Origin: a virus
Reading direction: 5' to 3' (one strand)
Virus record (IMG/VR): IMGVR_UViG_3300045988_144119
Span: 13,719-77,718 of that record
Length of the DNA stretch: 64,000 bases
The position numbers and the translations under genes are program-made. Below the pieces are notes generated by a model. That model saw only the letters and a list, made by a program, of their open reading frames with translations. It did not search any database and was not told the origin of the DNA. Shown one piece after another: positions 1 to 64,000 of the stretch; the first letter of the stretch is position 1, and each line of letters starts with the position of its first letter.

Positions 1-13
1 ACTGACAATTGAC

Positions 14-202
14 ATGAATGTTGAAGAGATAAAGCAAAAGAAGCAGGAGTTGGGCGAAAAGATAGCTGTTCTTCTGAATGGGTTTGAGGATGAAACCGGA
101 GTTCAAGTTTCTGATGTTGGATTTGTCCGTAGGGTTTCTTATAACGAATTAGGTCGTGAAGTTGGCAAAGAGTATGTGGTTGAGGTGAAAGTGGAGCTAT
201 GA
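14..202 (+). CDS. hypothetical small protein (62 aa)
   Basis: ATG-initiated ORF; its stop overlaps the next start (ATGA at 199-202), implying translational coupling; no motif recognised. Confidence 0.45.
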   Translation: MNVEEIKQKKQELGEKIAVLLNGFEDETGVQVSDVGFVRRVSYNELGREVGKEYVVEVKVEL

Positions 203-578
203 ACAGTAAATTTCAGATACGTCAGTTTGAGCTTACCATATACCCACGTAAGCTATGGGTTGTAAAGGGAGGCTCTTTTAAAGATATAGAACGCACTTTT
301 TATATCGAAGAATCTGAAGAGGTTGAGGATATGTTAAAATCATGCAAGGCTATTACGTTTAGAGCCTCGATAAAAGACGGTGATTGGTTAGGTGTTGTTG
401 TATATATAAAACAAAAAATGGGAATTAAGGACATAGCGCATGAGGCTCTTCATGTATCTTCCTTTATTTTTTCTGACATTGGTGTTAAAGGTGATTTTAC
501 AATGATGAGGCACAAGCTTATTTGGTAGGCTTTGCTGCCGATTGCATCAATCAAGTAGTGATAGGAAGGTATAAGTAG
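199..578 (+). CDS. small HExxH (HEALH) metallopeptidase-like protein, reading frame broken at a T4 run
   Basis: The frame of 199-528 carries HEALH. The -1 frame from 498 to the stop at 576-578 reads YNDEAQAYLVGFAADCINQVV. This aligns with GEEAQYLSGYVGQKMF after HEKGH in the paralog 35460-35882. The shift maps to tttt 495-498. Confidence 0.55.
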
Positions 579-808
579 CGATGATTTCTTTCTTTGGGGG
601 CGTTGTGTATTGTCGCAGCGTTTTTTATAATATGCTATTAAACATGTATAAATTAAATAAGAAATCCATTGCAATACAAATTTTAGCCTCTATATTTGCA
701 TCATAATTACGCTCATGGCTACGCATACCTTAAAGCTGTATTTGCAGCTTATCCTTGAATAATAGGTATGCTTACCCCTTGTTTTTTTACAAATAACTCA
801 TTAGTATT

Positions 809-1240
809 ATGGCATACAAAGCATTAGACATCGCAAATAAAATTATATCCAAAACAGATTTGGAACATGGTGATACTATATCAAATCTGAAATTGCAGAA
901 GATGATGTATTACCAACAAGGTTTCCATTTGGCATATTTTGGAACACCATTGTTTGATGAGGATATTGTTGCTTGGCAATATGGACCGGTTGTCCCTTCT
1001 GTATATAAGGAATATAAATCGTTTGAATCCAATTCTATATCGACTTCAAAAGAAGGTATATCTTTATCAGATGATGAAGAAGAACTTTTCAACAATGTTT
1101 ATGAGGAATACAACCAGTTTTCTGCTGTAGCCTTGATGAAAATGACACATGAAGAATCTCCTTGGAAAACCACGGAAATAAACTCTGTAATAAGCCGTGA
1201 TAAGATGATGGCGTTTTTCAAAACACAAATTGAAGCATAA
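809..1240 (+). CDS. Panacea / SocA-like (DUF4065) antitoxin-domain protein
   Basis: 143 aa; LKLQKMMYYQQGFHLAYFGTPLFDEDIVAWQYGPVVPSVY matches, from memory, the DUF4065/GepA/SocA signature. Confidence 0.7.
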   Translation: MAYKALDIANKIISKTDLEHGDTISNLKLQKMMYYQQGFHLAYFGTPLFDEDIVAWQYGPVVPSVYKEYKSFESNSISTSKEGISLSDDEEELFNNVYEEYNQFSAVALMKMTHEESPWKTTEINSVISRDKMMAFFKTQIEA

Positions 1241-1663
1241 ATGAGTGGCAAGTTTAAGTTAAAGCATAAAGATGTAAAGCCTAATTTAAAAGAAAAAGAG
1301 GTTGATGCGAGAAGCAAAGAACCTCTTTTCTGCTTTAAGTACTTGGATATGAAAACATCTTTAAAAGGATGTGATAATAGTGTGTTCAAGGATTTTGTAA
1401 CGAGGATGCAAAAATTGTGCTGTCTTACTTGGAAAGATATAAACGTTTCCGGGAAACACCAGTATGGTTTTGAAATGATACCAATCAAACAGTTGAAGCC
1501 AACATCCCTTCCTGCAATAATCACAGAGGATATTAAAGAACTTGCTGTTTTCAGATATAGTGGCGATAACCGCCCTTTCGTATGTCTAATAATGGACTGT
1601 GTGATATACCCTATATTCATAGAAGCTAAATTCGGTGATATATACGACCACGGAAGTAAATAA
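1241..1663 (+). CDS. putative toxin partner of the Panacea-domain protein (family not recognised)
   Basis: 140-aa ORF starting 1 nt after the upstream stop (taaATG), same strand, followed by a terminator; functional call is purely contextual. Confidence 0.4.
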   Translation: MSGKFKLKHKDVKPNLKEKEVDARSKEPLFCFKYLDMKTSLKGCDNSVFKDFVTRMQKLCCLTWKDINVSGKHQYGFEMIPIKQLKPTSLPAIITEDIKELAVFRYSGDNRPFVCLIMDCVIYPIFIEAKFGDIYDHGSK

Positions 1664-1683
1664 TAACAGATTTATCATACGTA

Positions 1684-1719
1684 GAAGCGGTAGGATGTTC
1701 TCTTACCGCTTCATTTTTA
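1684..1719 (+). terminator. rho-independent terminator candidate
   Basis: GAAGCGGTA (1684-1692) pairs with TACCGCTTC (1704-1712), followed by a T-rich run (attttta). Confidence 0.6.
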
Positions 1720-1852
1720 TTGTATAACTACACGTAAAGCCGGACCCTTAGAGTTAGCGTTAATGGGCACTTTGCTTTCTAACATGCCTCTTTTTTTGCT
1801 CCATTGTGGATTATGTGGTAATTTTGCGACGTTTAACTAAAAAATATATCGT

Positions 1853-2779
1853 ATGAAAAAGATTCTATTATTAGCTTTATTTGCGTTGGATTTTGTGGCG
1901 TGTGATTCACATAAAGGATTTGATTCATTAGAAGAAATGAAAGCCAAAAGCTCAAATATAAAGGGGGTGTATGGATTCACTATGGGTGATGATTATGATA
2001 AAGTAGCTCTGCAATGCAAATCTATGGGATATGATGTTGTTGATACTTTAAGTGAATTTGTTGAACTAATAAACAACGATAATTATAAGTCAGATATAAA
2101 AGACTGGAGATTTTTCATAGCAGAAAAGAATGGTATAAGTCAATTATCTTTGGAATTTTATGAAGGTAAACTCTGTATAATAAGAGGATTTGGTGATTTA
2201 AGAAGCAAAGGTGAAAAGAATATAGCAAAGAATATTATGGATAATTATGGGTTGGGGATAAGTTTCGATACACTTTATTCTAAATATAAAAATTTCCCTT
2301 TATCAGAGATGAAAGAGATGATAAGACATCCGATTTTAGATAGGGAAGACCATTATTACGTGAACGATTCTTTGTTATTATCTTGTATTCTTGACAATCG
2401 CAGTTTATCATATATGGTGGTATGCACACTAAACCCATACGCAATGGCTCTTAATGGCAAGGCTCTTGCATTGAAAAGAGAATTTCAAAAAACATTATTT
2501 GGAGGAAGCCATTCTAATAGTTCTAATAGCGATGGGAATAATGTCCGTGGTCGTGGAACAATGGATAAAGATGATAAAGAATACTGGAACAGTGTAAACA
2601 GAGAAAAGAAGCTCCGTGACATGGGTATGAAGGATGCTGCTGAATTGGAACGTAAGGCGAGAATAAGATATTTAGAAGGTAGCGGCTATCATTCAAAAGA
2701 CGGTAGTAACCAAGTCCATTTTCAAGGCAGTAAAGAACAAGAGGAGCAATTAAAGCAGATGGACGAAATGGGGTGGTAA
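1853..2779 (+). CDS. lipoprotein (308 aa), function unknown
   Basis: N-terminus MKKILLLALFALDFVAC has a signal peptide plus lipobox Cys; the C-terminal part is charged and low-complexity. Confidence 0.7.
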   Translation: MKKILLLALFALDFVACDSHKGFDSLEEMKAKSSNIKGVYGFTMGDDYDKVALQCKSMGYDVVDTLSEFVELINNDNYKSDIKDWRFFIAEKNGISQLSLEFYEGKLCIIRGFGDLRSKGEKNIAKNIMDNYGLGISFDTLYSKYKNFPLSEMKEMIRHPILDREDHYYVNDSLLLSCILDNRSLSYMVVCTLNPYAMALNGKALALKREFQKTLFGGSHSNSSNSDGNNVRGRGTMDKDDKEYWNSVNREKKLRDMGMKDAAELERKARIRYLEGSGYHSKDGSNQVHFQGSKEQEEQLKQMDEMGW

Positions 2780-2787
2780 AAATGAAG

Positions 2788-2822
2788 AGGCACTCTACTT
2801 CTCGCAAGCGGAGTGCCTTTGT
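2788..2822. terminator. bidirectional hairpin between convergent genes
   Basis: AGGCACTC (2788-2795) pairs with GAGTGCCT (2811-2818), T-run follows; lies between the + lipoprotein gene and the - tape measure gene. Confidence 0.6.
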
Positions 2823-2830
2823 ATTAATAC

Positions 2831-5800
2831 CTATTGCATAAACACCCTAATCCCAGCCCCTTTGGAATTTGCGCTTGGTGCAAACACACGGTCTATCCTG
2901 TCCGAAAGGATTTCCAAATACCTCGTCTGCGCCCTCAACTCAACAAGCATGGGGTTAGATTCGCCCGATTGGGATTCTAAGCTGTAGTGGGCCTCTAATA
3001 GCACTCTGATTGCGGCTATGTCAGTTGTCTGTTGATTGACAAAGAACCTAATAGAATTAAGTAATGCTTCAAGAACTTTTGCTGTGGTTTCTGATATACC
3101 TTGTATACTTTGAGTAAGTGCCGACAATTCAGCCTTTTTGTTAGGCTTGTACCCCAAAGTTTCCATCAATGCGAGAAGGTCTTCATTTAGCCCTTCAAGA
3201 GCCGTTTTACCGATTGATTGGATGTTTGCAAGCTCTTCTTTAGTGAGGTTAATCCCTCCTACGCTCCCCTCTGTAACAGATTCATCTATTTTCTCAAACA
3301 GCTCCTTCAAACGCCCTTGCGCAAGTCTCATTGTAGCTTGTTTGACGATAAGATTTTCAATAAAACTATCAAAGTTTTCATTAAGGGCTTTTAGTCCATC
3401 TTCTGTTTCATTGAAAGCATCCATCCATGCTTGAACAAATGAAGAGGCGGCATCCTTATATTCTGACTCCCCACCTATACCTCCTAATTCTAATTTCTGT
3501 TGGTCTAAAATTTCTTGTCTTGTCTTTTTCAGTTCATTTATAGCATCATTCCATTCATCAATACGTCCTCTATCAGAATCTTTCTTTGCCTCTTCTGAGT
3601 TAATCATATTTTCATATGATTCAATCTGTTGGTCTAAATTGGCTATTGTATCTTTGGTTTGTGTACGAAGATCATCTGCACTCCAAGCGGCTTCCATCTT
3701 CTCCTTTAACTCATCGTATGCCCTACCAAGTGATTCTATATTCTTTATTTGCCGTTGGATTTCACGTTCTTTCTTCTTGTTCTTATTGCCAATGCCGAAT
3801 ATGCTACCGATTGTCTTGCCAAGTCCGGTGAGTACATTCAGAGAGCTACTTATTGGCTTTGTTATGTCAAAACTTTCAAGAGAACCGAATAATGCACCTA
3901 CACCATCTAAAATTTCATAAAGGTCTTCTCCTATTGCAACACCGAAACTATCCTCCAACATGTGAGCAAAGTCTGATACCGAATTTGTAATACCCGATAT
4001 ACTTTCAACCATACCTCCACCCATATCAATCTTTCCAAGAGATTGTATTATCCCTTGTAGCTTTTGAGCCTGTTGCGACAAAGCTCTGTTGGCAGCATCA
4101 TATCCGGCTACTATCTCGTCTTGCTTTTTCTTCTTGTCAACTAATAAATCGTAGTTATTTTGTTCAACTTCATATTCTTCAAATGCTGCATCTATATTTT
4201 CAGTAGCGGATTCATAAGCTGCTTTCTTTTCTGCTACTATTTTACTTTGCGTGCGTAATTGTTCCTCATATTTTGCTTGCAAATCTCTCGCTTTAGCCTC
4301 GTCCTTCTCATTTTTTGCATTTTCTTTACGGAGCTTTGTATATTCCTTGAGAGATTTTGTTAACTTATTCCACGGGTCTCTTTGGTTAAGCTGTTTGTCA
4401 AGTTTTTCTTCTTGCTCCATTATTTGCTTCAACTCTGTAGGTGACAAGTCTTTTGATTCCTCACGCATTTTCACAAGCTTATCTTTCATGCTTTGCAATG
4501 CTGCGGTAGAATAATATTCTATATTGTCAAACAGGTTAAGATAGCTGTCCGATGAAGTAAATTCCTTCCATGCGTTATTTGCTGACTTTTTATTGTACAT
4601 CTTAGTCGCATTTTCTTCCAATCTCTTTTGTAAATCTGGAGCGTTTTGGAATTTATCACGTATCTCTTCTAAGTCTTTGTAATACTGTTCATCGAGCTGT
4701 AATTGTTCTGAAAGCTGAGTTTTGTATGATTTGACCAGCCTTTCGGTAGTATCTTGTTGCTCCTTTATGCGCTGCTGATTCAACTTATCCAAATCGGCTA
4801 AGTATTGCTTGTTTGCGTCGGTATCTGCAACAAGGTACTCTCCTTTTGGGAAATTCTTTTCGTATGACGCTTTCATTTCTTTTTCGACATCATCCAATGT
4901 CTTAGCAAGTCCGGGGAACAAAGCCTGCACTTCGGCTTCGGACAGTCCTGCATCTTTCAGCTTCTGGTGTAAGTCTAAGCTGTTGAACATGGATTCTATG
5001 TTCTTCTTGGTCTTGTCGAGCTGTTTCTTAATATTTTCTACATCATCGCTATCCAGCAGTTGATATGAATCATTTATAGCACCTTGCTTCTTCCTAAAAT
5101 CTGTGATTATCTTTGAAATTTCCTGCAATGCTTTTGCTATATTCTGCTTGTTTGGCAAAAACGCATCTCCAATGATGTTCTTTGGCATATTCACGTTTTT
5201 GAGAGAATCTGCATAACGCTCCATAACAGTCTTAGCAGCCTTATCGCTGCCCATTACCTTGCTCAGCTTCTCGTATTCCTTATTAAGCTCTTTAATAAGA
5301 GAAATGCGCTCTGCTAATATGTCACGTTTATGTTTGGAGTCTGATTCAGGTTCTTCTTTATTTATCCCTGGTCTAAGAGGAACTTTTATATCTCCCAAAT
5401 TATATATATCGTATGCAAGTTGCTTTTTTATATCAGACCATTCTTTGGAAAATTCTCCTTTATTGATTAAAATCTTAAATTGTTCCCTTGTCTTATTACC
5501 TTTTATTACCTCATCATTTACAGAATCAAATATTTCACGTATTTCTTTAACTGCTTTTTCTTTATCTTTCTCCCAATCTTTCCTTGTTCCAAGAAACGAG
5601 CTAGCGATAGAACTTTTCTTACCTGCAAAAAGGACCCCGTTCTGTAACTTCTCCAAGTAGTCCGCAAGCCTTTTGTAGTAGTCGATTAAATCCTCTCCTT
5701 CTTTTTTCCCCTTTACAAGTTCTTGTATGTATTCTTTTGCTCCTTTACCCAAGGAAGTTGATTCTTCTGAAAGCCTTAATAGTTCAGCTTGTATTTTATT

Positions 5801-7912
5801 ACCTTTCGCTATAAAATCATTGAAAGAGTTCTCATACTCGTCTAAATCAGTTTCAATATCATCATCCCCTATCAGCCATCCCTTCTTCCTATTTTCTGCA
5901 TAATTAGCTTCAATTTTTCTAATATCTTCTAAAAAGTCTGTATATTGTTTTCTGTACTCTTCAAATTGCTCTTTTGCTTCTTTTTCTGATATATTGGGCT
6001 TTATCTGTATTTCAAATCCTTCATTATTCATCTCTTTCACAAGAGAGGACAATGCGTTCCTTGTATTATTTTTAGCTATTTCGTCTATTTCTCCTACCCT
6101 TAACTGAGCAGTATAATACTTGTTGCTACTTTCTCTCAACATTTTGTTATATTGGGAATGAACGTTCCACAACTCATTAACAAGTTGTAAGGCTACTCCA
6201 AGAGCCATTAATGGAGGAGATGATTTAAAAGCAAGCCCTAAAGAGCGTAATGAAGTTTCTGCTTTTGTTAAAGCAAAAGATAATAAGCTTACTTCTTTGG
6301 TAATAGCTTTTATTTTAGGTACTAATAGCAATGATCCTACTACGACACCAAACGTCTTTGCCACTTCAGCAACTGTTTCCCAATTATCAATCAATACCTT
6401 AATTGAATCAATAGAACCTTTTAGTGTATCTTCGTTAGCTTTACCGATGGAGTTAAGCATCACATCAATACTGTCCTTCAAGTTGGAAATTTTACCTTGT
6501 AAAGTTTCAGCTTGGATTTCTTGCATATTGTAGAAAATACCCTCTTTGGAAGTCAAGTTTTCAAACACTTGTTCAACATCCTCAAATGTAACCTTACGTT
6601 TGGAAATCATATCTACAATCTGTGCCGTGGTATAATCTGCTTGGTCTCTTGTTTTGAACAACTTTTGAAGTTCCCCATACATATTGATACCTGCTTCCGT
6701 AAACTGACGAACTTCTGTACCACGCAAATATGCTGCCGCTTTGACCTGCCCATAAGCAAGGATAAGTCTGCCCATATCCACACCTAAACCAGCAGATACA
6801 TCGGCAAGTCGTTTTGTCGTATCATATAACTTGTCGCTCTCAATACGGTATGCTGCAAGCTGTTTTGTGAATGTAACCAATTCCTTAATTTGAAATGGCG
6901 ACTTTACGGCAAGTTGGACAGTCTTGTTGAAAATTTGGTCTGCCTGTGATTTATTTTGTAAGATTGCTTGTAACGAACGCTGCTGCAATTCAAATTCACC
7001 GCGCACTTTTGCCAACTTGCTGATATACCCTTCAATCTGTGACACGGAGAACAACAAAGCAAGCTGACGGCTTAATTGCCCGGCTGTATCCATCAGGTTG
7101 CGATGGCGTGTGGCAAGCTGCTGTGATTTGACTCCTACTTCCGTCAATGCTTGGTTGTGTTTTGCAATGGCTTGGTTTATCTGTTCAAGCATGCTCTTAT
7201 AGTTCGCATCGGTAGTGTTCAAAGACAAACGAGCTTTTTTCAGGTACTCTATAGCTTGTACGTTCTGTTGCAGAGACTTTGCATTTTTAGAATAATCTAA
7301 TGCGCCTTGTGGAGTTGATCGCTGTGCATTTGCTAAATCCGCTGCCGCCTTTGCAGCACGTTTATCCGCTGCCGCCTTACGTTGTGCAGCCTTTTCCGCA
7401 GATTGGGCACGTTGCTCGTCCGTCTTTCGTTGCTCGTCAAGCTCCATCTTCATGTAGCGCATGGCTTCTACCGCAGCCTTTTGTTGCGGCTTTGACAAGT
7501 CCATGTTATCAACGTATTTTTTCAAATCCGAATATCCCTGCTTCAATCCGGATATATTAAAGTTAGCAAATGAACCTTCTCCGATTTTATTGTTTCCTAT
7601 TCTGTTTAGCAAATCTGCCGCACGTGAAAGGCTTTCGTTCAGAGAAGTAGTCTTTCTTGTAGTCTCTTCCGCACCTTTCCCTGCTCCTTCAAATGGATTA
7701 CCTTTTATAGCATCTATCTTTTTGGCTAACGAAGTAATCACACTTTCCAATTTACTCGTATCCATTACCACACTGCCAAACCCGTTTTTCAATGCATCTG
7801 CTGCTGTATGGGCGTGCTTCTCTATCTTCTCTAGCTTCTCATCGAAACTATCCAACTTCTTTAATACATCAGGGGTTATGTTGAGGAAAGCTCCTGCTTC
7901 GTTATTTGCCAT
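2831..7912 (-). CDS. tail tape measure protein (1693 aa)
   Basis: Very long coiled-coil/low-complexity ORF directly downstream of the G/GT chaperone pair, the conserved siphovirus order. Confidence 0.9.
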   Translation of the reverse strand: MANNEAGAFLNITPDVLKKLDSFDEKLEKIEKHAHTAADALKNGFGSVVMDTSKLESVITSLAKKIDAIKGNPFEGAGKGAEETTRKTTSLNESLSRAADLLNRIGNNKIGEGSFANFNISGLKQGYSDLKKYVDNMDLSKPQQKAAVEAMRYMKMELDEQRKTDEQRAQSAEKAAQRKAAADKRAAKAAADLANAQRSTPQGALDYSKNAKSLQQNVQAIEYLKKARLSLNTTDANYKSMLEQINQAIAKHNQALTEVGVKSQQLATRHRNLMDTAGQLSRQLALLFSVSQIEGYISKLAKVRGEFELQQRSLQAILQNKSQADQIFNKTVQLAVKSPFQIKELVTFTKQLAAYRIESDKLYDTTKRLADVSAGLGVDMGRLILAYGQVKAAAYLRGTEVRQFTEAGINMYGELQKLFKTRDQADYTTAQIVDMISKRKVTFEDVEQVFENLTSKEGIFYNMQEIQAETLQGKISNLKDSIDVMLNSIGKANEDTLKGSIDSIKVLIDNWETVAEVAKTFGVVVGSLLLVPKIKAITKEVSLLSFALTKAETSLRSLGLAFKSSPPLMALGVALQLVNELWNVHSQYNKMLRESSNKYYTAQLRVGEIDEIAKNNTRNALSSLVKEMNNEGFEIQIKPNISEKEAKEQFEEYRKQYTDFLEDIRKIEANYAENRKKGWLIGDDDIETDLDEYENSFNDFIAKGNKIQAELLRLSEESTSLGKGAKEYIQELVKGKKEGEDLIDYYKRLADYLEKLQNGVLFAGKKSSIASSFLGTRKDWEKDKEKAVKEIREIFDSVNDEVIKGNKTREQFKILINKGEFSKEWSDIKKQLAYDIYNLGDIKVPLRPGINKEEPESDSKHKRDILAERISLIKELNKEYEKLSKVMGSDKAAKTVMERYADSLKNVNMPKNIIGDAFLPNKQNIAKALQEISKIITDFRKKQGAINDSYQLLDSDDVENIKKQLDKTKKNIESMFNSLDLHQKLKDAGLSEAEVQALFPGLAKTLDDVEKEMKASYEKNFPKGEYLVADTDANKQYLADLDKLNQQRIKEQQDTTERLVKSYKTQLSEQLQLDEQYYKDLEEIRDKFQNAPDLQKRLEENATKMYNKKSANNAWKEFTSSDSYLNLFDNIEYYSTAALQSMKDKLVKMREESKDLSPTELKQIMEQEEKLDKQLNQRDPWNKLTKSLKEYTKLRKENAKNEKDEAKARDLQAKYEEQLRTQSKIVAEKKAAYESATENIDAAFEEYEVEQNNYDLLVDKKKKQDEIVAGYDAANRALSQQAQKLQGIIQSLGKIDMGGGMVESISGITNSVSDFAHMLEDSFGVAIGEDLYEILDGVGALFGSLESFDITKPISSSLNVLTGLGKTIGSIFGIGNKNKKKEREIQRQIKNIESLGRAYDELKEKMEAAWSADDLRTQTKDTIANLDQQIESYENMINSEEAKKDSDRGRIDEWNDAINELKKTRQEILDQQKLELGGIGGESEYKDAASSFVQAWMDAFNETEDGLKALNENFDSFIENLIVKQATMRLAQGRLKELFEKIDESVTEGSVGGINLTKEELANIQSIGKTALEGLNEDLLALMETLGYKPNKKAELSALTQSIQGISETTAKVLEALLNSIRFFVNQQTTDIAAIRVLLEAHYSLESQSGESNPMLVELRAQTRYLEILSDRIDRVFAPSANSKGAGIRVFMQ

Positions 7913-7916
7913 ATCG

Positions 7917-8243
7917 TTATCCTTTTTTATTAATTATGGGCATACCCAAATCATTCAAGTTCTTCAAATCGTCAACACTTCCTATTTTGCTGACCTTCTT
8001 TTTTTTCTTGTCCTTGTTTCCGTATTCTACATGGGAAAAATCAAACGAGCTTAACCGGATCTGTCCAACCGTCATTCCCCATAAATATTCGTCACGAGAG
8101 CACCAAGTGTTGGAGCGCAGAAAATCAATCATCTGCCCCCACTCTGTACGGGATATTATCAGTTTTGTTCCGTTTTCTTCGTCTTCCTCGTCAAAGTCAT
8201 TTCCCTCACGGTCTGAATCACATTGGTACTCTCGAAAAAAAAA
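7917..8243 (-). CDS. tail assembly chaperone, -1 frameshift extension (T part of G/GT)
   Basis: The -1 frame is open with no stops from the T9 slippery run (8243-8235) through the annotated 71-aa ORF (8132-7917); I translated it by hand. Confidence 0.75.
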   Translation of the reverse strand, partial: FFFREYQCDSDREGNDFDEEDEENGTKLIISRTEWGQMIDFLRSNTWCSRDEYLWGMTVGQIRLSSFDFSHVEYGNKDKKKKKVSKIGSVDDLKNLNDLGMPIINKKG

Positions 8244-8722
8244 TCCGTGCTTATGAGGTTAAGGATTTCACCAAGCAATAATGCCCAGTCCTTTATGTCG
8301 TAATCTCTCCATATCAAAAGGTCAAAGACCTTGTGGTAGTCATCTGATAGTTCTTTTTTCTCATAATCAGAGAATATCCTGTCCCTGTCATTGAGAAGTG
8401 CAAGCGTTATCACGTGTGCAACTGCCGGTAGATTTACCGAGAACTCTTTGATAACATCTCCCATACTTAACTTCTCTCCCTTCACAATCTGACACGCTTG
8501 TTCGGCTATAAGCCATTGAACACCGGGCTTCAATCCTTTAATACGCCACTCCGTACCGTGAAGTTTTACAATGCTTGGGCTGTCATTCATTATCCTTGCC
8601 AAACGTTCCATTGACTCATCAGATATAGGAGTACAAGCCGTTACAACATTTGTCTTTAGTCCTGTATCTTTTTTCTTTGCTCTATATACTGCCATGATTA
8701 TAAACATGAAGGGCGGCGGCAT
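8159..8722 (-). CDS. tail assembly chaperone (G)
   Basis: 187-aa ORF between the tail tube slot and the tape measure gene; contains the slippery run near its end. Confidence 0.75.
   Translation of the reverse strand: MPPPFMFIIMAVYRAKKKDTGLKTNVVTACTPISDESMERLARIMNDSPSIVKLHGTEWRIKGLKPGVQWLIAEQACQIVKGEKLSMGDVIKEFSVNLPAVAHVITLALLNDRDRIFSDYEKKELSDDYHKVFDLLIWRDYDIKDWALLLGEILNLISTDFFFESTNVIQTVREMTLTRKTKKTEQN
8235..8243 (-). promoter_or_regulatory. programmed -1 ribosomal frameshift slippery run (U9)
   Basis: The minus strand reads GAT TTT TTT TTC (DFFF) near the 3' end of the G gene; sliding back 1 nt enters the open T frame. Confidence 0.7.
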
Positions 8723-8770
8723 ATAAGCCTACCGCCCGTAAACACTCTAGTTATCTATTATGAACAAGTT

Positions 8771-9340
8771 TTATTTGGGTAAAGTATAAGCTGAATCTAC
8801 ATAAAACGGTGTTCTGATAGTTCTATCTCCATCGGCGATATTTGCATCATACGCTGTTCCTGCAAGGTTGATACGACCCACATTAGAGTTCAAAGATTCA
8901 AGCATTATTTTTGAGTTAAGTTGGACTTTTGGAACCACAAATGCAGTCATCGTTTCTCCTTCCTCAAACACTACGTCAATCTTTGCATACAACTTCTTGT
9001 ATTGAGCCGGAGCAAAGTATTTAGTAGAGACAGTAGTTCCTGCCGTAAATCCCATGAGAGCGACCAATAGGTCTTTTTGTGTATCTGCAACCTCAGCTGT
9101 AAACTGGTATTTGCCAAGCTTCACGATGGAAAGAATGGGGCTGTCGGAAGTTTCGCACTCGATGTCGTTTACATCGTTATCGTCTTGAGCGATTGAAGTG
9201 GTATCCTCAACTACATCTTCAAGGATATAAGAGTCACCCTCTGGCACATCGTCTTGTTCAGAGCCAGTGAACAGAGTTGTCACGATGTAAGAAGGCTTGA
9301 TGAATTTTTTGGCTGTTGCGCCAGTCTTGTTTACTGCCAT
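8771..9340 (-). CDS. major tail (tube) protein candidate
   Basis: 189 aa, immediately upstream in transcription order of the G/GT pair; call is positional. Confidence 0.55.
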   Translation of the reverse strand: MAVNKTGATAKKFIKPSYIVTTLFTGSEQDDVPEGDSYILEDVVEDTTSIAQDDNDVNDIECETSDSPILSIVKLGKYQFTAEVADTQKDLLVALMGFTAGTTVSTKYFAPAQYKKLYAKIDVVFEEGETMTAFVVPKVQLNSKIMLESLNSNVGRINLAGTAYDANIADGDRTIRTPFYVDSAYTLPK

Positions 9341-9372
9341 AATTAAAAAATGTTATCCTGTTAATAATCTGT

Positions 9373-9768
9373 TTACCTTATTGTCACTTCTATATTTATC
9401 ACGTTGTAGTAGTAGTTCCTATTTTGGTCATAATCTGCATCACGGAAATTTACATCAATCACATAATGGGGGTCTTTGCATGATTCAATAACCTTGTCAA
9501 GCGCAAGTTCCATTTTGTACAGCTCCTTCACGGGCTTCGTACCGTGGCTGTCAACTGATTTTGCGTACAAGAACACGTTGGCAGAACCTTTGGCATAAGC
9601 TCCGTAATCTTTCATGGAAAGCACATCAACAAGCACCATTTCTTTCCAATTGCTTTCAACAGTGGCAGGCATATTCCCGATGAACAGGTTATCGGATATA
9701 GCCGCTTTTGTCAGCAGCATGGAAAAAAAGTTTTCCACTTTTGATGTTGTCTTGTATTTGCTATCCAT
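9373..9768 (-). CDS. tail terminator / tail completion candidate
   Basis: 131 aa; positional only (between capsid and tail tube genes). Confidence 0.35.
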   Translation of the reverse strand: MDSKYKTTSKVENFFSMLLTKAAISDNLFIGNMPATVESNWKEMVLVDVLSMKDYGAYAKGSANVFLYAKSVDSHGTKPVKELYKMELALDKVIESCKDPHYVIDVNFRDADYDQNRNYYYNVINIEVTIR

Positions 9769-9772
9769 ATAA

Positions 9773-10213
9773 TCAGTATTTACCGTTCTTTATAATTCCA
9801 AAAGTTGAACCTTTAATTCTGTTACTTAATGCTTTGAGTTGGTTTTGAGCAATGGCGATTACCTCATATTTGTACTTTTCCTGTAATATTTGTCCGTATG
9901 GCATTGCGGCTACTATCACAAGGTCAATTCCATCATGAGGCTTATATTTACGTTCAAGAAAATCCGTTATCGCATCACGTCCGTATAGCGGCTCTCTCTC
10001 CCAAATTCTTGGGGCTAACGCGTATTTCGTTTGATAACCGCTTTTGGATAGTTTGCCATTAACATATATTCCCCATCCGTAGCTATCATGAAGGTTGTCT
10101 GTATCATTTTTATAAGTAACCCTATTCAATTCTTCTGCAATTATTTTGTCAGCTTCTTCCGATAAGAACTTTATAAGTTTATTCAATGAATCTGTTTTAA
10201 CCTTCTTTGCCAT
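9773..10213 (-). CDS. neck / tail-completion candidate
   Basis: 146 aa; positional only. Confidence 0.35.
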   Translation of the reverse strand: MAKKVKTDSLNKLIKFLSEEADKIIAEELNRVTYKNDTDNLHDSYGWGIYVNGKLSKSGYQTKYALAPRIWEREPLYGRDAITDFLERKYKPHDGIDLVIVAAMPYGQILQEKYKYEVIAIAQNQLKALSNRIKGSTFGIIKNGKY

Positions 10214-10216
10214 AGC

Positions 10217-10615
10217 CTATACCTCGCTCATTTTAATATCAACCGAGCAACCACCAAGTTGACTATATTCAAGTCCTATAACCCTGCCTTGGATTGGTAT
10301 TGCATAATCCTTGCATTTAAAATTGGTATTGAAACGTATAGGTAGCTTCTCACCAACTTTGCACGGGAAAAATACTTTATAGTCAGCCATGATAGTACCA
10401 GAATTAATCAGCTTTGCAGCCTGCTGTATGTCACATTCAGTTTCAAGAAGGATGGTCTCTCCCGTAGTGGGGACTTCGGGAGAACTATCCGTCTTTTCAT
10501 TCCCAAGCAAGTCACCGTCACCGAGAAGGTTCCCGTCTTCCGGCTTATTCGTTATCACGGTGTAGAATGTGCCATGAAACGGGTATTCTTCTATTGCTTT
10601 TCTTTTGAGACGCAT
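10217..10615 (-). CDS. head closure / head-tail joining candidate
   Basis: 132 aa; positional only. Confidence 0.35.
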   Translation of the reverse strand: MRLKRKAIEEYPFHGTFYTVITNKPEDGNLLGDGDLLGNEKTDSSPEVPTTGETILLETECDIQQAAKLINSGTIMADYKVFFPCKVGEKLPIRFNTNFKCKDYAIPIQGRVIGLEYSQLGGCSVDIKMSEV

Positions 10616-10618
10616 AAA

Positions 10619-11002
10619 CTATACATCTAATGAATTTTCATTGACCCAACTCATACTACCCGAATCCATGCTTTTCAACGCTTCTTCTTCACCATACTTT
10701 TTGTACAGTGCTTTCAGACGGTCTTTCAAGTTTTGGATTATAGCAGCCGTTACCGTCTCACTACCTATGTCCTGTCTGTAACTGCCATGTTGGAGTGATG
10801 ATGAAGCCACAGACCACGGACCGTTAATGACAAGCTCGTACAGTGCGATAAGGCAATGGTCTTTAGTGTATTCATCTATTTCTGAACGGTCTGAAATAAA
10901 CATCAAACCGTTTTCGTATGCGATATTTTCAAGCGCATCATCTTCAAAGACAAATCTCGTAAGCCCATTGAGGTATGCTATCGGGTCAAATGATTTTTCC
11001 AT
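10619..11002 (-). CDS. head-tail adaptor candidate
   Basis: 127 aa; first gene after the capsid gene; positional only. Confidence 0.35.
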   Translation of the reverse strand: MEKSFDPIAYLNGLTRFVFEDDALENIAYENGLMFISDRSEIDEYTKDHCLIALYELVINGPWSVASSSLQHGSYRQDIGSETVTAAIIQNLKDRLKALYKKYGEEEALKSMDSGSMSWVNENSLDV

Positions 11003-11027
11003 AACTACTACGCAATGTATTGTACAT

Positions 11028-12206
11028 TTAATCGTCTGCCTGACTTGTGTCTACAATTACGTGATTACGGAATGTTTTCAGTGCAGGACAAGCTGACATC
11101 ATTACATCAGTATGCCATTCCTTATACAGCCCGTTGTTTGTTGTTGTATTCACAATCGTGCAGAGACCATCGTTAGCCTGAGCAAAAATCTTGGTTATTA
11201 CGCTTGAACCATACTTATCAAACATCTGTTTGTCTAGGTTATTGGTGTATTCAAACTCACAAGCATATCCGGCAGGGCGGAGAACAGCAATCTCATCGTC
11301 CCAACCTTGTACGAATGTGTCTCCGGTATTGGTAAGATTACGCTCACGTTCTTCAACAATTTCAATTGGAGATACACCGGGATAATCACGGAAAGCAGCT
11401 AAGAACAACTCTCGTGTAGTAGGTGCAGTAGCGGTTGTTGCGATGTAAGCTAAAGGATTTTTCTTGAAACTTTCAATCAATTCCTTAACTTCGGCATTTT
11501 GCAGCATTACTTCGTAAAACATCTTGCGTGTAACCTGCCATACCATTGCACCTTCATACCCCCATTCTTCACGATATTTTTTCTCCTTTTCCGCCATTTG
11601 ACTGAGAATCTTACATTTTTCGTCTGTCCAAACTACTGTGCCAGCTTTAGTAAAGTTCTCTGTTGGTATATCAGCCTTATGCAACGGAGCTTGAACGCCA
11701 CGTGCGATATTTCGATAGTCAATATGACCTTTAGACATTAACTGTGCAGTCATGAAGTTCATGGTTGCGTCCGCACTATCAAGTTGGGATTGTAATGTAT
11801 GTACCCAAGCGGCTACCAAATCGGCATCGTTTCCAAACAACTCAAACTGTTGTTCTTTTGCTTCACGTTCCATAGCTGTTTCAACGAAACCGGGAGCGAT
11901 AAAATCAGGGATGGATGCGGTGTACCAGTGCAGACCGTCCTTATCCATTTGATTACTGTCACCAAGAGGTGCACGCAAATCCATCAAAGGAGCGGCTTTC
12001 AAGTCACGTCCTTTCACAGAAAAAGTAGCGATGCCATTAGGAGCGGTAGGTGTGGGAGCACCAGCTTTTACACCTTGAGTCTTGTACCAACCATAATTAG
12101 TGTATAGCAGACCTTCTGTATTGACAAAGGATTGCAAGAAACGTTGATTGGTCTTGTCTGAAAAGAATCTTGCATATCTGCTGTTATTAAAATCAAATTT
12201 AGGCAT
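11028..12206 (-). CDS. major capsid protein (lambda gpE-like)
   Basis: 392 aa. The C-terminal part (RPAGYACEF...YKEWHTDVMMSACPAL) resembles, from memory, lambda gpE (LRTYGCIQD...TMIQSAPLML). It follows the scaffold and decoration-like genes. Confidence 0.75.
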   Translation of the reverse strand: MPKFDFNNSRYARFFSDKTNQRFLQSFVNTEGLLYTNYGWYKTQGVKAGAPTPTAPNGIATFSVKGRDLKAAPLMDLRAPLGDSNQMDKDGLHWYTASIPDFIAPGFVETAMEREAKEQQFELFGNDADLVAAWVHTLQSQLDSADATMNFMTAQLMSKGHIDYRNIARGVQAPLHKADIPTENFTKAGTVVWTDEKCKILSQMAEKEKKYREEWGYEGAMVWQVTRKMFYEVMLQNAEVKELIESFKKNPLAYIATTATAPTTRELFLAAFRDYPGVSPIEIVEERERNLTNTGDTFVQGWDDEIAVLRPAGYACEFEYTNNLDKQMFDKYGSSVITKIFAQANDGLCTIVNTTTNNGLYKEWHTDVMMSACPALKTFRNHVIVDTSQADD

Positions 12207-12219
12207 AGTTTCGTCAATT

Positions 12220-12972
12220 TTAAATGTTAAACCAACCCTTAACCTTGCTCTTGTTCAAAGCTTTTAATGCAGCCGAAAGAGGTTGCATACGGTCTTCGTA
12301 GAGGAATACATCTCCTAATGCCAATGCAGGAGTGATAAGGTATCTTGCACCATCGAAATCATCTTCGGATGCAGCCGGGTCAAAAACAAAATCAAAGTCG
12401 CAGGGAAGGTATGAGTTAGGATTAGTAACCATGGCTTCTTTACCAGAACCTGCTTCTTTCGCTTCAACAAGAACAGATGAAGTTGTTAATGCTCCGAGGG
12501 TTGCGCTCAATGTAACTTTCCAAACATCGCCAGCCGTTCCGTCAGTCGTTTTTTCAACGGCTGTGACTGTTACTGCTGTTCCTTTCCCTACCAATGTGGT
12601 AGGAGCAACCATGAGAACGTCCCCTACAAACGGAATGAGGGAATACCCGTCTCTTTTCAAGTAAATAACCGTATCAGATGATTCTGATGTAGCTTTTGCA
12701 ACTGCATACGATTTTAGGATGCGTATTTCGCTTCCATTAGAACCATTACTGGGAATATATTCAGCGAGCGTCCCGGCAAAAGCTCTTGCATTACCTTTGA
12801 ATGGGTTTTTAACAATTCCACCACTGGTAGGAAATACAAGTGCGTCTTTCCCGCTCATCTGTAGCTTCACGAAGACATAGCGATGACCACCAATGCTTCC
12901 GCGAGCCTGAACCAATGCTCTACCGGGAAGGTAGCCACTGTTCAATAGGATTTGCTGATAGAAATCTGACAT
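12220..12972 (-). CDS. head decoration-like / auxiliary capsid protein
   Basis: 250 aa, T/V/A-rich beta-type sequence in the slot of lambda gpD between scaffold and capsid; positional. Confidence 0.35.
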   Translation of the reverse strand: MSDFYQQILLNSGYLPGRALVQARGSIGGHRYVFVKLQMSGKDALVFPTSGGIVKNPFKGNARAFAGTLAEYIPSNGSNGSEIRILKSYAVAKATSESSDTVIYLKRDGYSLIPFVGDVLMVAPTTLVGKGTAVTVTAVEKTTDGTAGDVWKVTLSATLGALTTSSVLVEAKEAGSGKEAMVTNPNSYLPCDFDFVFDPAASEDDFDGARYLITPALALGDVFLYEDRMQPLSAALKALNKSKVKGWFNI

Positions 12973-12995
12973 TTTCTTTTTGGTTTAAATGATTA

Positions 12996-13661
12996 TTATT
13001 TTTCTTCTCTGTGCGACTGCTTCCTTACGACAGCAACCACATCGGCAAAGTCATCGGTCTTTCCCTTACCGCCTCCCGTGCCGCCTGGAGTGATGTCGGG
13101 TGGAGTGTTAGCATTAAACTTATTGTAGCTCTTGACCAGTCTTTCTGTAAGAGCGTCAACGTCAGTTTCAGAATCAATGTGAATCAGTTCAAGCTGGTCG
13201 TTAATCCAATCCTCGTTCTTGACTTCTTTCCCTTTTAAGGCTGATTTGAGTTGATTGCGTTTCTCGGAAATAGTTTTGGCTCTTTTCTCTTCCTCACGTT
13301 CTGATTTCAAGTCTTGGAGTTCTTTGAGCAACTTATCCAGTTTGCTTTCGTCTCCTTTGTTATCCTTGTAATCATCCTTATCTCCCTTATCATCCTTTGC
13401 GGGGTGATTCTTTTCCCACTCCTTTACGAATTTTGAATTGTCGTTCCTGATGTTGTTGTCGTCCTCTTGGAAGTCCTCCAGATAATCGGCAACCGCATCA
13501 TCCAATTCCAACTCGTCATTACCACTCGCTTTCTCCAACCGCTTGTAGATCCTTTCCACCTTGCCGTTGAAACTTCTCTCACTCATCGCCAAGTTTTTCT
13601 TGCCGTTGTTAGTGATTCCTGCTTTCAGTGCTTCTGAAAGCTGTTCTTTCGTAAACTTCAT
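12996..13661 (-). CDS. scaffolding protein candidate
   Basis: 221 aa, strongly charged K/E/D-rich sequence, first gene of the minus-strand head operon. Confidence 0.55.
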   Translation of the reverse strand: MKFTKEQLSEALKAGITNNGKKNLAMSERSFNGKVERIYKRLEKASGNDELELDDAVADYLEDFQEDDNNIRNDNSKFVKEWEKNHPAKDDKGDKDDYKDNKGDESKLDKLLKELQDLKSEREEEKRAKTISEKRNQLKSALKGKEVKNEDWINDQLELIHIDSETDVDALTERLVKSYNKFNANTPPDITPGGTGGGKGKTDDFADVVAVVRKQSHREEK

Positions 13662-13736
13662 ACACTATATGTTTTATAATGATTATATGCGAAAGTAATG
13701 CTTTAACAAAAAGATATAACTATAAAAAAATCACTG

Positions 13737-13757
13737 TATTTATCACTATGATAAATA
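13737..13757. promoter_or_regulatory. perfect 9-3-9 palindrome in the divergent late promoter region
   Basis: TATTTATCA cta TGATAAATA between the scaffold (-) and terminase (+) start codons. Confidence 0.45.
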
Positions 13758-13810
13758 GACATTGGTTTAAGTATATATTACCTTGTTATTAAGAGGTATT
13801 TTTGCTTTTG

Positions 13811-15433
13811 ATGAAAGAGCAAGAAGTACATAATGCGATAGTGAAGAAACCTTTCCCAGGTTTCCAAACCTACTTTGCTTCAACGAACGTGGATATATCT
13901 TTCGGTGCCGGCGGGGTCGGAAACGGGAAGTCATACTCTCTTGTTCTTGGATTCGCTGAACCGTTAATGCTTGACCCTGATTTTAGATGCTTAATAAGTC
14001 GTAGAAGCCTTGGGAACCAAAAAGCAGGAGGAGGATTTGTTGATACATTCAAGGACATATTCGGGGGATATGTAAAAGTTAAAGAGGCAGACACGCCACG
14101 TATATCATTTCAAAGTGGAGCGTACTGCGATTTGACTTATATAGACCCAACGAATATAGACAGAATGAGGGAGCGTGCGAAAGGATGGCAGTACGATGCG
14201 ATTGCCATTGATGAGCTTACCGAAATGCCTTGGGAGGTATTTACGTACATTCAATCCCGTAATCGTGGAAAAAGCAAAACATTTACGGGGAAATTCCGTG
14301 CGACATTCAATCCTAAACGCACCCATTGGACGAGAAGATTCATAGATTGGTATGTTGGAGTTGACGGGAAGGGTATCCCTGATAGAATAGGAAAAGTCAG
14401 ATTCTTTTTTGTTGCTGGGTCTACCGTTGATGATGTGATTTGGGGAGATTCAAAAGAAGAAGTTTACGCTAAGTGCAAGATACAGATAGACAGTTTGATT
14501 AAAGACTTGAAAGGAAAAGCAAAATATCAAGACTTTATCAAATCGTTTACCTTATACGAGGGCACAGTTGATGAAAATGAAGCTCTAATGGAAGGCAATG
14601 CAGGGTACGTTGGTTCAGTTGCCGCTTCTGGTACACGCTCTGCTGCTGGGCTTATCGGTGTAAACTATAATGCAGACCCAGATTCTGACGAAAAGATACC
14701 TATCCCTTCCACTTCCGCACAAGGCGTGTTCAACAACAACCCTGCCGTAAACGGTGACAAATGGATTACCGTGGATTTGGCGGATTACGGTACGGATAAT
14801 CTCGTGGCTCTGGCATGGGATGGATTTCACGCATACGACATTCTCATTCTTAGCAAGTCCACTCCGAGAGAAAACGCTATGGCAGTGAAGACATTTGCAT
14901 TTGAGCATGGAACAGCCGAAAGCCATATCATTTTTGACGCGACTGCCGGAAGGTACTTCAATGATTACATTCCCGATGCAGTACCTTATATCTCGCTAAA
15001 TAAACCTTTCGGGCTTTACCAACTTACCGCAATGACAGTCAAGGATATGTGCTATATCAGATTATGCAAGATGATAGAGGAAGGCAACTTGACATTTGAC
15101 GATAAACTTGCCGTTCAGACTTACACTCATCAAAACTTGAAATACAAAGTGACGGTTGAGAACGAGTTTATGGAAGAATGTTCCGTTGTGCGATTTGACG
15201 ATATGCAGAGTGGGAAGAAGCGGCTTTGGAACAAGAAGAAAATGAATCAGATGTTAGGGAAAGGCAGGTCAATGGACTTGTTAGACCCATGCGCTATGAG
15301 AATGCTTCCGTGCGCTAACATTGAATACGGGAATGAGATTCAAGCAGGGTATTACAATCACGAGGAAGAAACCAAACAAGCGAGCCATGCACAGACAGAA
15401 GGAAGTATTTACGATGAACATTTATGGTATTAG
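13811..15433 (+). CDS. terL: terminase large subunit
   Basis: Walker A FGAGGVGNGKSYS and Walker B-like YDAIAIDELTE; ~540 aa. The ATG at 13811 is preferred over the TTG at 13802 in the ORF track. Confidence 0.9.
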   Translation: MKEQEVHNAIVKKPFPGFQTYFASTNVDISFGAGGVGNGKSYSLVLGFAEPLMLDPDFRCLISRRSLGNQKAGGGFVDTFKDIFGGYVKVKEADTPRISFQSGAYCDLTYIDPTNIDRMRERAKGWQYDAIAIDELTEMPWEVFTYIQSRNRGKSKTFTGKFRATFNPKRTHWTRRFIDWYVGVDGKGIPDRIGKVRFFFVAGSTVDDVIWGDSKEEVYAKCKIQIDSLIKDLKGKAKYQDFIKSFTLYEGTVDENEALMEGNAGYVGSVAASGTRSAAGLIGVNYNADPDSDEKIPIPSTSAQGVFNNNPAVNGDKWITVDLADYGTDNLVALAWDGFHAYDILILSKSTPRENAMAVKTFAFEHGTAESHIIFDATAGRYFNDYIPDAVPYISLNKPFGLYQLTAMTVKDMCYIRLCKMIEEGNLTFDDKLAVQTYTHQNLKYKVTVENEFMEECSVVRFDDMQSGKKRLWNKKKMNQMLGKGRSMDLLDPCAMRMLPCANIEYGNEIQAGYYNHEEETKQASHAQTEGSIYDEHLWY

Positions 15434-15472
15434 GATGGCACTTATATGCCTCACAGAACATAATAATTATAT

Positions 15473-16654
15473 ATGTATATGCAGCGAGTAGAACGACATA
15501 TTATCATTGGTAACAAGTACTTGGACAGGCTTTGTTTCCTATCCAAGAATTTGTACAACTACGCAAACTATATGATTCGTCAGGAGTTTACGAAGAGTGG
15601 TAAGTTGCTTCCTGAATACGGATTGACAGCTTTACTTGCCAAGGAAAAACAAATGGATTATACATCTCTTCCTGCGAAGACCAGTCAACAGGTTGTTGCT
15701 CTTCTATTCAAGAATTGGAAGTCGTTTTTTAAACTATGTAAATGCAAGGACAAGCTTAATGGTAAACCGAAACCTCCGAAGTATAAACATAAGACGAAAG
15801 GACGAAATATAGTCGTATTCACCTATCAGCAATGCAAGTTGAAGGACGGATACATTCACTTTCCGAAGAAAGTAAACATACAACCGTTAAGAACAAAAGT
15901 AACTAATTTGCGTCAGGTTCGCATTATCCCGCAATGTAGTTGCCATATCATAGAAGTAGTATATGAAAAAGAAAGTATTGAAACCACCGGACTTGAACCA
16001 AACTCTTATTTAAGTATTGACTTGGGATTGAACAACCTTGCAACTTCCTATGATTCGCTATGTCATAAGAGCTTTATCATAAATGGCAGAATATTGAAAT
16101 CCATAAACCAATACTTCAACAAGAGGAAAACTAAGTTAATGAGTTTCATTGGAGGGAAAGGTACAAGTAGGCGAATAGGGAAACTAACACTAAAGCGGAA
16201 TTGTAAAGTGAATGACTATATGCACAAGACTTCCCGATTTATTGTAAACTATTGTATTGATAATCATATTGATACTATTGTAATAGGTAATAACAAAGAT
16301 TGGAAGCAGCAAATAAATATGGGGAAACGTAACAATCAAAACTTTGTCAGCATCCCATTTGAAAAGCTAATCTCTCAGATACAGTACAAGTCCGAAGAAG
16401 TGGGAATTAAGGTCGTAATAACCGAAGAAAGTTATACTTCCAAAATAGACCACTACGCAGGCGAAGAGATGTGTCAACATGAAACATATTTAGGTAAGCG
16501 CATACAAAGAGGTCTATTCCGTAGCAGTACAGGTAAAATCCTGAATGCTGATCTAAACGGAGCGATAGGGATTTTAAGAAAAGTAGTTGGCGAAAGCATC
16601 TCGCAAGTAGTCAATAGAGGGGGAGTGGAGACCCCAACGAGATTGCTGGTGTAA
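15473..16654 (+). CDS. tnpB: TnpB-like RNA-guided nuclease (IS200/IS605 family accessory protein, no TnpA)
   Basis: 393 aa. The RuvC triad is visible: LSIDLGLNNLA (D), ITEESYTSK (E), NADLNGAIGILRK (D). The usual CxxC..CxxC zinc finger between RuvC-II and III is absent. Confidence 0.85.
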   Translation: MYMQRVERHIIIGNKYLDRLCFLSKNLYNYANYMIRQEFTKSGKLLPEYGLTALLAKEKQMDYTSLPAKTSQQVVALLFKNWKSFFKLCKCKDKLNGKPKPPKYKHKTKGRNIVVFTYQQCKLKDGYIHFPKKVNIQPLRTKVTNLRQVRIIPQCSCHIIEVVYEKESIETTGLEPNSYLSIDLGLNNLATSYDSLCHKSFIINGRILKSINQYFNKRKTKLMSFIGGKGTSRRIGKLTLKRNCKVNDYMHKTSRFIVNYCIDNHIDTIVIGNNKDWKQQINMGKRNNQNFVSIPFEKLISQIQYKSEEVGIKVVITEESYTSKIDHYAGEEMCQHETYLGKRIQRGLFRSSTGKILNADLNGAIGILRKVVGESISQVVNRGGVETPTRLLV

Positions 16655-16659
16655 TCTCG
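16638..16659 (+). other. perfect 7-bp hairpin spanning the tnpB stop codon (candidate right-end / omega-RNA terminal stem)
   Basis: CGAGATT (16638-16644) pairs with AATCTCG (16653-16659), 8-nt loop; only 20 nt from the next ATG. Confidence 0.5.
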
Positions 16660-16679
16660 CAAATAAGTACCATTAGGAT

Positions 16680-17204
16680 ATGATAAGCTATAACGACATA
16701 AAGGATATTATCAATTCCCTTAAAACAGAAGGAATTGAAGCAAGGGTAAGAGATGTTGCCTATTTGGTAATGTGTGATTCTTTCGTAGATAAGGATCTTG
16801 CTGCAAAGGTTGCTTACCAAGAAGATGAAAAGCCTTCAAACAAGGTGTTATCCACGCTTGCCGAGAAACTGAAATCTTTCGGCATCGGTGCTATCACTAC
16901 CATATCTAAAGATGAGAACCGAGAAGCGTTGCTGAAAGAAATATCGGAGATGAAACAGATTGCTGACGATGCGAAAGCAAGTGGAGATTCAGACACTTTT
17001 ATCAAAGCAAGTAAGGTCGTGTTGGATGCACGCGTGAAGCTGAACGATAAATTCAATATTGAAGAGAAAGAGGGGCAGAAGCGAATAATCGTTGTTCCGC
17101 AGAAGCACGACATTATCTGCAAATGGACTTCGAGAGAGTGTTCTGCAATGCCGAGCAAGGAAGCCTGCATGAAGTATTACAACCTAATTGATGCGGAAAA
17201 ATGA
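16680..17204 (+). CDS. hypothetical protein (174 aa)
   Basis: ORF between tnpB and portal; its stop overlaps the portal start (ATGA 17201-17204); no motif recognised. Confidence 0.6.
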   Translation: MISYNDIKDIINSLKTEGIEARVRDVAYLVMCDSFVDKDLAAKVAYQEDEKPSNKVLSTLAEKLKSFGIGAITTISKDENREALLKEISEMKQIADDAKASGDSDTFIKASKVVLDARVKLNDKFNIEEKEGQKRIIVVPQKHDIICKWTSRECSAMPSKEACMKYYNLIDAEK

Positions 17205-18721
17205 CACGGGAAGAGAAAAAAACATATCTATTGCGGAACGTAAATGCCTTGTTGCAGAAGAAACCGTTTTTCAGAGGAAGTGACACTTGCTCTACAAACG
17301 ACTATTCCGACGGTCAGTCCGCAGCTATTACCGATACACGCACGGCAAGGCTTCCGAATGTAAAAAAGAATATCGTTTCGCAGGAAAAGTTTCTGAAAGA
17401 ACTTGACCCGATGAGCCATGAGGTATTATTTGATCAAAACTTGCCGAGCATTTGCGTGAAGTTAGAAGATGGGGGATATCAGGAAATCAAGTTCCAGCGC
17501 ACGGCATTAGCTTTCCAAGAACAGATACTGGCGAGCCACGTAATCTACCTTTGCGGGAATCCCTGTACATTGTCTTTAAGAGGTGGCACTCCTTCCGAGA
17601 AAGATAAAGCCAACTATTCCACAATCAAAGAGTATTGGGTAGACAGGAATATGGATGGATGGCGTACAAAGGCAGTCCGTTCGCAACTTGCAACAGGCGA
17701 TGCAGGACTTCTGTTTTATTATGACTATAAAGGACGTATCAAGTGCCGCCTGATAAGTTATGAAGATGGTTACGTAATCATATCACACAATGACAACAAC
17801 GGTGACAGGCTTCTTGAAAGTGTCTACTATGCCGATGCGGACGGTGTGGAATACATTGACAGTTACGATGATACCTACATGTACCGTATGCACACACCGA
17901 TAGACGGTGAAGAAGCAGGCGAGGACGGTTTTGTAAGAGAACTTCCTATATTGCACGGTTTCAGTGAGATACCATTGTGTACCAAACGTGGTAATGTGGC
18001 GTGGAACAACGGACAGAGTCTTATCGAGATTTACGAGATTATCTACAACATCTTCTTTGTCATTCAGAAACGGAACGGCTGGGGCATTCTGTATATTAAA
18101 GGCAATCTGTCAGAAACGACAAAGAAACTTGCAGGGAGTATCATTTTGCAAGACAAGTCAATGGACGGTAACGGAAGTGCAGAGTTCAAAGCACCGCCCA
18201 GTCCGCAAGGTATGCTTGACAGTCTGCAAGATTTGTTCGAGAAGATACAGATAAACACCTCATGCACATTTCTTTTGCCTAAAGATGTCAAGTCAAGTGG
18301 TGACATAAGCGGACTGGCTATTACGCTGACCCGTGATTTAGATTTGAAGAATGCCCAGCAAGGGGTTATCGAGTGGCAGAATTTTGCAGACAAGATGATG
18401 CGCCTGTTCAAGGAGGGATTAGCCAAAGAATTGGTAAAAAAAGGCGAGAACGTAAATGCCATTACAGAATTTGACAAACTTCGTGTCAGCTGTAAGTTCA
18501 AGATATGGCAGCCGTTCAGTGCAACTGAGTATAACAACATGCTTATCTCAATGAAACAGGCTGGTATTCTCTCCACGAAAACGGCTATCGAAAAGAACAC
18601 GGAGAGCACACCCGATGAGGAGCAACGAGTGACTAAGGAAGTTAAGGAAGCAGAAGAAAAGGTGATTGCCCAACAGCAAGCCAACAAAACGAACAAGCAG
18701 GAAGGAGGTAATAATGAATAA
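17201..18721 (+). CDS. portal protein candidate
   Basis: 506 aa; size and position next to the terminase; Q/E-rich C-terminal tail; no motif-level proof. Confidence 0.65.
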   Translation: MTREEKKTYLLRNVNALLQKKPFFRGSDTCSTNDYSDGQSAAITDTRTARLPNVKKNIVSQEKFLKELDPMSHEVLFDQNLPSICVKLEDGGYQEIKFQRTALAFQEQILASHVIYLCGNPCTLSLRGGTPSEKDKANYSTIKEYWVDRNMDGWRTKAVRSQLATGDAGLLFYYDYKGRIKCRLISYEDGYVIISHNDNNGDRLLESVYYADADGVEYIDSYDDTYMYRMHTPIDGEEAGEDGFVRELPILHGFSEIPLCTKRGNVAWNNGQSLIEIYEIIYNIFFVIQKRNGWGILYIKGNLSETTKKLAGSIILQDKSMDGNGSAEFKAPPSPQGMLDSLQDLFEKIQINTSCTFLLPKDVKSSGDISGLAITLTRDLDLKNAQQGVIEWQNFADKMMRLFKEGLAKELVKKGENVNAITEFDKLRVSCKFKIWQPFSATEYNNMLISMKQAGILSTKTAIEKNTESTPDEEQRVTKEVKEAEEKVIAQQQANKTNKQEGGNNE

Positions 18722-18965
18722 ACAAGTGATAAACATAGATGCCAACTTCATTAAAGAGATTGCCAAAATGCAAGAGCGAATTGATGAAACAGATAACGCA
18801 ATTTTCAATCTATTCATGAAGATACAAGACGTTAATCGACTTGATATTATGTATGATGGTGAGAATAGAGATCTGTACCATCACATTTATATGTTCATCG
18901 AATATGTCCTGCATAAGTTTCCAAATATATACGAAGAATTCAGAGAAAACAAACAACACAAGTAA
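18714..18965 (+). CDS. hypothetical protein (83 aa)
   Basis: ATG at 18714 preceded by GGAGGT; overlaps the portal stop; preferred to the upstream ATG at 18666. Confidence 0.55.
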   Translation: MNKQVINIDANFIKEIAKMQERIDETDNAIFNLFMKIQDVNRLDIMYDGENRDLYHHIYMFIEYVLHKFPNIYEEFRENKQHK

Positions 18966-21900
18966 TGGAGAAACTGAGCCTATACATATACAAGCTGGAT
19001 ACACATGGGGAAAAAGTCAAATTTCCCAACGAAACCATGTCTGCAAAGCTGGGTGAATACACTTACACGGCACAGCGCATGGCCGGCACTCCTACGCTTA
19101 CCGCCACGCTCAACTATCCGTCTTGCTTGGATGAAGAGTGGACTGGAGAGGAATTTGTGGAGTTCAGAGGTGAGAGATACTATGTCGACCAAACCCCTAC
19201 ATCTTCAAAGGACAACAAGAGCATTATGTATAAGCATGAACTCCAGTTCGTTTCAGAACGTATCGTATTGGAGAACGTGTATTTCATGGATGTGGTGACA
19301 ACTGGAACAGATACTTATCATTCCAACTCTACTTCTGTGAAGTTCATGGGAGACATAAACGAGTTTGTAGGTCGCCTTAACGCTTCAATGGCAAAATCGG
19401 GTATCGGATATTCGGTAGTCATAGATGATGATATCACTTCCGATTCCAAACTTGTTTCACTTGACAATGTGTATCTTGCAGAAGCGTTACAATCCATATA
19501 TACCATATACGAACTTCCTTATTACTTTGTAGGTAAGGTTTGTCACATAGGATATACAGAGAATGTAATTTCTACTCCCTTCGAGTATAAGAAAGGGCTT
19601 GTATCAATAAAAAAGACAAACGCCAATTATAAAATTGTCAATCGCGTTACTGGTGTTGGTAGCTCTGATAATATCCCTTTCTACTATCCGAATGATGATG
19701 AAAAAGGTACTATAGAACGTACACAAAACCTTATGCCTTCCATTTACAGACAAACAAATGGAGCGGAAAGATTCTACAATGCGCTTAACGACACGTATAA
19801 GATACCCGGCACAAATGATTACTACTCTTTCAAAAATACATTTTCTTCTAAGAAGGTAAAAGAGATAAAGGTAGATTTCAGCGATATAAAGCCTACCATA
19901 GAAAATGTGACAAACGCTTCGGGACAGTTATTTGGTGAGATTGCGGATATTGCTTTTGATGCTAATGATAGTGACGAACTCGGAACCGGAGAAGGGAATA
20001 ATATATTCAATGATACAGATGAGTATGTACATTCTTATTTCTACATAAAATTACATATATATAATGGAGATTACGGCTTTAACCTGTTCGAACAGGGTTT
20101 GGAGGGTGGTACGGCTGTAATCAATATGACTACGGGTAATTGCGCTGCTTGCGAGTTTGAAATAGGAGTTACCTATAAGGACAATGAACCGGGAAGGGCA
20201 TTCAACCCTGTATTGGTGGATTCTTCCGGGAACTTACCGGCAGGAGATTTTGAGCAGAAGGTTACTTCACAACCATCCCAATATGTAGAAAGCCAACAAA
20301 ACACTTCTACAAATGAAGTTTGGATTGCAGTAAAAAAGGACAATACCACTTTCGGAATTGTTATGCCTAATGCCACCAATAACTATAAGCCTTCTGTCGG
20401 GGATAAATTTGTGATTACAGGCATTAAGATGCCCAAGTCCCTTGTACTCGCTGCTGAGAAGAGATTGGATGAAGCATTGATAAAGTATATGTCAGAGAAT
20501 AATGACGAAAAATTCACATTCTATGTCAATTTTTCCAGAGTATTTCTTGCAGACAATATTCAATTAGCAGAATTACTAAATGAGAATGTTCGCATGTATA
20601 TAAAATACAACGAACATGAGTATCTTATGTATGTAAATTCATTTACTTGTAAAGCGGACAAAAATTGCTTATATGACATATCTGTTGAATTAACAGACAA
20701 ATTATCTGCAAATGTTTCTGCATTACGAAGTACTATTACAGAAATTGCAGGCGATATCATAGGTAATACATTGGGAGGAAATAGTATTTCTACTACTGAT
20801 ATCTTAGCAAAAGTCTCTCGACATTTTCTCAGTAAAACACAAGATGACCGTACCCCGCACAAGTTATCCTCTGACAAAGCTTTTGAAATAGGGAAATTTG
20901 TCAGTGGTAGTACAGGTGGTATCATAATGGTTGATAAGGAAACAGGTCAAACCTATGCGGAGGTTGATAAACTGAAAGTCCGCATGAAAGCCTATTTCGA
21001 ATCACTGGAGATACAAAATGTAAATTCTGTAGGTGGAAAGATAGTTCTAACTCCGGGTGGTGCTGTTACGCTTATTGATGTTTGGACCAAGGGCACCATT
21101 GAACAAACGCCCATACTTTCAATGGCAGACGGGAATCCTATATTGCTTGCAGATGGCAGTGAACTCCAATTGATGGATAAAGAAACGGTAGACAATGGCG
21201 TTCCCGAAGGCGTGTACAGATGTTTCTTCCTTGCCGAGCAGGACGGTGTGGAAGTGGAGAACCGCTTCCGTGCAGGCTTCCAGGTACAGAGCAAAAACTT
21301 CAACATACAAAAACCGGGAGAATACCAACAGGTAGCGAACCATTATTATTGGCGTTTATGTGTAGGGGCAAGCAAAGAGCCTATCAATGTCGGTATATAC
21401 AAATTACACTATATTGACCTCAGCATGGCGGATTGCGACACAGGCAGTGACATTCCGGCAAAGGGTGATACTGTAGCCCACCTTGGTGCACGAATCAAAT
21501 GGAAAGGCATTGACAACAAGGACGTGACGGATGAAAGCAATATTGACGCACAGAATGCCATTGTTTTCTCTTCTACCGATGTGTTCAGCCCGAGTGTTAC
21601 TCTGTATCACGGTATAGACTCCTACTCCTACTTGAACAAGGAGTATGTTGAGTATGGCGTAGACAAAACTAACAACAAGGCATTCTTCCATGTGTACGGT
21701 GATACATACGTTGGAGACCGTGACGGCAAGAGCTATGTGAAATTCACCCAAGGTGAAGGTGTGGAAATAAAGGGCAAGCTCTCTGTGGGCACCACTATCG
21801 GTAACGGTGATACCATTGAAGACGCCCTCAAGAAAGCTTCCGAGAAGTACAAAGAGGACTTGGGCCCTCTGAAAGAGTACATCAAGCAGGAAATAGATAA

Positions 21901-24868
21901 TATCCAGAATCAGGTTGACGGTGCGATAGAAACATGGTTTTACGACCCGGTGCCCACCCTTGAAAATATTCCCGCATCCGATTGGGATACAGATGAGAAG
22001 AAGAACAATCATTTGGGAGACCTCTATTACAGCAAGGAGGGAAAAGCATACCGGTTCCAATATGAACAAGAAAAGGGATGGTATTGGAATGCCATTACCG
22101 ATACGGATATTGTCAAGGCTTTGGAAAACGCTCAAAAAGCACAGGATACCGCAGATGGGAAAAGACGCATCTTTGTGAGACAACCGCAGAATTCGGACGC
22201 ATACGACATAGGTGATATGTGGGTAAATGCGACCTATGGTAGCACTTACAAGGACGATATGCTCAGAGCGAATACTTCAAAAAAGGCAGGGGAAGCATTT
22301 AGTATCTCCCATTGGGAGCTTGCATCAAAATACACTGATGACACTTTGGCGCAAGAAGCAAAGAAAATAGCCGAAGAAACGAAGAAAGCGGCTGAAAAGC
22401 TGGATAGTACTGTAAGTTCAATGAAGGACTTTACCGATGAAGCATTCAATGATGGTATCGTAGACAGAGGTGAGGCGGCAGCCATTCAGAAGTATTTAAA
22501 CACTATAGCCACAACCCAAAAGGATGTAACGGAGTCCTATAGCAAGATTATAGAGAACGAGCTTCTTGATGAAGGTGTGGTAAAAACAGAGCTGGAAACG
22601 GCATACCGGCTTTTCAACAATTCGGCACAAGAACTGATTAACACCATTAACGGTGTGATTCAGGACGGTAAGACCACAGCTACCGAAGTGGCTATGGTGG
22701 ATGGCAAGTATTCAGCGTTCAACTTGAAGTACGGTGACTTTATCGCCCATATCAATGCCGCAAACAATTATATACAGGAAAAGTTGAACGCTTCCATCAA
22801 GGAGATTTCAAAGAATATAGGTGATATATCTTACTTGACGAAAGCACTGAAGGAATATACCAATATTGAGGGTGGTCTTATTCAATCCTCATTGTTAGCT
22901 TTAGGATACACCTCGGAAAGCGGTTTCAAGATAATGAGCGGCACGAACGGTGTATACCAATCTGACAAGCGCGGTGGAGGTATTGCTTCCTGGTGGGGAG
23001 GTTCCATGCTGGACAAATTCGACTATCCTGAAAACGGTGCTCCCGAAAATGCCGCCAAGGGGCTTGTGCGCTTTGACGGTACGGGTTACTTTGCCAACGG
23101 TGCACTTTGGTGGAAAGAAGATGGTACACTCCATGCAGACCCGTTGTCATTCTTTGTCGGAGAGGAGACAGTAGGCGTGTTGTTGTCGGCATTTAAATTT
23201 CTCCGGTCCGCAGAGTTTAAGCATATACTTGAACCTCAATATCCGTTCACTCATATAAAAGCCATCAATTCTGTCCAAATCGGTAATGCCATGCTGAAAT
23301 ATGACGCGACCAATAATGCCGTATATGTAGAGAAGGATGATGGGTCTATGGTTAATTTCTACGCTACAGGCGAAGTATCCGCATTCGGTTCGACAACCGG
23401 TGGTGGAAGTGGTGCAACCTCATTGGGCATGCTGGACGATGTAGACCTGGTTACTCCTCTATCGGAAGGACAGGTATTGACCTACGACTCGATTAAAAAC
23501 AAGTGGACGAATAAAAAAGGCGGTGGCGGTTTGGATATAAACGCCATGTGGGATGAGCTTGCCAAGTCTGACACGTCCAAGAGAATCCATTTTTCCCACA
23601 TACCGGACTTGGGCAGTGTATATGCCAAGCAGGTAAAGCTGGGCACAACTCCTTATAATGTATCCAATGGGGTGATATCTCTTCCTGCGTACCCGACCAG
23701 ACTGTCCCAATTGGAGGACGATGTTATAACAGGAAAGTATCTGCCTTTGGCAGGCGGGACGATAACAGGCAACCTTGCGATAAACGGAACTACGACCACT
23801 AATAATATAGTCCTGAACAAAGCCGGGAATTTTGGTAACAAAATAAACTTCGGTGACGGTGATTACGTATACTTGAAGGAGGCGTCTGATGATTCCTTGA
23901 CTATCTACGGAAGCAAAAAAATATCCCTTAATGGTTCGGGATTCGGTTACAGTTTCGGTTCTGATGGGCTGATTCCCACATCGGGAAGCAAGAGCCTTGG
24001 CGGTGGATGGAATAGCAATATGTGGAGTACTGTTTGGGCGAATAAGGTTGGGTGCACCATAATTGGCAGTGAACCTAATAATGCTCACGATGGGGGTAGT
24101 CCTTGGAATGGTTTATCCTTCGCAGGGAATGACAATTTCGTGCACATGTCGGGATATTACGGGATCGCATTCTACACTTCGGCAGGGCGTGTAGCTCAGT
24201 TCCAGTCGGACGGTATTGTTAATATTACGAATCTCTATTGCTACAATAACATTCAATGCAGAGCATCATTCGCAAGCACGATGACAGACCGTTGGCAATT
24301 GCAATGGCCGATATACTTCAATCCGGACAATGCCGTATTCAGGGCTAACCAATTATCCTTGATGATGCACGACTCCTGTAGACCGATAATTAGCTGGAAG
24401 GATACACTGGACGGTGTTGGATGGCAGACAAGATACACCATCGGCACGTATCGACCTGATTACGACACATGGGGAACCATGCTGATAGCAGTGTCGAATG
24501 ATGATGGAGGTAACAGCCCGGGGATTAGATTGGAGCTTGAAGCCTCTAATAACAGGGCGGTTGTCCAGGGTTCGTTCCTTGCAAGCGGTGAGATTACCGC
24601 TTATTCGGACGTCCGCTTAAAATCATGTATAAAACCGCTACGGAACAGAGGGTTCATCACCCCTGTCAGCTATATCAAGGATGGAAAGGAAAGTATAGGG
24701 TTTATCGCACAGGATATGATAGAATTGTATCCTGAACTGGTGTCTAAAGGCAGCTCGAAAGAACACTACCTGTCCGTGAACTATGCCCAATATACGGCAG
24801 TATTGCAGGCTCAGATAATTGAGCTGTACAAAGAGATTGATGATTTGAAACGTAAATTTATAAATTAA
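18965..24868 (+). CDS. giant tail fibre / host-specificity protein with C-terminal S74 intramolecular chaperone
   Basis: 1967 aa. The last 87 aa (24605-24865) read SDVRLKSCIKPL...IGFIAQDMIELYPELV...YAQYTAVLQAQIIEL. This matches the peptidase S74 autoprocessing chaperone domain of phage fibres/endosialidases. Confidence 0.85.
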   Translation: MEKLSLYIYKLDTHGEKVKFPNETMSAKLGEYTYTAQRMAGTPTLTATLNYPSCLDEEWTGEEFVEFRGERYYVDQTPTSSKDNKSIMYKHELQFVSERIVLENVYFMDVVTTGTDTYHSNSTSVKFMGDINEFVGRLNASMAKSGIGYSVVIDDDITSDSKLVSLDNVYLAEALQSIYTIYELPYYFVGKVCHIGYTENVISTPFEYKKGLVSIKKTNANYKIVNRVTGVGSSDNIPFYYPNDDEKGTIERTQNLMPSIYRQTNGAERFYNALNDTYKIPGTNDYYSFKNTFSSKKVKEIKVDFSDIKPTIENVTNASGQLFGEIADIAFDANDSDELGTGEGNNIFNDTDEYVHSYFYIKLHIYNGDYGFNLFEQGLEGGTAVINMTTGNCAACEFEIGVTYKDNEPGRAFNPVLVDSSGNLPAGDFEQKVTSQPSQYVESQQNTSTNEVWIAVKKDNTTFGIVMPNATNNYKPSVGDKFVITGIKMPKSLVLAAEKRLDEALIKYMSENNDEKFTFYVNFSRVFLADNIQLAELLNENVRMYIKYNEHEYLMYVNSFTCKADKNCLYDISVELTDKLSANVSALRSTITEIAGDIIGNTLGGNSISTTDILAKVSRHFLSKTQDDRTPHKLSSDKAFEIGKFVSGSTGGIIMVDKETGQTYAEVDKLKVRMKAYFESLEIQNVNSVGGKIVLTPGGAVTLIDVWTKGTIEQTPILSMADGNPILLADGSELQLMDKETVDNGVPEGVYRCFFLAEQDGVEVENRFRAGFQVQSKNFNIQKPGEYQQVANHYYWRLCVGASKEPINVGIYKLHYIDLSMADCDTGSDIPAKGDTVAHLGARIKWKGIDNKDVTDESNIDAQNAIVFSSTDVFSPSVTLYHGIDSYSYLNKEYVEYGVDKTNNKAFFHVYGDTYVGDRDGKSYVKFTQGEGVEIKGKLSVGTTIGNGDTIEDALKKASEKYKEDLGPLKEYIKQEIDNIQNQVDGAIETWFYDPVPTLENIPASDWDTDEKKNNHLGDLYYSKEGKAYRFQYEQEKGWYWNAITDTDIVKALENAQKAQDTADGKRRIFVRQPQNSDAYDIGDMWVNATYGSTYKDDMLRANTSKKAGEAFSISHWELASKYTDDTLAQEAKKIAEETKKAAEKLDSTVSSMKDFTDEAFNDGIVDRGEAAAIQKYLNTIATTQKDVTESYSKIIENELLDEGVVKTELETAYRLFNNSAQELINTINGVIQDGKTTATEVAMVDGKYSAFNLKYGDFIAHINAANNYIQEKLNASIKEISKNIGDISYLTKALKEYTNIEGGLIQSSLLALGYTSESGFKIMSGTNGVYQSDKRGGGIASWWGGSMLDKFDYPENGAPENAAKGLVRFDGTGYFANGALWWKEDGTLHADPLSFFVGEETVGVLLSAFKFLRSAEFKHILEPQYPFTHIKAINSVQIGNAMLKYDATNNAVYVEKDDGSMVNFYATGEVSAFGSTTGGGSGATSLGMLDDVDLVTPLSEGQVLTYDSIKNKWTNKKGGGGLDINAMWDELAKSDTSKRIHFSHIPDLGSVYAKQVKLGTTPYNVSNGVISLPAYPTRLSQLEDDVITGKYLPLAGGTITGNLAINGTTTTNNIVLNKAGNFGNKINFGDGDYVYLKEASDDSLTIYGSKKISLNGSGFGYSFGSDGLIPTSGSKSLGGGWNSNMWSTVWANKVGCTIIGSEPNNAHDGGSPWNGLSFAGNDNFVHMSGYYGIAFYTSAGRVAQFQSDGIVNITNLYCYNNIQCRASFASTMTDRWQLQWPIYFNPDNAVFRANQLSLMMHDSCRPIISWKDTLDGVGWQTRYTIGTYRPDYDTWGTMLIAVSNDDGGNSPGIRLELEASNNRAVVQGSFLASGEITAYSDVRLKSCIKPLRNRGFITPVSYIKDGKESIGFIAQDMIELYPELVSKGSSKEHYLSVNYAQYTAVLQAQIIELYKEIDDLKRKFIN

Positions 24869-24873
24869 AAACT

Positions 24874-25350
24874 ATGGTTACATTATTGATTGTTTCGATT
24901 ATTCTGTTTGTATCCTATATCGGATATACAGTCGGGATGTATGGCATCCCTGCAAGTATCAGTGACACATACTATCGGCTTGGAAAGAGGGGTTGGCTGT
25001 TCACGCTCTTCTGTCTTGTCGAATCTTCCCTGCTGGTTGCATCGTTCATCGAAGCCAGCAAGGAAGAATATCAATTCCTGGCGTTCATCGCAAGTGCATC
25101 ATTGGCGTTTGTCGGTTCTGCTCCCTTGTTCAAGGAGGACTATAACCGCAATATCCATTATGTAAGCGCGGGAATCTGCGCGCTTGCCTCTCTTGTATGG
25201 CAAGTGTTGATGAGTTTTTGGTATGTCCCTCTTATAACCTTCCTTGGCGGTGTAATCGTATTGGCATGCCTTAAGTTCAGGAAGCCTGTGTTTTGGATGG
25301 AGATGTGTGCCTTTATCTCGACTTATATAACCCTGTTACTACTCTATTGA
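24874..25350 (+). CDS. polytopic membrane protein (158 aa)
   Basis: About five hydrophobic helices; no motif recognised. Confidence 0.6.
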   Translation: MVTLLIVSIILFVSYIGYTVGMYGIPASISDTYYRLGKRGWLFTLFCLVESSLLVASFIEASKEEYQFLAFIASASLAFVGSAPLFKEDYNRNIHYVSAGICALASLVWQVLMSFWYVPLITFLGGVIVLACLKFRKPVFWMEMCAFISTYITLLLLY

Positions 25351-25351
25351 T

Positions 25352-26470
25352 ATGGCTAACTCGAATAACGTAATTACGTCTCCTGTCAATCTGAGGAGTG
25401 ACGTTGCTTCCGTTCTTGGGACGTCTGCAACGAATGTGAGCGGGTTGTGCACGAGCCATGAGATTAATATGTGGTCAAGATGTAAGCCTGTCCATATTGC
25501 CTCTGCTGCTCCTGACAGGAGCATGCCATCTGACGGTGAAGGGGCTTGGTGGAAAGGCTCGATGAAGAATTGCGGCATTAAGCCGCCCCCTGTAGCGTCT
25601 TATGAGGAAATCCCCAAGCTGTATACGGAAGACAAGATGAACGGATATACCTATGAGAGACCTTGGGGCGGAAGTGGGAGTCCGTACAGGTTGGCGGATT
25701 TTCTGTTGTACAAGCATAATGCATGGGCACCCATATTCGCATTTCAGTGCGATTCCAAAGTATCCCAATCCGGAACTATATCATGTTCGGTTGGAATCAA
25801 CATTACCGATGTGGATAAGTCAGGACCCGGCTCTATAACGTTGTCCGATATAGATTTCGGAACTAACCTTGAAACATGGTGGTTTGGGGCGATGTTGGTT
25901 GACTCGTCCAACAGAATCGTAAGGAAACTGGCGAACGTGAAACCGGGTGTGTCATTGGAAATGCCTGCCAGGGGTCTGACGCTAGGTCAATATTATGATG
26001 TATATCCGTTTCTCTGCATGAATAAGATTAATAGTATCTATGACCCTGATTCGGTCAACTTATTCTTGCCGGTGATGAACTGTTCCCCCGGCAGGGTTAA
26101 GTATGTATCGGAAGAAGAAGCGGGTGGTTTGGTAATCAATCTGAATGCAGAGTATGTGACGCATCCAATGACAGGTCTGAATACGGCTGTCAAGTGGGAA
26201 CTCAAGTTAAAGGCTACCAATGGCAATATGACTCTCCGCAACAATTGGATTAGTCTGCGATTCATAACGAGTGACGTGACCGACCCGTTCCAGGCAGGTG
26301 AGCAGCAAAAATCTTTAGGAGACAAGGATTTGACTCTGGACAATCCGGTTGTGATATCGGGTCAATTTGATTTGATGAATTTCTTGCAAGAGTACTATGT
26401 ATATGTTACGCTATCCAGCGGAAAGTACACGAAGAAGGCTTATCCTTTGGCTTTGAACCCTAACCCATAA
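25352..26470 (+). CDS. hypothetical structural protein (372 aa)
   Basis: Long ORF starting 2 nt after the upstream stop, inside the fibre cluster. Confidence 0.6.
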   Translation: MANSNNVITSPVNLRSDVASVLGTSATNVSGLCTSHEINMWSRCKPVHIASAAPDRSMPSDGEGAWWKGSMKNCGIKPPPVASYEEIPKLYTEDKMNGYTYERPWGGSGSPYRLADFLLYKHNAWAPIFAFQCDSKVSQSGTISCSVGINITDVDKSGPGSITLSDIDFGTNLETWWFGAMLVDSSNRIVRKLANVKPGVSLEMPARGLTLGQYYDVYPFLCMNKINSIYDPDSVNLFLPVMNCSPGRVKYVSEEEAGGLVINLNAEYVTHPMTGLNTAVKWELKLKATNGNMTLRNNWISLRFITSDVTDPFQAGEQQKSLGDKDLTLDNPVVISGQFDLMNFLQEYYVYVTLSSGKYTKKAYPLALNPNP

Positions 26471-26496
26471 TATACTAATCATTAAATTATACAGAT

Positions 26497-26736
26497 ATGG
26501 AACTGATAAGAAAAAAAGAAAGTATTACAAGGCTTTATGAAAACGGTGAAGCTTCAAACAATATAACCAATGATATCCAATATATCGTATTGGATGGAGA
26601 TGCTTATGTTGGCACAGCCTCTATCATGCCCACAGGGTTTACCATGACAGTAGGCATGAAAGCTCCCATCGAAGATATAGAGAGTATGCTTAGAAGCATA
26701 TTGTCTTCCATTCCCAAGGAAGGAGGTGCAAAATGA
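26497..26736 (+). CDS. hypothetical protein (79 aa)
   Basis: ORF whose stop overlaps the next start (ATGA). Confidence 0.5.
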   Translation: MELIRKKESITRLYENGEASNNITNDIQYIVLDGDAYVGTASIMPTGFTMTVGMKAPIEDIESMLRSILSSIPKEGGAK

Positions 26737-27266
26737 AAATCAACGAAATCATCAGAAAAATGAGTTTTTTGCAGCTCGTGCCTCTGAAATCGGATGAGGG
26801 TGCGCCGCTTGCCAATAAAACAAAAGTGAAGATTATCTTGAATCTCGTAGCCTACGAAAGGGCAATGGAGAGCTTTAACGAGGATATGCGCGGTATCTAT
26901 GCCAAGCTGAAACCCGAAGGCTATGACGCGCAAGCCTTTCCACGAGTGAATGAATTGGAGAAGAAAGAAAACATAAGTAACGCAGAAAAACAAGAGCTTG
27001 AGTCGATTAAGCAGAGTGAGGAATACCTCTCTTATGTTGATATGAAAAAAACACTGATGCGCGAGTTTGAAGAGGCAAGAGAATGCGCTTCGGCAGACAA
27101 TGACTATACAGTCAGCGAAAGGGCACTCACAGAGGATGATTTGGTTTCCATTGCGGAAGTTATCCCTTCGGATAAGGAGTTTGCAATCGGCAGGAATGAA
27201 GACGGGGAAATCAAGGTTAATGGCATCACCGTATTGGCGGAGATTGGCAGAATGTTTATAGTGTAA
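26733..27266 (+). CDS. hypothetical protein (177 aa)
   Basis: Acidic ORF in the fibre cluster; no motif recognised. Confidence 0.55.
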   Translation: MKINEIIRKMSFLQLVPLKSDEGAPLANKTKVKIILNLVAYERAMESFNEDMRGIYAKLKPEGYDAQAFPRVNELEKKENISNAEKQELESIKQSEEYLSYVDMKKTLMREFEEARECASADNDYTVSERALTEDDLVSIAEVIPSDKEFAIGRNEDGEIKVNGITVLAEIGRMFIV

Positions 27267-27277
27267 AACAAATAATT

Positions 27278-27493
27278 ATGGCAGGAAAAACGATTAACGA
27301 GCTTGACGCACGGACAACACTGAACGGTAAGGAGAACATACCCTTTCAGGAAGGGAATACAAACAAAAGATTATCTACCGATGCGTTGAAAAGATACGTG
27401 GCACCTGATTTAACACCTTATCAGAAAACCGTAGACGCTGATAAGAAGTATCTGTCTGCCGTGGAAATTGACGATGTGACATCAATATTATAG
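27278..27493 (+). CDS. fibre N-terminal anchor-like small protein (71 aa)
   Basis: MAGKTINELDARTTLNGKENIPFQEG resembles the conserved N-terminal motif of phage fibres/tailspikes. Confidence 0.5.
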   Translation: MAGKTINELDARTTLNGKENIPFQEGNTNKRLSTDALKRYVAPDLTPYQKTVDADKKYLSAVEIDDVTSIL

Positions 27494-27495
27494 TT

Positions 27496-28011
27496 ATGAG
27501 AATAAATTATCAGTCCGATTTTAAAATCATAGAGAAAAACCTGAATGGAGACCTGAAAACTCCTTTCCGGTTTACTTATCAGACAGCATTGTCGAAACCC
27601 GTCGTAGCCTCTTTCGACGGACACGATTACAAGAACTGTCGCAGGCTGGATGATGGCAGCCTGCTGGTTGTGTTTGATAATCATGGCATGCGTACGGGCA
27701 ACCTGACGGTCAGACGCGAGTATTACCTTACTGATGCTGATTTTGCTGATGGTATCTGTAACCTTGTATCCATGGAGTTTACAGGCATCGTTCTTGTCAA
27801 TGGCAAGTCTGATGACAGTACAGGTACAATTGACGTTTATCCAAACTACCAGAAAGGCGATAAGGGAGACCCGATGACATGGGAATCCATGACAGAGGAG
27901 CAGCGTACCGAATTAAAGGACTCTGTGGTAAAGGATGTGCAGAATGAGATGCTTTCTTCCTCTCCTATTTCCGATAAGGAATACGAAGATGTATTGAGTG
28001 GTTCCCTTTAA
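27496..28011 (+). CDS. fibre-associated protein (171 aa)
   Basis: Contains KGDKGDP collagen-like triplets; adjacent to fibre genes. Confidence 0.5.
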   Translation: MRINYQSDFKIIEKNLNGDLKTPFRFTYQTALSKPVVASFDGHDYKNCRRLDDGSLLVVFDNHGMRTGNLTVRREYYLTDADFADGICNLVSMEFTGIVLVNGKSDDSTGTIDVYPNYQKGDKGDPMTWESMTEEQRTELKDSVVKDVQNEMLSSSPISDKEYEDVLSGSL

Positions 28012-28057
28012 TCGGGAACCGATAAAGAATAAATTTACGAATTAAAATAAGAATTAT

Positions 28058-30355
28058 ATGGCTAAAATTCATAAACTTACCAAAAAGGGTCAGACTATTT
28101 ACCCTGCTACAACCACTGATGCGGTGGTACATCCAACTAGTCGTAAAAACCTTACGGAAGAACTTTCCAAATTAGAAAATTATAATGGGCTGGATTCCCC
28201 TCACTGGGGAGTTGCTGTTCAAGAAGAATTCAGTAAAGTTGGAATATTTCTCCTAAATGGAGAATTTAGCGGCAATAATCATTATAAAACAAAATTATAT
28301 TCTCTTAAATCATTTAAAAAAGGAGTTGCTTCTATTCAAGAATATGGAAGTGGCTACTACTCTATTGGTATTTCAGATTCTAATTTTAAAATGATTAAGC
28401 CTATAATGAGGGTTAATTCTATGGATCCTAAAAACGTTCTATATAGTTTTATCTCTAATGATTCGGAATATTATCTTTTTGCAACAAGTCGTATAAATAC
28501 TGGAGGAAAAGAACCGGAGTTATATACTGAATCTTCAGGTGTAAATAAAATACAAGAAATAACAAAATCAATTGAATTAATTAAGTCATTAAATTCAAGT
28601 TTAATAGTTTCTAAAGAGACAAAACTAAGTTCAAAAAAATCTCTTGATGGATATTTTACAATGGATAATAAATTTCTAACCGGACAATATACGACAGAGT
28701 TTTATCCATTAGAAGATTGTAATTATATTCTAAAAGGCATAGATTATGGTACAGCATTGATAACGTATGGGTATTCTAGAACAATGAGTTCTTCTGTAGA
28801 AGATATATTACTAAAATTCCCAATGAATTCTCCAACGCAAGAACCTATAACATTTAGATTGAATAAAGATGATCATCCTAAGGATGCAAAATTTATTTTT
28901 GTAACAAAAAGAAAGAATTATGAAAAAGATCTTTTTAGGGTATCAGATACCTACATAAGCGATATGTTATTTGAAGCTGATTTTACTAAAATGACAGAAT
29001 CTATATCCTATGCTGGGTATATTCTCCATGAAGAGTGGCTCGAAAATAACTCTTATACAACTTTTTATTACCCATTAGACAAGTCTTTAGATTATAAAAT
29101 TATAGGTGAAGAATATGGTTCTGGTATTCCGAGCTATGGTTTTGCAACAAATACTAATAAAGAAAAAGATAGTATAATTAAATTTATTAATATGAATGCC
29201 GGCTCTGGAGTTGTACCTTTCGATGTTGTAATAAAGAAAGAAGATATTCCTTTAGAAGCCAATTATATTTTTGTGGTTTCAAGAAATAGTAATCCCAAAT
29301 ATCTGTATGAAGGACTGAAAAAATTTATTCCCGAATTAAATAAAGAAAAAATAAATTTATTAGAAGCCCTCCTCCCCTCCGGTACTTATAGAGCAAGAGT
29401 TATTGAATATACAGATAAGGTTGTTGGAAAAGAATATACTGACAACAATGTTAATAGAACTTTTAATCTGTTACAGGTTATAAGGAAGTATAATACTACG
29501 CATGATATAATGGTATGTCTTGGGTTGAATGGCCCTAATGGAATGTTTGGTATTCGTGGATGGAGATTACTTTCCAATCAAAACAGAACATTATCAAAAT
29601 TTCCACAAGATACGTCATTTACAGAAATGAGTGAGACTATAGGGCCATGGAAAATAAAATCTGTAAGCAATGCAGTAGGAGATAGCGGTCAAGACTTTGT
29701 AGGAGGATTTCATGCTTTAATTAATCCCGATACAGATAGTAATTATCCATCCGCAAAAAATTTAGGATACATTTTTTATGCTGATAACAAGGAATTATCT
29801 GTGGGAGAAGAAGTTTTTTGTAATAGTATAACAGCAATTTCTTCTGTTAATATATGCTCAAGCAACACTTTTGACAAACAAACAAATACGGCAAGAGAAG
29901 TTCTTAATTATCAAGATACTTATCAAATGCAAGGAGATAAAATATATGTATTTGCCAAATTTAAAGCACTAGAAGATATTACCATAAATTTACATTATGG
30001 GCTTCAAACTGCTGTGTTTAATCCTATTATTGGCTATTTGACTGATAATGGAATTATTGAAACAAATACAAGCATAGATTATGATAAAAAAGAAATTACA
30101 CAAATACCTTATTTAGTTTATGCTAAAAAAAACGATGGAAACACTTTGTACTGCAAGATGTATGATCAAGGTGCTATGACTGGGAATAGAGCGAACGGTG
30201 TTAAAGCTTTCCAAATGAGTTATGGTGCAGGAAATACTAAAACTTATCACTATGTATATGGAAATGGTAAAATAGGAAACCTGAAAAAAGGTGATTCAAA
30301 TTACTATACTGGATGGTTTTGTATTTCTGATAAAGATTTTGCAATTGTAGACTAA
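28058..30355 (+). CDS. receptor-binding protein / tail fibre (765 aa)
   Basis: N-terminus KIHKLTKKGQTIYPATTTDAVVHP is a typical fibre anchor motif; the body is visibly AT-richer than neighbouring genes. Confidence 0.6.
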   Translation: MAKIHKLTKKGQTIYPATTTDAVVHPTSRKNLTEELSKLENYNGLDSPHWGVAVQEEFSKVGIFLLNGEFSGNNHYKTKLYSLKSFKKGVASIQEYGSGYYSIGISDSNFKMIKPIMRVNSMDPKNVLYSFISNDSEYYLFATSRINTGGKEPELYTESSGVNKIQEITKSIELIKSLNSSLIVSKETKLSSKKSLDGYFTMDNKFLTGQYTTEFYPLEDCNYILKGIDYGTALITYGYSRTMSSSVEDILLKFPMNSPTQEPITFRLNKDDHPKDAKFIFVTKRKNYEKDLFRVSDTYISDMLFEADFTKMTESISYAGYILHEEWLENNSYTTFYYPLDKSLDYKIIGEEYGSGIPSYGFATNTNKEKDSIIKFINMNAGSGVVPFDVVIKKEDIPLEANYIFVVSRNSNPKYLYEGLKKFIPELNKEKINLLEALLPSGTYRARVIEYTDKVVGKEYTDNNVNRTFNLLQVIRKYNTTHDIMVCLGLNGPNGMFGIRGWRLLSNQNRTLSKFPQDTSFTEMSETIGPWKIKSVSNAVGDSGQDFVGGFHALINPDTDSNYPSAKNLGYIFYADNKELSVGEEVFCNSITAISSVNICSSNTFDKQTNTAREVLNYQDTYQMQGDKIYVFAKFKALEDITINLHYGLQTAVFNPIIGYLTDNGIIETNTSIDYDKKEITQIPYLVYAKKNDGNTLYCKMYDQGAMTGNRANGVKAFQMSYGAGNTKTYHYVYGNGKIGNLKKGDSNYYTGWFCISDKDFAIVD

Positions 30356-30478
30356 ACTTGTAAAAACTCCCTGCATGCCTTCGCAGGCAGCAGGGAAAAA
30401 ACTTATGCAAACCTCGCCAGGTCTGTTGGGTTATGAAAAACACATGCAAATATAGTATTAATCTTAAAAACAGACAAA

Positions 30479-30925
30479 ATGAAAGATGTTATTTACAATT
30501 TTATCCAGCAGCACATGATGACACACATCGTGCTGATTGCCTTATGTATCGCTGTCACTATTGGGGCTATGTTTATAGACCTGTTGACAGGAGTTATGAA
30601 AGCCAAACAGCGCGGCGAGGCAAGGACATCGACAGGTTACAAGAAAACGGCTGTCAAGGCAAAGAAGTACTTCACGCCATTCTTAGAATTGTGTTTCATA
30701 GACTTACTTTGCTGTGTCGTTATCCCTTTCCCTGTCTTCTCCATGATTTGGACGGTCTATTGTATATTCTGCGAATTTATATCGGTAAGGGAAAAATCAT
30801 GGGAAAAGGCGGAATTGAGGAAAGCAGAGAAAACGATGAGTGTGATAATTGAAAACAAGGAAGATATCGCAAAATTGGCTGCACAGATATTATTTGAATC
30901 CAAGAAGGAGGAAAAGAAGGAATAA
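30479..30925 (+). CDS. holin (phage_holin_4_1 / LL-H-like)
   Basis: 148 aa with TM helices; IDLLTGVMKAKQRGEARTSTGYKKT resembles the D..TG...A......S motif of that holin family; K/E-rich tail. Confidence 0.7.
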   Translation: MKDVIYNFIQQHMMTHIVLIALCIAVTIGAMFIDLLTGVMKAKQRGEARTSTGYKKTAVKAKKYFTPFLELCFIDLLCCVVIPFPVFSMIWTVYCIFCEFISVREKSWEKAELRKAEKTMSVIIENKEDIAKLAAQILFESKKEEKKE

Positions 30926-30929
30926 AAAA

Positions 30930-30949
30930 GCCGGTATCGCTATACCGGC
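30930..30949 (+). terminator. 8-bp perfect hairpin after the holin gene
   Basis: GCCGGTAT cgct ATACCGGC; no T-run after it, so its role (terminator or processing site) is uncertain. Confidence 0.4.
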
Positions 30950-31039
30950 ATAGTTATCGCCATATCTTTTATGAAAAGCAGTATAATTAAATACTGTCGC
31001 AAACATACATAAATTATTTAAATATAAAAAATATATAAT

Positions 31040-31447
31040 ATGAAATTAAGAGTAGAAAGATTATGGAAGAAACCCGCTTACACGGTGGGCAGACTGTTCG
31101 TAGACGGAAAGTTTTTCTGCAACACACTGGAAGACACCGTCCGCGATTTGAGCAATGAAAAGAAGGTATATGGCAAAACCGCCATCCCTTACGGAGAATA
31201 TAAGGTAGTATATAACTGGTCTCCCAAGTTTGGCAGAAACCTGCCACGATTGCTTAACGTCCCTGCCTTTGAAGGCATCTTGATACATCCGGGGAATACT
31301 GCCGATGACTCTGCCGGCTGCATACTTGTCGGAAAGAATACGGAAGTCGGGCGATTGACCGAATCCCGATATACATCCGATAAGCTCAATGTGCTGATAG
31401 GGGATGCGCAGAGAAGAGGCGAAAGTATTACAATTGAAATTGTATAG
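31040..31447 (+). CDS. candidate cell-wall hydrolase (DUF5675-like, YkuD-like His/Cys motif)
   Basis: 135 aa after the holin; GILIHPGNTADDSAGCILVG resembles the H...GC catalytic signature of L,D-transpeptidase folds; family name from memory. Confidence 0.45.
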   Translation: MKLRVERLWKKPAYTVGRLFVDGKFFCNTLEDTVRDLSNEKKVYGKTAIPYGEYKVVYNWSPKFGRNLPRLLNVPAFEGILIHPGNTADDSAGCILVGKNTEVGRLTESRYTSDKLNVLIGDAQRRGESITIEIV

Positions 31448-31498
31448 AGCAGCTTGGTAGGGTTGTATGTTAATGTTGCAAACTAAAACCAAATTGAA

Positions 31499-31945
31499 AT
31501 GAAATGGCTTCCTTACATATTACTGATTGTACTCGCTTTCGGTTTAGGATGGTTCGCAAAGCCATCCCCCGAAGCAGTTATAGAGGCAAGAACGGATACG
31601 GTATTCAGTTCAAGCCTTGTGATAAGAAGGGATACGGTCCCCTACTACCTTCCTACTCCTTTGATTTGCTGGCACACGGGCGATACTATCCATGTAGGTG
31701 ATACGGTGCTCCCTGTCGAGCAGAAGATATACCGGGACAGTAACTATACGGCTTATGTCAGTGGTTATAACCCGAACTTGGACAGTTTGAAAGTATATCC
31801 TAAGACTGTCACGGTTACTAATGATATTGTGCGCATACCGAAATGTCCATCAAAAAAATGGGGATTAGGAATTCAGGCAGGATATAGTTATCCGGCGGGG
31901 AGTTATGTAGGAATTGGAATTAGTTATAATTTGTTGGTGTGGTAA
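31499..31945 (+). CDS. membrane-anchored protein of the lysis cluster (spanin-like role is a guess)
   Basis: 148 aa with an N-terminal TM anchor WLPYILLIVLAFGLGWF. Confidence 0.35.
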   Translation: MKWLPYILLIVLAFGLGWFAKPSPEAVIEARTDTVFSSSLVIRRDTVPYYLPTPLICWHTGDTIHVGDTVLPVEQKIYRDSNYTAYVSGYNPNLDSLKVYPKTVTVTNDIVRIPKCPSKKWGLGIQAGYSYPAGSYVGIGISYNLLVW

Positions 31946-32086
31946 TTTATTTGTATAATTGCAAAATTATAATATAAAAAAGAAAGGAGGTTCAAAATGA
32001 AATAGAACACTATACCGGGGATTATCCTCACAACGCTACGAGTAGAAGCGTAGCGATTACTCAAAAATAACAAAAGCAGTTCTTTC

Positions 32087-32183
32087 GGGGGCTAAGAATT
32101 AAAAAAAAGCCCCCAACATATCATCATATTAATATTGCCACATAAAAACATGATAAAGCATAAGATACCTGATGTTGGGGGCT
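32087..32183. repeat. three-part GGGGGCT / AGCCCCCAACAT / ATGTTGGGGGCT element (alternative hairpins)
   Basis: 32087-32093 pairs with 32108-32114, or 32108-32119 pairs with 32172-32183 (12 bp). A second hairpin, CGCTACG/CGTAGCG, lies at 32034-32055. Confidence 0.5.
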
Positions 32184-32275
32184 AATATCTTCAACATAAA
32201 TATCTTATGCTTTGTTCATCAAAATCTCATGTTTTATGTGGCGAGGCAAAGATAAGCATAAAAATTAGAAAAACT

Positions 32276-32569
32276 ATGTGCAAATCAGAAATCTTTGCCA
32301 AGATAATTAATATTGTTTCAAAAGAAACCGAAGTGCCTGTAGACCAAATATTATCCTCTGATAAAAACATGGAAACAGTGGATGCCCGGTATCTTCTTGT
32401 GTCTCTCCTGTCTGAAAGCGGCATGTACCCTTCACAAATAGCCGTTCATATCCACAAAACCAAACGTGCTGTTAACTACATGATATCAAATTTCTATGAG
32501 AGGATGGAAAGTGGGAAAATGTTGAGAATATATTGGGATAATATAAAGAAATCATTGGGAAACAACTGA
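32276..32569 (+). CDS. DnaA C-terminal-domain-like HTH protein (97 aa)
   Basis: ETVDARYLLVSLLSESGMYPSQIAVHIHKTKRAVNYMISN resembles the DnaA domain IV pattern (aRqiamYL...s..eIg......H.TV); start moved to the ATG at 32276. Confidence 0.5.
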   Translation: MCKSEIFAKIINIVSKETEVPVDQILSSDKNMETVDARYLLVSLLSESGMYPSQIAVHIHKTKRAVNYMISNFYERMESGKMLRIYWDNIKKSLGNN

Positions 32570-32641
32570 TTTTACATAAGTTACAACATATGTACTTTTG
32601 TATACGGTCAATTTTGACCGGGATACAAAATACAAATACTT

Positions 32642-33640
32642 ATGGAAAGAACTTATGTTTTTAATTCAGACGGAGGCAATGGAGGTTCAGGTGGTAGCAA
32701 GCTTGACATTACCGCCATGCTTCCCGGGATGTTTGGGAACAAGGGGATAGACCCTAACCTGCTTGCCTTGATGAATAACGGCAACGGCTTTGGAGGACAG
32801 GACGGATGGTGGAGCATTATCTGGCTTGTTGTGATAGCAAGTATCTTTGGATGGAACGGCAATGGTGGCGGTTTGTTCGGTGGACGTGGAGGAAACGGAG
32901 CTAACGGACTTCCGGCAGAATTGGCAGGAAACGCAGGACGCGAATTGTTGATGCAAGCTATTCAGGGTAACGGTAATGCTATCTCTCAATTGGCTTCTTC
33001 ATTCAACTGCTCTACCCAACAGGTTCAGACAGCATTGTGCAATGTTCAGAATAGCATTACACAAGTAGGTAATCAGGTGGGATTGTCAACCAACCAGATT
33101 ATTAATGCTATGCAGTCAGGCAACCAGTCTATCCTAACTCAACTTGCCGATTGTTGCTGCAAAACGCAAACAGCTATTGAAAGACAAGGCTATGAAGGAC
33201 GTTTGCAGAATTGCGAATCAATGAATGCCCTTACCAATACAATGAACAACAATGCATTGTCATTGCGTGACGGTGCTACTGCCAACACGAATGCTATCCT
33301 TGCCAAACTTGATGCAATTCAAAATCAGGCATTGCAGGACAAGATTGCATCTCTTACTGCGGAAAAGGCTACTTTAACAGCCGAAATATCCCAGCGTAAT
33401 CAGAACGCCACTATCCTGAGTGCAGTAGGACAACAGATTGCTCCTTTGGCAGCCGGATTGCAAAGCCTGCAATCGGACGTCGATGGCATTAAATGCCGCA
33501 TGCCACAAACCGTGCCGGTACAATACCCTAACATCGTTGGCGTAAATCTTGACACATACAGAGCTGCTGCTTTTGGAGCCTATGCCGGTGACGCTGCATA
33601 CGGACGTAGTGGATGTGGTTGCAACAACTACTGGGGTTAA
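32642..33640 (+). CDS. glycine-rich, Q/N-rich membrane-associated protein (332 aa)
   Basis: Gly-rich N-terminus, one hydrophobic helix (WWSIIWLVVIASIFGW), Q/N-rich coiled-coil centre, Cys-rich C-terminus (CGCNNYWG). Confidence 0.6.
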   Translation: MERTYVFNSDGGNGGSGGSKLDITAMLPGMFGNKGIDPNLLALMNNGNGFGGQDGWWSIIWLVVIASIFGWNGNGGGLFGGRGGNGANGLPAELAGNAGRELLMQAIQGNGNAISQLASSFNCSTQQVQTALCNVQNSITQVGNQVGLSTNQIINAMQSGNQSILTQLADCCCKTQTAIERQGYEGRLQNCESMNALTNTMNNNALSLRDGATANTNAILAKLDAIQNQALQDKIASLTAEKATLTAEISQRNQNATILSAVGQQIAPLAAGLQSLQSDVDGIKCRMPQTVPVQYPNIVGVNLDTYRAAAFGAYAGDAAYGRSGCGCNNYWG

Positions 33641-33662
33641 TCCGGTAAGAAAGGAGGTAGAT

Positions 33663-34079
33663 ATGTGGCCTAACTTTTTTACAGGATTCCCATCCCTATT
33701 CCCATCAATCGGAAGAACAAATTTCAACACTCTTCCTACGGTGGCTGTGACCGTCGGCACGGAGAATGTTACTTTGGAACTTCCTAACCACGCATTCCGT
33801 AACAGGGATTATGTTGGAGGGTTCTATATCAGCCTCCGTCAGGCTATACCTGCCGGCACGACTGCAACTCTTCCGATACTGATAGGGACTAATGGGGACA
33901 CAAGACCGTTGATGGCTTATAACAATGAGCCTGTGACTGTTGAAAACTTAGCCGGAACAGGCATCTATGAAATTCACTATAACAAGTACACCAACGAATT
34001 GTATCTTGTTAATGGTGGATACAGACCGACAGCGGCTCCGGCTCCTACAGCAGAAACAGCTTCTTTAAGGAGCAAGTAA
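33663..34079 (+). CDS. hypothetical protein (138 aa)
   Basis: ATG at 33663 preceded by AAGGAGG; the ORF-track start at 33549 would overlap the previous gene. Confidence 0.55.
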   Translation: MWPNFFTGFPSLFPSIGRTNFNTLPTVAVTVGTENVTLELPNHAFRNRDYVGGFYISLRQAIPAGTTATLPILIGTNGDTRPLMAYNNEPVTVENLAGTGIYEIHYNKYTNELYLVNGGYRPTAAPAPTAETASLRSK

Positions 34080-34148
34080 TAATTAACATGGAGTTTTGTG
34101 GTGATTTCCAAAATGGGAATAGCCACACTCCTTTAAAATCAAACAATC

Positions 34149-34706
34149 ATGTTTCAAAACTTACGAGTAAACAGTACATTATATCTTCTTCATAGAGGTG
34201 CAAATCCAAGTTTGGAATGTGGGCAGGTCGTTAATGTAAGCCCCATAAAAACCATATATAAGACTGTTCCCAACATGCCTTATCCACAGCCGGTACAGGT
34301 TATTGATTTTGTCGTGAATATAAACGGACAGAATGTCAATTTGCAAGAGATACCGGCTAATGCCAATATTGCCGATGATATTAAGACAGGAATGCTGATT
34401 ACAGGGTCAAGAGACGAAATGAATACTGAGGTCCTTACCATGAAGCAGAAAAGTGAGGATGTCCTAAAAAGTGTGGAATATCATCAGAACTTTCTTAGGG
34501 TATGTGACCAAATGCTTGCCATGCTGAACCCTGAATTTGCAGCCAAGCAACAGCAGGAGCAGGAAATATCCGCATTGAAAGGGCAAATGTCCAATATGGA
34601 TAAGAACATGCAGGAAATGAGCAAAAATATGGCTGATCTCATTGCACAGAATCAGAAGTTAATGGAACAGCTCGGAGTGGTTGAAGCATCTAAAAACAAG
34701 AAATGA
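34149..34706 (+). CDS. hypothetical coiled-coil protein (185 aa)
   Basis: Q/E/M-rich C-terminal half; its stop overlaps the next start. Confidence 0.55.
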   Translation: MFQNLRVNSTLYLLHRGANPSLECGQVVNVSPIKTIYKTVPNMPYPQPVQVIDFVVNINGQNVNLQEIPANANIADDIKTGMLITGSRDEMNTEVLTMKQKSEDVLKSVEYHQNFLRVCDQMLAMLNPEFAAKQQQEQEISALKGQMSNMDKNMQEMSKNMADLIAQNQKLMEQLGVVEASKNKK

Positions 34707-35002
34707 TTATGGGAATGTGGGAAATATTAGAAGAAGGGCGTGACGATTACGGACGCGGCTTCGGTATGAGAGGTGACGAAGTGGAGGAAGCCTACAAGGA
34801 AGGCTGCCGCAAAGGTTACGAAAAAGCCATGAGAGAGATGCGCGGAGAGATGGGTTTCCGTGATGGTGGGAGAAGTTATTCAGGTGGTGGAAGCTCATCC
34901 GGCATGGATGAACGCAGATACCCCGGATACTTTCCTGAATATCCGCGTATGGATGAAATGGGCGAACGCAGACGCAGACGCTCTAACGGTGAATTCTATT
35001 AA
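34703..35002 (+). CDS. R/G/E-rich small protein (99 aa)
   Basis: Low-complexity RG/GG and RRRRR stretches; followed by a strong terminator. Confidence 0.5.
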   Translation: MIMGMWEILEEGRDDYGRGFGMRGDEVEEAYKEGCRKGYEKAMREMRGEMGFRDGGRSYSGGGSSSGMDERRYPGYFPEYPRMDEMGERRRRRSNGEFY

Positions 35003-35008
35003 TAACAG

Positions 35009-35032
35009 GAGGGGTGAAACGCCCCTCTTTTT
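35009..35032 (+). terminator. rho-independent terminator
   Basis: GAGGGG (35009-35014) pairs with CCCCTC (35022-35027), followed by TTTTT. Confidence 0.7.
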
Positions 35033-35043
35033 AAATTAAGGCT

Positions 35044-35463
35044 ATGGAACAAAGATTAGATACATATAGCAAATTCCCATCAGGAATGCAAGAATACCTG
35101 GAATCATACGGATTCCATTTCAGTAAAAAACTTTACGAATGGGCTGTTTCAAAAATGAAAGTGAAAGACGAGGCAACAGGCAAGGAAAAGAAACTTGACC
35201 CTTGGAGTAAAGATGAGGTGGACGATATGCTCAAAGCAAACGGAATTACCATCGAACACGACAAAGGATATGACGTTGCCTATGTTGCAAATATGTTGAA
35301 AGCAGATTTTTTCAAAAAATCATTGGTTGACGAAGCACATTTGTGCAAACACATAAAGTGCTACCTTGATGATATTGATGGGGACCCTTGCAGGGCGTTT
35401 GATGAATTCTTTGCCACCTGCATCGGTAAAGGAGTTCCTGTAATTTGGTCTGATGTTATATGA
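35044..35463 (+). CDS. hypothetical protein (139 aa)
   Basis: ORF overlapping the downstream HExxH gene by 4 nt (ATGA). Confidence 0.55.
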   Translation: MEQRLDTYSKFPSGMQEYLESYGFHFSKKLYEWAVSKMKVKDEATGKEKKLDPWSKDEVDDMLKANGITIEHDKGYDVAYVANMLKADFFKKSLVDEAHLCKHIKCYLDDIDGDPCRAFDEFFATCIGKGVPVIWSDVI

Positions 35464-35882
35464 TTGTTCAGGAGTTCTACATACCGAAATATGGGGATTG
35501 GCACGTCAAGGTGTATTATGCGGTACACACTTATTGGGCTAAGGAAATCATTACCGACCTGTACCGTATAGGATGCAGGGGGGATTCCCTCAAACGTGCG
35601 TATCGCAACCTGACGGAAGGCAGGATGAATACCGGACTTACCTATTCGGACTACAGGAGAAGAGAGACGGTAATGGTGCTCTCTTTGACTTCTACCCCCG
35701 AACAGTTCCAAAATTCGTGGGACCACGAAAAAGGTCATTTATGCCGGCATATTTCCAAGGCTTTCGGGATTGACCCTTATGGAGAGGAAGCACAATATCT
35801 CAGCGGATATGTCGGTCAGAAGATGTTTCCTGTTGCCAAGAAATTCTTATGTGAACATTGCAGAAAGGGAATGGAAAAATAA
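35460..35882 (+). CDS. small HExxH (HEKGH) metallopeptidase-like protein, intact paralog of 199-578
   Basis: WDHEKGHLCRHISKAFGIDPYGEEAQYLSGYVG aligns with AHEALHVSSFIFSDIGVKGDF(Y)NDEAQAYLVGF of the first gene. Confidence 0.6.
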   Translation: MIVQEFYIPKYGDWHVKVYYAVHTYWAKEIITDLYRIGCRGDSLKRAYRNLTEGRMNTGLTYSDYRRRETVMVLSLTSTPEQFQNSWDHEKGHLCRHISKAFGIDPYGEEAQYLSGYVGQKMFPVAKKFLCEHCRKGMEK

Positions 35883-36044
35883 TAATCGAACAGAAGCGTT
35901 CTTTGACTTGTTGGAATTACCGTTTTTACAAAATAGTCGTGAAATTATATACAAAAATCCAATAAAATTATATATCTTAATTATAAATATATATTGGAAT
36001 AACAAATACTTTATTCTATCTTTGAGCCGAATTTTAAATTATAG

Positions 36045-36851
36045 ATGGAAATGGAACAAGAAAACAACAATGCGATTCTTTCTTTTGAAGATTTTAAAAA
36101 CCAAAACGGCATCGTTTATTGGTGGGCCTCAGAAGTAATGGTTATGCTTGGATATAATGATATGAAAGCATTTTGTAAAGTTCTTGACCGCGCGACAAAG
36201 GCTTTTGTTTCGCTCAACATTCCTCATTATGAAAATATAATAGCTGTGAAACGCAATAATAATGGCGTTGAATTCCAAGATTTCAAACTTACACGTTTTG
36301 CGTGTTACCTTGCTGCTATGAATGGCGATCCAAAAAAGCCAGAGGTAGCATTGGCGCAAGCTTATTTTGCACAGCAAACACGAAAATTTGAATTATACAT
36401 TGAAAACAATCAGGAAATAGACCGCGTGCTAATACGTGAAGAACTTGCAGATGGAAACAAATCTCTCGCTTCAACGGCAAAAGCCGCAAATGTGACTGAT
36501 TATGCAAAGTTTCAAAATGCAGGTTATCTGGGCATGTATAATATGGAATCGTGGAAGCTTGAAAAGAAACGTGGCATTAAAAAAGGAAAGCTATTTGACA
36601 GAATGAGCCGTACCGAACTTGCTGCCAATCTATTCCGTGTTACCCAAACTGAAGAGCTTATAAAGAGTAAACAAATATCTGGACAAGCTAATTTAGAACA
36701 AACACACTATACTGTTGGAAGACAAGTCCGAAATATAGTAGAACAAAATACCGGGCGCAAACCTGAACAGTTGCCACAAGAAAAAGAACTGCCTATAATT
36801 AAAAAGGCTCTTAAAATGACAGCGAAGGAAATGAAAAAAATTGATAAATAA
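36045..36851 (+). CDS. dinD: DNA-damage-inducible protein D (DinD) homolog
   Basis: [35 protein letters not shown] closely parallels E. coli DinD [35 protein letters not shown] (from memory). Confidence 0.7.
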
Positions 36852-36977
36852 TTTCTTCGAATTGTAGTTTTGTCTGCAATCTAAAGGTGCAAAAAAGATA
36901 CCCCCCCCCATACATCTACACTAATGAGCTACGGTCAACGTAGCCTTTCAATAAATAAAGTAACTATTTAACATTAA

Positions 36978-37011
36978 GCGGTAATTCCCAACGGTTTTAC
37001 CGCTTTTTTTA
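36978..37011 (+). terminator. rho-independent terminator at the end of the plus-strand late region
   Basis: AGCGGTAA (36978-36985) pairs with TTACCGCT (36998-37005), followed by T7. Confidence 0.7.
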
Positions 37012-37252
37012 TGTTAACATAATATGAAAGATGATAAGTTGAACATATTGCTTGAGCAATCGGATGATATTCCTCATTGGGTATTCTGCCAACTGCTAGC
37101 CATGATACAATGGAACGTTTAGAGAGGTGGATTTATAAAATGATTCCCTTTGTCGTTTTGATGAAGGTGGCTTTGTTGTGCGGCTAATTGAAGCTTATGG
37201 GATATTTGGAATGAACTACCTATCATTGGATTATCCATAGCTTGTTAGTGTG

Positions 37253-37290
37253 AAGAAAAGGGGACTACCCGATTAAGAATGATCCCCCCC
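37253..37290 (-). terminator. terminator candidate at the end of the minus-strand early operon
   Basis: The minus strand has GGGGA...TCCCC (37287-37283 / 37264-37260) followed by TTTTCTT. Confidence 0.5.
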
Positions 37291-37357
37291 AAAAAAAAAT
37301 GGTTACTTTATAAGGACTCGCATTTGAAAACCCCTAAATCTTCAGTTTAGCGGTAGT

Positions 37358-37948
37358 TCACAAAGTGAATGCTGCTACTGCCCGCACCCTGTAACTGTAG
37401 CACTTGTCGCCGTTGCTCGTCTGCCCACTGAAGAAGTGTACGTACCAACTGAGGCTGAGACTGTACTCAGTACTGGACCAATACCATGTGGAAGATAACG
37501 GTTCTTTGCCTATGTACCTCAGCACATCGTTTATATTATCTTGATAATGAGCCATTAAATTAAGCTGTCCTAATGATGGGATATATTCGTCATCTTTCAG
37601 CAGATTAGACAGTTTAGGATTTCGCTCAATCAGTTGAGCAGTGTTACGCTGTCCATTCATATCAAATAGTGCATCACATTCACGCCCATAATAGATTTGA
37701 TTTCCAAATTCCTCTCGGCTGTCATTGTCAAGCAACTGAACATCCTTATGCTCCGTCAACGAGATGGCAAACGATACGTCTTTGTGCTTTAATCCGATGT
37801 ATCGTACACAATCTTTGAAGTTATCGCCGGTAAACGGTTCTGCATGTCCGTCTTCGTAGATTAGATACAAGCCGTTGGTCCAGTCTGCCCTGTCTTCTTT
37901 AGTCGGCATCATAACCGATTGGCGTAAATTTTCAATGTTAACCTTCAT
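37358..37948 (-). CDS. DUF1566 (Lcl C-terminal domain)-like protein
   Basis: TWYWSSTEYSLSLSWYVHFFSGQTSNGDKCYSYRVRAVAAF fits the yWSST...aw.v.f..G...k....vR.V pattern. Confidence 0.55.
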   Translation of the reverse strand: MKVNIENLRQSVMMPTKEDRADWTNGLYLIYEDGHAEPFTGDNFKDCVRYIGLKHKDVSFAISLTEHKDVQLLDNDSREEFGNQIYYGRECDALFDMNGQRNTAQLIERNPKLSNLLKDDEYIPSLGQLNLMAHYQDNINDVLRYIGKEPLSSTWYWSSTEYSLSLSWYVHFFSGQTSNGDKCYSYRVRAVAAFTL

Positions 37949-37973
37949 CGTCTTATTGTTTTTAAATTATTGC

Positions 37974-38567
37974 TCAATACTTTTTCCCATTTTTGTTTTC
38001 TCTCAATTCATTGTATCTCATCTTCTGATTGATGTGCCATGTGAGGTCTATGTCCAAATGGTTGGCAAGCCCGAAAATAGCCAATAGCATGCTATTTAAT
38101 TGCTTTTCTAATGGATAGTCATATTCATACGCATATCTGATGGGAATTGTGGATATAGCATATATACTTTCTGTAAAGGTCTCATCCTCACAACTTTCCT
38201 CCGCCTCGTATAACATTTCTTCCGTAAAATCCTCGATGTCTATCTTACGCAATCCGCACAAATCAAGCAGGCGTATAGCTGCATCGGCAAGTTCATCGGG
38301 AAGTGTATCTTTTACATTCTTTTCAAAGGAACACTTAAATCGCTTTTCTTCTTCCACTAATGGAGGATAGCAATTATAGTCCATTTCAAAACGTGATTTA
38401 CATTTCTTTCCTAATCTTCCCTTTCTATCTGCCTCCACAGCTTCCATAAGCTCGGATATAACTAAACAAAGGTGGTGTTTATTACTCAATTCCTCATCGT
38501 GAAAACCGTGTTCACAAGCGGTTTTATAAGCGCGATCGCGCAATTCGTTTAAATTAATATTGTTCAT
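37974..38567 (-). CDS. MazG-like nucleotide pyrophosphohydrolase
   Basis: N-terminus LRDRAYKTACEHGFHDEE...LCLVISELMEAVEADRKG fits the all-alpha NTP-PPase EexxE/A motif. Confidence 0.55.
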   Translation of the reverse strand: MNNINLNELRDRAYKTACEHGFHDEELSNKHHLCLVISELMEAVEADRKGRLGKKCKSRFEMDYNCYPPLVEEEKRFKCSFEKNVKDTLPDELADAAIRLLDLCGLRKIDIEDFTEEMLYEAEESCEDETFTESIYAISTIPIRYAYEYDYPLEKQLNSMLLAIFGLANHLDIDLTWHINQKMRYNELRENKNGKKY

Positions 38568-38854
38568 TTCCTTATTCCTAATTTGATTTCTTCATCCTTG
38601 ATTATTCTCCAATCTTATCGACTTCCTCATACCGTTCCTTATTTATCCACATCTTTGCAGTTCCAAGAGCTGGGTGATGTAAACAATGTCGTTACGATAT
38701 GGCACATGACGGACGCATTTTTCTATCTCATCAAACCTATTCTCCATGCATCTGTGACACTTGCTTACCAAAATTAAGGTAAAAATGCCAAAGTACAAAA
38801 ATTTAATGGGGCAAGTACGGATTTAAATATTAATTCTGCTGTTTCCATACTTAT

Positions 38855-39043
38855 TTAATCATAAATCAATAGCTTTGCAGTCCAATAGAATATCACACAA
38901 TATAACGCGTATCCGAGTAATCTTTCGCAAGTTTGCGAAGGTTCTAATCCTGTAATAAAGTCCCACATATTATACTCATATACACAAATTAGATATGATA
39001 TGATGGCAGATGCCAATACATATGTGAATTTTCTCATAATCAT
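38855..39043 (-). CDS. small membrane protein (62 aa)
   Basis: Two hydrophobic segments; overlaps the upstream gene by 4 nt. Confidence 0.45.
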   Translation of the reverse strand: MIMRKFTYVLASAIISYLICVYEYNMWDFITGLEPSQTCERLLGYALYCVIFYWTAKLLIYD

Positions 39044-39447
39044 ATAAGTTTTAATGCTTCTTGTATTCCAGCTTCCAGTGCTTCCTCGTAGGTGGTGACA
39101 TATACTTTATAGCCATTCCCTTTGCTTATTTCGTTCTCCATCCAGTCGCTTTCTTCTGTTGGAACATTGAAATCACAAAAAGAGACCTTCCATTTTTTCC
39201 CAATAACAGGTTCTACCCATACATACACACTTATTTCTCGTAGCCATTTCTGGGCTTGGTATAAAGAAGGAATCGGCATTGCGTTCTTAATATTCTTGTG
39301 ACGCACGATTTTCTCATTAATGATACAATCCCTAGAAGCTCCAATGACGTCATCATCTTGGTCTAATATACAATATTCATAAGTCTCGTCAAATCCTTTC
39401 TCTTTCAGCAGCTTCGCAGTCTCTAGTGTTACAAGTTCTTCGGTCAT
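39040..39447 (-). CDS. hypothetical protein (135 aa)
   Basis: ORF in a tight operon; no motif recognised. Confidence 0.55.
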   Translation of the reverse strand: MTEELVTLETAKLLKEKGFDETYEYCILDQDDDVIGASRDCIINEKIVRHKNIKNAMPIPSLYQAQKWLREISVYVWVEPVIGKKWKVSFCDFNVPTEESDWMENEISKGNGYKVYVTTYEEALEAGIQEALKLI

Positions 39448-39449
39448 GG

Positions 39450-39794
39450 TTATTCCTTTTTTAATTCATTCAAAACCTTCTTTACGAGCTCGTGGCGTGG
39501 TAATTGCCAATCCTTCGCAATATCATCTATTTTATCATCATAATGATTGTCGTAAACATACTGATTTAAGTTGTCAACAAACCCATCACTATCAAGTCCT
39601 TCGTCACAATCATCAAACATATCAAGTTCATAGGCTAACTTGGAGCATTCACTGTGACTTACCCAGTCATAAACACGACCGTCATAAACATTGGTCTGTC
39701 TGTTATATTTTTCTCCAACGGAAATTACTTCACCGCAAAAATCGCACCTATGTTCTTTGCGAGCGACAAGAGTTCCATTTCTTAATACTTTCAT
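39450..39794 (-). CDS. hypothetical Cys-containing protein (114 aa)
   Basis: CDFCGEVI...HSEC arrangement suggests a small zinc-binding module. Confidence 0.5.
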   Translation of the reverse strand: MKVLRNGTLVARKEHRCDFCGEVISVGEKYNRQTNVYDGRVYDWVSHSECSKLAYELDMFDDCDEGLDSDGFVDNLNQYVYDNHYDDKIDDIAKDWQLPRHELVKKVLNELKKE

Positions 39795-39796
39795 AG

Positions 39797-39994
39797 TTAT
39801 TCCTCCTTCTCTATTTTTACTTTTCCACGGTTAACAAAACCATCACAGTTCATCAAAGCACAAAGACAGACGGAATATTCTTCCTTTTCTGACTTACTGT
39901 AAATGCGCAACAGTGAGCATTGGTTGCATGGGACATTTTCACTCGTCATCTCATGCAACACTCCATTTATTATTATTCCGTTCTTTATTTCCAT
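39797..39994 (-). CDS. hypothetical small Cys-rich protein (65 aa)
   Basis: ORF in operon; several Cys residues. Confidence 0.45.
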   Translation of the reverse strand: MEIKNGIIINGVLHEMTSENVPCNQCSLLRIYSKSEKEEYSVCLCALMNCDGFVNRGKVKIEKEE

Positions 39995-39997
39995 ATC

Positions 39998-40399
39998 TCA
40001 ATCTCCTTTCTCTTTAATTCGTTCCAGTACATCCCTGTTGGATTCTAGTATCTCATCGAAAGACGGTATTGGCATCCAATAGATTACATCATCTCTATGA
40101 TAACTCTCACTTGCAGCGCAGTCATACCAAAAGTGATATTCCATATCTTCGTTGTAATCTTCATCATAATGCGCTATCCTTATTGTTCCATCTTCAAGCG
40201 CCACTAATTTTTCGTTTGTATCTTCCGGCAACCGTTCCTTAACGCTTATCCACGGGGATTGCTTGGACTGCCACTCAGCACCTTGGATGAAATTTATCTC
40301 TCCAAACCTTGCCAAATCTTTACCAAACAAAGTCCTGTCAACTGTCCTGTGATTAAACAAGATATTTTCCCTTGCCGCTTCTTCTACTGTCTGTTTCAT
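39998..40399 (-). CDS. DUF551-like protein
   Basis: SPWISVKERLPEDTNEKLV is the typical W.sv.d.LPe motif of DUF551. Confidence 0.5.
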   Translation of the reverse strand: MKQTVEEAARENILFNHRTVDRTLFGKDLARFGEINFIQGAEWQSKQSPWISVKERLPEDTNEKLVALEDGTIRIAHYDEDYNEDMEYHFWYDCAASESYHRDDVIYWMPIPSFDEILESNRDVLERIKEKGD

Positions 40400-40410
40400 A
40401 ATTTAATCAA

Positions 40411-40632
40411 TTAGGGGTGATGTGGTTGAATGTTCAATTCGTTTTCTATAAATCTCTGTAACTTATGGGCACATTCCGAGCATAAGTCGGCTTCTTGGAT
40501 GAATATATCTTCCCTTCCACCAACAGAGCCGCCACCCCATTCGTCTATCTTGAAATCCAATCTTGCGCTGCGGAAATACGATGGCTGTATCTCTCTTCCG
40601 CATGCATCACATATTATCGTTACTTTTTTCAT
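40411..40632 (-). CDS. small zinc-ribbon protein (73 aa)
   Basis: CDACG ... CSECAHK. Confidence 0.45.
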   Translation of the reverse strand: MKKVTIICDACGREIQPSYFRSARLDFKIDEWGGGSVGGREDIFIQEADLCSECAHKLQRFIENELNIQPHHP

Positions 40633-40665
40633 ATTTTATTACTAAAAAGATTACGTTTCCCCCCC

Positions 40666-40893
40666 TTATAAATCCAATAGCTCACTAATGTTATCTATGA
40701 CTTCCCCGTCTGTCAACGTATCATCCAGGATGATAGATTTAATCTGGTCTGAAAGCCATGATGTGCCATTTTCAAAACCAAGAGCAATCATGTCTTTAAT
40801 ATCGGAAACGCCATTCGGAACTCCGTTTGTCCCGAATAAATCAATTACTGATTCTGCATATTCTTTTGCTGCTTCTTCTAATTTCTGTTTCAT
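40666..40893 (-). CDS. hypothetical small acidic protein (75 aa)
   Basis: ORF in operon. Confidence 0.45.
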   Translation of the reverse strand: MKQKLEEAAKEYAESVIDLFGTNGVPNGVSDIKDMIALGFENGTSWLSDQIKSIILDDTLTDGEVIDNISELLDL

Positions 40894-40912
40894 ATCTGCT
40901 ATGTTTTGAGGG

Positions 40913-41833
40913 TCATTTAATTTTTAAGAAGTTGCTCATTCGCTCAATGCATCTTTGTTTTTGATTGAGATTGGGATGCACATATAAATTGAGTGTGGTA
41001 GCGATATTCGAATGTCCAAGAATTACACTCACTGTCTTATAATCGCATTGACTTTCAATGCATCTGGTAGCAAATGTATGCCGGAGTCCATGAAACACAA
41101 TGTGCGGAATATTCAGACGCTTCAAGAGCCGGGCAAAGAAATCACGGTAAGAACGGGGATCTTCCGGACGTCCTGATGTTCCTACTACAAATCGGGACGG
41201 AGATATTTTCTTTACTTCCTTCAAGGCAAAGAGAAGCTGTCTTGAGATAGGTATCTCCCGGTATGAATTTCGTGTTTTGGGAGAAGTGAAAGTCCTTTCC
41301 GTAGTTCTTGATTCGCAGTTGTATATCCTTCCTGCTGTATAACTAATGGTGATTACCTTCTGTCTGAAATCCACATCTTCCCATCGCAGGGCACACACCT
41401 CTCCAATCCTCATGCCGGTACACAGAGACAGCAGAATGCCTATATTCTTAGGAGTTGGGGATTCGGTGAGATGGCTCATCAGTATCTGTTGATGGTTTAA
41501 GGACAAAGTAGGCAAACGGTGAGATTCGGTATCTGTAGGATAGTTTATCTCCCACTCCTCATAAGGGAATAACTTATGTTTCCCACCATACTTGACTATA
41601 GATTTCAGCACCGCCACAATATCCCTTACGGTTTTTTTAGCAAGACCAGAGGAAAGCTTGTAGAGAACAAATTTCTGAACGTCGCTTTCCGATATAGCTG
41701 TCGCCGTCCCATAATATGGGAGTAAATGGGTTTGAAGGGTAAGCATATACGCGCACATCGTGGCATGCTTTATAATGGGCTGCTTCGCAGCACTCCAAAT
41801 CCTGGCGACTTCTTGAAATGTTTTAGTATTCAT
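40913..41833 (-). CDS. int: tyrosine recombinase / integrase
   Basis: GMRIGEVCALRWEDVD (Arg), HGLRHTFATRCIE (H-x-x-R), LGHSNIATTLNLYVH (His, Tyr). Confidence 0.85.
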   Translation of the reverse strand: MNTKTFQEVARIWSAAKQPIIKHATMCAYMLTLQTHLLPYYGTATAISESDVQKFVLYKLSSGLAKKTVRDIVAVLKSIVKYGGKHKLFPYEEWEINYPTDTESHRLPTLSLNHQQILMSHLTESPTPKNIGILLSLCTGMRIGEVCALRWEDVDFRQKVITISYTAGRIYNCESRTTERTFTSPKTRNSYREIPISRQLLFALKEVKKISPSRFVVGTSGRPEDPRSYRDFFARLLKRLNIPHIVFHGLRHTFATRCIESQCDYKTVSVILGHSNIATTLNLYVHPNLNQKQRCIERMSNFLKIK

Positions 41834-41845
41834 TTCTGTTCTGAT

Positions 41846-42190
41846 TTACATTAATTCAATTATAACCTTCTTAAAATTAACATATAAAGGCATTTCTGAC
41901 ATGCCCCCATTGTAATCCAACTGTCTTAAAGAGGGGACAACCTCTCCGTTATCATCAATCTCATAGTCTGCAATATAGGCTAACTTCTTCGCTTCGGGGA
42001 CCAATATCCTTTCATTGCTCAAAGGAGAAAACCTTTCATGGGACGGGACCGTTATACAGACCTTGCTTCCAATAGGGAGTCCTTGGTTGGATTCAATGTA
42101 TTCCTTTTCCAACTTCTCCTTTTCGCCGTTCAATTCTTTTAGCGTTAAATCGATGGCATCTCTTTTGCTCAGAAATTCTTCCTTATTCAT
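41846..42190 (-). CDS. hypothetical protein (114 aa)
   Basis: ORF in operon. Confidence 0.5.
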   Translation of the reverse strand: MNKEEFLSKRDAIDLTLKELNGEKEKLEKEYIESNQGLPIGSKVCITVPSHERFSPLSNERILVPEAKKLAYIADYEIDDNGEVVPSLRQLDYNGGMSEMPLYVNFKKVIIELM

Positions 42191-42202
42191 GTTTTTGTCA
42201 TT

Positions 42203-42685
42203 CTAATTGATTCTAACATACTTACCTGCTATATTACAAGTCCTTAATATCTCCGCATTATCCTCGCCAAAAGCGATTAAGATGGAACCACAACCGGGTG
42301 AATCTCCACGAGTCCCGTCCGGGCGAAAGAAACGAATCCTATTGCGCAAAAACTTCATCGCCGTTGCTTTTTCAAAAATTGTGTCTTGAAACATCTTTGA
42401 ATCGCAGCGATTGAAAAGTAAAGCGATACCGTTTCCATGCTCTGCCATCCTGCTGATGAATTTTTCAATTAGAGGCCGGGAATAAGGCGGGTTTAGCCAT
42501 ACACGGCCTTTCCATTCCTGTTTTAACCCATCAACGTTTTTATTATACATCACCTTAGCTGTTTGCCATAGTGGGTTGACCGGGGCACACGGATCTAAAT
42601 CAAATTCACCCAACGCTTCTATAATCTCCTTCGGCGTATACCATTCATCGGTAGCGCATGCTGACCGTTCAAATTGTGTATTCAT
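42203..42685 (-). CDS. dam: phage-type DNA N6-adenine methyltransferase
   Basis: DEWYTPKEIIEALGEFDLDPCA and NPPYS motifs typical of the phage Dam (N-6-adenine MTase) family. Confidence 0.8.
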   Translation of the reverse strand: MNTQFERSACATDEWYTPKEIIEALGEFDLDPCAPVNPLWQTAKVMYNKNVDGLKQEWKGRVWLNPPYSRPLIEKFISRMAEHGNGIALLFNRCDSKMFQDTIFEKATAMKFLRNRIRFFRPDGTRGDSPGCGSILIAFGEDNAEILRTCNIAGKYVRIN

Positions 42686-42697
42686 TCCTGATCTGTT

Positions 42698-43132
42698 TTA
42701 CTCTAATTGTTTATCGAAAATCTTAATACATTCAAATAAATAGTGCGCAATTATAGGTTGTACTGCATTGCCTATACACTCCGTTCTGTCCACCCTATCG
42801 GGAAGTTCATTAGACTTTCCAGCAAATCGGGGTGAGGGTATTGACTGTCTTGTTCTCCATCCCGGATATACTCGTGTATATTGCCCCGATAGGTAGGGCT
42901 CCCGAAATATCGATTCTTGGATGCTCCTCTTGCCGTTGACTTCACAGGAGTAGGCAATACAATATAATCGCTCCCGACCCTGTTGTATACCAAAGTCGGT
43001 GCCTGATAAACATTGCCATTCTGCATCATACCCGATTTCGGAAAGGTCGCATAAGACCCGTTCAAATCCCCGAATAAGGAGCATTGGACTGTTTTCAATG
43101 ATGATGTATTTAGGTCTAACTTCCCGTATAAC
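42698..43132 (-). pseudogene. DNA C5-cytosine methyltransferase remnant (N-terminally truncated, internally frameshifted)
   Basis: One frame reads RPKYIIIENSP...GYDAEWQCLSGTDFGIQQGRERLYCIAY...IGNAVQPIIAHYL (motifs VI, VIII, X). A second frame (43098-42772) reads LPTPVKSTARG...LMNFPIGWTE. Motifs I-IV are absent. Confidence 0.7.
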
Positions 43133-44006
43133 TCATTAGATTTTTATTAACACTATTTTCATGGCATATTTCTCTAAACATTAATTGATATTTTGGTTTT
43201 ATTAAATAATAAGCAAAAGTTTCAATTAAATCAACATCATCGTTTGTTCTACCTTGTATTTTGAAATGATTGATCCCTAAATTTAAATAAGTATTAATCA
43301 TATCAATTGTTACAACTTGTGGAGCATTTAATATTTCATAAAGATTACCATTACCGCAATAGCTTTCATGAATACATTTAAACGTAATATCATTGTTATT
43401 TATATTTAAATTAGATATATGTTCATAATGATTTTTTCTTGATTTACAATTGTTAGGACAAATTGTATTAACAATTATTTCAAGTTTATTACGAGTATGT
43501 TCTGGAAATAATGATATAGTTTTCCAGTCATTTATCATATATTCACTTAATACTATACGTTTATATTGATCTGTCTTTTTTATAATAGCTTCAAAATCAA
43601 AGCAAGCGGTAGTTGATAATATAAACTGTCCTCTTCTTATACCTTGATTTTCTAGCCATTTTTCAATATATAAATTAGAAAGACAAAAATAAGTATTTTT
43701 CTTATCAAATGTTGTTATAATTCGTGATGCATAATCATCTGGAAAGTATTGTTCGTTAGCAAATAGATTACTCATAATGATAGTTGGACATAAATTATGT
43801 TCTTTACAAAAATTTTCAACTTCTTTTTCATTGTTGAAATGTCCACTATTTCGTCCGCCATTTGCTACTCCACCATTAGATCCATAAAAAGATGATATAA
43901 TAAAGTTATCACGAAAAATATATGGATAATTTTCATATAATAAAATAGTTTGTTTTACTATATGAAATTTTTCAAATAGTCCTGGAAGATTAAAATAAAC
44001 TTTCAT
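43116..44006 (-). CDS. orphan, strongly AT-rich ORF (296 aa), weak U32 / TIM-barrel Fe-S enzyme-like hints
   Basis: Uninterrupted ORF 40 nt downstream of the tRNA-like element. GINHFKIQGR resembles the KIEGR motif of the peptidase U32 family. Two Cys pairs (CPNNC, CIHESYC). Composition is clearly AT-richer than the flanks. Confidence 0.5.
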   Translation of the reverse strand: MKVYFNLPGLFEKFHIVKQTILLYENYPYIFRDNFIISSFYGSNGGVANGGRNSGHFNNEKEVENFCKEHNLCPTIIMSNLFANEQYFPDDYASRIITTFDKKNTYFCLSNLYIEKWLENQGIRRGQFILSTTACFDFEAIIKKTDQYKRIVLSEYMINDWKTISLFPEHTRNKLEIIVNTICPNNCKSRKNHYEHISNLNINNNDITFKCIHESYCGNGNLYEILNAPQVVTIDMINTYLNLGINHFKIQGRTNDDVDLIETFAYYLIKPKYQLMFREICHENSVNKNLMSYTGS

Positions 44007-44046
44007 AAATTTTTGATAATTTTGAAGTTAATTTTATAAAAAGTAA

Positions 44047-44117
44047 TGGTAATAGGAGGGAGATTCGAACTCCCTTCTCTCTTAAGAGACTTCACTACCA
44101 CGCAAAGTTTTCCTATT
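44047..44117 (-). ncRNA. tRNA-like element lacking an anticodon arm, with encoded ACCA end
   Basis: Acceptor AATAGGA/TCCTATT (7 bp), D arm ACTT-TGCGTGGTAGTG-AAGT, T arm GGGAG-TTCGAAT-CTCCC, discriminator A plus CCA. Only TCTCTTAAGAGA stands where the 17-nt anticodon arm should be. Confidence 0.6.
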
Positions 44118-44259
44118 CCAGCTTTTTACGACATTAGCTTAGCCGTTGACTTATCGTATTACGCTGTAACACGAGTATAGTCTGTTACGAAAGATTTGTC
44201 ATTTCTGACGTCTATTGACCTATTCATTTTCATCTTCGCTGTCAAAACCAGATAGCCCC
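44118..44259 (-). ncRNA. tmRNA 5'-piece-like RNA (coding-piece candidate)
   Basis: Starts GGGGCTATCTGGTTTTGACAGCG (compare E. coli GGGGCTGATTCTGGATTCGACGGG). Contains AATAGAC followed by a 16-codon ORF ending TAA (44209-44159). The 3' boundary is not defined. Confidence 0.55.
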
Positions 44260-44346
44260 TTCGTTGTTTCTTTGTTATCGTAGTGAAACGCCACGGTCAG
44301 AAAGTTCTATGTCCTGATTTTACAAGATACTTTGCAAAGTAATTTG

Positions 44347-44398
44347 TGGAGCTAGAGGGAGTCGAACCCTCGTCCAAACGATTCATCTAATGACCTAA
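44347..44398 (-). ncRNA. tmRNA 3'-piece-like RNA (acceptor-piece candidate) or ssrA-type attP core
   Basis: GGAC GAGGG TTCGACT CCCTC TAGCTCC A; the acceptor strand is complementary to GGGGCTA at 44259-44253, including a G3-U pair. Confidence 0.6.
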
Positions 44399-44720
44399 CA
44401 GTCAATATAGTAGTATATAGTTAAATCAATAACTATATACTTAAATATAATAAACTGTAGGTAAGTATAATAAAAATAATAATCGGAAATATACTTATTA
44501 AATATAAAGGCAGATGCTTACTCTATATTTAAAGATTTACTTCTATATCTAATAATAGCGTCAATTATTACTTTACTATAGGCTCTAGGCTCGCTTACTC
44601 TACAGTTTTAAATAGGCTTTGATTGCATGTATAGTATAGCAAGTGCTCACGCAGAACGGACTCGATTGAACTATAGGCATAAAGCTCTCTATACATATAC
44701 AATTTGATTTTGTGTACATC

Positions 44721-44966
44721 TTATTGAATATTCTGATTAATGTAATCCACAATCTTTTCCAATCTACTTAAAGAAAACAAATGATTATTAAGCGTTCGCT
44801 TGCCTTCTTTCCATTCGTAAAATAATTGATAATATGGTGGATTGAGTGTCCGGTCAACCTTTATGCGATATTGATTAGTACCATATTCAGTTATAAGATT
44901 CTCAATATATTCGTCCGAATTTTCTAAATCAGTAACAAATACCATCTTATCAGTAGTAAGTATCAT
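44721..44966 (-). CDS. hypothetical protein (81 aa)
   Basis: ORF in operon. Confidence 0.5.
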   Translation of the reverse strand: MILTTDKMVFVTDLENSDEYIENLITEYGTNQYRIKVDRTLNPPYYQLFYEWKEGKRTLNNHLFSLSRLEKIVDYINQNIQ

Positions 44967-44988
44967 CTTTTAGTTCCTTTCTAATTTG

Positions 44989-45483
44989 TTATGCGTCATT
45001 TGATAGCTTCATAAAACACATCCATATTGTTTTGCTCTGCCTTCCGGTAGTATGGTCAAACAACGGTTTGAACGGAATAACAGACAAAACTTCCGCAGCT
45101 TTTATCTGACTCTCGTTCCATTTGAATACAAGTGTACCGTTAGGCTTCAAGACGCGCATACACTCAGTAAATCCATCGTGTATGAGTGACTGCCAGTCTT
45201 TCGGTAGTTTCCCGTACTTCTTAGCCATCCATGAGGTTTCGCCAAGTGTTTTCAAATGTGGCGGATCAAACACCACCATGTAAAAAGAATTGTCCTCAAA
45301 CGGCAAGTGGGTGAAATCGGCTATTATATCCGGTTTTATCTCTATGGTTCTGATTTTATCCCTGTCCTTGGCAGTTACTACCTCCGATCTCTTATCAACG
45401 AATAAGGTAAGAGGATTATGTTTGTCAAACCAAAACATCCTACTGCCACAGCAGGCGTCTAATATGATCTTTGTTCCAGTCAT
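44989..45483 (-). CDS. SAM-dependent (DNA) methyltransferase
   Basis: ILDACCGSRMFWF (motif I-like) and VVFDPPH (DPPY/H-like motif IV). Confidence 0.6.
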   Translation of the reverse strand: MTGTKIILDACCGSRMFWFDKHNPLTLFVDKRSEVVTAKDRDKIRTIEIKPDIIADFTHLPFEDNSFYMVVFDPPHLKTLGETSWMAKKYGKLPKDWQSLIHDGFTECMRVLKPNGTLVFKWNESQIKAAEVLSVIPFKPLFDHTTGRQSKTIWMCFMKLSNDA

Positions 45484-45513
45484 TTTTATATTGTTTTTAA
45501 TTAATTACTTCCG

Positions 45514-46803
45514 CTAAACCTCCTTAAGCTCTCCATTGACTAGCATATACCATGTATCAGCCTTAACCTTTTTCCCGTCAACTTCAAATGCCTTAACCTC
45601 TTTAATCGGGTAGGTATCACCGTTCCATTCTCCACGCTCTGCGAGGACTATCCAGCAACCTATAGCTCCCTTAGCCTTACACCCGTATCCGGCAGCAAGA
45701 GCAATGCTATCCTTGCCTGTGGCTGATGCTGCACCTTGGTTGCCTGTGGCTGATGCTGCACCTCGGTAGCCTGTGGCTGATGCTGCACCTTGGTAGCCTG
45801 TGGCTGATGCTGCACCTTGGTTGCCTGTGGCTGATGCTGCACCTCGGTAGCCTGTGGCTGATGCTGCACCTTGGTAGCCTGTGGCTGATGCTGCACCTTG
45901 GTTGCCTGTGGCTGATGCTGCACCTCGGTAGCCTGTGGCTGATGCTGCACCTTGGTAGCCTGTGGCTGATGCTGCACCTTGGTTGCCTGTGGCTGATGCT
46001 GCACCTCGGTAGCCTGTGGCTGATGCTGCACCTTGGTAGCCTGTGGCTGATGCTGCACCTTGGTCACCTGTGGCTGACTTACCCTTCTTCCACTTGCATT
46101 TTTCAAACGTAAACTTAACGGCTGCGTCTACAATACTCTTAATACTTAGTTCCGCTCCTATGTGGATTTTTGAGCAAGCAATTTTCGTATCATCCGTATC
46201 TACGTCCATATCGCCAGTTCCCTCAACCTCGTGAAACTTATTCATACCAACTTCGGCAGGTGGATAGTAACTGAACACGTCCAACGGATGGAGGCAGAAG
46301 TGAAATCCGTTACCGCAAGCTCTTATATCGCCTGTTTCTTCATAGTCCTTACCTTCTTTGTATTGGAAATCCCTACATGTCAAATCGGGGTTAAAACCTT
46401 TGTAGCCTTTGATTTTGACAAATTCCTTTGGTAAGGTAACGTTATCCGGCAGGTTTGCCCTAAGTACCATGTACGCCATGTAGCCGGCGTCAAATCCGGC
46501 TATCCCGGTGCCAATGGCAGTTAGGAGGAATTCCTTTTCCAGATGCTCGTTAGCGTAATTCCCGAAGTTCCCTAAAAATACGATCAGCTCTTCTTCAGTT
46601 ACTTTCTGCATATCCTTGTCCAGCGTAGGGATAGCATAGGACTGACCTTGTATCCCTTTTGCTTTCCCCATAATTGCACCAAACTTCTCAACTGCCAATC
46701 TAGCTGCACCTCCGGCGTGATTGCCGTTCATGTTGCTTCCAAAAACGAATATTTGATTTTCTTTCAGTTCCTGAATATTCTCAGGCGTTAATTCTCTTTT
46801 CAT
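45514..46803 (-). CDS. three-part protein: A1S_2505-like Rossmann domain, DUF7666-like domain, nonapeptide-repeat domain
   Basis: [20 protein letters not shown]...[11 protein letters not shown]; then [21 protein letters not shown]...[18 protein letters not shown]; then about 13 x G(Y/N)(Q/R)GAASAT. Family names are from memory. Confidence 0.6.
45716..46077. repeat. tandem 27-bp coding repeat (13.4 copies) with 81-bp higher-order periodicity
   Basis: Unit cctgtggctgatgctgcaccttggttg; variants ttggttg / tcggtag / ttggtag cycle with period 3. Confidence 0.9.
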
Positions 46804-46833
46804 GATTCTTCCTTGTTTCTGTATTACTTTTAA

Positions 46834-47184
46834 TTAATGGTTTCTACAAACTTCTCTAGGTTTCCACTCTGACGGTACTTTAGCCCACTCTCTGAATGCC
46901 TTATCAAATCCATCAAGGTCAGAGAACATATCCATCTTGGCGGTATCAGTAGTAATGAGGGTGGAGAACTCCTTGAAATACTTATCGGCAACTTTTACGA
47001 AGTCATTGTGCAACTTTTTTAAATCTCCAAGCAGAAGGGAGTTCTCTGCCATTAAATCGCTCGCTTCCTCTACTAAGTTATTGGCTTCGCAATTCAACAG
47101 GTGAGCGGCTGAAAGCAGCATATTCAATCTATCTATGCTACCATTGGCTATGGCGGCATCTATTATTTTTTTCTTTGGTTTCAT
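46834..47184 (-). CDS. hypothetical protein (116 aa)
   Basis: ORF in operon. Confidence 0.5.
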   Translation of the reverse strand: MKPKKKIIDAAIANGSIDRLNMLLSAAHLLNCEANNLVEEASDLMAENSLLLGDLKKLHNDFVKVADKYFKEFSTLITTDTAKMDMFSDLDGFDKAFREWAKVPSEWKPREVCRNH

Positions 47185-47196
47185 AATTGTATATTT

Positions 47197-47409
47197 TCAC
47201 TTTACATTTCCTTTCATGCGGTTAATACTTTCGTTCTCCTTTTTATTAATTTTGTCAATCCACCTTTGGAATTTGGCAGCTACAAGAGGGCAGTGTATGC
47301 GCAGGTTTCTGTCGCGTTCCGCTTCCCATTCACGTATCTTTCTCTGCATCTCGGTATTCATAAATTTCTCCTTTTTCGTTATAATTCTTTCTTTAGAAAA
47401 CTGTTGCAA
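47197..47409 (-). CDS. hypothetical small protein (start possibly at 47361)
   Basis: ORF; the upstream part overlaps the small zinc-ribbon ORF, so the internal ATG at 47361 may be the true start. Confidence 0.4.
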   Translation of the reverse strand: MQQFSKERIITKKEKFMNTEMQRKIREWEAERDRNLRIHCPLVAAKFQRWIDKINKKENESINRMKGNVK

Positions 47410-47546
47410 ATTTGCCCATATCTGTCACAGGCACACACTCTATGCCCTTTAGCCTTACAATACGCAGAATTATCCCCGAAGTCCGAGGCATTCTTGCAAT
47501 TCCGGCATTTGACATATACAATTTCCGGTTTGACTTTCTTTGGCAT
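47379..47546 (-). CDS. small zinc-ribbon protein (55 aa), below the ORF-track cutoff
   Basis: Hand translation: MPKKVKPEIVYVKCRNCKNASDFGDNSAYCKAKGHRVCACDRYGQICNSFLKKEL; fills the gap after dnaB. Confidence 0.4.
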   Translation of the reverse strand: MPKKVKPEIVYVKCRNCKNASDFGDNSAYCKAKGHRVCACDRYGQICNSFLKKEL

Positions 47547-47548
47547 AC

Positions 47549-48922
47549 TTAAAATGGGTTGTTATCATCTTCAGTGCTATTACTTGATATGGGAATAATG
47601 TTCAAGTCGTAAAAGTGAGTAGATGCAGCATTGAAGCCACAAATAAACTTCAATAGTCCTATATTTCTGCCTTTAGCTATATCAATCATGGCAGTTCCTT
47701 TTGTGTCCACGTCTGAAAACTCATCAGGATACCGCTTCCCTTTTACCTCAGGACGATAAATCAGCATAACTATATCTGCTGCTTCCGCTATCTGTCCACT
47801 ATCCCTTAACCTTGCCAATGTAGGTACAGGGTTAAGATTATCCCTATTCATCTGCGACAATGCAATAATCCATATATCCAAATCCTTTGCCAGATTCTTC
47901 AGCCTTCTTGCAACCTCTCCCATCTGCTGTTCTTTGTTACTTCCCTTCATGTTAACATTCAAAATCTGCAAATAATCTACCACAGCCCCGTCTATCCCAT
48001 TTTTAAATTTCATCTGACGGATTGAAGATATTATCGTGTCGATATTGGACGTGCTCCTATCATCGAAATAGATTTGCATTTTTGATACAGTATCCACAGC
48101 CCGGTCTACATTTTCCAACTGCATTCCGGAAAGCGGTGAGTAAAGTATGACATTTGAAGGAATACCACTTATCATTGAAATAATTCTAGACGTAATTTGT
48201 TCCTTCTTCATCTCCATTGAATACATGGCTATCTTAGCACCTGCTATTGCAGCGTTTTTCATCATGCTTACAGCCATTGACGTTTTGCCAGCACTAGTTT
48301 CACCTGCAATAATTATCAAGTCTGATTTTTGAAGTCCACCTGTTTCCCCATCTATCTTGTCAAATCCGGTCGGTGTACCTGTTAAGTCTGTTTTCCCTGA
48401 CATGTTGCGGTTTATCGTTTCATATACGGATTCTATGCATTCCTTGACCGTGCTGATAGAATTACAATTGGATGAGAACAGATTAGCAAGCTGATCTGAC
48501 ACTTTTTGCACGACGTCGGCAATATCTTCCTTCTCATTAAAAGCGTTACTGTCGAGATAACTCCCAATATCAAAGAACCGTCTCCGTATCATCAGATCAT
48601 GAAGTCTGCACGCATATTGATACAGATCGAATGTGTACATTCCTGAAATCTTTGTCAGCTCATATAAACTAAAGTCTGGATATGAGAACTCCAGTTTTGA
48701 TTTCACACTGATGGCATCAGCTCTTCCACCGGAATCCGTTATTTCCAATACAGTCCTGTATATCTGCTTGTGAAAATCGTTATAGAAACAATTTTCAGTA
48801 AGGATATCCCTCACTTCGTAAATGGTATCTCTCTCGCTTAGAATGGTCCCAAGAACACGTTTCTCACACTCTTCATCTCTTGGCAATATACGCATTCCAC
48901 TCGGCATTATTTCATCTTTCAT
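47549..48922 (-). CDS. dnaB: replicative DNA helicase DnaB
   Basis: 457 aa; GFDKIDGETGGLQKSDLIIIAGETSAGKTSMAVSM (Walker A) and the overall DnaB layout. Confidence 0.9.
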   Translation of the reverse strand: MKDEIMPSGMRILPRDEECEKRVLGTILSERDTIYEVRDILTENCFYNDFHKQIYRTVLEITDSGGRADAISVKSKLEFSYPDFSLYELTKISGMYTFDLYQYACRLHDLMIRRRFFDIGSYLDSNAFNEKEDIADVVQKVSDQLANLFSSNCNSISTVKECIESVYETINRNMSGKTDLTGTPTGFDKIDGETGGLQKSDLIIIAGETSAGKTSMAVSMMKNAAIAGAKIAMYSMEMKKEQITSRIISMISGIPSNVILYSPLSGMQLENVDRAVDTVSKMQIYFDDRSTSNIDTIISSIRQMKFKNGIDGAVVDYLQILNVNMKGSNKEQQMGEVARRLKNLAKDLDIWIIALSQMNRDNLNPVPTLARLRDSGQIAEAADIVMLIYRPEVKGKRYPDEFSDVDTKGTAMIDIAKGRNIGLLKFICGFNAASTHFYDLNIIPISSNSTEDDNNPF

Positions 48923-49979
48923 CTTTCATAAACTTGAGTTGTTTTAAAATAGCATAATACAAAACATCCCATTTTGAACGGATGTCTGCTCTGCCCTCTA
49001 TTGTGCGCAATGCGCTTTTAAACATATCGTTCCCATATTTGTCCCGTAAAAGCAAAAATTCTTCTTCCGTAGGCAATCGCATATTGGAAAAACAATACGG
49101 TGCTTGTTTCTTGATATATGACAGGAATTTATAATAGGCATTGTTATCTTTAGAAGATTCCAACAACGCATCATTCGTATCTTGGAACAAATTTGTAGCC
49201 CCCTTTTTTATCTCGGTCAATATCCAGTTCCTAAAATACTCCATAAAACCTTTCCTGTCTTTCGAGATAGTCCCTCCGGCTTTTAGGCTTATCACGAACT
49301 TGTCAAGCCATAGAAGAAACATATCATGGTCGAAAACCTTTATCCCGTTACGGTACAAATGAAGCCTTATTGCTTCCTCCCATCCGCTGTCTGATGACAG
49401 CTCATGTTGCAATTCACTGAGATCTATATCACAACTTCCAAAATCAGAACCCATTTTTTCTTTTGCTCTATTTATAGAGTTTTCTTTATTTATTTCTTCT
49501 TTCTTATTATTTGGGTTAGAGGTGGGTTGCAAAATTCCATCATTCTTATGCAGGTGGGTTACTAGGTGGGTTATCAACTCTTGTAACTCTCTATCATTTA
49601 ATTTGTTAGGTGGGTTACTAGGTGGGTTATCTACAACTTCACCATTATATTTCTCAAAATTGATGAGAGTAATCACATTAACTCCTTGGCTATTATCAGT
49701 AGTGATCATTTTCTCTCTTTTCAACTTTCCAAGTAAAGATTTAACCCATTGTTCAGATCTTCCCCATTTTTTAGCAAGAAATCTATTGGATGCAGGATAT
49801 TGCCCTCTTCCCCATGTTACTTCATAACACCCGATGCGCGACGTAGTCGATGATGCCTCAAATCGTGCTGACTGTATCAAGTCAATCCACGCTTCGCACT
49901 CATTAAATGCCCGGGCGGCCTGCCATATCTTGTTATCAAATAACTTGCGGCTTAGTTTTATAAATCCTTTATCGCTCAT
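48912..49979 (-). CDS. replisome organiser / replication initiator-like protein
   Basis: N-terminus GFIKLSRKLFDNKIWQ...WIDLIQSA...RFLAKKWGRSEQWVKSLLGKLKREKMI is the wHTH pattern of phage replication organisers; overlaps dnaB by 11 nt. Confidence 0.55.
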   Translation of the reverse strand: MSDKGFIKLSRKLFDNKIWQAARAFNECEAWIDLIQSARFEASSTTSRIGCYEVTWGRGQYPASNRFLAKKWGRSEQWVKSLLGKLKREKMITTDNSQGVNVITLINFEKYNGEVVDNPPSNPPNKLNDRELQELITHLVTHLHKNDGILQPTSNPNNKKEEINKENSINRAKEKMGSDFGSCDIDLSELQHELSSDSGWEEAIRLHLYRNGIKVFDHDMFLLWLDKFVISLKAGGTISKDRKGFMEYFRNWILTEIKKGATNLFQDTNDALLESSKDNNAYYKFLSYIKKQAPYCFSNMRLPTEEEFLLLRDKYGNDMFKSALRTIEGRADIRSKWDVLYYAILKQLKFMKDER

Positions 49980-49982
49980 TTC

Positions 49983-50519
49983 TTAGAATGGATTATCTTC
50001 TTTAAAAAAAAAAGATTTTACATCGCTTACAGACAGATTATAATTGGGAATATGTGCTTCCTCAATTACCCAATTCTTTTGTTGGTACTTAAAATGAATA
50101 CCATTTAATTCATATTTGTATAAATAGATTTTAAAATGGGGGCTATTGTTATAGAGAAATACAAAATCAGATCTACATTCTATTTCCTTTCCTATCAAGA
50201 AAAATTGTAAGGATATAGGACGGTTATGTATGTTACATCTTTCCTCTATATATTTAGATATTCCTGTGCCATATCTTGCTGCTTGAGCCATTGTTGACAT
50301 ATTAATAATATCTTTTTTCAGTTCGTAAATTGATATTATCACATCTTTGGGATTAATACTTACAGTCATTAAATCAAGTATTCCGTAATCACCAAGATTT
50401 ACCTGTCTGTACATTTTACCTGATATTGCTAGCCCTTTATTAAATAATTCATATTTTCCATATTCACTTTGGTATGCTTCCCAAATAATATCTTCTAAAT
50501 CTTTCTCTAAAAATTCCAT
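49983..50519 (-). CDS. PD-(D/E)xK nuclease-like protein
   Basis: GILDLMTV...ISIYELKKD fits a D...(E)xK arrangement; weak. Confidence 0.4.
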   Translation of the reverse strand: MEFLEKDLEDIIWEAYQSEYGKYELFNKGLAISGKMYRQVNLGDYGILDLMTVSINPKDVIISIYELKKDIINMSTMAQAARYGTGISKYIEERCNIHNRPISLQFFLIGKEIECRSDFVFLYNNSPHFKIYLYKYELNGIHFKYQQKNWVIEEAHIPNYNLSVSDVKSFFFKEDNPF

Positions 50520-50692
50520 ATTACTTTTTTATTATTCCAATTAAATAAAGCAAATTGACTTCCCCACTTTTAGGGCATTTAGGTATATGTTCTATTTCAT
50601 TCATTATTTCTCCTATTGTTTTCATAATTTATGATATAAGAGGTGTGGCAGCCTTGTATAAGGCTACCAGCACTTAGTTGATTATATTTTTG

Positions 50693-50986
50693 TTATTTCT
50701 TGATTTGTTTTATTTCAGCATCAGTGATAAGCATTCCGATTATTGCTTTGTAGTGGTCCACTCCTTTGTAGTTTTCACTGAACTTCTTAAAATCCTCAAA
50801 CAGTCCGTTTGTTATTATAAAAGAATATGCTTCATTCTTGCAGTCTTTCTCAATATCATACTGCTTTTGTAATTCATTTAAAAAGTCACTGAATGTTGGT
50901 ATTAAATGAGAATTTGAGCATTCAATCTCAACGGTTGCTATTTTCTTTTTCATAGCAGACCTCCTTTCTTCGCTGAAATGAAGCAA
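50693..50986 (-). CDS. hypothetical protein (97 aa)
   Basis: ORF in operon. Confidence 0.5.
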   Translation of the reverse strand: MLHFSEERRSAMKKKIATVEIECSNSHLIPTFSDFLNELQKQYDIEKDCKNEAYSFIITNGLFEDFKKFSENYKGVDHYKAIIGMLITDAEIKQIKK

Positions 50987-51058
50987 ACAATAAACGGTAA
51001 TATAAACAAGATAGGGTTAATGATAGTGAGTACTAACATTAATAAGAGAGAGGACAAT

Positions 51059-51892
51059 TTAGTTTTCATAAGACAATCCTCCCATGAATTGAAAACCTAA
51101 TATGCCTAACAATTCACTAAATTTGTTCTCATACCATAGCGGCTGCGTTTCTCTTGGATTATTTGGGCTTACTTGGTTCTCTCCATAAGAAAGACCTTTT
51201 TCTGTGATTGATTTAAATTGTTTTTTCTGACCGTGGGAAGAATCTCTCTCTATATCATACAGGTAGCCTTTTTCAATTGCTCTTTTGTTGAATACCTGTG
51301 CCGATATTTGTTTTTTCAGCCCCATTTCCGCCAATAATTTGGAAGCTGATTTGAGTACTCCTTTTGATGGGGTATAGTCGGGAAGAGGAAGATTGTACGG
51401 TTCAAGTATCTGTTTTGCAATAATCAGCTTTGAGCTTTCATTCAGGTTCAAGAACTTTGCCGCCCATGTAGCTGCTTTCATCTTGTCCGAAATGGTTGGC
51501 TTACTAACTTCTGTTTTTTCTTCGATTGCTTTTTGAACAGTTTTGTGGAACACCTGTCTGTAAACTTCAAATACAGGTCTAACTTTTCTTGCGATGAAAA
51601 ACTCCATACAAGAAACCGTTAAGTAGTAGTTCACTTTGTTGTTACCTCCCCAACTTGCTTCATCTTGCTTGCCATTTTGGGCAAGCATTTTGTAATCAAC
51701 TCCTTCAATGAATTGCTCGTTTGATGTCAAAGCTCTAACAGCCTTTCCCTTTTCAGAATAGACCAACGGCCACACCTCATCAAGGTTAATTGGGAACTCA
51801 TTATCAGATTGGGATAACTTTAATACAGCGTTGAAGTACGCTTTGATTTCGCTTTCGCTACTCTTCTTTGATAAAATAATTTCTTTTGCCAT
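51059..51892 (-). CDS. antirepressor-like protein (KilAC / ORF6C-type C-terminus)
   Basis: FPINLDEVWPLVYSEKGKAVRAL...FIEGVDY in the N-domain and a basic C-domain typical of phage antirepressors; start moved to MAKEIIL at 51892. Confidence 0.45.
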   Translation of the reverse strand: MAKEIILSKKSSESEIKAYFNAVLKLSQSDNEFPINLDEVWPLVYSEKGKAVRALTSNEQFIEGVDYKMLAQNGKQDEASWGGNNKVNYYLTVSCMEFFIARKVRPVFEVYRQVFHKTVQKAIEEKTEVSKPTISDKMKAATWAAKFLNLNESSKLIIAKQILEPYNLPLPDYTPSKGVLKSASKLLAEMGLKKQISAQVFNKRAIEKGYLYDIERDSSHGQKKQFKSITEKGLSYGENQVSPNNPRETQPLWYENKFSELLGILGFQFMGGLSYEN

Positions 51893-51961
51893 TGTTTTAT
51901 AGGATATTTTTGGCATTTCAGCGGAAGGAATAAAGAAACGGCAACTCCGCACTTACCCGTT

Positions 51962-52116
51962 ATCCTACACCAAACAAGGCAGCGGAAGCATTAACTTTCC
52001 GGCACGGGGTTACGTAAGTTGCCATATATGTATAGCAGCAATCTTGCAAGCATAAAAAACGCCCGCTCGAAAAATATCGGCAGGCTCGCACGCTTGCCTT
52101 GTTTGTTATGTAGGAT
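51962..52116 (-). other. 155-nt long-range inverted repeat (structured leader / ncRNA candidate)
   Basis: 51962-51984 (atcctacaccaaacaaggcagcg) is complementary, with two small bulges, to 52091-52116 (cgcttgccttgtttgttatgtaggat). Confidence 0.5.
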
Positions 52117-52166
52117 GCCGCAAATATACACTCATTTTCTGAAATACCAAAGAAAAACTATATTTT

Positions 52167-52529
52167 TTATTCCAAAGTCTTAATCGTAATCTCAACCCGA
52201 GGATTATCCTTATCTACGAATTTACGTGCATGGATAAGACAACAATTGTTATCGTTCTTGATACATTTGATTCGCTGCAACACGTCAAGTTGTAGTTTTA
52301 ATACGTTATCAAGGTCGCTCCGTTTACTTGGGTAGTACACGTCAATGTAGAACTCAAATGGCTCGTTGATATTCAAATCCCTCAACTTCCCTGCCTGCCA
52401 GATAAACGATTCCTCATATTTTTTCAGAGCTGGAGTTTTCGCCAAACATCCGTGCCCATTAATGGTTACTATTTTATAACAATTAGCCTTAGAAGGGGCA
52501 TTCCCGTTAATTATTGTTTTATATTCCAT
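52167..52529 (-). CDS. rusA: RusA-like Holliday junction resolvase
   Basis: APSKANCYK, RSDLDNVLKLQLDVL and KNDNN parallel E. coli RusA PSNNRYY, RRDLDNLQKAAFDAL, DD (from memory); start at 52529. Confidence 0.75.
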   Translation of the reverse strand: MEYKTIINGNAPSKANCYKIVTINGHGCLAKTPALKKYEESFIWQAGKLRDLNINEPFEFYIDVYYPSKRSDLDNVLKLQLDVLQRIKCIKNDNNCCLIHARKFVDKDNPRVEITIKTLE

Positions 52530-52542
52530 GTTGTTTTTTATT

Positions 52543-52569
52543 AAAGCCCCGAAGCGTATTCTCCGGGGC
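52543..52569 (-). terminator. GC hairpin upstream of the rusA start (weak terminator or processing site)
   Basis: The minus strand reads GCCCCG gagaatacgctt CGGGGC followed by TTTAAT; the U-run is short. Confidence 0.35.
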
Positions 52570-52619
52570 ACAACCATTATTTACTAACCCTTGCCATTTA
52601 TGTGTGGCTCACATTTATG

Positions 52620-52872
52620 AGGTGGTAGCAGGACTTGCACCTGCATGATTGTTATGCTGCTCATTTACATCTTTTATCGCCTACTATGAATAAGGCTCGC
52701 TGTTGTAGGTTTTGGTATCCGTCACCGATTGATTAATAACCATCGAATGCTTCGTTTACCTGATATGCTGGTCTCCTTTTCGCCAACCTTTCCCGATTAT
52801 CATTTCCTATAATCCTCAGCTTAGAGCATCAATCTACTGCTTAATAGCGTCTTCTAATTCCGCCATACCACC
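52620..52872 (-). ncRNA. 253-nt RNA candidate with a split tRNA-Leu-like frame
   Basis: 5' GGTGGTA-TGGCGGAATTAGAAGACGC (tRNA-Leu D-arm-like) at 52872-52847. 3' GCAGG-TGCAAGT-CCTGC-TACCACC at 52644-52621. The terminal 7-mers pair perfectly. No ORF. Confidence 0.5.
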
Positions 52873-52929
52873 ATGTTTGCCCGCCCTATCTTCACAGACC
52901 GGGAAGGCATGTAAACAAATGCACTTAAT

Positions 52930-53688
52930 CTATATCAAATCAGTCAACCCAAATTTAATTTTAATAACATTGATGATGGCTTTATACTGTTTCTCGTAGA
53001 TTGTTCCCGAATGTGTCTTCTCCACTTTCTTTTCAAACTCTTCAATGCTGCCACGAAAACACCCACAAGTTATTTCGACTTTATTATCTTTTGTCAAATA
53101 TGCGTGAGTGTGGCGGTTGCATGAACCGAAACAATCAAATCCGCAATGATTGTTATCATTTTCTATATCAGCATCGCCGTACACCCGAGCATCGCCGTAC
53201 ACCCGAGCATCGCCGGACACCCGAGCATTGCCGTACACCCGAGCATCGCCGTACACCCAAGCATCGCCGTACACCCGAGCATCGCCGGACACCCGAGCAT
53301 TGCCGTACACCCGAGCATCGCCGTACACCCAAGCATCGCCGGACACCCAAGCATTGCCGTACACCCGAGCATCGCCGTACACCCAAGCATCGCCGTACAC
53401 CCGAGCATCGCCGGACACCCGAGCATTGCCGTACACCCGAGCATCGCCGGACACCCAAGCATCGCCGGACACCCAAGCATTGCCGTACACCCGAGCATTG
53501 CCGTACACCCGAGCATCGCCGTACACCCAAGCATTGCTTTCTTGGTCTAAGTTCTCATCTTTCTCAACATATCCTCCCAAATCACCTTCCTTGGCATATT
53601 TGAAAGACTTTGTACACTTAATTTGGAATAATTTAATTCCAAAAGTATTAAATACAAACTTGTCTGTAAGTTCAAATTTCTTTTCCAT
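52930..53688 (-). CDS. hexapeptide-repeat (left-handed beta-helix / bactofilin-like) protein
   Basis: About 20 consecutive G(D/N)A(R/W)V(Y/S) hexads, then a Cys/His-rich C-terminal domain (HCGFDCFGSCNRHTH...CGC); start at MEKKFEL 53688. Confidence 0.65.
   Translation of the reverse strand: MEKKFELTDKFVFNTFGIKLFQIKCTKSFKYAKEGDLGGYVEKDENLDQESNAWVYGDARVYGNARVYGNAWVSGDAWVSGDARVYGNARVSGDARVYGDAWVYGDARVYGNAWVSGDAWVYGDARVYGNARVSGDARVYGDAWVYGDARVYGNARVSGDARVYGDARVYGDADIENDNNHCGFDCFGSCNRHTHAYLTKDNKVEITCGCFRGSIEEFEKKVEKTHSGTIYEKQYKAIINVIKIKFGLTDLI
53171..53530. repeat. tandem 18-bp coding repeat, 20 copies
   Basis: Unit gcatcgccgtacacccga with point variants (gga/gta, gag/aag, atc/att). Confidence 0.9.
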
Positions 53689-53790
53689 GTCAATCAAAAT
53701 TAAAATTATCCTCACCGTCCGGTTCTTCGTCCGGCATATCATTACCGAAATCCATCGGAATGAACCAATCTGAAATAAACTCTTCCATAA

Positions 53791-54198
53791 CTAAATCAAA
53801 TCAATTATTTTGGTTTTAACAATCGCATCCAATCTCATATCAGACAAACCTTGTGAAAGGTGTTGTTCCATCAAAGTGTTTGCCTCCTTTAAATCCTTTG
53901 CGCAAACCAAATTATAGTATTTCAATTCTTTCTCATTGCCGTTCTCATCAATCTGAGTATCTACAATGGTAGCCTTGAAGAATGGTTTGTCTTCTGTCTT
54001 TTCGTTGATTATCTCAATGATGTTTGAACGTGAAATAGAGAATACATCAGATCCCATATTATCAGACGCGTACTGTTCAAGCCCTTTGGCTTCCGCTTCT
54101 GCAAAAAGTGAACAGTCTGTAATGAAATGTTCTTTTACTTCTTTTTCAAGGCCTTCCTTGTTAGGTTTCATCACCTTTAACTTTACTTCGTAATACAT
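53791..54198 (-). CDS. hypothetical protein (DUF4494-like?)
   Basis: MYYEVKLKVMKPNKEGLEKEVKEHFITDCSLFAEAEAKG recalls the DUF4494 N-terminus; memory-based and weak. Confidence 0.4.
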   Translation of the reverse strand: MYYEVKLKVMKPNKEGLEKEVKEHFITDCSLFAEAEAKGLEQYASDNMGSDVFSISRSNIIEIINEKTEDKPFFKATIVDTQIDENGNEKELKYYNLVCAKDLKEANTLMEQHLSQGLSDMRLDAIVKTKIIDLI

Positions 54199-54199
54199 A

Positions 54200-54421
54200 T
54201 TATTCCTCCTTTATCTTACTACGTTCCTTAATCATCGCATCGGCTATCTGGTAAGCGGCTTTAGCCTGTTTTTCAGAGTTGTAGTTTATCATACTAACCT
54301 CTTTGAATGGGAAAAACAATGTTACAACTCTATTCCATAAAGTTCTTCTGCGTTTTGCTGTCATCATTATGCACTTCATTGCTTCAAGCGCAATATGATC
54401 TCGTGATATGTTGCTTTCCAT
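54200..54421 (-). CDS. hypothetical small protein (73 aa)
   Basis: ORF in operon. Confidence 0.45.
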   Translation of the reverse strand: MESNISRDHIALEAMKCIMMTAKRRRTLWNRVVTLFFPFKEVSMINYNSEKQAKAAYQIADAMIKERSKIKEE

Positions 54422-54423
54422 AA

Positions 54424-54906
54424 TCAGTCCTCTTCTTGTATTAGTCGTTTAATCAATTCTTTTTTCCATCCTTGAATAAATCCATTTTCATCAATATTCA
54501 TAATGATGTAGTCGCCATATCCTTCATCTGCCGGACACATAATCTTAGGTACATAGCCGTCATAAGAAGCAATGGCGATGTGGTCTTCATCAGTAATATC
54601 ACATATAAAATCATCGCATACTTTATAGTGAACATTGGCAATTGTTCCTTGCGTCCAGTTGACTATTTGTCCTGTCTCAATTGCTATAATAGGTCGCCAA
54701 CGATAATGATCTGAATATATATTGTAATCAGCCTCTTCTTTTATTTGTACAGCACAAGGTATAAGAGGTTTACCTATGCCTTTACTCTCGCACAAATCAA
54801 TGTCTCTCACTCCGTTTACTTCTGCATCTTCCCAATAGCGGACACCTGCATCTACTTTCAGATAGACCGCCTCAAACTCGGTCGGTTTGTTGATTGTAAT
54901 TTTCAT
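54424..54906 (-). CDS. hypothetical protein (160 aa)
   Basis: ORF in operon. Confidence 0.55.
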   Translation of the reverse strand: MKITINKPTEFEAVYLKVDAGVRYWEDAEVNGVRDIDLCESKGIGKPLIPCAVQIKEEADYNIYSDHYRWRPIIAIETGQIVNWTQGTIANVHYKVCDDFICDITDEDHIAIASYDGYVPKIMCPADEGYGDYIIMNIDENGFIQGWKKELIKRLIQEED

Positions 54907-54907
54907 A

Positions 54908-55066
54908 TTATTTTAATTGATTAATAACTTGTCTTTTGATTTTCTTGCAGAGCTTCCCGACAAAACGTCCATGCTTCTCTGTTCCGTCATCGGGCAACTC
55001 GTTTTTGTAAGTGTTGAGCAACTTCTGGATGAGAAGCACTTCTTGTTTTGTCAAAGTAAGTTTCAT
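54908..55066 (-). CDS. small ORF (52 aa), below the ORF-track cutoff
   Basis: Hand translation MKLTLTKQEVLLIQKLLNTYKNELPDDGTEKHGRFVGKLCKKIKRQVINQLK; fills the gap between genes. Confidence 0.35.
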   Translation of the reverse strand: MKLTLTKQEVLLIQKLLNTYKNELPDDGTEKHGRFVGKLCKKIKRQVINQLK

Positions 55067-55069
55067 TTT

Positions 55070-55504
55070 TTAAAGATATTTACTCATTCTATCAACCTCT
55101 ATTTGGGCTAATTGTAACAGGGATTCTTCATTAGGGGCAGGAAGATATACAGGGAATACATCATTCATAACCGACCAGTTTCTCCATTTTTCAACAGATA
55201 AGGACATTTCTTTTGTATCGAGTTCGTATGTGTGCCTGACATATATTGCCTTTATACCAGCTATTTCTTTCTCTACAAAATAAATGTCCTTGTTTACTTC
55301 CTTGTATATGAACTCTGCTTCGTCCTTTGTATATCCAGTTTGTGTAGCCCAATATTCAATAAGAAGCCATAAGTATTTGTTCTGATTTAAAGACCTTTGC
55401 GGTTTCTTTTCCGTCAATTCAAACACCTTCTGTTCCTTTATCAACTTCTCCAGCTTCGCTCTTGCCTGCTGGACGTGGAGAGGATTGGAACCATCGTATT
55501 TCAT
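55070..55504 (-). CDS. ninB: NinB / Orf-like recombination mediator
   Basis: RSLNQNKYLWLLI matches lambda NinB RSLDQNRKLWA (from memory). Confidence 0.6.
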   Translation of the reverse strand: MKYDGSNPLHVQQARAKLEKLIKEQKVFELTEKKPQRSLNQNKYLWLLIEYWATQTGYTKDEAEFIYKEVNKDIYFVEKEIAGIKAIYVRHTYELDTKEMSLSVEKWRNWSVMNDVFPVYLPAPNEESLLQLAQIEVDRMSKYL

Positions 55505-55507
55505 AGA

Positions 55508-55804
55508 CTAAAATGGCAGATCATCATCCGACACGCTTGGCGCATTATTTATATCCTCTGGGCTAGGTGATGTATTCTGAGGTACAAACTCTTTGAGGTC
55601 TCCGCAAATATAGTTCCTTCCTTCTACCCGTTCTTCCTTTTTAGGAGAACAAGTGATGAAATGCGTATGCCCGAACTGGGATTTCTCTCTGCGCTCGATA
55701 ACAGCCACATTCACATAGATTCTTTCAACTCCGTCTTTACACTTAATTTTCTTCATCTGCTCACGAGGTATATCAGAGAGACAGATACTTCCTGTTAAAA
55801 TCAT
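55508..55804 (-). CDS. SSB-like protein with canonical acidic tip
   Basis: 98 aa ending SVSDDDLPF, the SSB C-terminal protein-interaction tail; the body is not a recognisable OB fold by eye. Confidence 0.4.
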   Translation of the reverse strand: MILTGSICLSDIPREQMKKIKCKDGVERIYVNVAVIERREKSQFGHTHFITCSPKKEERVEGRNYICGDLKEFVPQNTSPSPEDINNAPSVSDDDLPF

Positions 55805-55815
55805 AATTTTATAGT

Positions 55816-56502
55816 TTATATGTTATACAAATCTTCTTTTGTTTTTAGCAAGTGATATAAGTTTTTTTCATCTATATATTTGCAAAAGTCTTTTATTATT
55901 TGAGCATTTTTCTCTTCCATCTTACTGTCTCTCAAACATTCTATCGGATTATATATTACGAAATCCGTATTTATTGTGTTCGTAACCATATAACTTTTAT
56001 ATCCTTTAAAATGGAATAGATCAAAATAGAAAGTGTCACAACCAAACAATTCAAGATAAAAACTCCATTGACACGATTCTGTATAATCTCTTGTGTGTGG
56101 TTGTGAATATTTGGTTTTAATGTCTCGTATCACGTTTCGATATTTGACATCAGCATATCCGTGCACATGAACAGGGAACAATCCACAATGAAAATCTTTA
56201 CCTTTATGTATTTCATGTTCCGCATCCGGATATTGTTTACGGTAATAAAGGGCATTTTCCACAGCTTTCCCATTCATAAGCACTCTAAATCCATCTTGTT
56301 CCTGCTCAAATGTGTTTTCTCCAACATAAATCGCCTTCCCTGTTTCTACAATACTATGGAATACAGATCCTATCGCTGCATAAGCGTTTGGTTCTTTCTT
56401 GCCTGAAAGTGTATTTAACACTCTTTCTTCTGTGTCCCATATTGAATGCTTATCCCTGAATCGTCTGAACGCTTCTAATGAAGTAACACTGATACGATAC
56501 AT
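55816..56502 (-). CDS. PD-(D/E)xK exonuclease candidate
   Basis: HVHGYADVKYRNVIRDIKTKY fits D...(D/E)xK; sits between the ERF and SSB-like genes. Confidence 0.45.
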   Translation of the reverse strand: MYRISVTSLEAFRRFRDKHSIWDTEERVLNTLSGKKEPNAYAAIGSVFHSIVETGKAIYVGENTFEQEQDGFRVLMNGKAVENALYYRKQYPDAEHEIHKGKDFHCGLFPVHVHGYADVKYRNVIRDIKTKYSQPHTRDYTESCQWSFYLELFGCDTFYFDLFHFKGYKSYMVTNTINTDFVIYNPIECLRDSKMEEKNAQIIKDFCKYIDEKNLYHLLKTKEDLYNI

Positions 56503-56504
56503 AA

Positions 56505-56987
56505 TTATCTCTTTTTGAATGTGATTGAATAGGATGTTGTAGAGCTTTTTGAAGGAGCGTACAAAGTTATAATCTCGCCTGTTTCTTCATCTATATCTGT
56601 TTTTTGTTCCTTTATAGTACGAAGAAAAGATTCACGTTCCTTGAGCCTTATGTCAATGTCGTTTTTTTCCTCATTTAGCCTTTCCCATACCGGGTCACCA
56701 CATCCTGTAAAGTCATATTTCACTCCTGTTTCTTTCACCTGTATCAACGCTCCACGGAATGAAGGGATTTCACCTTTTCCATACTTCCCTACTTCATTCA
56801 ATACAGCTTCCCTTACATCCGAATCTTTCAAAAAATTGCTTATTGTTTCACTAAGGCTTTTCATCTGTATGACAGCATCTATCGGATTTACATCACCATC
56901 AATTACTTTTTGTACAAACATACAGGCAAGGTCCGTCTGTTCCTGCTTCGTAGATGGAATATTGTTTATCTTCAAATCATTACTCAT
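56505..56987 (-). CDS. hypothetical protein (160 aa)
   Basis: ORF overlapping the erf stop by 4 nt. Confidence 0.55.
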   Translation of the reverse strand: MSNDLKINNIPSTKQEQTDLACMFVQKVIDGDVNPIDAVIQMKSLSETISNFLKDSDVREAVLNEVGKYGKGEIPSFRGALIQVKETGVKYDFTGCGDPVWERLNEEKNDIDIRLKERESFLRTIKEQKTDIDEETGEIITLYAPSKSSTTSYSITFKKR

Positions 56988-57598
56988 GGCAAATTATTAT
57001 TAACTTTATATTGATAAAAATTGTCAGAAATGACAGTAATATCATTCTGCGTAACTTTATAGTACTTTTCTATAAGATTGGATAACGAAAGACGTTTATT
57101 TTCAGATTTTGCTTTTTCAAGTTTCTGATAAATCCATTTCATTAAGTCCTCATCGTTAAACTTCTCTTTCGGCAGGAGTTTTCTGTTATCTTTTTCCAAT
57201 TGATTATTTGACTGACATTCATTATTCAGAGAATCAGAATCTTTTGTGTCATCTATACAAAACAACCCGTTTAATGCGTACTTCCGTGCATAAGACGATG
57301 TGCTTCCTGTGATCTGGCTTGCATCCATTCCCTTCTTTGACTCGTCCTCACGTGCGTATGCCGTTGTCGTTTCCGTTTCACAATTAGCATTCTTAATGGT
57401 TGCGGTTGCCCTTACATAATATCGTGTACCAATCATTACAATTTCGTCAGAAATAGTAAGTGTGCACGACTGACTAAACAACAATGGTTTTACTGCTTCC
57501 AAAATATCCTCGCAATTACGATATTTATAATTCCCAAATTTATTATATTGATCTTTGGGCGCCTTAAGCAAACTTTGAATTGTATTAAGTTCCTTCAT
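56984..57598 (-). CDS. erf: ERF-family single-strand annealing protein
   Basis: KFGNYKYRNCEDILEAVKPLL and GSTSSYARKYALNGLFCIDD fit the ERF superfamily pattern. Confidence 0.7.
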   Translation of the reverse strand: MKELNTIQSLLKAPKDQYNKFGNYKYRNCEDILEAVKPLLFSQSCTLTISDEIVMIGTRYYVRATATIKNANCETETTTAYAREDESKKGMDASQITGSTSSYARKYALNGLFCIDDTKDSDSLNNECQSNNQLEKDNRKLLPKEKFNDEDLMKWIYQKLEKAKSENKRLSLSNLIEKYYKVTQNDITVISDNFYQYKVNNNLP

Positions 57599-57613
57599 AA
57601 TTATATTATTATA

Positions 57614-57856
57614 TTACCAACACAAAAAAGGCAGGTCCGCAGTCCTTACAAAGTTCCGCTTCCTGCCATGATATATCTCCACTTCTTCAAGCTCATTTTC
57701 AAGAGAATCAATTTCTTCATTGATAAGTGCAATATATTCAGCCTTACTGTCAGCATTGAATGTGAGCATTACCGCTTCTTCACTCATTTGCTGAACCGTG
57801 TCAAGCTCTGAATAAAGCTTATCAAGTTCTGAATTAATAGATGATTTACACCTCAT
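57614..57856 (-). CDS. hypothetical acidic protein (80 aa)
   Basis: ORF in operon. Confidence 0.5.
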   Translation of the reverse strand: MRCKSSINSELDKLYSELDTVQQMSEEAVMLTFNADSKAEYIALINEEIDSLENELEEVEIYHGRKRNFVRTADLPFLCW

Positions 57857-57996
57857 ACTTTCTCCAAAAATTGCAAAGGGAGTGAATAAACAGCTTTTAA
57901 CTTAGAAAATTTGACATCTGCACGCCCATCTTTAATTTTAATAATCGTGCCTATCAGCGTATCGCCAATTTCACGGACTTTATCACCTTTTTTCAT
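57853..57996 (-). CDS. small ORF (47 aa), below the ORF-track cutoff
   Basis: Hand translation MKKGDKVREIGDTLIGTIIKIKDGRADVKFSKLKAVYSLPLQFLEKV; its stop overlaps the next start (ATGA). Confidence 0.4.
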   Translation of the reverse strand: MKKGDKVREIGDTLIGTIIKIKDGRADVKFSKLKAVYSLPLQFLEKV

Positions 57997-58018
57997 AATA
58001 ACTACGTTTAAATATTTG

Positions 58019-58123
58019 TCCGAAAGACAGGAATCGAACCTGCTTCTTGTGGGGTAATGAGACCTACATAAAGAATATGATTATTATTAAATTACCACAT
58101 GCATTCCATAATGCTACTTTCGG
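58019..58123 (-). ncRNA. tRNA-like element with a 42-nt segment in place of the 7-nt anticodon loop
   Basis: Acceptor CCGAAAG/CTTTCGG, D arm GCAT-TATGGA-ATGC, stem TGTGG/CCACA enclosing 42 nt, variable AGAA, T arm GCAGG-TTCGATT-CCTGT, discriminator A. Confidence 0.55.
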
Positions 58124-58198
58124 AGGATGTTCATACCTATATTCACATACCGGCATGAACGGATAATATTACTAACTTAAAAATAGATAGAGAAAATA

Positions 58199-58381
58199 TT
58201 AGTCACACTCTTTCAGTTCATTGTATGTCAGGACTACCAGTCTTATGCACAACAGGAAGATAATGGAAAATATAATCACAGATACGCATTTTACAGGACT
58301 TTTCGTAACTATCGCACCATAAATCATTCCTAACGAACATAAGGCGGCAAATAAAGACATGATAAAATTGGCTGTTTTCAT
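58199..58381 (-). CDS. small two-TM membrane protein (60 aa)
   Basis: Two hydrophobic helices. Confidence 0.45.
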   Translation of the reverse strand: MKTANFIMSLFAALCSLGMIYGAIVTKSPVKCVSVIIFSIIFLLCIRLVVLTYNELKECD

Positions 58382-58707
58382 TATATTATTTTTTTGGGAA
58401 GTTCTTGTATTCGCTTCATTATGTTAGATGCTTCATCCGCATCTACATAGCCGATTATATCATTTGTTATTGGAGTGTTATAGCAAATTCCATTATTGTC
58501 AAGAACTGCAACCTCATAAGTATCAATACCGTTGGAATAAAACAAAGTGCCTTTTAATACACTTACTCCATATCCGTTCTCAAACTGCATTATAGCATGC
58601 TTTGCGTTCATATATTCCTCACGGATAGGAGAAGGTAAGAGAAAGGCATCTTTAGCCATTTCATGTTGCTTAAAAAGCAAATCCTTGAATTGTTTTAGTT
58701 CATTCAT
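58381..58707 (-). CDS. hypothetical protein (108 aa)
   Basis: ORF in operon. Confidence 0.55.
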   Translation of the reverse strand: MNELKQFKDLLFKQHEMAKDAFLLPSPIREEYMNAKHAIMQFENGYGVSVLKGTLFYSNGIDTYEVAVLDNNGICYNTPITNDIIGYVDADEASNIMKRIQELPKKII

Positions 58708-59161
58708 GTCATTTAATCATAAGTTTGTTCCCCTCAACAGCTTAAACCGGTTGTTACCCCGAATCTTACGGGAGGGGATATATTAGACCTTTCAGCGATA
58801 CTTGTGCCTAACCAAGCATACTTCTACGCTAAAGACAAATTGGCGTGCTGAAAGTAAATTTCATTTCAACTTCGTGGCTTTACCACCATCAGACATTTAC
58901 AACCATTCGACCGTTATCGTCTTATCTTCGGTTGCTATCGGTGTCAATTCCGTTCCACTTGCACCCACCACTATCTACCATCACTGGCTTCGCTTCTGTG
59001 CCTGCGCAGAAATCATATATAATAATTGTACGGTTTTACCCATACATTATTTCTATTGTATAAATAAATATTTCAAAGAACTATTTTTTTGCTCCCTGCT
59101 CAGTTATCGCTACTGAATTCCGTTCATTCCGTCAACAGGGATAAATGTCTTTAAAGCTTAG

Positions 59162-59374
59162 TCAATCAACTCTTATATTATTCAATACGTCAGCCGCATT
59201 ACAAAACCATTTTTTCTTTCCCTTGAAATCTATGCGAACTTTGCCCTTAGAGTATAAGTCTTCCAATCTTTTTTCTCCACCCACAAGTCTTGCTGCTGTA
59301 TCCTTACAGAAGGTTACACCATACCTGTTAAGTTGGCGAGATTGGTTACTATATCTTATTTCGGCTTCGTTCAT
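59162..59374 (-). CDS. hypothetical basic protein (70 aa)
   Basis: ORF; second gene of the leftward early transcript. Confidence 0.45.
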   Translation of the reverse strand: MNEAEIRYSNQSRQLNRYGVTFCKDTAARLVGGEKRLEDLYSKGKVRIDFKGKKKWFCNAADVLNNIRVD

Positions 59375-59389
59375 ACTATTTCATTATTG

Positions 59390-59590
59390 TCATTTCTTTA
59401 TAGCAGTAATGGTTATCTTGTTGTCCTTGCTTATATAGCAGCTATATCTTTCCACATCGTCTCTTGGATAAGACTTTGCGATTTCGTATGCCCATTGTCT
59501 CAAACTACGACATTCAAGATAGCTTCCGAGTTGGGCCGTCAAAGAAGATCCTGCTCTAATTCCCAATATGTCTTTCTTCGTGATTTTCAT
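59390..59590 (-). CDS. hypothetical small protein (66 aa)
   Basis: First ORF left of the divergent region 59591-59842. Confidence 0.45.
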   Translation of the reverse strand: MKITKKDILGIRAGSSLTAQLGSYLECRSLRQWAYEIAKSYPRDDVERYSCYISKDNKITITAIKK

Positions 59591-59758
59591 ACTTGCTTTT
59601 ATTTTCTATATTTTATGCTTAAATATTATTCGTTTAATTTGCTTTTTTAAAATCGGTTTTATATATTTGCCATCTGATGACTGGCAAGTGACTTATATAA
59701 GTCGCTCCGTTTTTATTTTGTCTTTCTTGTCTTTCTTGCTTTGATTGACAATGCAAAG

Positions 59759-59779
59759 ATACTGAATTATTTTCAGTAT
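59759..59779. promoter_or_regulatory. 21-bp palindromic operator ATACTGAA-N5-TTCAGTAT
   Basis: Perfect 8-bp arms; the same half-sites recur at 62310-62330. Confidence 0.6.
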
Positions 59780-59791
59780 ACTAATGTTTTT

Positions 59792-59808
59792 GCTGAAAAT
59801 AATTCAGT
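59792..59808. promoter_or_regulatory. second, imperfect operator GCTGAA-N5-TTCAGT
   Basis: Same core and 5-nt spacer, 13 nt downstream of the first site. Confidence 0.5.
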
Positions 59809-59842
59809 TAAAACATTAATTAACAATTCAAGATAACAAAAG

Positions 59843-60406
59843 ATGAATATGAATAAAGCTAATTTATCAATAGCAATGAGTATTGCAGCGATTTTGCTAT
59901 CCATCTATGCGGCATTCGTATGCGATAAACGCATAGAGGCTGATTGGATGGGGATTTTAGTTGGTGTACTGGCATTGTTGGTTACGGTATTGATTGGTTG
60001 GAACATATACGCATTGATTGATTTTAACAGAGCAAAGAAAGAAATGAATGTATTAAAAGAGAAAATGCGTATTGATGTTAATTCAAGCCTTGCTATTAGC
60101 TCGAATGATATGTTCATGGTATATCACTATCTATTATTGAAGAAAGATCCATTAGGACTTGAATATAGACTTATTCAAAGCGGTTTGGCTTCCTTGGTTC
60201 ATTTGTCTGCTATCGGGCATATCAGAGCCTGTAATGAAGTCGTAAGGAGTTTAAAACAGTGTATAGTTAATCCAAATGAAATAATAATAAGCAAAAAGTC
60301 AAAAGATGAATTGCTATTTCTATTATCAGAAGTAAAACAATCAAGGTTGATTGACAGTTTCCAACATGTCGCTCAAATAGTGGCTTCTTTGAAAGCCCAT
60401 GATTGA
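59843..60406 (+). CDS. two-TM membrane protein with a cytoplasmic domain (187 aa)
   Basis: Two N-terminal hydrophobic helices; preceded by the operator pair shared with the CI-like gene. Confidence 0.6.
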   Translation: MNMNKANLSIAMSIAAILLSIYAAFVCDKRIEADWMGILVGVLALLVTVLIGWNIYALIDFNRAKKEMNVLKEKMRIDVNSSLAISSNDMFMVYHYLLLKKDPLGLEYRLIQSGLASLVHLSAIGHIRACNEVVRSLKQCIVNPNEIIISKKSKDELLFLLSEVKQSRLIDSFQHVAQIVASLKAHD

Positions 60407-60533
60407 TAGAATACATTTCATGAAGAAGATTAGATTTAGTTTCTTCTAGTATTTCAAAACCTTTTCTTAGTTCTTCTGATTCGATATGGCGTTTAGTGCT
60501 TTTTCTTTTTTTCATAATGAGTAAATTAAAAAT

Positions 60534-60818
60534 ATGAATAAAAATAAAGTCATAAATGTTTTAAATGCGGCAAAAGCCAATAATGGATTAAGCCGTGAGG
60601 AAATAGAGAGGATATGCGGAAAAGAAACGGATGTCATTGTAGGATATCTTCATTTGAAAGACGTATGTATATGGGCGACAAATGGTAGCATTATAATGTT
60701 AAAGAGAGAGAGTTCCGCATTATTGATCGATGAATTAAGACAGAAGAAAAAATCAAAATTTAGTGGAGTTATAAAATGGGTCATGGAGAATATTATAGCT
60801 CCACTGATTAAAAGTTAG
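60534..60818 (+). CDS. hypothetical protein (94 aa)
   Basis: ORF; converges with 60815-61090. Confidence 0.5.
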   Translation: MNKNKVINVLNAAKANNGLSREEIERICGKETDVIVGYLHLKDVCIWATNGSIIMLKRESSALLIDELRQKKKSKFSGVIKWVMENIIAPLIKS

Positions 60819-61090
60819 ATCTTCTGATACTCTATAAATTCACCGATTATAGAAGGGTGTTTTAAGTGTATAAATTTTATGAAAGAGGCTACAATCTCGT
60901 GGTTGCTTATTGTATTGACTTCAATGTGTTCACGGTAACAGTCTTGACGAAGTACATTTAGTACATCGTTGTTGATAAGCGATTGAAGCTCGTCAATCTG
61001 ATGTTGTAGAGAAGCGACAAATTGAAGGTCTGACAAGTTCTGTTTCGGTTCTTGTTCAATGTAACTTACTGATTTAAATGGATTTTCCAT
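60815..61090 (-). CDS. hypothetical protein (91 aa)
   Basis: ORF downstream of rha on the same strand. Confidence 0.5.
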   Translation of the reverse strand: MENPFKSVSYIEQEPKQNLSDLQFVASLQHQIDELQSLINNDVLNVLRQDCYREHIEVNTISNHEIVASFIKFIHLKHPSIIGEFIEYQKI

Positions 61091-61132
61091 AATTCGTTCT
61101 TTGAAATATTTACAATCGGTTACAAGGCTACG

Positions 61133-61870
61133 TTAAGCAGCCTTGTGTTCACGGATGAGGTTTGAAATAATGATGTATATTTTATCAAGAAAATGGTTAC
61201 GTTCAGCGATTTCAAGTTTGGACTCATCACGCCTTATTTTCTTGTAACTGTGTATTGATATCTGGTATAGATAATAAAGCTGTTCATACACCTTGTGCCA
61301 TACGTCTTGCTGTTTGGTATTTGTGGCGGATGCGTATTTGTTTACCAACTGACGAACTTTGTTGCGTAGCGAGATTTCGGGTAACATTTCTGACGACATT
61401 GATACCGATAACAGAAGTTTGCCATTCTCTCCCCTTTCTTGCTCTATCGCATCAAGACGCTTTTCAACATTTTCAAGTCGTTGTTCGTGTTCAAGATTTA
61501 TATTTGCTTGCATCGCAAACATCTGTGCAGAGGTGAGCGGTTTTTGTTGCTCTTTTAGAGCTTTTTCCATTGCGTTGAAGGCTGCGATATAGTCCAGCTT
61601 GAATTTAAGGGCTTTCTTTCCTGTAAAACCCATCGCCAAAAGAGTAAATCCATCACGGTTCATTACGAACATTGGGTATTCTTGCCTATTTTGTTCATTA
61701 ACATAAATAGTTTCAACAAACATAGGGTCAGCCGAAGTTTCGGCACACCCCTGTATAAGCTCTCTAATAGCATCTAAGACGTGCTTATGTTCTTTCCCAA
61801 ACTTTTCAGCCACCAATAGGCTGTTAGTTAAAACTTGGCCGTTCTGACCTTTAAAAACTAGATCGTTCAT
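61133..61870 (-). CDS. rha: Rha-family phage regulatory protein
   Basis: VLTNSLLVAEKFGKEHKHVLDAIRELI matches the Rha signature (tsS..iAe.fgK.H..Vlr.I..l). Confidence 0.75.
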   Translation of the reverse strand: MNDLVFKGQNGQVLTNSLLVAEKFGKEHKHVLDAIRELIQGCAETSADPMFVETIYVNEQNRQEYPMFVMNRDGFTLLAMGFTGKKALKFKLDYIAAFNAMEKALKEQQKPLTSAQMFAMQANINLEHEQRLENVEKRLDAIEQERGENGKLLLSVSMSSEMLPEISLRNKVRQLVNKYASATNTKQQDVWHKVYEQLYYLYQISIHSYKKIRRDESKLEIAERNHFLDKIYIIISNLIREHKAA

Positions 61871-62199
61871 ATTGACTAATTTTATACCTCACCCTTTCTC
61901 CCAAGATAATTATTAGGAGGTGGATGAACATTGTTAAACTTCAATTATTCATTTTGTTGCTTTAATACTGGATGCTTCTCCAACATCTTTGCTTCATCTC
62001 TTATTGGTTATCGTAATACAACGCTTGGGCGCCTGTTGTTAGGTGATGGGAACAGAGCAGGTCTTGCCAATAAAAGACATACAGTATAAAACAGAAGAGC
62101 CTTTTTATCTCACGGCTGTCATTGGTTTAATCCAAAGTTCCGCACGGTGGGCACTGATATAACCGATTGTATGGATTTAATCTAACTAATAGGAAAGAA

Positions 62200-62301
62200 A
62201 AAATCCGTTGCTAAAGTAGCGCGGCAACGGATTTTCATATAGAAGGCTCACGTTTGAGCGATTGTTTAATCATGTGTCTGTTGCCGCGCTACTTGCAACG
62301 G
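62200..62301 (-). promoter_or_regulatory. terminator / antiterminator-like leader upstream of rha
   Basis: 12-bp hairpin 62200-62211 / 62224-62235, followed on the minus strand by T6. A competing 13-bp pairing joins 62215-62227 to 62281-62293. A third GCAACGG copy lies at 62295-62301. Confidence 0.5.
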
Positions 62302-62309
62302 GTACAAAG

Positions 62310-62330
62310 ATACTGAAAATTATTCAGTAT
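62310..62330. promoter_or_regulatory. 21-bp palindromic operator ATACTGAA-N5-TTCAGTAT plus a half-site at 62340-62347
   Basis: Arms identical to 59759-59779, including the preceding CAAAG; lies 20 nt upstream of the CI-like ATG. Confidence 0.6.
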
Positions 62331-62350
62331 CCAAATAAAATACTGAAATT

Positions 62351-63445
62351 ATGTCTGTAAAAGAACGGTTGAAAAAATATCTCGCTCATATAGGTATGAG
62401 TGAGAATGATTTTGAAGAAAAATGTGGTCTTTCAAGAGGCTTTGTAAGCAAAGATCGTGATTGCATTAGAAAAAACAATCTGCTTAAAATTCAAGAGGCT
62501 TTTTCTGATATAAATATTATATGGCTACAGACTGGGGAAGGTCAAATGTTAAATCAGACGATAGTAGAACCTACGATTATATATCATTACACAGATTTAA
62601 AGGGATTTTTAGGAATAATATCAAGTGGATATATAAGACTATCTGATTTAAGCAATGCAAACGACAGGTGTGAAGTCTTTAACAGAAGCGGATATAAATA
62701 TGCAAGTTTCTGTATGGATGGTGATGTTAAAGGTTGTTTGAATCCCTGCATGTGGACGCATTATGGAGATGAATATCTTGGTATATGTATAGGATTTAAT
62801 TTATCTAAGTTGAAAGAGATTAATAAGGGAAAGGGGTTTATGTCATTCCCTATACAATACAAAGGTATTGAAGAAATAAAGAATAACACGTCTGATGAGT
62901 GCGGTTTAAAATATAAATTGTCTGTATGGAACTATGAAAATGAGTACAGGTTTATTCATGAATCAAATGATATTCTTTCATCTAATTATGAATGTATTAC
63001 CGAGGTATATGTACCAAAGGAGATTAATGGTAAATTTCGTGATATGATAACATCAGTTGGACTTAATGAAAAAATACATGGGATATGGTTTGTAGGCGGA
63101 TTGCCAGAAGAATGTTTTATAAATGATCCATCATTAGATATGAGGAGAGAATGTATAAACCCAATAGAAGGATTCAATAATCCGATGATTATCAAATTCG
63201 AAAAAAAGAAGGATTGTAGTGAATCTGAGGGTAGAAGCAGAGCTAAAAAATATCTTGAAGAATTAAATGCCAGCGATGGTGAACGAACAAGAAATGATTT
63301 TATCGTTTTAAGTAGGAAAGAATATGATGAACTTATTAGTGAAAAAGCCGTCTTGAAACACGACGTTGATTTATTGAAAAAAAGGCTTTCTGTATACGAG
63401 CAGGATTCTGTGACCGGTGTTGCAGAGGTGAAAAAAGATGTTTAA
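62351..63445 (+). CDS. CI-type HTH repressor fused to a DUF2971-like domain and a C-terminal coiled coil
   Basis: LKKYLAHIGMSENDFEEKCGLSRGFVS...INIIWLQTGEGQM (CI N-terminal HTH); IYHYTDLKGFLGIISSGYIRLSDLSNANDRCE (DUF2971 pattern). Confidence 0.6.
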   Translation: MSVKERLKKYLAHIGMSENDFEEKCGLSRGFVSKDRDCIRKNNLLKIQEAFSDINIIWLQTGEGQMLNQTIVEPTIIYHYTDLKGFLGIISSGYIRLSDLSNANDRCEVFNRSGYKYASFCMDGDVKGCLNPCMWTHYGDEYLGICIGFNLSKLKEINKGKGFMSFPIQYKGIEEIKNNTSDECGLKYKLSVWNYENEYRFIHESNDILSSNYECITEVYVPKEINGKFRDMITSVGLNEKIHGIWFVGGLPEECFINDPSLDMRRECINPIEGFNNPMIIKFEKKKDCSESEGRSRAKKYLEELNASDGERTRNDFIVLSRKEYDELISEKAVLKHDVDLLKKRLSVYEQDSVTGVAEVKKDV

Positions 63446-63463
63446 TGGAAATAGTCAGATAAT

Positions 63464-63811
63464 ATGGAAAATCAGACAGCTATAGACAGACTGAAATTGT
63501 TCGCAAAATGGGCAAGGAGTAAAGGATACGTCAAGGGAGAAACCTCTTTTGAGGCTTATTGTGGACTTTCTCCCAGATATATGTACAATTTGAAGCAGAA
63601 TGGAAAAGGATGTGTAGGAAGTGATAAGATAGCCCTTGTAGCCATGAAATTCCCAATGCTCAATGTACGATGGCTTTGTACAGGAGAAGGCAGAATGGTG
63701 GAGGATGAAACCACTGCTTCGGAAGACTTCAAAAAAGCAATATGGCATATTGAAGAACTCCGTGAAGCAGTCCGAAAAATAGCCTTTTCCAATAATAAAA
63801 TACATATTTGA
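63464..63811 (+). CDS. second CI-type HTH protein (115 aa)
   Basis: FEAYCGLSPRYMYNLKQ...LNVRWLCTGEGRM. Confidence 0.6.
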   Translation: MENQTAIDRLKLFAKWARSKGYVKGETSFEAYCGLSPRYMYNLKQNGKGCVGSDKIALVAMKFPMLNVRWLCTGEGRMVEDETTASEDFKKAIWHIEELREAVRKIAFSNNKIHI

Positions 63812-64000
63812 TTATCAGATATTTATATATAAAAAAAATATTATATAATAGGGCGATTGTTACAATAAATTATTTTTAGAAACAAAGCTTCATTTCATTT
63901 AAATTGTAAATGGTTATTTTACAAGCAGCATTAACACTCTGTATACCATAGAGATAGATATGATTTGAAGCACTATGTCTAGTTTAGTTTTTGTGTTGTA

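What the first reader, a model, noticed from the sequence alone, without database searches (positions are those of the whole stretch)
44047..44117. Anticodon-less tRNA-like element with an encoded ACCA end, abutting the tmRNA-like 5' piece
The minus strand reads AATAGGA AA ACTT TGCGTGGTAGTG AAGT C TCTTAAGAGAGAA GGGAG TTCGAAT CTCCC TCCTATT A CCA. It has a perfect 7-bp acceptor stem, a D arm with a GG-containing loop and a canonical T arm. Only a 4-5 bp mini-hairpin (TCTCT TAAG AGAGA) sits where a 17-nt anticodon arm belongs, so it cannot decode. It starts directly after ...AAAAAGCTGG of the upstream RNA and ends 40 nt before the AT-rich ORF 43116-44006. Possible roles are all inference. It could be an RNase P / RNase Z processing handle that defines the 3' end of the upstream RNA (mascRNA-like logic). 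It could be a decoy or substrate for tRNA-targeting or tRNA-modifying enzymes. It could be a decayed tRNA; the loop contains CTTAAGA, reminiscent of a Leu-UAA loop with a shifted stem.
Basis: seen in the sequence. Interest (0 to 1): 0.65.

Follow-up and report, generated by a model that had tools for sequence, protein, structure and literature searches.

The report
tRNA-shaped end-piece of phage tmRNA
A 71-base RNA gene shaped like a tRNA but unable to read codons sits directly after a phage-borne two-piece tmRNA gene; every related phage tmRNA examined has one, and it most likely serves as the cutting mark that frees the tmRNA from a longer transcript.

Summary
Window 44117..44047 (-) folds into a 7-bp acceptor stem, a D arm, a 4-bp/4-nt stub where the anticodon arm belongs, a canonical T arm and an encoded ACCA end. 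ARAGORN and the Rfam tRNA model both reject it.

It begins on the base after the coding piece of a genuine circularly permuted tmRNA (RF04321, 44406..44159). That tmRNA belongs to a clade found in crAss-like phages (Suoliviridae). In about 160 loci found through the tmRNA 3' end, and in about 107 tmRNAs found through an independent 5' anchor, a tRNA-shaped element always follows the coding piece.

About 30 versions exist. They range from a near-canonical tRNA-Ile to a bare acceptor plus T-arm minihelix. Only the 12-bp acceptor/T stack, the T loop, A73 and C74 are kept, and compensatory changes are abundant.

Phages 97-100% identical in the flanks can carry unrelated versions, so the element behaves as a swappable cassette.

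My best reading is a tRNA-derived RNase P/RNase Z processing handle (mascRNA-like logic). This is inferred, not shown. It is a new variant of a known kind and of moderate interest.

The parts
44047..44117 (-). tRNA-shaped, non-decoding element (71 nt including the encoded CCA)
   Evidence: Sequence; MFE fold; homologues at the same position in related phages.
44111..44117 (-). Acceptor stem, 5' strand AAUAGGA
   Evidence: Pairs 7/7 with 44057..44051. All 7 positions covary across 25 versions.
44089..44108 (-). D arm: ACUU / AAGU stem with loop UGCGUGGUAGUG containing GG
   Evidence: Fold. G10:C25 in the nearest homologues is A10:U25 here, a compensatory change.
44077..44088 (-). Stub hairpin CUCU-UAAG-AGAG in place of the anticodon arm
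   Evidence: Fold. It aligns to the 5-bp/6-nt-loop arm of the L004/L095 class with a 7-nt deletion.
44058..44074 (-). T arm GGGAG UUCGAAU CUCCC
   Evidence: Fold. The loop is nearly invariant and 4 of 5 stem pairs covary.
44047..44057 (-). Acceptor 3' strand UCCUAUU, discriminator A (44050), encoded CCA (44049..44047)
   Evidence: A73 and C74 are invariant in 25 versions. Most other versions have CAA or CUA instead of CCA.
44118..44259 (-). tmRNA coding piece: GGGGCUA acceptor 5' strand, tag frame 44200..44159 (DKSFVTDYTRVTA*), and the conserved 3' end ...CGGCUAAGCUAAUGUCGUAAAAAGCUGG
   Evidence: Rfam RF04321 alignment; sequence; tags of relatives.
44260..44346 (-). Intervening segment of the permuted tmRNA gene, removed on maturation
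   Evidence: Rfam alignment insert. In relatives this segment can hold a tRNA-His gene or an endonuclease gene.
44347..44406 (-). tmRNA acceptor piece: P2 strand, T arm, acceptor 3' strand UAGCUCC, discriminator A; G3:U70 formed with the coding piece
   Evidence: Rfam RF04321; sequence.
43116..44006 (-). Next ORF on the same strand, 40 nt downstream (AT-rich, weak U32-like). It is a neighbour, not a conserved partner.
   Evidence: Homologues occur without a tmRNA or tRNA-like neighbour. No terminator-like site lies between it and the element.

Best explanation
The element is a tRNA-derived RNA module that can no longer decode. It is an obligatory companion of a phage-type two-piece (permuted) tmRNA gene.

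The tmRNA acceptor piece, the intervening segment, the coding piece, the tRNA-shaped module and the next protein gene lie on one strand with no terminator between them. They are probably transcribed together.

Host RNase P would cut at the 5' end of the module, as it does for any tRNA. This creates the exact 3' end of the tmRNA coding piece (...AAAAAGCUGG). RNase Z, or exonucleases in the CCA-encoding window version, would trim the 3' side and separate the module from the downstream mRNA.

Shown: the structure, its position, its universality in the clade, and selection on the acceptor/T-arm stack only. Inferred: co-transcription, the two cleavages, and that 3' end formation is the selected function.
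For: (1) Position. The element starts on the base after the tmRNA coding piece.

(2) Universality. All 162 loci retrieved through the conserved tmRNA 3' end have a tRNA-shaped element next to it. In a sample anchored independently in the acceptor piece, 99 tmRNAs plus 8 in a shifted register have one and none lacks it. This holds even where a 44-81 nt extra domain is inserted, or where the 3' motif itself covaries.

(3) What is conserved is what RNase P, RNase Z and CCA-adding enzymes need. Across 25 distinct versions the 12-bp acceptor/T stack is 98% paired. Of its 12 pairs, 11 show double (compensatory) changes. The covariation score is 0.94 against 0.23 in shuffles (0/500 as high) and at most 0.24 in slid controls. 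The T loop, A73 and C74 are (nearly) invariant.

(4) What decoding needs is not conserved. Bodies range from an 11-nt linker with no D or anticodon arm, through 4-, 5-, 6- and 9-nt loops, to a ~50-nt insertion. Only one class passes the Rfam tRNA cut-off clearly, at 52.8 bits.

(5) No terminator-like site lies between the tmRNA, the element and the next same-strand ORF in the window or in two crAss-like loci.

(6) tRNA-type excision is already the accepted maturation route of permuted tmRNA (review PMC3985003). Some relatives carry a real tRNA-His inside the intervening segment.

(7) The module moved together with the tmRNA from AT-rich crAss-like phages into this temperate-type Bacteroides phage. 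Since then it has kept perfect stems through compensatory changes.
Against: No RNA-level data exist: neither transcript ends nor RNase P cleavage were observed.

A mere cutting mark does not obviously explain two findings. Small stems inside the body are kept by compensatory changes within classes (CUUAG/CUAAG to CUUGG/CCAAG; GUA/UAC to GCA/UGC). Nearly identical phages carry unrelated versions.

The base at -1 is G in most versions, not the U favoured by bacterial RNase P (my own knowledge).

In the window the leader can pair with the trailer, which could hinder cleavage.
Confidence: 0.5

Rival explanations
1. After release, or in addition to marking the cut, the small tRNA-shaped RNA acts in trans. 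It could be a decoy or competitor for a factor that binds the acceptor/T-arm half of tRNAs or tmRNA (SmpB, EF-Tu, RNase P, CCA-adding enzyme, tRNA-targeting toxins). It could also be a chargeable but non-decoding tRNA. Its hypervariable body would then reflect conflict-driven diversification.
For: Phages 97-100% identical over +-900 nt differ completely (18-49% identity) exactly within the element. Element classes are scattered over the tmRNA tree. Body stems covary within classes. A TLD-only RNA is reported to inhibit tmRNA, perhaps by titrating SmpB (PMC4131195). The window version encodes its own CCA.
Against: No G3:U70 in any of the 25 versions, so there is no alanine or tmRNA-like identity. 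Some versions have no body at all (an 11-nt linker), so any partner could read only the minihelix. Titrating SmpB would also harm the phage's own tmRNA. The cassette pattern can arise from recombination in the strongly conserved flanks without any selection.
Confidence: 0.22
2. The element is not cut off. It stays as a tRNA-like 3' cap on the tmRNA coding piece, in the manner of plant-virus TLS. There it would protect the piece from 3' exonucleases or recruit the CCA-adding enzyme or EF-Tu.
For: Zero spacing to the conserved, probably pseudoknotted, 3' end of the coding piece. Encoded CCA in the window. Leader-trailer pairing in the MFE fold.
Against: A normal two-stranded 7-bp acceptor stacked on a T arm is a standard RNase P substrate. 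No anti-determinant is visible. Spacing is not fixed: 6-7 nt in the L008 class and 44-81 nt of extra domain in others. Most versions lack an encoded CCA and run on into the next gene.
Confidence: 0.1
3. It is a decaying tRNA pseudogene with no function, left next to the tmRNA by chance.
For: The anticodon arm is lost or deformed in most versions. ARAGORN and Rfam do not call it.
Against: It is present after every tmRNA of the clade. The acceptor and T stems are 98% paired with 11/12 covarying pairs. The window version has perfect stems with compensatory changes relative to its nearest homologues. It was transferred horizontally together with the tmRNA.
Confidence: 0.06
4. It is an unconventional decoding tRNA (for example a suppressor in recoded crAss-like phages), or it is the tRNA-gene fragment of a phage attachment site.
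For: Some versions look almost canonical: the L008 class, Ile-GAU, scores 52.8 bits on the Rfam tRNA model. Unrecognised suppressors have been proposed for recoded Crassvirales phages, with the lack of a suppressor tRNA noted in a reassigned Suoliviridae phage (bioRxiv 10.64898/2026.08.21.746148). An integrase gene lies 2.2 kb away.
Against: The window version has a 4-nt loop and cannot present an anticodon. Several versions have no arm at all. For the attP reading: both acceptor strands are present, the element comes from crAss-like phages, the integrase is not adjacent, and an A1:U72 AT-rich acceptor is unlike host tRNAs.
Confidence: 0.04

Closest known systems
mascRNA / MEN-beta tRNA-like elements at the 3' ends of the long non-coding RNAs MALAT1 and NEAT1 (Wilusz et al. 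2008; my own knowledge)
   Same: A cloverleaf-like RNA with a reduced, non-decoding anticodon arm lies directly 3' of a functional non-coding RNA. RNase P cleavage at its 5' end makes the 3' end of the upstream RNA, and the small RNA ends in CCA.
   Different: Those are eukaryotic nuclear RNAs and there is no sequence relation: Rfam found no match in this region to any family other than tmRNA. Here the upstream RNA is a tmRNA piece in a phage, CCA is gene-encoded in the window version, the body is hypervariable between strains, and cleavage is unproven.
tRNA punctuation of polycistronic transcripts, and t-elements of plant mitochondria (my own knowledge)
   Same: tRNA or tRNA-like folds are used purely as RNase P / RNase Z cutting marks between other genes. 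Degenerate versions keep the acceptor and T arms.
   Different: Those are organellar systems. Here the fold marks one specific RNA (the tmRNA) in phage genomes. These genomes also use self-cleaving ribozymes and introns nearby (Hatchet, group I).
Maturation of circularly permuted (two-piece) tmRNA in Alpha-/Betaproteobacteria and cyanobacteria
   Same: Same gene form and same tRNA-processing logic for separating the acceptor and coding pieces (RF04321; PMC3985003; PMC11915505).
   Different: The papers I searched and read do not describe a dedicated tRNA-shaped module at the 3' end of the coding piece. The Rfam model stops at the tag stop codon. Annotation pipelines show the module either as an overlapping 'tRNA-Leu' (cr60_1) or not at all.
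TLD-only mini-tmRNA of mycobacteriophage DS6A, and CDS-less organellar tmRNAs
   Same: A phage-borne RNA that is little more than an acceptor stem plus T arm. A molecule of this kind is reported to inhibit tmRNA, perhaps by titrating SmpB (PMC4131195; PMC11915505).
   Different: Those are tmRNA homologues with alanine identity. The window element has U3:A70, a true D stem and no tmRNA-clan score. It also accompanies an intact tmRNA rather than replacing one.

Membership tests
Canonical tRNA (Rfam RF00005 / ARAGORN) | 7-bp acceptor stem, discriminator base, and a T arm of 5 bp with a 7-nt UUCRANY loop | tested here: met
   Stems are 7/7 and 5/5 paired; the loop is UUCGAAU.
Canonical tRNA (Rfam RF00005 / ARAGORN) | D arm with G18 G19 | tested here: met
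   The stem is kept by a compensatory G:C to A:U change relative to homologues.
Canonical tRNA (Rfam RF00005 / ARAGORN) | 5-bp anticodon stem with a 7-nt loop (U33, three-base anticodon, purine 37) | tested here: not met
   A 4-bp stem with the 4-nt loop UAAG. There is a 7-nt deletion relative to the nearest homologues, which themselves have 6-nt loops.
Canonical tRNA (Rfam RF00005 / ARAGORN) | Detected by standard tRNA finders at their thresholds | tested here: not met
   ARAGORN finds nothing at default or down to ps80. No RF00005 hit at E<=10 in a 901-nt search. tRNAscan-SE was not available.
tmRNA tRNA-like domain alone (TLD-only mini-tmRNA) | G3:U70 alanine identity pair in the acceptor stem | tested here: not met
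   U3:A70 in the window. Position 3:70 is UA, AU or CG in all 25 versions and never GU.
tmRNA tRNA-like domain alone (TLD-only mini-tmRNA) | Similarity to tmRNA-clan covariance models; no D stem | tested here: not met
   No clan CL00001 hit on the element. A D stem is present.
tRNA-like 3'-end processing elements (mascRNA type, t-elements) | tRNA-like fold with a reduced anticodon arm lying immediately 3' of another functional RNA | tested here: met
   The arrangement is conserved in all tmRNAs of the clade.
tRNA-like 3'-end processing elements (mascRNA type, t-elements) | RNase P cleavage at its 5' end creates the mature 3' end of the upstream RNA; the small RNA is released | not testable with these tools
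   Needs RNA end mapping or an in vitro RNase P assay.
tRNA-like 3'-end processing elements (mascRNA type, t-elements) | Homology to the curated mascRNA-menRNA family | tested here: not met
   The search of all 4227 Rfam families over this region at E<=10 gave no match other than tmRNA. The relation is one of logic, not descent.
Viral 3' tRNA-like structures (TYMV/BMV/TMV type) | Acceptor arm built through a pseudoknot at the extreme 3' end of the viral RNA; aminoacylatable | tested here: not met
   The acceptor is an ordinary helix of 5' and 3' strands. The element is internal to the DNA transcription unit. Charging is not testable here.
Phage attP copy of a host tRNA gene 3' part | Only the 3' part of a host tRNA gene, next to the integrase, identical to the host gene | tested here: inconclusive
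   Both acceptor strands are present. The element derives from crAss-like phages. The integrase is 2.2 kb away.

The most novel reading that the evidence does not exclude
The tRNA-shaped module is more than a cutting mark. It would be a hypervariable, recombination-swapped cassette kept diverse by conflict. One possibility is phage against host: a tRNA or tmRNA mimic that engages or evades a factor reading the acceptor/T-arm half. Another is phage against phage: escape from homing endonucleases that target the tmRNA/tRNA region, as SegB does in the T4 tRNA cluster (my own knowledge). On this reading the roughly 30 coexisting versions, with exact boundaries at the RNA's own ends, are functional alleles.
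Probability: 0.15. Interest if true: 0.8.

Novelty: new variant of a known kind. Interest (0 to 1): 0.55.

Why it matters
If the reading is right, a widespread group of gut phages (crAss-like Suoliviridae, and at least one temperate Bacteroides phage that acquired the cassette) matures its own ribosome-rescue RNA with a dedicated tRNA mimic. This would be a bacterial-virus counterpart of the MALAT1/mascRNA arrangement.

It would explain overlapping or missing tRNA and tmRNA annotations in these genomes. It would give a rule for the true 3' end of phage two-piece tmRNAs. It would also provide a natural series of about 30 minimised tRNA shapes that show what the host processing enzymes really require.

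The sharp cassette-like variability is unexplained. It could point to a conflict-driven role for tRNA mimics.

Tried and rejected
- **Standard detectors.** ARAGORN at default and relaxed thresholds, and Rfam at E<=10, gave no call for the element. At ps70 ARAGORN returned only junk calls.
- **Link to the downstream AT-rich ORF as a possible U32-type RNA hydroxylase partner.** Rejected. The Pfam hit is below the cut-off, and NCBIfam and PHROGs give nothing. Homologues occur in a crAss-size contig (L182) with a distant ordinary tRNA-Leu and no tmRNA. They also occur in a related temperate-type phage contig (L185), where the ORF follows a C5 methyltransferase gene fragment and no tmRNA is present.
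- **Idea that the AT-rich cassette was inserted into the C5 methyltransferase gene.** Not supported. Sister contigs L028 and L075 carry an extra ~520 bp there, and the gene is still fragmented.
- **TLD-only mini-tmRNA reading.** Rejected on G3:U70.
- **Leu-UAA origin.** Rejected on alignment to the nearest homologues.
- **Other copies of the window version.** It occurs only in L028 and L075, the same phage at 99% identity, so covariation cannot be tested within the version itself.
- **Literature.** Searches for a prior description found none, but the library is incomplete.
- **Tools left unused as uninformative here.** Structure prediction, the representative-protein search and the metagenome scan.

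Full report
**1. What is at the site**

On the minus strand, window 44117..44047 reads AATAGGA AA ACTT TGCGTGGTAGTG AAGT CTCT TAAG AGAG AA GGGAG TTCGAAT CTCCC TCCTATT A CCA. The unconstrained minimum-free-energy fold is exactly this shape. It has a 7-bp acceptor stem, a D arm, a 4-bp stem with a 4-nt loop where the 17-nt anticodon arm belongs, a 5-bp T stem with a 7-nt loop, a discriminator A and an encoded CCA. The energy is -22.3 kcal/mol, with z = -2.5 against dinucleotide shuffles.

ARAGORN calls nothing in the window and nothing at thresholds relaxed to ps80. Rfam gives no tRNA-clan match at E<=10. A custom scan for a perfect 7-bp acceptor plus 5-bp T stem plus TTCRANY loop finds three sites in 64 kb against 0.22 expected.

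**2. What lies upstream**

Rfam places a circularly permuted tmRNA (RF04321, 58.3 bits, cut-off 47) at 44406..44159. Read from the sequence, its parts are:
- The acceptor piece, 44406..44347, with the T arm, the strand UAGCUCC and the discriminator A.
- An 87-nt intervening segment.
- The coding piece, starting at GGGGCUA (44259). Its acceptor strand forms G3:U70 with the acceptor piece.

The tag frame at 44200..44159 encodes DKSFVTDYTRVTA*. The coding piece runs on to ...CGGCUAAGCUAAUGUCGUAAAAAGCUGG at 44118, and the tRNA-shaped element starts on the next base.

**3. Where the cassette comes from**

The tmRNA part matches crAss-like phages of the family Suoliviridae (cr125_1, cr114_1, cr6_1, cr52_1, cr53_1, cr60_1, cr113_1, cr56_1). 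The flanks of the window match temperate-type Bacteroides and Porphyromonas phages. The window carries a tyrosine integrase gene. The cassette has 26-32% G+C in a ~42% background. Two IMG/VR contigs, L028 and L075, are 99% identical to the window here. They are the only other carriers of this version of the element.

**4. The element is a constant companion of this tmRNA**

In cr60_1 the same conserved 3' end is followed by an 80-nt 'tRNA-Leu' that overlaps the tmRNA annotation. In cr125_1 it is followed by AGUGAGA-UAGGAAAUAAG-GAGGG UUCGAUU CCCUC-CCUCACU-A, which is an acceptor stem and T arm only.

Pattern scans with the 3' end gave 162 loci, and in each a tRNA-shaped element follows. That set is selected through the 3' end, so I repeated the survey with an anchor in the acceptor piece (ATTGACTGTTAGGTC). 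Among tmRNAs with enough sequence, 99 have the element by a strict parse. The 8 'failures' all have it in a shifted register. It is still present in two kinds of variant. In one, a 44-81 nt extra domain is inserted before it (L186, L188, L190, L211). In the other, the 3' motif itself has covaried (GGCUCGCCAUUGUCG, L209).

**5. What is conserved and what is not**

About 30 distinct versions exist:
- (A) 43-48 nt: acceptor stem, an 11-16 nt linker and T arm.
- (B) 56-60 nt: one small middle hairpin. Some split the 12-bp stack 5+7 instead of 7+5.
- (C) The window type.
- (D) 72-80 nt cloverleaf-sized forms whose 'anticodon' arms have 5-, 6- or 9-nt loops, plus a near-canonical Ile-GAU form.
- (E) 123 nt with a ~50-nt insertion.

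Only the L015/L008 class clearly passes the Rfam tRNA cut-off, at 52.8 bits. Two others are marginal.

On 25 distinct acceptor+T-arm minihelices, 98% of cells pair and 11 of 12 pairs show changes on both sides. The covariation score is 0.94 against 0.23 in shuffles (0/500 as high) and at most 0.24 with slid partners. G53, C56, A58, the 61-62 positions, A73 and C74 are invariant. The caveat is that my parser picked the best-pairing register. However, the 5' strand is fixed by the tmRNA end in most sequences.

The trailer N73-C-A/U-A and a frequent A1 are shared with ordinary tRNA genes of the same phages. This argues for descent from tRNA genes and for processing by the same enzymes.

**6. The window version**

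It aligns with the L004/L095/L019 class, sharing the D arm AAGCUUUGCGUGGUAGUGAAGC. The 5-bp/6-nt-loop arm of that class is shortened by a 7-nt deletion in the window. Compensatory changes occur in the acceptor stem, the T stem and the D stem, where G10:C25 becomes A:U. The structure has therefore been under selection in the lineage leading to the window, although decoding was already impossible in its relatives.

**7. Cassette behaviour (unexpected)**

Phage pairs that are 97-100% identical over +-900 nt carry unrelated versions. Identity drops to 18-49% exactly between the tmRNA end and the discriminator. Examples are L016/L019, L021/L056, L076/L156 and L022/L059. Six groups with an identical last 120 nt of tmRNA are followed by more than one version; in four of them the versions belong to different classes. 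Classes are scattered over a tree of the coding piece.

Both flanks are strongly conserved across the family, so short-patch recombination within them could produce these sharp borders without any special mechanism. Whether selection favours new versions is open.

**8. Mechanism**

The tmRNA, the element and the next ORF lie on one strand with a 40-nt gap. No terminator-like site lies between them in the window or in two crAss-like loci. Permuted tmRNA precursors are thought to be matured by RNase P and RNase Z (PMC3985003). Some relatives carry a real tRNA-His in the intervening segment, and cr6_1 carries a group I intron with an endonuclease gene.

The neighbourhood in crAss-like phages is an array of structured RNAs: RAGATH-9, RAGATH-7-assoc, RAGATH-20 and Hatchet ribozymes. 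These genomes therefore appear to rely on RNA-level processing.

The best-supported explanation is that the element is a tRNA-derived handle. RNase P cuts at its 5' end and thereby makes the 3' end of the coding piece. The 3' side is trimmed by RNase Z, or by exonucleases where CCA is encoded, which also frees the downstream mRNA. All cleavage steps are inferred.

**9. Rivals**

- A trans-acting role of the released RNA (decoy or chargeable mimic) is compatible with the hypervariability and with covarying body stems. It lacks any identified partner. A TLD-only SmpB-titrating role (PMC4131195) is disfavoured by the absence of G3:U70.
- A retained 3' cap is disfavoured because the fold is a normal RNase P substrate and the spacing varies.
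- A neutral pseudogene is disfavoured by universality and covariation.
- Decoding is excluded for the window version.
- An attachment-site fragment is unlikely.

**10. Comparison and novelty**

The logic matches mascRNA/MALAT1 and organellar tRNA punctuation, but there is no homology to those families. The papers I could search do not describe a tRNA-shaped terminal module of phage two-piece tmRNAs. Annotation pipelines show it as an overlapping tRNA or omit it. I rate it a new variant of a known kind, with moderate interest.

Noticed in passing
window 58019-58123 (-): A second tRNA-shaped RNA in the same phage. It matches the Rfam tRNA model at 46.4 bits but has about 41 nt where the 7-nt anticodon loop belongs, including an extra stem GGUAAU/AUUACC, and ends in an ACAA trailer. 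ARAGORN and the whole-window gathering scan miss it. It is almost invariant in 20 IMG/VR contigs.
   Followed up: partly
window 44118-44406 (-): The permuted tmRNA is intact (G3:U70, T arm), but ARAGORN at default settings misses it. Its tag DKSFVTDYTRVTA* ends in VTA, unlike the LVA/IAA/LAA endings of crAss-like relatives.
   Followed up: partly
loci L001, L002, L003, L015, L019, L027 (crAss-like phages): The tmRNA lies within arrays of structured RNAs. RAGATH-9 or RAGATH-7-assoc sits directly upstream, and RAGATH-20, several Hatchet ribozymes and group I introns lie nearby. In cr6_1 a group I intron (L003 1538-1797) interrupts the tmRNA gene, and an endonuclease gene (1745-2347, opposite strand) overlaps it.
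   Followed up: no
loci L040 and L045: A canonical tRNA-His(GUG) gene lies inside the tmRNA intervening segment, between the acceptor piece and the coding piece.
   Followed up: no
loci L004, L025, L054, L095, L019, L211 (element body): The 6-nt 'anticodon' loops keep U at position 2 and UUA at positions 4-6, while position 3 takes all four bases (AUAUUA, GUAUUA, GUUUUA, GUCUUA, AUGUUA, AUUUUA). This resembles a truncated xU-NUU-A loop and is unexplained.
   Followed up: no
window 43116-44006 (-): AT-rich 296-aa ORF with only a sub-threshold Peptidase_U32 match. It belongs to a family of about 56 unnamed proteins found in crAss-size contigs. In L185 it follows a C5 DNA methyltransferase gene fragment.
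   Followed up: partly
window ~43130 and 42698-43129 (-): The C5 cytosine methyltransferase gene is only a C-terminal remnant, beginning near the ENV-type motif (IIIENSP). The window lacks about 520 bp that sister contigs L028 and L075 carry between the AT-rich ORF and this remnant.
   Followed up: partly
window 44035-44130 (-): The leader GUAAAAAG..UGG just before the element can pair with the trailer CCA..CUUUUUA just after it, extending the acceptor stem in the MFE fold of the longer transcript. Only one sequence version exists, so this cannot be tested by covariation.
   Followed up: no
window 59093-59141 (-): DUF2693-FD RNA (RF02926, 61.3 bits against a cut-off of 44.5), a small structured RNA.
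   Followed up: no
window 45514-46803 (-): A DUF7666 protein with a long collagen-like GAASATG(Y/N)(Q/R) repeat tract. The repeat copy number differs between the window and L028/L075.
   Followed up: no

What the first reader, a model, noticed from the sequence alone, without database searches (positions are those of the whole stretch)
44118..44400. Permuted (two-piece-like) tmRNA locus inside a phage early operon
All observations are on the minus strand. (1) 44375-44347 reads GGAC GAGGG TTCGACT CCCTC TAGCTCC A. This is the conserved tmRNA 3' end; compare E. coli ssrA ...GGAC GCGGG TTCAACT CCCGC CAGCTCC ACCA (from memory). (2) 87 nt further downstream, 44259-44234 reads GGGGCTATCTGGTTTTGACAGCGAAG. 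This is the conserved tmRNA 5' end (E. coli GGGGCTGATTCTGGATTCGACGGG). (3) GGGGCTA pairs perfectly with TAGCTCC, including the G3-U70 alanine identity pair. The 3' piece therefore precedes the 5' piece, which is the gene order of circularly permuted ssrA genes. (4) AGCGA (44240-44236) can pair with TCGTT (44381-44377) at the P2a position. CTAATG (44137-44132) can pair with CATTAG (44392-44387), closing a two-piece fold. (5) After AATAGAC (E. coli has AATAGTC before its resume codon) comes the ORF GTC AGA AAT GAC AAA TCT TTC GTA ACA GAC TAT ACT CGT GTT ACA GCG TAA (44209-44159). It would append VRNDKSFVTDYTRVTA, which lacks the usual ALAA degron. To my knowledge, permuted tmRNAs are described only in alpha-proteobacteria, some cyanobacteria and some beta-proteobacteria, not in phages of this kind.
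Basis: partly seen in the sequence, partly recalled or inferred. Interest (0 to 1): 0.85.

Follow-up and report, generated by a model that had tools for sequence, protein, structure and literature searches.

The report
Two-piece tmRNA gene in Bacteroides phage
A gut Bacteroides phage carries a real, rearranged ("permuted") gene for tmRNA, the ribosome-rescue RNA; the same stripped-down gene occurs in well over a hundred gut phages, is auto-annotated in a few crAss-like genomes, and I found no paper describing it.

Summary
Rfam's permuted-tmRNA model hits window 44406-44159 (minus strand) at 58.3 bits (threshold 47, E 9.5e-9). ARAGORN misses it here but calls permuted tmRNAs at the homologous site in crAss-like relatives.

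More than 140 related viral loci support the fold:
- 95% of cells pair, against 78% when shuffled.
- 17 of 28 pairs show compensatory changes.
- Nine or more acceptor-stem versions all keep G3-U70.
- The 13-14 codon tag frame is conserved.

Gene layout on the minus strand:
- acceptor piece 44406-44347
- 87-nt spacer
- coding piece 44259-44118

- The resume codon is probably GAC (tag DKSFVTDYTRVTA), not GTC.
- The CTAATG/CATTAG closing helix is not conserved. A local pseudoknot is supported instead.
- Permuted tmRNAs are already known in marine phages, and RefSeq labels tmRNA in relatives.

What is unusual:
- The gene looks derived from Bacteroidota one-piece tmRNA.
- It fails the alpha, beta and cyano lineage models.
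- It has no PK1.
- It is shared between unrelated phage lineages.
- In some relatives the T-loop holds a group I intron.

Function in trans-translation is inferred, not shown.

The parts
44412..44441 (-). 12-bp hairpin (AGTATATAGTTA / loop TTGATT / TAACTATATACT) that ends 5 nt upstream of the acceptor piece. It may be a 5' processing or stabilising element.
   Evidence: MFE -13.2 kcal/mol, z -4.7, 0 of 200 shuffles as good. A 12-bp hairpin with loop TTGRTY and covarying stems ends 2-5 nt before ATTGAC in 21 of 46 distinct upstream contexts of relatives. Its function is not tested.
44347..44406 (-). Acceptor piece. It holds the P2 3' strands (ATTGAC 44406-44401, TCAT 44393-44390, TCG 44381-44379, TTG 44377-44375), the T-arm (GAGGG 44371-44367, loop TTCGACT, CCCTC 44359-44355), the 3' acceptor strand TAGCTCC 44354-44348 and the discriminator A 44347. 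CCA is not encoded; the gene reads A-C-A.
   Evidence: Rfam RF04321 alignment; covariation; 3 mismatches in 36 nt against the 3' end of Bacteroides sp. GD17 ssrA.
44260..44346 (-). 87-nt intervening sequence between the two pieces, presumed to be removed during processing.
   Evidence: Its length and sequence are not conserved: 15-216 nt in relatives, about 600 nt where it holds a free-standing HNH endonuclease gene, and it contains a tRNA-His in cr114_1.
44118..44259 (-). Coding piece. It holds the 5' acceptor strand GGGGCTA 44259-44253 (G3 pairs with U, the alanine identity pair), the D-loop analogue TGGTTTTGAC, and the P2 5' strands (CAG 44241-39, CGA 44238-36, ATGA 44227-24, GTCAAT 44219-14). 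These are followed by the tag ORF, the stop-codon hairpin and a 3' pseudoknot block. The 3' end is inferred to be ...AAAAGCUGG.
   Evidence: This piece is 85-94% identical to crAss-like phages cr6_1, cr125_1 and cr114_1, although the flanks are unrelated.
44159..44200 (-). Tag reading frame: GAC AAA TCT TTC GTA ACA GAC TAT ACT CGT GTT ACA GCG TAA, encoding (Ala)-DKSFVTDYTRVTA. The resume codon GAC is assigned by homology.
   Evidence: ARAGORN tags in relatives are GNFYVTDYTRIAA, GNTSYVMDYTRLAA and GNTSYVTDYTRLVA. There are 18 tag variants in 110 loci, all 13-14 codons long with frame and stop preserved. GAC aligns with the GGC of relatives and lies 13 nt after helix P2d, whereas GTC would lie only 4 nt after it.
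44154..44174 (-). Hairpin P5 (TCGTGTT / loop ACAGCGT / AATACGA). The stop codon UAA 44161-44159 lies at the junction of the loop and the stem.
   Evidence: Predicted in the MFE fold. The stem is replaced by CACGC/GCGTG in cr60_1 and cr52_1, a compensatory change seen by eye.
44120..44147 (-). Nearly invariant 3' block AACGGCTAAGCTAATGTCGTAAAAAGCT, read as an H-type pseudoknot. S1 is ACGGC 44146-42 with GTCGT 44132-28. S2 is AGCT 44139-36 with AGCT 44123-20.
   Evidence: The exact 21-mer occurs in more than 119 IMG/VR contigs. Rare variants give one compensatory change for S1 (ACGGU/AUCGU, L278) and one for S2 (U-A to C-G, L253 type). The block resembles the widely conserved TAAGCATGTAG(A/T)A region near the 3' side of standard tmRNAs. 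The evidence is thin, resting on two events.
44047..44117 (-). tRNA-like element directly after the coding piece. It has a 7-bp acceptor stem (AATAGGA/TCCTATT), a D-arm, a 5-bp 'anticodon' stem with only a 4-nt loop (TAAG), a T-arm GGGAG TTCGAAT CTCCC, a discriminator A and an encoded CCA. It is probably a processing handle: RNase P cutting at its 5' end would create the 3' end of the coding piece.
   Evidence: The MFE fold is a cloverleaf at -22.3 kcal/mol. Neither ARAGORN nor Rfam tRNA calls it. Most relatives have a tRNA-like element at the same place, typically starting 9 nt after the block. These range from 42 to 80 nt, with a canonical T-loop, covarying acceptor stems and mostly 4-6 nt 'anticodon' loops. 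A few of them reach the tRNA threshold: 31.5 bits in L003 and 36 bits in L015.

Best explanation
The locus is a functional, circularly permuted (two-piece) tmRNA gene carried by a temperate-type Bacteroides phage.

Shown:
- The gene order is acceptor piece, spacer, coding piece.
- The tRNA-like domain, a long P2 helix, the G3-U70 alanine identity pair, a canonical T-loop and a 13-codon tag frame with its stop in a hairpin are all present.
- These features are maintained by compensatory change across more than 140 related phage loci.
- The gene resembles Bacteroidota one-piece ssrA more than it resembles E. coli ssrA, and it does not fit the alpha, beta or cyano permuted lineage models.

Inferred mechanism:
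1. The locus is transcribed with the minus-strand replication/early genes. No promoter or terminator of its own was detected.
2. RNase P cuts 5' of G44259 and 5' of the terminal tRNA-like element (A44117).
3. The 3' end after A44347 is trimmed and CCA is completed by the host CCA-adding enzyme.
4. The two pieces stay paired through the acceptor stem and P2.
5. Host AlaRS charges the RNA, and host SmpB and EF-Tu deliver it to stalled ribosomes. No SmpB gene was found in the phage.
6. Translation resumes at GAC and appends A-DKSFVTDYTRVTA.

The likely benefit is extra or re-programmed ribosome-rescue capacity during infection. The tag differs from the host's GE(T/N)NYALAA. Its conserved core (V-T/M-D-Y-T) and its Ala end suggest a specific, still unknown fate for tagged proteins.
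For: - Rfam RF04321 scores 58.3 bits against a gathering score of 47, E 9.5e-9, with a full-length match.
- ARAGORN calls permuted tmRNA with homologous tags in cr125_1, cr114_1, cr60_1 and cr52_1. RefSeq annotates these as tmRNA.
- A 7-bp acceptor pairing was found in 110 of 116 loci, in nine or more versions. One of the 110 (L085) is a mis-registered call. All the others have G1-C, G2-C and G3-U.
- There are 14 T-stem versions, of which 13 are fully paired.
- The formal count gives 95.1% of cells paired against 77.6% shuffled, 17 of 28 pairs with double changes, and a covariation score of 0.424 against 0.119, with 0 of 500 shuffles as high.
- Two-strand folds recover P2 in most of the 53 distinct variants.
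- The tag frame and stop are kept in 18 peptide variants, and length differences are whole codons.
- No ORF of 50 aa or more lies on either strand at 44007-44599.
- The locus shares these motifs with host ssrA: CTGG(A/T)TTTGACAGCG; TCGTTTGGACGAGGGTTCGA; and the resume context ATAACT|GGC, including an identical 12-mer, GCCATAACTGGC, in a Bacteroidetes MAG.
Against: - There is no expression, processing, charging or tagging data of any kind.
- ARAGORN does not call the window copy.
- There is no PK1: only 13 nt separate P2d from the resume codon. Most of PK2-4 is also absent, and these are elements normally thought to help tmRNA function.
- The window's tag ends in VTA rather than a known LAA or LVA degron.
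- Some relatives have non-canonical T-loops, so part of the family may work differently or be decaying.
- Codon-position statistics do not by themselves show strong purifying selection on the peptide.
- No promoter was found.
Confidence: 0.8

Rival explanations
1. The RNA is tmRNA-derived but does not tag proteins for degradation. It either rescues ribosomes and leaves a stable tag, or it acts mainly as a competitor or decoy for host tmRNA, SmpB or AlaRS, in the way reported for the CDS-less tmRNA of mycobacteriophage DS6A.
For: - PK1 to PK4 are missing.
- The window tag ends in VTA rather than LAA.
- Several relatives have aberrant T-loops: TATCGTAT, GGCAGTA, TTCAATT.
- The DS6A precedent is cited in PMC11915505.
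Against: - The tag frame, its length and its stop codon are kept in 18 variants.
- Most tags end in IAA, LAA or LVA, which are classic ssrA-type ends.
- The resume context matches host tmRNAs.
- A pure decoy would have no need for an ORF.
Confidence: 0.1
2. The T-arm and acceptor segment is mainly an attP identity block copied from the 3' end of the host ssrA gene for integration by the nearby integrase. On this view the rest is incidental.
For: - There is a 20-nt exact identity (TCGTTTGGACGAGGGTTCGA), and 33 of 36 nt are identical to Bacteroides sp. GD17 ssrA.
- A tyrosine integrase is encoded at 40913-41833 on the same strand.
- ssrA is a common integration site (PMC11915505, and the E. coli CP4-57 prophage next to ssrA).
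Against: - The complementary 5' acceptor strand lies 87 nt downstream and covaries with the 3' strand in nine or more versions.
- The same gene is present in crAss-like genomes, in regions with no annotated integrase.
- Four ORFs separate it from the integrase.
- Phage genes lie on both sides, so it is not a prophage end.
- A secondary use of the gene as attP cannot be excluded.
Confidence: 0.03
3. The window copy is a decaying relic of a gene that is functional only in crAss-like phages.
For: - ARAGORN fails on the window copy.
- The tag end VTA is seen only in the window and two near-identical contigs.
- The tRNA-like element here has the shortest 'anticodon' loop seen among the full cloverleaf-type variants.
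Against: - Its Rfam score (58.3 bits) is the highest of the six family loci scored.
- All the helices, the G3-U70 pair, the canonical T-loop, the frame and the stop are intact.
- The identical core is kept in three independent assemblies.
Confidence: 0.04
4. The tRNA-like parts act only as RNase P/Z punctuation signals that cut the polycistronic early transcript, without any role on the ribosome.
For: - Two tRNA-like modules flank a short segment.
- No own promoter or terminator was found.
- The 3' element is clearly not a decoding tRNA.
Against: Punctuation would not require strict retention of G3-U70, a long covarying P2, a host-like resume context, or a conserved 13-14 codon frame with its stop in a hairpin.
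Confidence: 0.03

Closest known systems
Permuted (two-piece) tmRNA genes of Alphaproteobacteria, some Betaproteobacteria and Cyanobacteria (Rfam RF01849, RF01850, RF01851; merged model RF04321)
   Same: - The gene order is the same: acceptor piece first, then the coding piece.
- The tRNA-like domain is assembled from two RNAs.
- G3-U70 is present, and there is a tag ORF.
- The locus passes the merged RF04321 model.
   Different: - It fails all three lineage-specific models. The alpha model gives only a spurious 7.3-bit match about 200 nt away (threshold 50), the beta model gives 35.4 bits against 84 and matches the tRNA-like domain only, and there is no cyano hit.
- Its sequence affinities are with Bacteroidota one-piece ssrA.
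- It has no PK1, a very short coding piece (about 142 nt) and a terminal tRNA-like element.
- It is phage-borne.
Two-piece tmRNA genes of marine phages (OM43 phage Melnitz, pelagimyophages, cyanophages; PMC9004378)
   Same: A phage-encoded, permuted ssrA placed among early genes. It is presumed to use the host's SmpB.
   Different: - The marine genes group with their hosts' own permuted lineages (alpha, cyano), and some carry a glutamine riboswitch.
- Here the hosts (Bacteroidales) have a standard one-piece gene.
- No nucleotide similarity to any other phage tmRNA was found in 50,697 phage records.
'transfer-messenger RNA, SsrA' features in RefSeq crAss-like genomes (Suoliviridae: NC_055900 cr125_1, NC_055897 cr114_1, NC_055891 cr60_1, NC_055888 cr52_1)
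   Same: These are true homologues. They share the same blocks, the same tag family and the same 3' tRNA-like element. The coding piece is 77-86% identical to the window.
   Different: - The window phage is not a crAss-like phage.
- The annotations are automatic, span about 380-450 nt and do not mark the permutation.
- Other relatives are left unannotated (cr53_1, cr6_1, cr113_1, cr56_1).
- No paper discussing these genes was found.
Standard one-piece tmRNA of Bacteroidales (Bacteroides sp. GD17, Segatella copri, Prevotella, Paraprevotella; 395-397 nt; tags GETNYALAA and GENNYALAA)
   Same: - The T-arm and 3' acceptor end are nearly identical.
- The P2a sequences are the same (GACAGCG...CGTTTGGAC).
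- Relatives share the GGC resume codon with upstream ATAACT/TTATCT.
- A TAAGC..TGT..TAGAAAGC block is shared near the 3' side.
   Different: - The host gene is not permuted and has PK1 to PK4.
- The host tag is 9 aa and ends in ALAA.
- The phage tag is 13-14 aa with a DYT(R/G/H) core.
Intron-form tmRNA genes (group I intron in the T-loop; PMC11915505)
   Same: Some relatives (not the window) carry a group I intron in the T-loop, after loop nucleotide 2 or after nucleotide 7. These correspond to positions 3 and 8 of that paper's numbering.
   Different: In these loci the intron sits in the acceptor piece of a permuted gene. The paper's list of gene forms does not include that combination.
tRNA-like 3'-end processing handles (e.g. 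mascRNA at the 3' end of MALAT1; tRNA-linked transcripts cut by RNase P) - from general knowledge
   Same: A non-decoding cloverleaf or minihelix lies immediately after a functional RNA, at a position where RNase P cleavage would define that RNA's 3' end.
   Different: Cleavage here is only inferred. The element could equally be a degenerate co-transcribed tRNA, or a vestige of a duplicated tRNA-like domain.

Membership tests
tmRNA, permuted gene form (Rfam RF04321) | Covariance-model score at or above the curated gathering score | tested here: met
   58.3 bits against 47, E 9.5e-9, model positions 1-213 of 213.
tmRNA, permuted gene form (Rfam RF04321) | The 3' half of the tRNA-like domain (T-arm and 3' acceptor strand) is encoded upstream of the 5' acceptor strand, and the two strands pair | tested here: met
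   TAGCTCC 44354-44348 lies before GGGGCTA 44259-44253. Nine or more covarying stem versions occur in 110 loci.
tmRNA (any form) | G3-U70 alanine identity pair in the acceptor stem | tested here: met
   G-U at the third pair in the window and in all correctly registered relatives.
tmRNA (any form) | T-arm with a tRNA-type T-loop, and no anticodon arm; the arm is replaced by the long helix P2 | tested here: met
   GAGGG TTCGACT CCCTC. P2a to P2d are supported by compensatory changes. Some relatives deviate in the T-loop.
tmRNA (any form) | Short internal tag reading frame with a resume codon and an in-frame stop | tested here: met
   A 13-codon frame ends at TAA 44161-44159. The frame and stop are conserved in 18 peptide variants. 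The exact resume codon is inferred.
tmRNA (any form) | Tag ends in a hydrophobic, Ala-rich degron (…ALAA, LAA) | tested here: inconclusive
   The window tag ends in VTA. Relatives end in IAA, LAA, LVA, LSA or ITA, and the last residue is always Ala. Whether VTA is recognised by a protease is unknown.
tmRNA (any form) | Pseudoknot PK1 between P2 and the resume codon | tested here: not met
   Only 11-13 nt lie between helix P2d and the resume codon. The PK1 hairpin positions of the Rfam model are not matched. PK1 is typical of tmRNA but not universal.
tmRNA (any form) | Processed by tRNA enzymes, CCA-ended, charged with alanine, bound by SmpB, acts on stalled ribosomes | not testable with these tools
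   No expression or biochemical data are available. No SmpB domain was found in 18 window ORFs of 158-228 aa, so host SmpB would be needed.
Alpha-, beta- or cyanobacterial permuted tmRNA lineages (RF01849, RF01850, RF01851) | Score at or above the lineage model's gathering score | tested here: not met
   The alpha model gives 7.3 bits against 50, at an unrelated site (43904-43949). The beta model gives 35.4 bits against 84 and covers only the tRNA-like domain. The cyano model gives no match at E up to 10.
tRNA (Rfam RF00005 / ARAGORN), for the element at 44117-44047 | tRNA covariance model or ARAGORN call, with a 7-nt anticodon loop | tested here: not met
   There is no RF00005 match at E up to 10 and no ARAGORN call. 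The 'anticodon' loop is 4 nt. The acceptor stem, D-arm and T-arm are tRNA-like, and homologous elements in L003 and L015 score 31.5 and 36 bits.

The most novel reading that the evidence does not exclude
These genes represent a separate, fourth origin of circular permutation of tmRNA, arising from a Bacteroidota one-piece ssrA and living only in phages.

On this reading they form a minimal, mobile trans-translation cassette made of a tRNA-like domain, P2, the tag, one pseudoknot and a tRNA-like 3' processing handle. The cassette moves horizontally between unrelated gut phage lineages (Crassvirales and a LoVEphage-like group). It is itself a target of selfish elements, which produces a gene form I found no description of: a permuted tmRNA gene with a group I intron in its T-loop.
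Probability: 0.45. Interest if true: 0.7.

Novelty: new variant of a known kind. Interest (0 to 1): 0.55.

Why it matters
tmRNA is close to universal in bacteria and is an antibiotic target. Why phages carry their own copies is an open question.

This family offers a very small, naturally minimised two-piece tmRNA: about 63 nt plus about 142 nt, with no PK1. It is abundant in human-gut phages, including crAss-like phages that can now be cultured on Bacteroides. That makes three things directly testable:
- what a phage gains from its own ribosome-rescue RNA
- what its distinctive tag does
- how little RNA structure trans-translation really needs

It also matters for annotation. ARAGORN misses this copy and several relatives, and the intron-containing copies are not annotated at all.

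Tried and rejected
- **ARAGORN on the window:** it found no tRNA or tmRNA. I rejected this as evidence of absence because Rfam and the comparative data agree with each other.
CATTAG occurs only in this copy, while CTAATG is invariant.
- **My alternative helix, UGUUAG (44399-44394) with CUAAUG:** in the L253-type loci the block changes to CCAUUG while CTGTTAGG stays the same. I rejected it in favour of a local pseudoknot.
- **A standard, non-permuted gene using the downstream T-arm:** GGGGCTA cannot pair with TCCTATT, and that element has its own 5' strand.
- **An own promoter or terminator:** there is no sigma-70-type excess, no Bacteroides TAnnTTTG motif on the minus strand at 44407-44700, and no intrinsic terminator.
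- **A phage SmpB gene:** none among 18 ORFs of 158-228 aa.
- **The 'ribosomal protein-like' gene next to the tmRNA in cr125_1:** no Pfam support.
- **An ungapped test of P2a/b:** it failed because of a 1-nt bulge. Two-strand folds and the aligned count resolve this.
- **Plain MAFFT of whole coding pieces:** it misaligned P2c and P5, so I used anchored extraction instead.
- **Codon-position analysis of the tag:** uninformative.
- **Literature searches for tmRNA in crAss-like or Bacteroides phages:** they found only tool citations.
Full report

Yes. On the minus strand the window reads GGAC GAGGG TTCGACT CCCTC TAGCTCC A at 44374-44347.

A scan of the whole 64-kb window against all 4227 Rfam families at curated thresholds returns two hits. 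One is RF04321, 'permuted transfer-messenger RNA', covering 44406-44159 (-). It scores 58.3 bits against a gathering score of 47, with E 9.5e-9, and matches the model from its first position to its last. ARAGORN reports nothing anywhere in the window, so a pipeline that relies on ARAGORN alone would miss this gene.

No ORF of 50 aa or more lies on either strand between 44007 and 44599.

**2. What kind of genome is this?**

The flanking genes on the same strand encode:
- two DNA methyltransferases
- a DnaB-type helicase
- a DnaD-like loader
- an ERF recombinase
- a tyrosine integrase

A terminase, a portal protein and large structural genes lie on the other arm.

The large terminase is most similar, at only 26-28% identity, to those of Bacteroides, Phocaeicola and Parabacteroides phages of about 60-74 kb such as LoVEphage. 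Patches of the replication block match Bacteroides phages at 78-97% nucleotide identity. So the window is a temperate-type Bacteroides phage, not a crAss-like phage. 'Early operon' is a fair description of the context.

**3. Relatives**

BLAST of the locus against 50,697 phage records finds ten records. All are human-gut phages: eight crAss-like genomes of the family Suoliviridae and two unclassified 'Bacteriophage sp.' records. In four of the crAss-like genomes RefSeq already carries a 'transfer-messenger RNA, SsrA' feature at the matching place. ARAGORN labels those four as permuted and gives their tags as GNFYVTDYTRIAA, GNTSYVMDYTRLAA and GNTSYVTDYTRLVA.

Outside the tmRNA, the window shares nothing with these genomes. 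The gene is therefore a module shared horizontally between unrelated phage lineages.

A second pattern added about 30 more loci, including divergent ones. Only two contigs (L010, L013) are the same phage type as the window, and their tmRNA core is identical to the window's.

**4. Structure, tested by comparison**

- **Acceptor stem.** In 110 of 116 loci a 7-bp acceptor stem joins the start of the coding piece to the end of the acceptor piece. One of those calls (L085) is mis-registered. There are nine or more sequence versions, for example GGGGCAT/ATGCTCC, GGGGCTA/TAGCTCC, GGGGCTG/CAGCTCC, GGGGGTA/TACCTCC and GGGTGTG/CACATCC. Every correctly registered one keeps G1-C, G2-C and the G3-U alanine identity pair. 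The search would have accepted G-C at that position.
- **T-stem.** It occurs in 14 versions, 13 of them fully paired.
- **Two-strand folds.** Folding each of the 53 distinct variants as two strands recovers the P2 helices in most of them. Paired substitutions include TCAT/ATGA versus TCTA/TAGA, TCG/CGA versus TTG/CAA, and TTG/CAG versus TAG/CTG.
- **Formal count.** On an alignment of 28 distinct sequences, 95.1% of cells are paired, against 77.6% after shuffling and 34-49% with slid partners. Seventeen of 28 pairs have changes on both sides. The covariation score is 0.424 against 0.119, and 0 of 500 shuffles reach any observed measure.
- **P2d.** The outermost helix (ATTGAC/GTCAAT) is invariant, so it is not tested.
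- **Stop-codon hairpin.** It is TCGTGTT...AATACGA in the window and CACGC...GCGTG in cr60_1 and cr52_1.

**5. The tag**

Across the loci there are 18 different peptides of 13 or 14 residues. The pattern is (G/D)(N/K)(TS)(Y/F)(V/I)(T/M/S)(D/N)Y(T/S)(R/G/H/D)(I/L/V)(A/V/T/S)A, and the frame and stop are always kept.

The window's version is DKSFVTDYTRVTA. Its near relatives have DKSFVTDYTRIAA. The resume codon is placed at GAC (44200-44198) for two reasons. It aligns with the GGC that ARAGORN picks in relatives. Both starts are in the same frame, so only an experiment can settle this.

The family as a whole, however, ends in IAA, LAA or LVA.

**6.

*(a) A tRNA-like element at 44117-44047.* It lies directly after the coding piece. 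It has a 7-bp acceptor stem, a D-arm, a canonical T-arm, a discriminator A and an encoded CCA, but only a 4-nt 'anticodon' loop. It folds as a cloverleaf, yet neither ARAGORN nor the Rfam tRNA model recognises it.

Most relatives have such an element, typically starting 9 nt after the conserved block. They range from 42-nt minihelices to 80-nt near-tRNAs. Their acceptor stems covary, and their 'anticodon' loops are mostly 4-6 nt. A few pass the tRNA threshold. Divergent loci with a different 3' domain still end in this element.

The simplest reading is that it is a processing handle, with RNase P cleavage at its 5' end creating the 3' end of the coding piece. This is inference.

*(b) A 12-bp hairpin at 44441-44412.* It ends 5 nt before the acceptor piece. 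About half of the distinct upstream contexts in relatives have a 12-bp hairpin with loop TTGRTY at the same place.

*(c) A likely pseudoknot in the conserved 3' block.* Rare variants supply one compensatory change for each of its two stems. This support is thin.

**7. Origin**

The hosts' own genes were fetched for comparison. Bacteroides sp. GD17, Segatella copri, Prevotella and Paraprevotella have ordinary one-piece tmRNAs of 395-397 nt with tags GETNYALAA or GENNYALAA.

The phage gene shares several features with them:
- the P2a sequences (GACAGCG...CGTTTGGAC)
- a nearly identical T-arm and 3' end (33 of 36 nt)
- the resume context ATAACT|GGC, including an identical 12-mer in one Bacteroidetes genome
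- a TAAGC..TGT..TAGAAAGC block

Its tRNA-domain parts align better to Bacteroidales genes than to E. coli ssrA, scoring 55 and 48 against 40 for the acceptor piece. The lineage-specific permuted models do not accept it. The alpha model gives only a spurious 7.3-bit match elsewhere, the beta model gives 35.4 bits against 84 and covers the tRNA-like domain only, and the cyano model gives nothing.

This points to a separate permutation event from a Bacteroidota ancestor, with loss of PK1 and most of PK2-4. With one outgroup and no tree, I rate this as likely but not shown.

**8. How it probably works**

*Shown:* the anatomy and its conservation.

*Inferred:*
1. The locus is transcribed with the early/replication genes; no promoter or terminator signal was found.
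2. RNase P cuts before G44259 and before A44117.
3. The end after A44347 is trimmed and CCA is completed; the gene encodes A-C-A, much as the host genes do.
4. The two pieces associate through the acceptor stem and P2.
5. The RNA is charged with alanine. Host SmpB assists, since no SmpB domain appears in 18 window ORFs of suitable size.
6. The RNA enters stalled ribosomes and adds A-DKSFVTDYTRVTA.

Published ideas for phage tmRNAs include keeping the hijacked translation machinery running and tagging proteins for recycling (PMC9004378, PMC7162821). Nothing here discriminates between them.

**9. What is known**

Permuted tmRNA genes are well known in three bacterial groups and in organelles (PMC11915505). 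Two-piece tmRNAs in phages have been reported: one survey lists 53 ARAGORN two-piece calls, almost all from marine phages (PMC9004378).

For this gut-phage family I found only automatic RefSeq features. No paper in the searchable library discusses it. The 2025 tmRNA database lists 79 phage sequences, plus a few dozen 'permuted' genes in Bacteroidota genomes, without comment. Some of those entries may belong to this family.

I therefore file the finding as a new variant of a known kind. Membership of tmRNA is met on all sequence-testable defining features except PK1 and a canonical degron. Membership of the three described permuted lineages is not met.

**10. Side finding in relatives**

In at least nine loci, including the RefSeq genome cr6_1, the T-loop of the acceptor piece is split by a group I intron carrying an antisense HNH/EndoVII-type endonuclease gene. 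Rfam RF00028 scores 77-97 bits on the three loci scanned.

In eight of these loci the intron follows GGGTT (the split lies within the loop TT|CGACT). In L053 it follows TTCGACT. The exon sequences can form contiguous P1 (GGGUU with GGACCC, giving U-G at the splice site) and P10 (CGACU with AGUCG) pairings; I judged this by eye.

Seven other loci have the same kind of endonuclease gene free-standing in the spacer. All seven have an altered 8-nt T-loop, TATCGTAT, as would be expected if the endonuclease targets the canonical T-loop DNA.

The current tmRNA database paper does not list a permuted gene with a T-loop intron among its gene forms.

**11. Verdict**

Three details are corrected and two parts are added. 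The kind of gene is known, but this design, its apparent origin and its spread among gut phages are not described as far as I could find. Function remains inferred.

Noticed in passing
L006 (NC_055894 cr6_1) 4264-3332 (-); also L015, L036, L053, L056, L077, L093, L107, L108: The T-loop of the acceptor piece of the permuted tmRNA gene is interrupted by a group I intron of about 870 nt. RF00028 scores 77-97 bits on the three loci scanned (L006, L015, L053). The intron carries an antisense HNH/EndoVII-like endonuclease ORF. It follows GGGTT in most loci and TTCGACT in L053. This 'permuted plus intron' form is not annotated in RefSeq, and the tmRNA database paper does not list it. The 3' splice site is ambiguous: AAGA|CGACT implies either a non-G omega or an 8-nt T-loop.
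   Followed up: partly
L007, L016, L032, L043, L052, L083, L124 (spacer of about 600 nt between the two tmRNA pieces): A free-standing endonuclease gene of the same PHROG families sits on the opposite strand in the intervening sequence. All seven of these loci have the unusual T-arm GGGGC TATCGTAT GCCCC (GAGGC...GCCTC in L083). This suggests a homing endonuclease together with a resistant target allele.
   Followed up: partly
L002 (NC_055897 cr114_1) 3234-3306 (-): A high-scoring tRNA-His (63 bits) lies inside the intervening sequence of the permuted tmRNA gene. The tmRNA database paper describes a tRNA in that position as unique to one archaeal-binned sequence.
   Followed up: no
window 59093-59141 (-): A full-length match to the Rfam family DUF2693-FD RNA (RF02926): 61.3 bits against a gathering score of 44.5, E 5.6e-12.
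   Followed up: no
window 15473-16654 (+): A 393-aa ORF matching transposase families (phrog_506, E 4e-51) sits between the large terminase gene (13802-15433) and the portal gene (17201-18721). This is probably an insertion sequence inside the packaging module.
   Followed up: no
L001-L008, L015, L053 (crAss-like loci, within 0.1-5 kb of the tmRNA, mostly upstream): The tmRNA in crAss-like phages lies in a dense cluster of structured RNAs: RAGATH-9, RAGATH-20, RAGATH-7-assoc and Hatchet ribozymes, all well above their Rfam thresholds. None of these is present in the window.
   Followed up: no
L257, L270, L272, L273, L280 (between the tag stop codon and the terminal tRNA-like element): In these loci the usual 3' block is replaced by an unrelated, conserved domain of about 150 nt (…GGGGAGTAATACCG…GATGGGGTTGTGAAATAGATT…). 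This may be another structured RNA. The terminal tRNA-like element is retained.
   Followed up: no
window 44596-44726 and L017, L042, L053: About 100 nt upstream of the tmRNA module, overlapping small ORFs at 44600-44752 and 44721-44966, is 75-86% identical in three otherwise unrelated loci. The transferred module may therefore extend beyond the RNA gene.
   Followed up: no
window 45796-46347: The 429-aa ORF at 45514-46803 lies inside the replication block. It matches tail-fibre and collagen-like PHROG families and contains internal repeats: BLAST hits from L010 and L013 overlap one another.
   Followed up: no

Follow-up and report, generated by a model that had tools for sequence, protein, structure and literature searches.

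A conserved Bacteroides phage RNA with a predicted tRNA-Leu-derived shell around a structured payload

Positions 52872-52620 (minus strand) of the window, by which we mean the whole stretch of 64,000 nucleotides analysed here, hold a 253-nt candidate for an RNA gene of a temperate Bacteroides phage which, judged from sequence comparison, is genuine and conserved. A shell derived from tRNA-Leu (acceptor stem, D arm, T arm) is predicted to carry a structured payload of about 200 nt. According to the alignment, this payload is a multi-helix junction that is grafted at the position of the class II variable arm, and its unpaired nucleotides are almost invariant. The comparison of related contigs further indicates that the element belongs to a large phage family in which shells and payloads are exchanged. 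This family apparently has no catalogue entry; it is absent from Rfam 15 and no description was found in our literature searches. Taken as a whole, we read the element as a non-decoding tRNA-scaffold RNA, in which the shell would serve processing and stability and the payload would act as effector, and we consider the chances of this complete reading to be about even.

Architecture of the element

The predicted parts of the element and its flanks are listed in the 5'-3' direction of the minus strand.

52916..52923 (-): possible Bacteroides-type -7 promoter box TGCATTTG, an imperfect match
52879..52908 (-): leader hairpin GCCTTCCC-GGTCTGTGAAGAT-A-GGGCGGGC; the loop is conserved, the stem differs among phage groups
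52873..52878 (-): spacer AAACAT, ending with U-1 directly 5' of G+1; presumed RNase P site
52866..52872 (-): 5' strand of the acceptor stem, GGTGGTA; 7/7 pairs covary across 8 shells
52847..52863 (-): tRNA-Leu-type D arm GCGGAATTAGAAGACGC (GCG-GAATTAGAAGA-CGC); no change in its stem of 3 bp
52835..52846 (-): 12-nt unpaired linker UAUUAAGCAGUA in place of the anticodon arm; invariant in 13/13 relatives
52824..52834 (-): 5' strands of the closing arm, P1 GATTG, bulged A, P1b TGCTC; 3 covarying pairs in P1 and 1 in P1b
52817..52820 (-): P2, GCUG with CAGC at 52702-52699; predicted, invariant
52795..52814 (-): P3 hairpin GAUUAU-AGGAAAUG-AUAAUC; 5/6 pairs covary, loop invariant
52767..52787 (-): P4 hairpin GUUGGC-GAAAAGGA-GACCAGC; double change of G-C to U-A, and U-G to C-G
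52707..52761 (-): P5, AGGU (52761-52758) with ACCU (52710-52707); predicted, invariant
52679..52696 (-): P6 hairpin GCCU-UAUUCAUAGU-AGGC; stem invariant
52663..52678 (-): A-rich single strand GAUAAAAGAUGUAAAU; conserved
52647..52662 (-): 3' strands of the closing arm, GAGCA, internal loop GCAUAA, CAAUC; covariation
52628..52644 (-): T arm GCAGG-UGCAAGU-CCUGC, 2 nt (AU) 3' of the closing arm
52620..52627 (-): 3' strand of the acceptor stem, TACCACC (52627-52621), and discriminator U (52620); CCA not encoded
52570..52619 (-): 3' trailer CAUAAAUGUGAGCCACACAUAAAUGG..., with ACATAAATG as direct repeat; conserved
52546..52569 (-): GC-rich hairpin with UUUAAUAAAA on its 3' side; presumably the cassette's intrinsic terminator

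It can be seen that the element starts with GGTGGTA-TG-GCGGAATTAGAAGACGC. All features that an earlier note on this DNA had described were recovered at their positions, including the GGTGGTA start, the T-arm hairpin and the 7-bp pairing of the termini, for which each of the seven acceptor pairs covaries. The local hairpin GATTAT/ATAATC (52814-52795), with covariation in five of its six pairs, and the GC hairpin (52569-52546) were also present as proposed. The earlier note had described the region as free of open reading frames and, indeed, no ORF of ≥45 aa overlaps 52872-52620. The D loop of the window's lineage is devoid of the GG18-19 pair, and position 55 of the T loop is G, not U. Inside the payload, P5 encloses the conserved stretches GGUAAAC and ACCAAAACCU together with a lineage-specific hairpin (52753-52716). 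This inner hairpin changes from CGAU/AUCG to CGAG/CUCG and is missing from three of the related loci (L226, L241, L295).

The spacer is conserved as CAAA(C/T)(A/T)T in many loci, and the same type of leader hairpin is present 5' of another tRNA-like module of the window (58020-58123) and of other tRNA-like genes in related loci. From the sequence, we infer RNase P cleavage at the junction between spacer and G+1. Base -1 is U and the 3' flank reads N73-C-R without CCA, as in canonical tRNA genes of the same phages. Where the window carries the imperfect -7 box TGCATTTG, its relatives have a perfect TAACTTTG; both boxes were named on the basis of TAnnTTTG, which we take to be the Bacteroides -7 consensus. 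A strict TTTG-N-TAnnTTTG pattern gave no match at the -7 box of the window. The GC hairpin (52546..52569) was not called by a simple terminator scan because the T tract is weak at this site; the relatives have GGGGCTTTTAAT here.

Comparison with known RNA families

When ARAGORN was used with default settings, neither tRNA nor tmRNA was called anywhere in the window. With introns allowed, the only call was 58018-58123, a tRNA-Met with an oddly placed 33-nt insert, and both the intron mode and the tmRNA mode (-m) were silent at the element. Rfam was searched with the window, a 900-nt region and three relatives at gathering and E-value thresholds. These searches identified a DUF2693-FD RNA (59093-59141) and a permuted tmRNA (44159-44406) in the window and, at relaxed thresholds, a 46-bit tRNA match at 58019-58123. 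No family was assigned to the element at E ≤ 10, the searches including RF00005, tmRNA, Intron_gpI and RF02553, so that the proposed check for a known family came out negative. The best sub-threshold match was the GibS sRNA (22 bits, E = 1.5) on UUCAUAGUA...GAUAAAAGAU; we take it to be a chance hit since this loop varies among the relatives.

The earlier note had compared the topology with that of a tmRNA or of an intron-containing tRNA. The covariation data described below bear out the tRNA-like ends, the closing arm and the structured insert of this comparison, but a tmRNA was rejected and no sign of an intron was found. A regular tRNA would require, one base after the D stem, an anticodon arm of 5 bp and 7 nt with U33, and the 12-nt unpaired linker is found there instead. 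As to tmRNA, the window has U-A as base pair 3:70 and the relatives have A-U, G-C or C-G, but never the G-U of alanine identity. A tag peptide is not apparent either: there is no conserved ORF, and frames and lengths differ between relatives, as can be seen from the translations that start at the shared GCA (AYQVNEAFDGY*, ARR*, AYIR*, A*). The tmRNA models RF00023 and RF04321 matched the window only at 44159-44406.

For an intron-split tRNA, we found no conserved exon halves from which an anticodon arm and a cloverleaf could be rebuilt. When payload segments were deleted by brute force, ARAGORN called a tRNA in 463 of 1365 cases, with arbitrary anticodons and no preferred junction; thus, the shell is accepted as tRNA once the payload is shortened. 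As a test, these deletions were uninformative. Known group I introns are about 200 nt or longer, and the view that the insert is too short for a group I intron agrees with the silence of Intron_gpI. RF00028 gave no match at E ≤ 10 in the window region and at E ≤ 5 in the three shorter relatives. YrlA (RF02553) was rejected as well: the ends of the element form an acceptor stem, and RF02553 did not match the element. By eye, a hammerhead-like CUGAGGA and strings resembling P, Q, R and S of group I introns were noticed, but the core elements that should flank them either lack conservation or are missing. An SD-like AAGGAG is present in the P4 loop; this sequence varies (AAUGAG, AAAGAG) and, thus, an anti-SD sponge is unlikely. 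Finally, a stretch of 13 nt shared with a phage gene 2.2 kb upstream was dismissed as chance because it is in the same sense and not antisense.

Relatives of the element

Relatives were retrieved from metagenomes and IMG/VR with short exact seeds taken from the payload of the window. Since these seeds are exact and come from this very sequence, the diversity of the relatives, and of the family as a whole, is under-sampled and biased to close ones. Here, we found thirteen relatives (gut phage and metagenome contigs) that carry the same inner domain in eight shells, in all of which the acceptor stems are fully compensated:

GGTGGTA/TACCACC
TCGGCAG/CTGCCGA
GGTGATG/CATCACC
TTCGGTG/CATCGAA
GGTGGAA/TTCCACC
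GGATAGG/CCTATCC (two lineages)
GGACAGG/CCTGTCC

When 2.9 Mb of loci were searched with a payload profile (nhmmer), matches were confined to such shells.

The converse arrangement was observed when IMG/VR was scanned for GGTGGTATGGCGGAA. In Bacteroides phages the same Leu-like shell, with the acceptor GGTGGTA/TACCACC, the D arm GCGG-AATTGGTAGA-CGC and the T arm GCAGG-TTCGAAT-CCTGC, surrounds at least 12 unrelated inserts, and the total lengths of these GGTGGTA-shell RNAs are 117, 122, 124, 142, 149, 155, 167, 185, 208, 220 and 252 nt. A normal phage tRNA-Leu of 85 nt with the same acceptor and D arm is also present (L165), so that the suggested resemblance to tRNA-Leu proved to be real. A second payload type was found in a GGAGAAG shell and in the GGTGGTA shell. 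In a further cassette type, GGGGGTG...CATCTCC-A, the shell has G3:U70 and A73.

The way in which payloads are joined to shells follows a simple rule. The D stem and a closing stem, usually GA... pairing with ...TC, are separated by a linker of 11-20 nt, and in every type for which a closing stem was found the 3' strand of this stem stops 2-4 nt before the T stem. This junction architecture (Leu-type D arm, 7-bp acceptor, T arm, linker, closing stem) was counted in 24 payload variants, defined as distinct payload starts. In several payload types, the length of the linker would just accommodate a decayed anticodon arm (TAAAG-loop-CTTATA). In the window the closing arm starts 12 nt after the D stem and ends 2 nt before the T stem. 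The long variable arm found in class II tRNAs has the same relation to the T stem. Because of this spacing and of the linker length, the closing arm is probably an expanded variable arm and the linker an anticodon-arm remnant. The earlier note had placed the arm where the anticodon stem would be, and in this respect its model has to be replaced by class II variable-arm geometry (spacing of 12 nt and 2 nt).

Covariation and sequence conservation

A simple scan for a T arm combined with a 7-bp terminal helix gave four hits in the window, which correspond to three modules, one of them called with two alternative 5' ends; the same scan yielded a mean of about 0.55 hits on 20 shuffles. The fold that RNAfold gave for the single sequence has the long arm, the T hairpin and the terminal helix; its energy was only weakly better than that of shuffled sequences (z = -1.8), and addition of leader and trailer gave z = -2.2.

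The comparative data are decisive, as far as sequence evidence goes, in indicating that the structure exceeds chance. An explicit structure of 56 pairs in 12 helices was evaluated on the 13-sequence alignment. Here, 98.7% of the cells were paired, as compared with 29-50% for slid controls. Changes on both sides were observed for 22 of the 56 pairs, and this number was 2-6 in slid controls and 12.8 ± 1.9 in shuffles, none of which (0/500) reached 22. Double-changed pairs were found in the acceptor stem (7/7), P1 (3/5), P1b (one), P3 (5/6), P4 (one) and the T stem (one). P2, P5, P6 and the D stem are invariant across the 13 sequences and stand as predicted helices. The terminal 7-bp pairing, the conservation of which in related phages had been proposed as a check, is kept throughout, and this is also the case for the D stem.

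The long arm GATTG-A-TGCTC (52834-52824)/GAGCA-GCATAA-CAATC (52662-52647) had been proposed in the register that the compensatory changes confirm. In P1, GATTG/CAATC is replaced by GTCTG/CAGAC, GGATG/CATCC or AGATG/CATCT, and in P1b TGCTC/GAGCA is replaced by TGCAC/GTGCA. RNAalifold suggested another register for P1b, which we rejected, as the double change in one relative (L313) keeps the TGCTC/GAGCA register. A candidate contact between a loop and a single strand involves CAU (52688-52686) and AUG (52670-52668) and has two covarying pairs; it is tentative because an alternative partner column exists. When all columns were compared with each other for covariation that would reveal further tertiary pairs, phylogenetic correlation dominated the result, the alignment having only 13 sequences. 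Taken together, the structural statement on shell and payload is well supported by these comparisons.

The distribution of invariant columns differs strongly between the parts of the RNA. They account for 69 of 93 ungapped unpaired payload columns (74%), for 42 of 74 paired payload columns and for none of the 14 acceptor-stem columns. Among the stretches without any change are the P3 loop UAGGAAAUGA, the linker UAUUAAGCAGUA, GGCGAAAA-GAGACC, GGUAAAC, ACCAAAACCU, ACAGCGAGCCUUAUU and GGCGAUAAAAGA. The hairpin between GGUAAAC and ACCAAAACC (52753-52716) is the variable region and is different or missing in other lineages. Thus, the helices of the payload drift with compensation, its loops and junctions are frozen and one peripheral stem is variable. 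Riboswitches, ribozymes and RNP RNAs have a similar conservation pattern, which argues that the payload and not the sequence of the shell is the selected effector. The invariance of the unpaired bases could partly be due to recent spread by recombination rather than to long-term selection.

In the shell, the discriminator of the 13 relatives is A in nine, U in two and G in two cases. Relatives with the same payload carry a UUCGAxU T loop and GG in the D loop, whereas the window has UGCAAGU (G55) and no GG. UUC is present in each of the nine relatives whose D loop has GG, and the co-change is four-out-of-four. This joint change of D-loop GG and position 55 suggests, at the level of sequence, an altered but maintained elbow.

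Genomic setting

The window represents a temperate siphovirus-like Bacteroides phage. Among its proteins, we identified an integrase, Dam, DnaB, a DnaD-like loader, Erf, NinB, RusA, Rha, TnpB and a YdcK-like solenoid as well as portal and terminase. The element is located in the early replication/recombination region between the gene of the YdcK-like beta-solenoid and a rusA-like gene, and this RusA-family gene (52167-52529) follows directly downstream. In the 30 window proteins scanned, no SmpB-like, transferase, RNA-processing or synthetase-like gene was found.

An exact 23-mer of the 3' trailer is present in more than 118 IMG/VR contigs and in three Bacteroides genomes (prophages of two isolates and one MAG). 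Relatives in prophage form are present in Bacteroides sp. KFT8 and f07. The trailer also occurs 3' of protein genes, as at a second site in L006. The recurrent unit consists of the TAACTTTG box, the leader hairpin with the loop GGTCTGTGAAGAT, a CAAACAT spacer, a tRNA-like RNA, the trailer and the GC hairpin, and from contig to contig it carries one of many different tRNA-like RNAs. Since the flanking genes differ between contigs, this unit behaves like a self-contained cassette ("moron"). That the cassette is transcribed independently is something that we infer, because the -7 box of the window is imperfect and the terminator scan was silent. In two of the relatives (L241, L226) the RNA is part of tRNA arrays, and the L241 copy lies 8 nt from a canonical 74-bit tRNA.

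The other tRNA-like modules of the window are 58020-58123, 44047-44117 and the permuted tmRNA (44159-44406). Four tRNA-like modules in one operon had been proposed. This holds only in a loose sense: three further modules are on the same strand as the element, but they are separated by distances of 5-8 kb and by many genes, and each of the two upstream modules has its own leader hairpin. Related Bacteroides phages have many tRNA-like genes with missing or crippled anticodon arms, such as 60-nt forms without any anticodon arm and 67-nt forms with a 4-nt loop; the module at 44047-44117 of the window is one of them.

Discussion

Our preferred reading implies the following sequence of events. A small cassette of possible -7 box, leader hairpin, RNA, trailer and terminator would be transcribed. 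Host RNase P would cut at G52872, and the tRNA 3'-end machinery would trim the transcript after 52620 and add CCA. Because of RNase P cleavage, 3' trimming and CCA addition, the shell would provide the RNA with exact ends and tRNA-like stability. The payload would be the working part, and its most probable role is either catalysis or the binding of a conserved ligand or macromolecule; that it pairs with variable targets appears less likely. Decoding is excluded, and charging or tmRNA-like action is unlikely for this member, because there is no anticodon arm, the discriminator varies, the elbow is altered and a conserved frame is absent. Charging with leucine is, thus, doubtful. The scaffold idea does not by itself explain the strict retention of the D arm.

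This retention is expected if the shell is the active part and serves as decoy or sponge for host factors that read the acceptor, T and D parts of tRNAs. Acceptor-end tRNA-targeting defence toxins, tRNA-modifying or -processing enzymes and LeuRS are candidate targets, and the payload would only bar entry into the ribosome. The many tRNA-like genes of related Bacteroides phages with absent or crippled anticodon arms, including 44047-44117, suggest selection on the upper half of the tRNA and would fit such a role. However, a stuffer should drift, and conservation of the unpaired bases of the payload far exceeds that of the acceptor sequence. Moreover, the altered elbow contacts in the lineage of the window (no D-loop GG, G55) would be odd for a faithful mimic and the discriminator varies, so that we regard a decoy function as unlikely. 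A charged tmRNA-like or carrier RNA appears even less likely to us; such an RNA would either reach the ribosome together with a protein, as tmRNA does with SmpB, or pass its amino acid to a transferase outside the ribosome. For LeuRS the anticodon is dispensable, and G3:U70 together with A73 is the alanine identity set, which the cassette type GGGGGTG...CATCTCC-A possesses. The phage also encodes a permuted tmRNA, and the architecture of the element, upper-half tRNA plus a helix in the direction of the variable arm, is tmRNA-like (PMC3985003). In the element itself, however, 3:70 is U-A, the payload has no conserved reading frame and an SmpB-like or transferase gene was missing among the 30 window proteins scanned. 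In addition, the discriminator is mixed (A 9, U 2, G 2) although A73 is a key determinant for LeuRS (PMC2377443).

The remaining explanations concern the DNA locus or an excisable payload. An interrupted tRNA-Leu, from which a new mobile intron is removed by self-splicing or by cutting and ligation so that excision restores the tRNA, would account for a payload that is conserved like a ribozyme and for the mixing of payloads and shells in both directions, which resembles intron mobility; tRNA genes are, moreover, classical homes of bacterial group I introns. We nevertheless consider an intron very unlikely. There was no match to Intron_gpI or a ribozyme at E ≤ 10, the core payload in L241 is, with about 168 nt, below the size of known group I introns, and an anticodon arm of 5 bp and 7 nt together with a variable arm cannot be restored from the payload flanks. 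These flanks are wholly different between payload types of the same shell, the intron mode of ARAGORN fails, and the deletions give arbitrary anticodons and no preferred junction. The least credible proposal, to which we assign hardly any weight, is a leader that regulates, in cis, the rusA-like gene that follows, or a site acting at the level of DNA (attP-like or for recombination). Its arguments are the position directly upstream of the RusA-family gene (52167-52529), the terminator-like hairpin that follows and the recombination-prone flanks that are common to many phages. However, the same RNA is found upstream of unrelated genes and in tRNA arrays without the trailer, and compensatory changes keep the RNA helices intact, a feature of no use to a DNA site.

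Compared with known systems, the non-decoding scaffold RNA that we favor resembles tmRNA in architecture (SsrA, including the permuted form of the window). Both have the upper half of a tRNA without anticodon arm and a long irregular helix that runs in the direction of the variable arm to a large structured domain, although in our element this geometry is deduced from spacing. In tmRNA, RNase P generates the 5' end, and the connector helix departs from the tRNA-like domain in the same direction as the variable arm of class II tRNAs (PMC3985003). In contrast to tmRNA, the element has neither G3:U70 nor a tag ORF nor a model match, it keeps a full D arm and its inner domain of about 200 nt is unrelated in sequence. 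With class II tRNA-Leu it shares the acceptor and D arm (3-bp stem, GCGGAAUUGGUAGACGC type), which are essentially those of L165, and the extra arm 2 nt before the T stem; it differs by the lack of an anticodon arm, by a six-helix "variable arm" of about 190 nt and by a discriminator that is not fixed as A.

YrlA, which is also found in phages, consists of a long protein-binding helix and a tRNA-like module made up of T arm, D arm and an acceptor-like helix; its ends form a long stem that binds Ro/Rsr, the tRNA-like module is internal and the acceptor-like helix is closed. Both YrlA and our element are non-coding RNAs that join a tRNA-like module to another structured part, but relative to the element the topology of YrlA is circularly permuted, and RF02553 did not detect the element. 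The species 1 and 2 RNAs of phage T4 and the TMERs of MHV68 are viral non-decoding RNAs that are processed by the tRNA machinery. They resemble the element in being virus-encoded and in having tRNA-like ends or modules, but no homology in sequence or architecture is known, and in TMERs the extra RNA follows the tRNA-like part and is not located inside it. The closest functional analogy is the engineered "tRNA scaffold" for structured RNAs (approach of Ponchon and Dardel, used in PMC3082893), in which a shell surrounds a foreign structured RNA that is processed and stabilised like a tRNA because the tRNA shell encloses it. In contrast to this man-made construct, in which the insert replaces the anticodon arm, the element is natural and evolving and has its payload at the position of the variable arm.

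A bolder proposal, which we put forward tentatively and hold to be possible rather than probable, is that tRNA-Leu shells serve these phages as a natural, exchangeable scaffold for a library of structured RNA domains and that the domain of the window represents a new class of functional RNA. This domain, a six-helix junction with a possible pseudoknot, would then act as a ribozyme or bind a conserved component of the host with high affinity, and it would be deployed during infection or lysogeny.

If this is true, gut phages would have had a modular "tRNA scaffold" trick long before biotechnologists, and very abundant viruses of the human gut would hold a reservoir of uncharacterised structured RNAs, in which the conserved loops of each payload point to a specific partner or chemistry. 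Such payloads would be naturally scaffolded candidates for structural work and pull-downs. The family would form a new branch among the few tRNA-derived non-decoding RNAs (tmRNA, YrlA), and it would explain why tRNA finders are silent in genomes that are full of tRNA-like genes.

tRNA-like modules in the window

Besides the 253-nt RNA (52872-52620, minus strand), in which a tRNA-Leu-like shell surrounds a structured payload, the window carries the following features:

40913-41833: integrase gene, about 2.3 kb from the permuted tmRNA
44047-44117, minus strand: 67-nt tRNA-like gene plus encoded ACCA, directly downstream of the tmRNA
44159-44406, minus strand: permuted (two-piece) tmRNA
58020-58123, minus strand: tRNA-Met-like gene (Rfam tRNA match, 46 bits)
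58127-58165, minus strand: leader hairpin of the tRNA-Met-like gene, GTTCATGCC-GGTATGTGAATAT-AGGTATGAAC, of the same type as the leader at 52879-52908
59093-59141, minus strand: DUF2693-FD RNA (RF02926, 61 bits), with the tRNA-Met-like gene following about 1 kb downstream

The tmRNA matched model RF04321 over its full length with 58 bits, as compared with a gathering score of 47. The genome hosting it is that of a temperate Bacteroides phage. In the adjoining 67-nt gene the acceptor stem is AATAGGA/TCCTATT and the T arm reads GGGAG-TTCGAAT-CTCCC. The gene also has a D arm and an "anticodon" arm that consists of a mere 4-bp stem and a 4-nt loop (CTCT-TAAG-AGAG), and similar 67-nt forms are present in the compared contigs L016, L045, L050, L082 and L088. 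For the tRNA-Met-like gene, ARAGORN in intron mode reported the anticodon CAT and a 33-nt insert at position 30/31. Its anticodon loop is enlarged to about 42 nt, and the insert is kept in relatives, where the module measures 104-108 nt. The neighboring DUF2693-FD RNA is a small phage-associated motif that was already known.

Unusual tRNA-like RNAs in related contigs

Additional tRNA-like genes were found in the compared contigs:

L141 8276-8335, minus strand, and L150 4632-4691, plus strand: 60-nt genes with acceptor, D arm and T arm
L007 6146-6228, L008 11916-11999 and L012 2010-2092: 81-84-nt genes

The anticodon arm is wholly absent from the 60-nt genes (GCTCCCT-TA-GCTCAGTTGGTCAGAGC-CTTTAGGGTC-GCCGGTTCGAGTCCGGC-AGGGAGC), and both are accompanied by a leader hairpin. 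The 81-84-nt genes share an oversized, conserved anticodon loop that contains UUGCGCAA, and ARAGORN assigned them as tRNA-Arg(gcg) or gave "tgcg" as a 4-base anticodon. Several other cassette RNAs repeat the GCGCA motif in odd loops of their own. The commonest cassette RNA is of the type GGGGGTG...CATCTCC-A (about 147 nt), which occurs in L003, L006, L008 and some 30 further loci. It carries G3:U70, A73 and a variable-arm-like hairpin. G3:U70 together with A73 is the alanine/tmRNA identity set, and ARAGORN called neither a tRNA nor a tmRNA for this RNA type.

Insertions

15473-16654, plus strand: TnpB-like ORF with OrfB_IS605 and Cas12f-like TNB domains
L066 ~9908-10068 and L265 ~4481-4641: element of about 170 nt with long terminal inverted repeats, inside the payload

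The TnpB-like ORF sits as an insertion that separates a phage terminase-like gene from the portal gene. The element in L066 and L265, bounded by the repeats GGAAAAGCCACTCAACTTTGACCCTTTTGGCCACGCA ... TGCGTGGCCAAAAGGGTCAAAGTTGAGTGGCTTTTCC, is inserted immediately after the payload hairpin P3 and looks like a MITE-type insertion disrupting the payload RNA gene.

Leader hairpin and trailer

The leader hairpin of the 253-nt RNA (52879-52908, minus strand) has a conserved G(G)TCYGTGARGATA loop and covarying stems, and CAAAC/T-A/T-T lies between it and G+1. Hairpins with this loop precede many distinct tRNA-like genes, in the window as well as in L007, L012, L016, L029 and others; in other phage groups, a GAAAG(A)-loop hairpin takes the same position. 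The leader could be a signal for processing, stability or regulation. The trailer (52570-52619, minus strand) is highly conserved and holds the direct repeat ACATAAATG-N8-ACATAAATG. It was also found 3' of protein-coding genes without any tRNA-like RNA, with a second site in L006, and in one contig the reverse complement (CACATTTATG) is inserted within the leader loop. This could represent a module for protein binding or for recombination.
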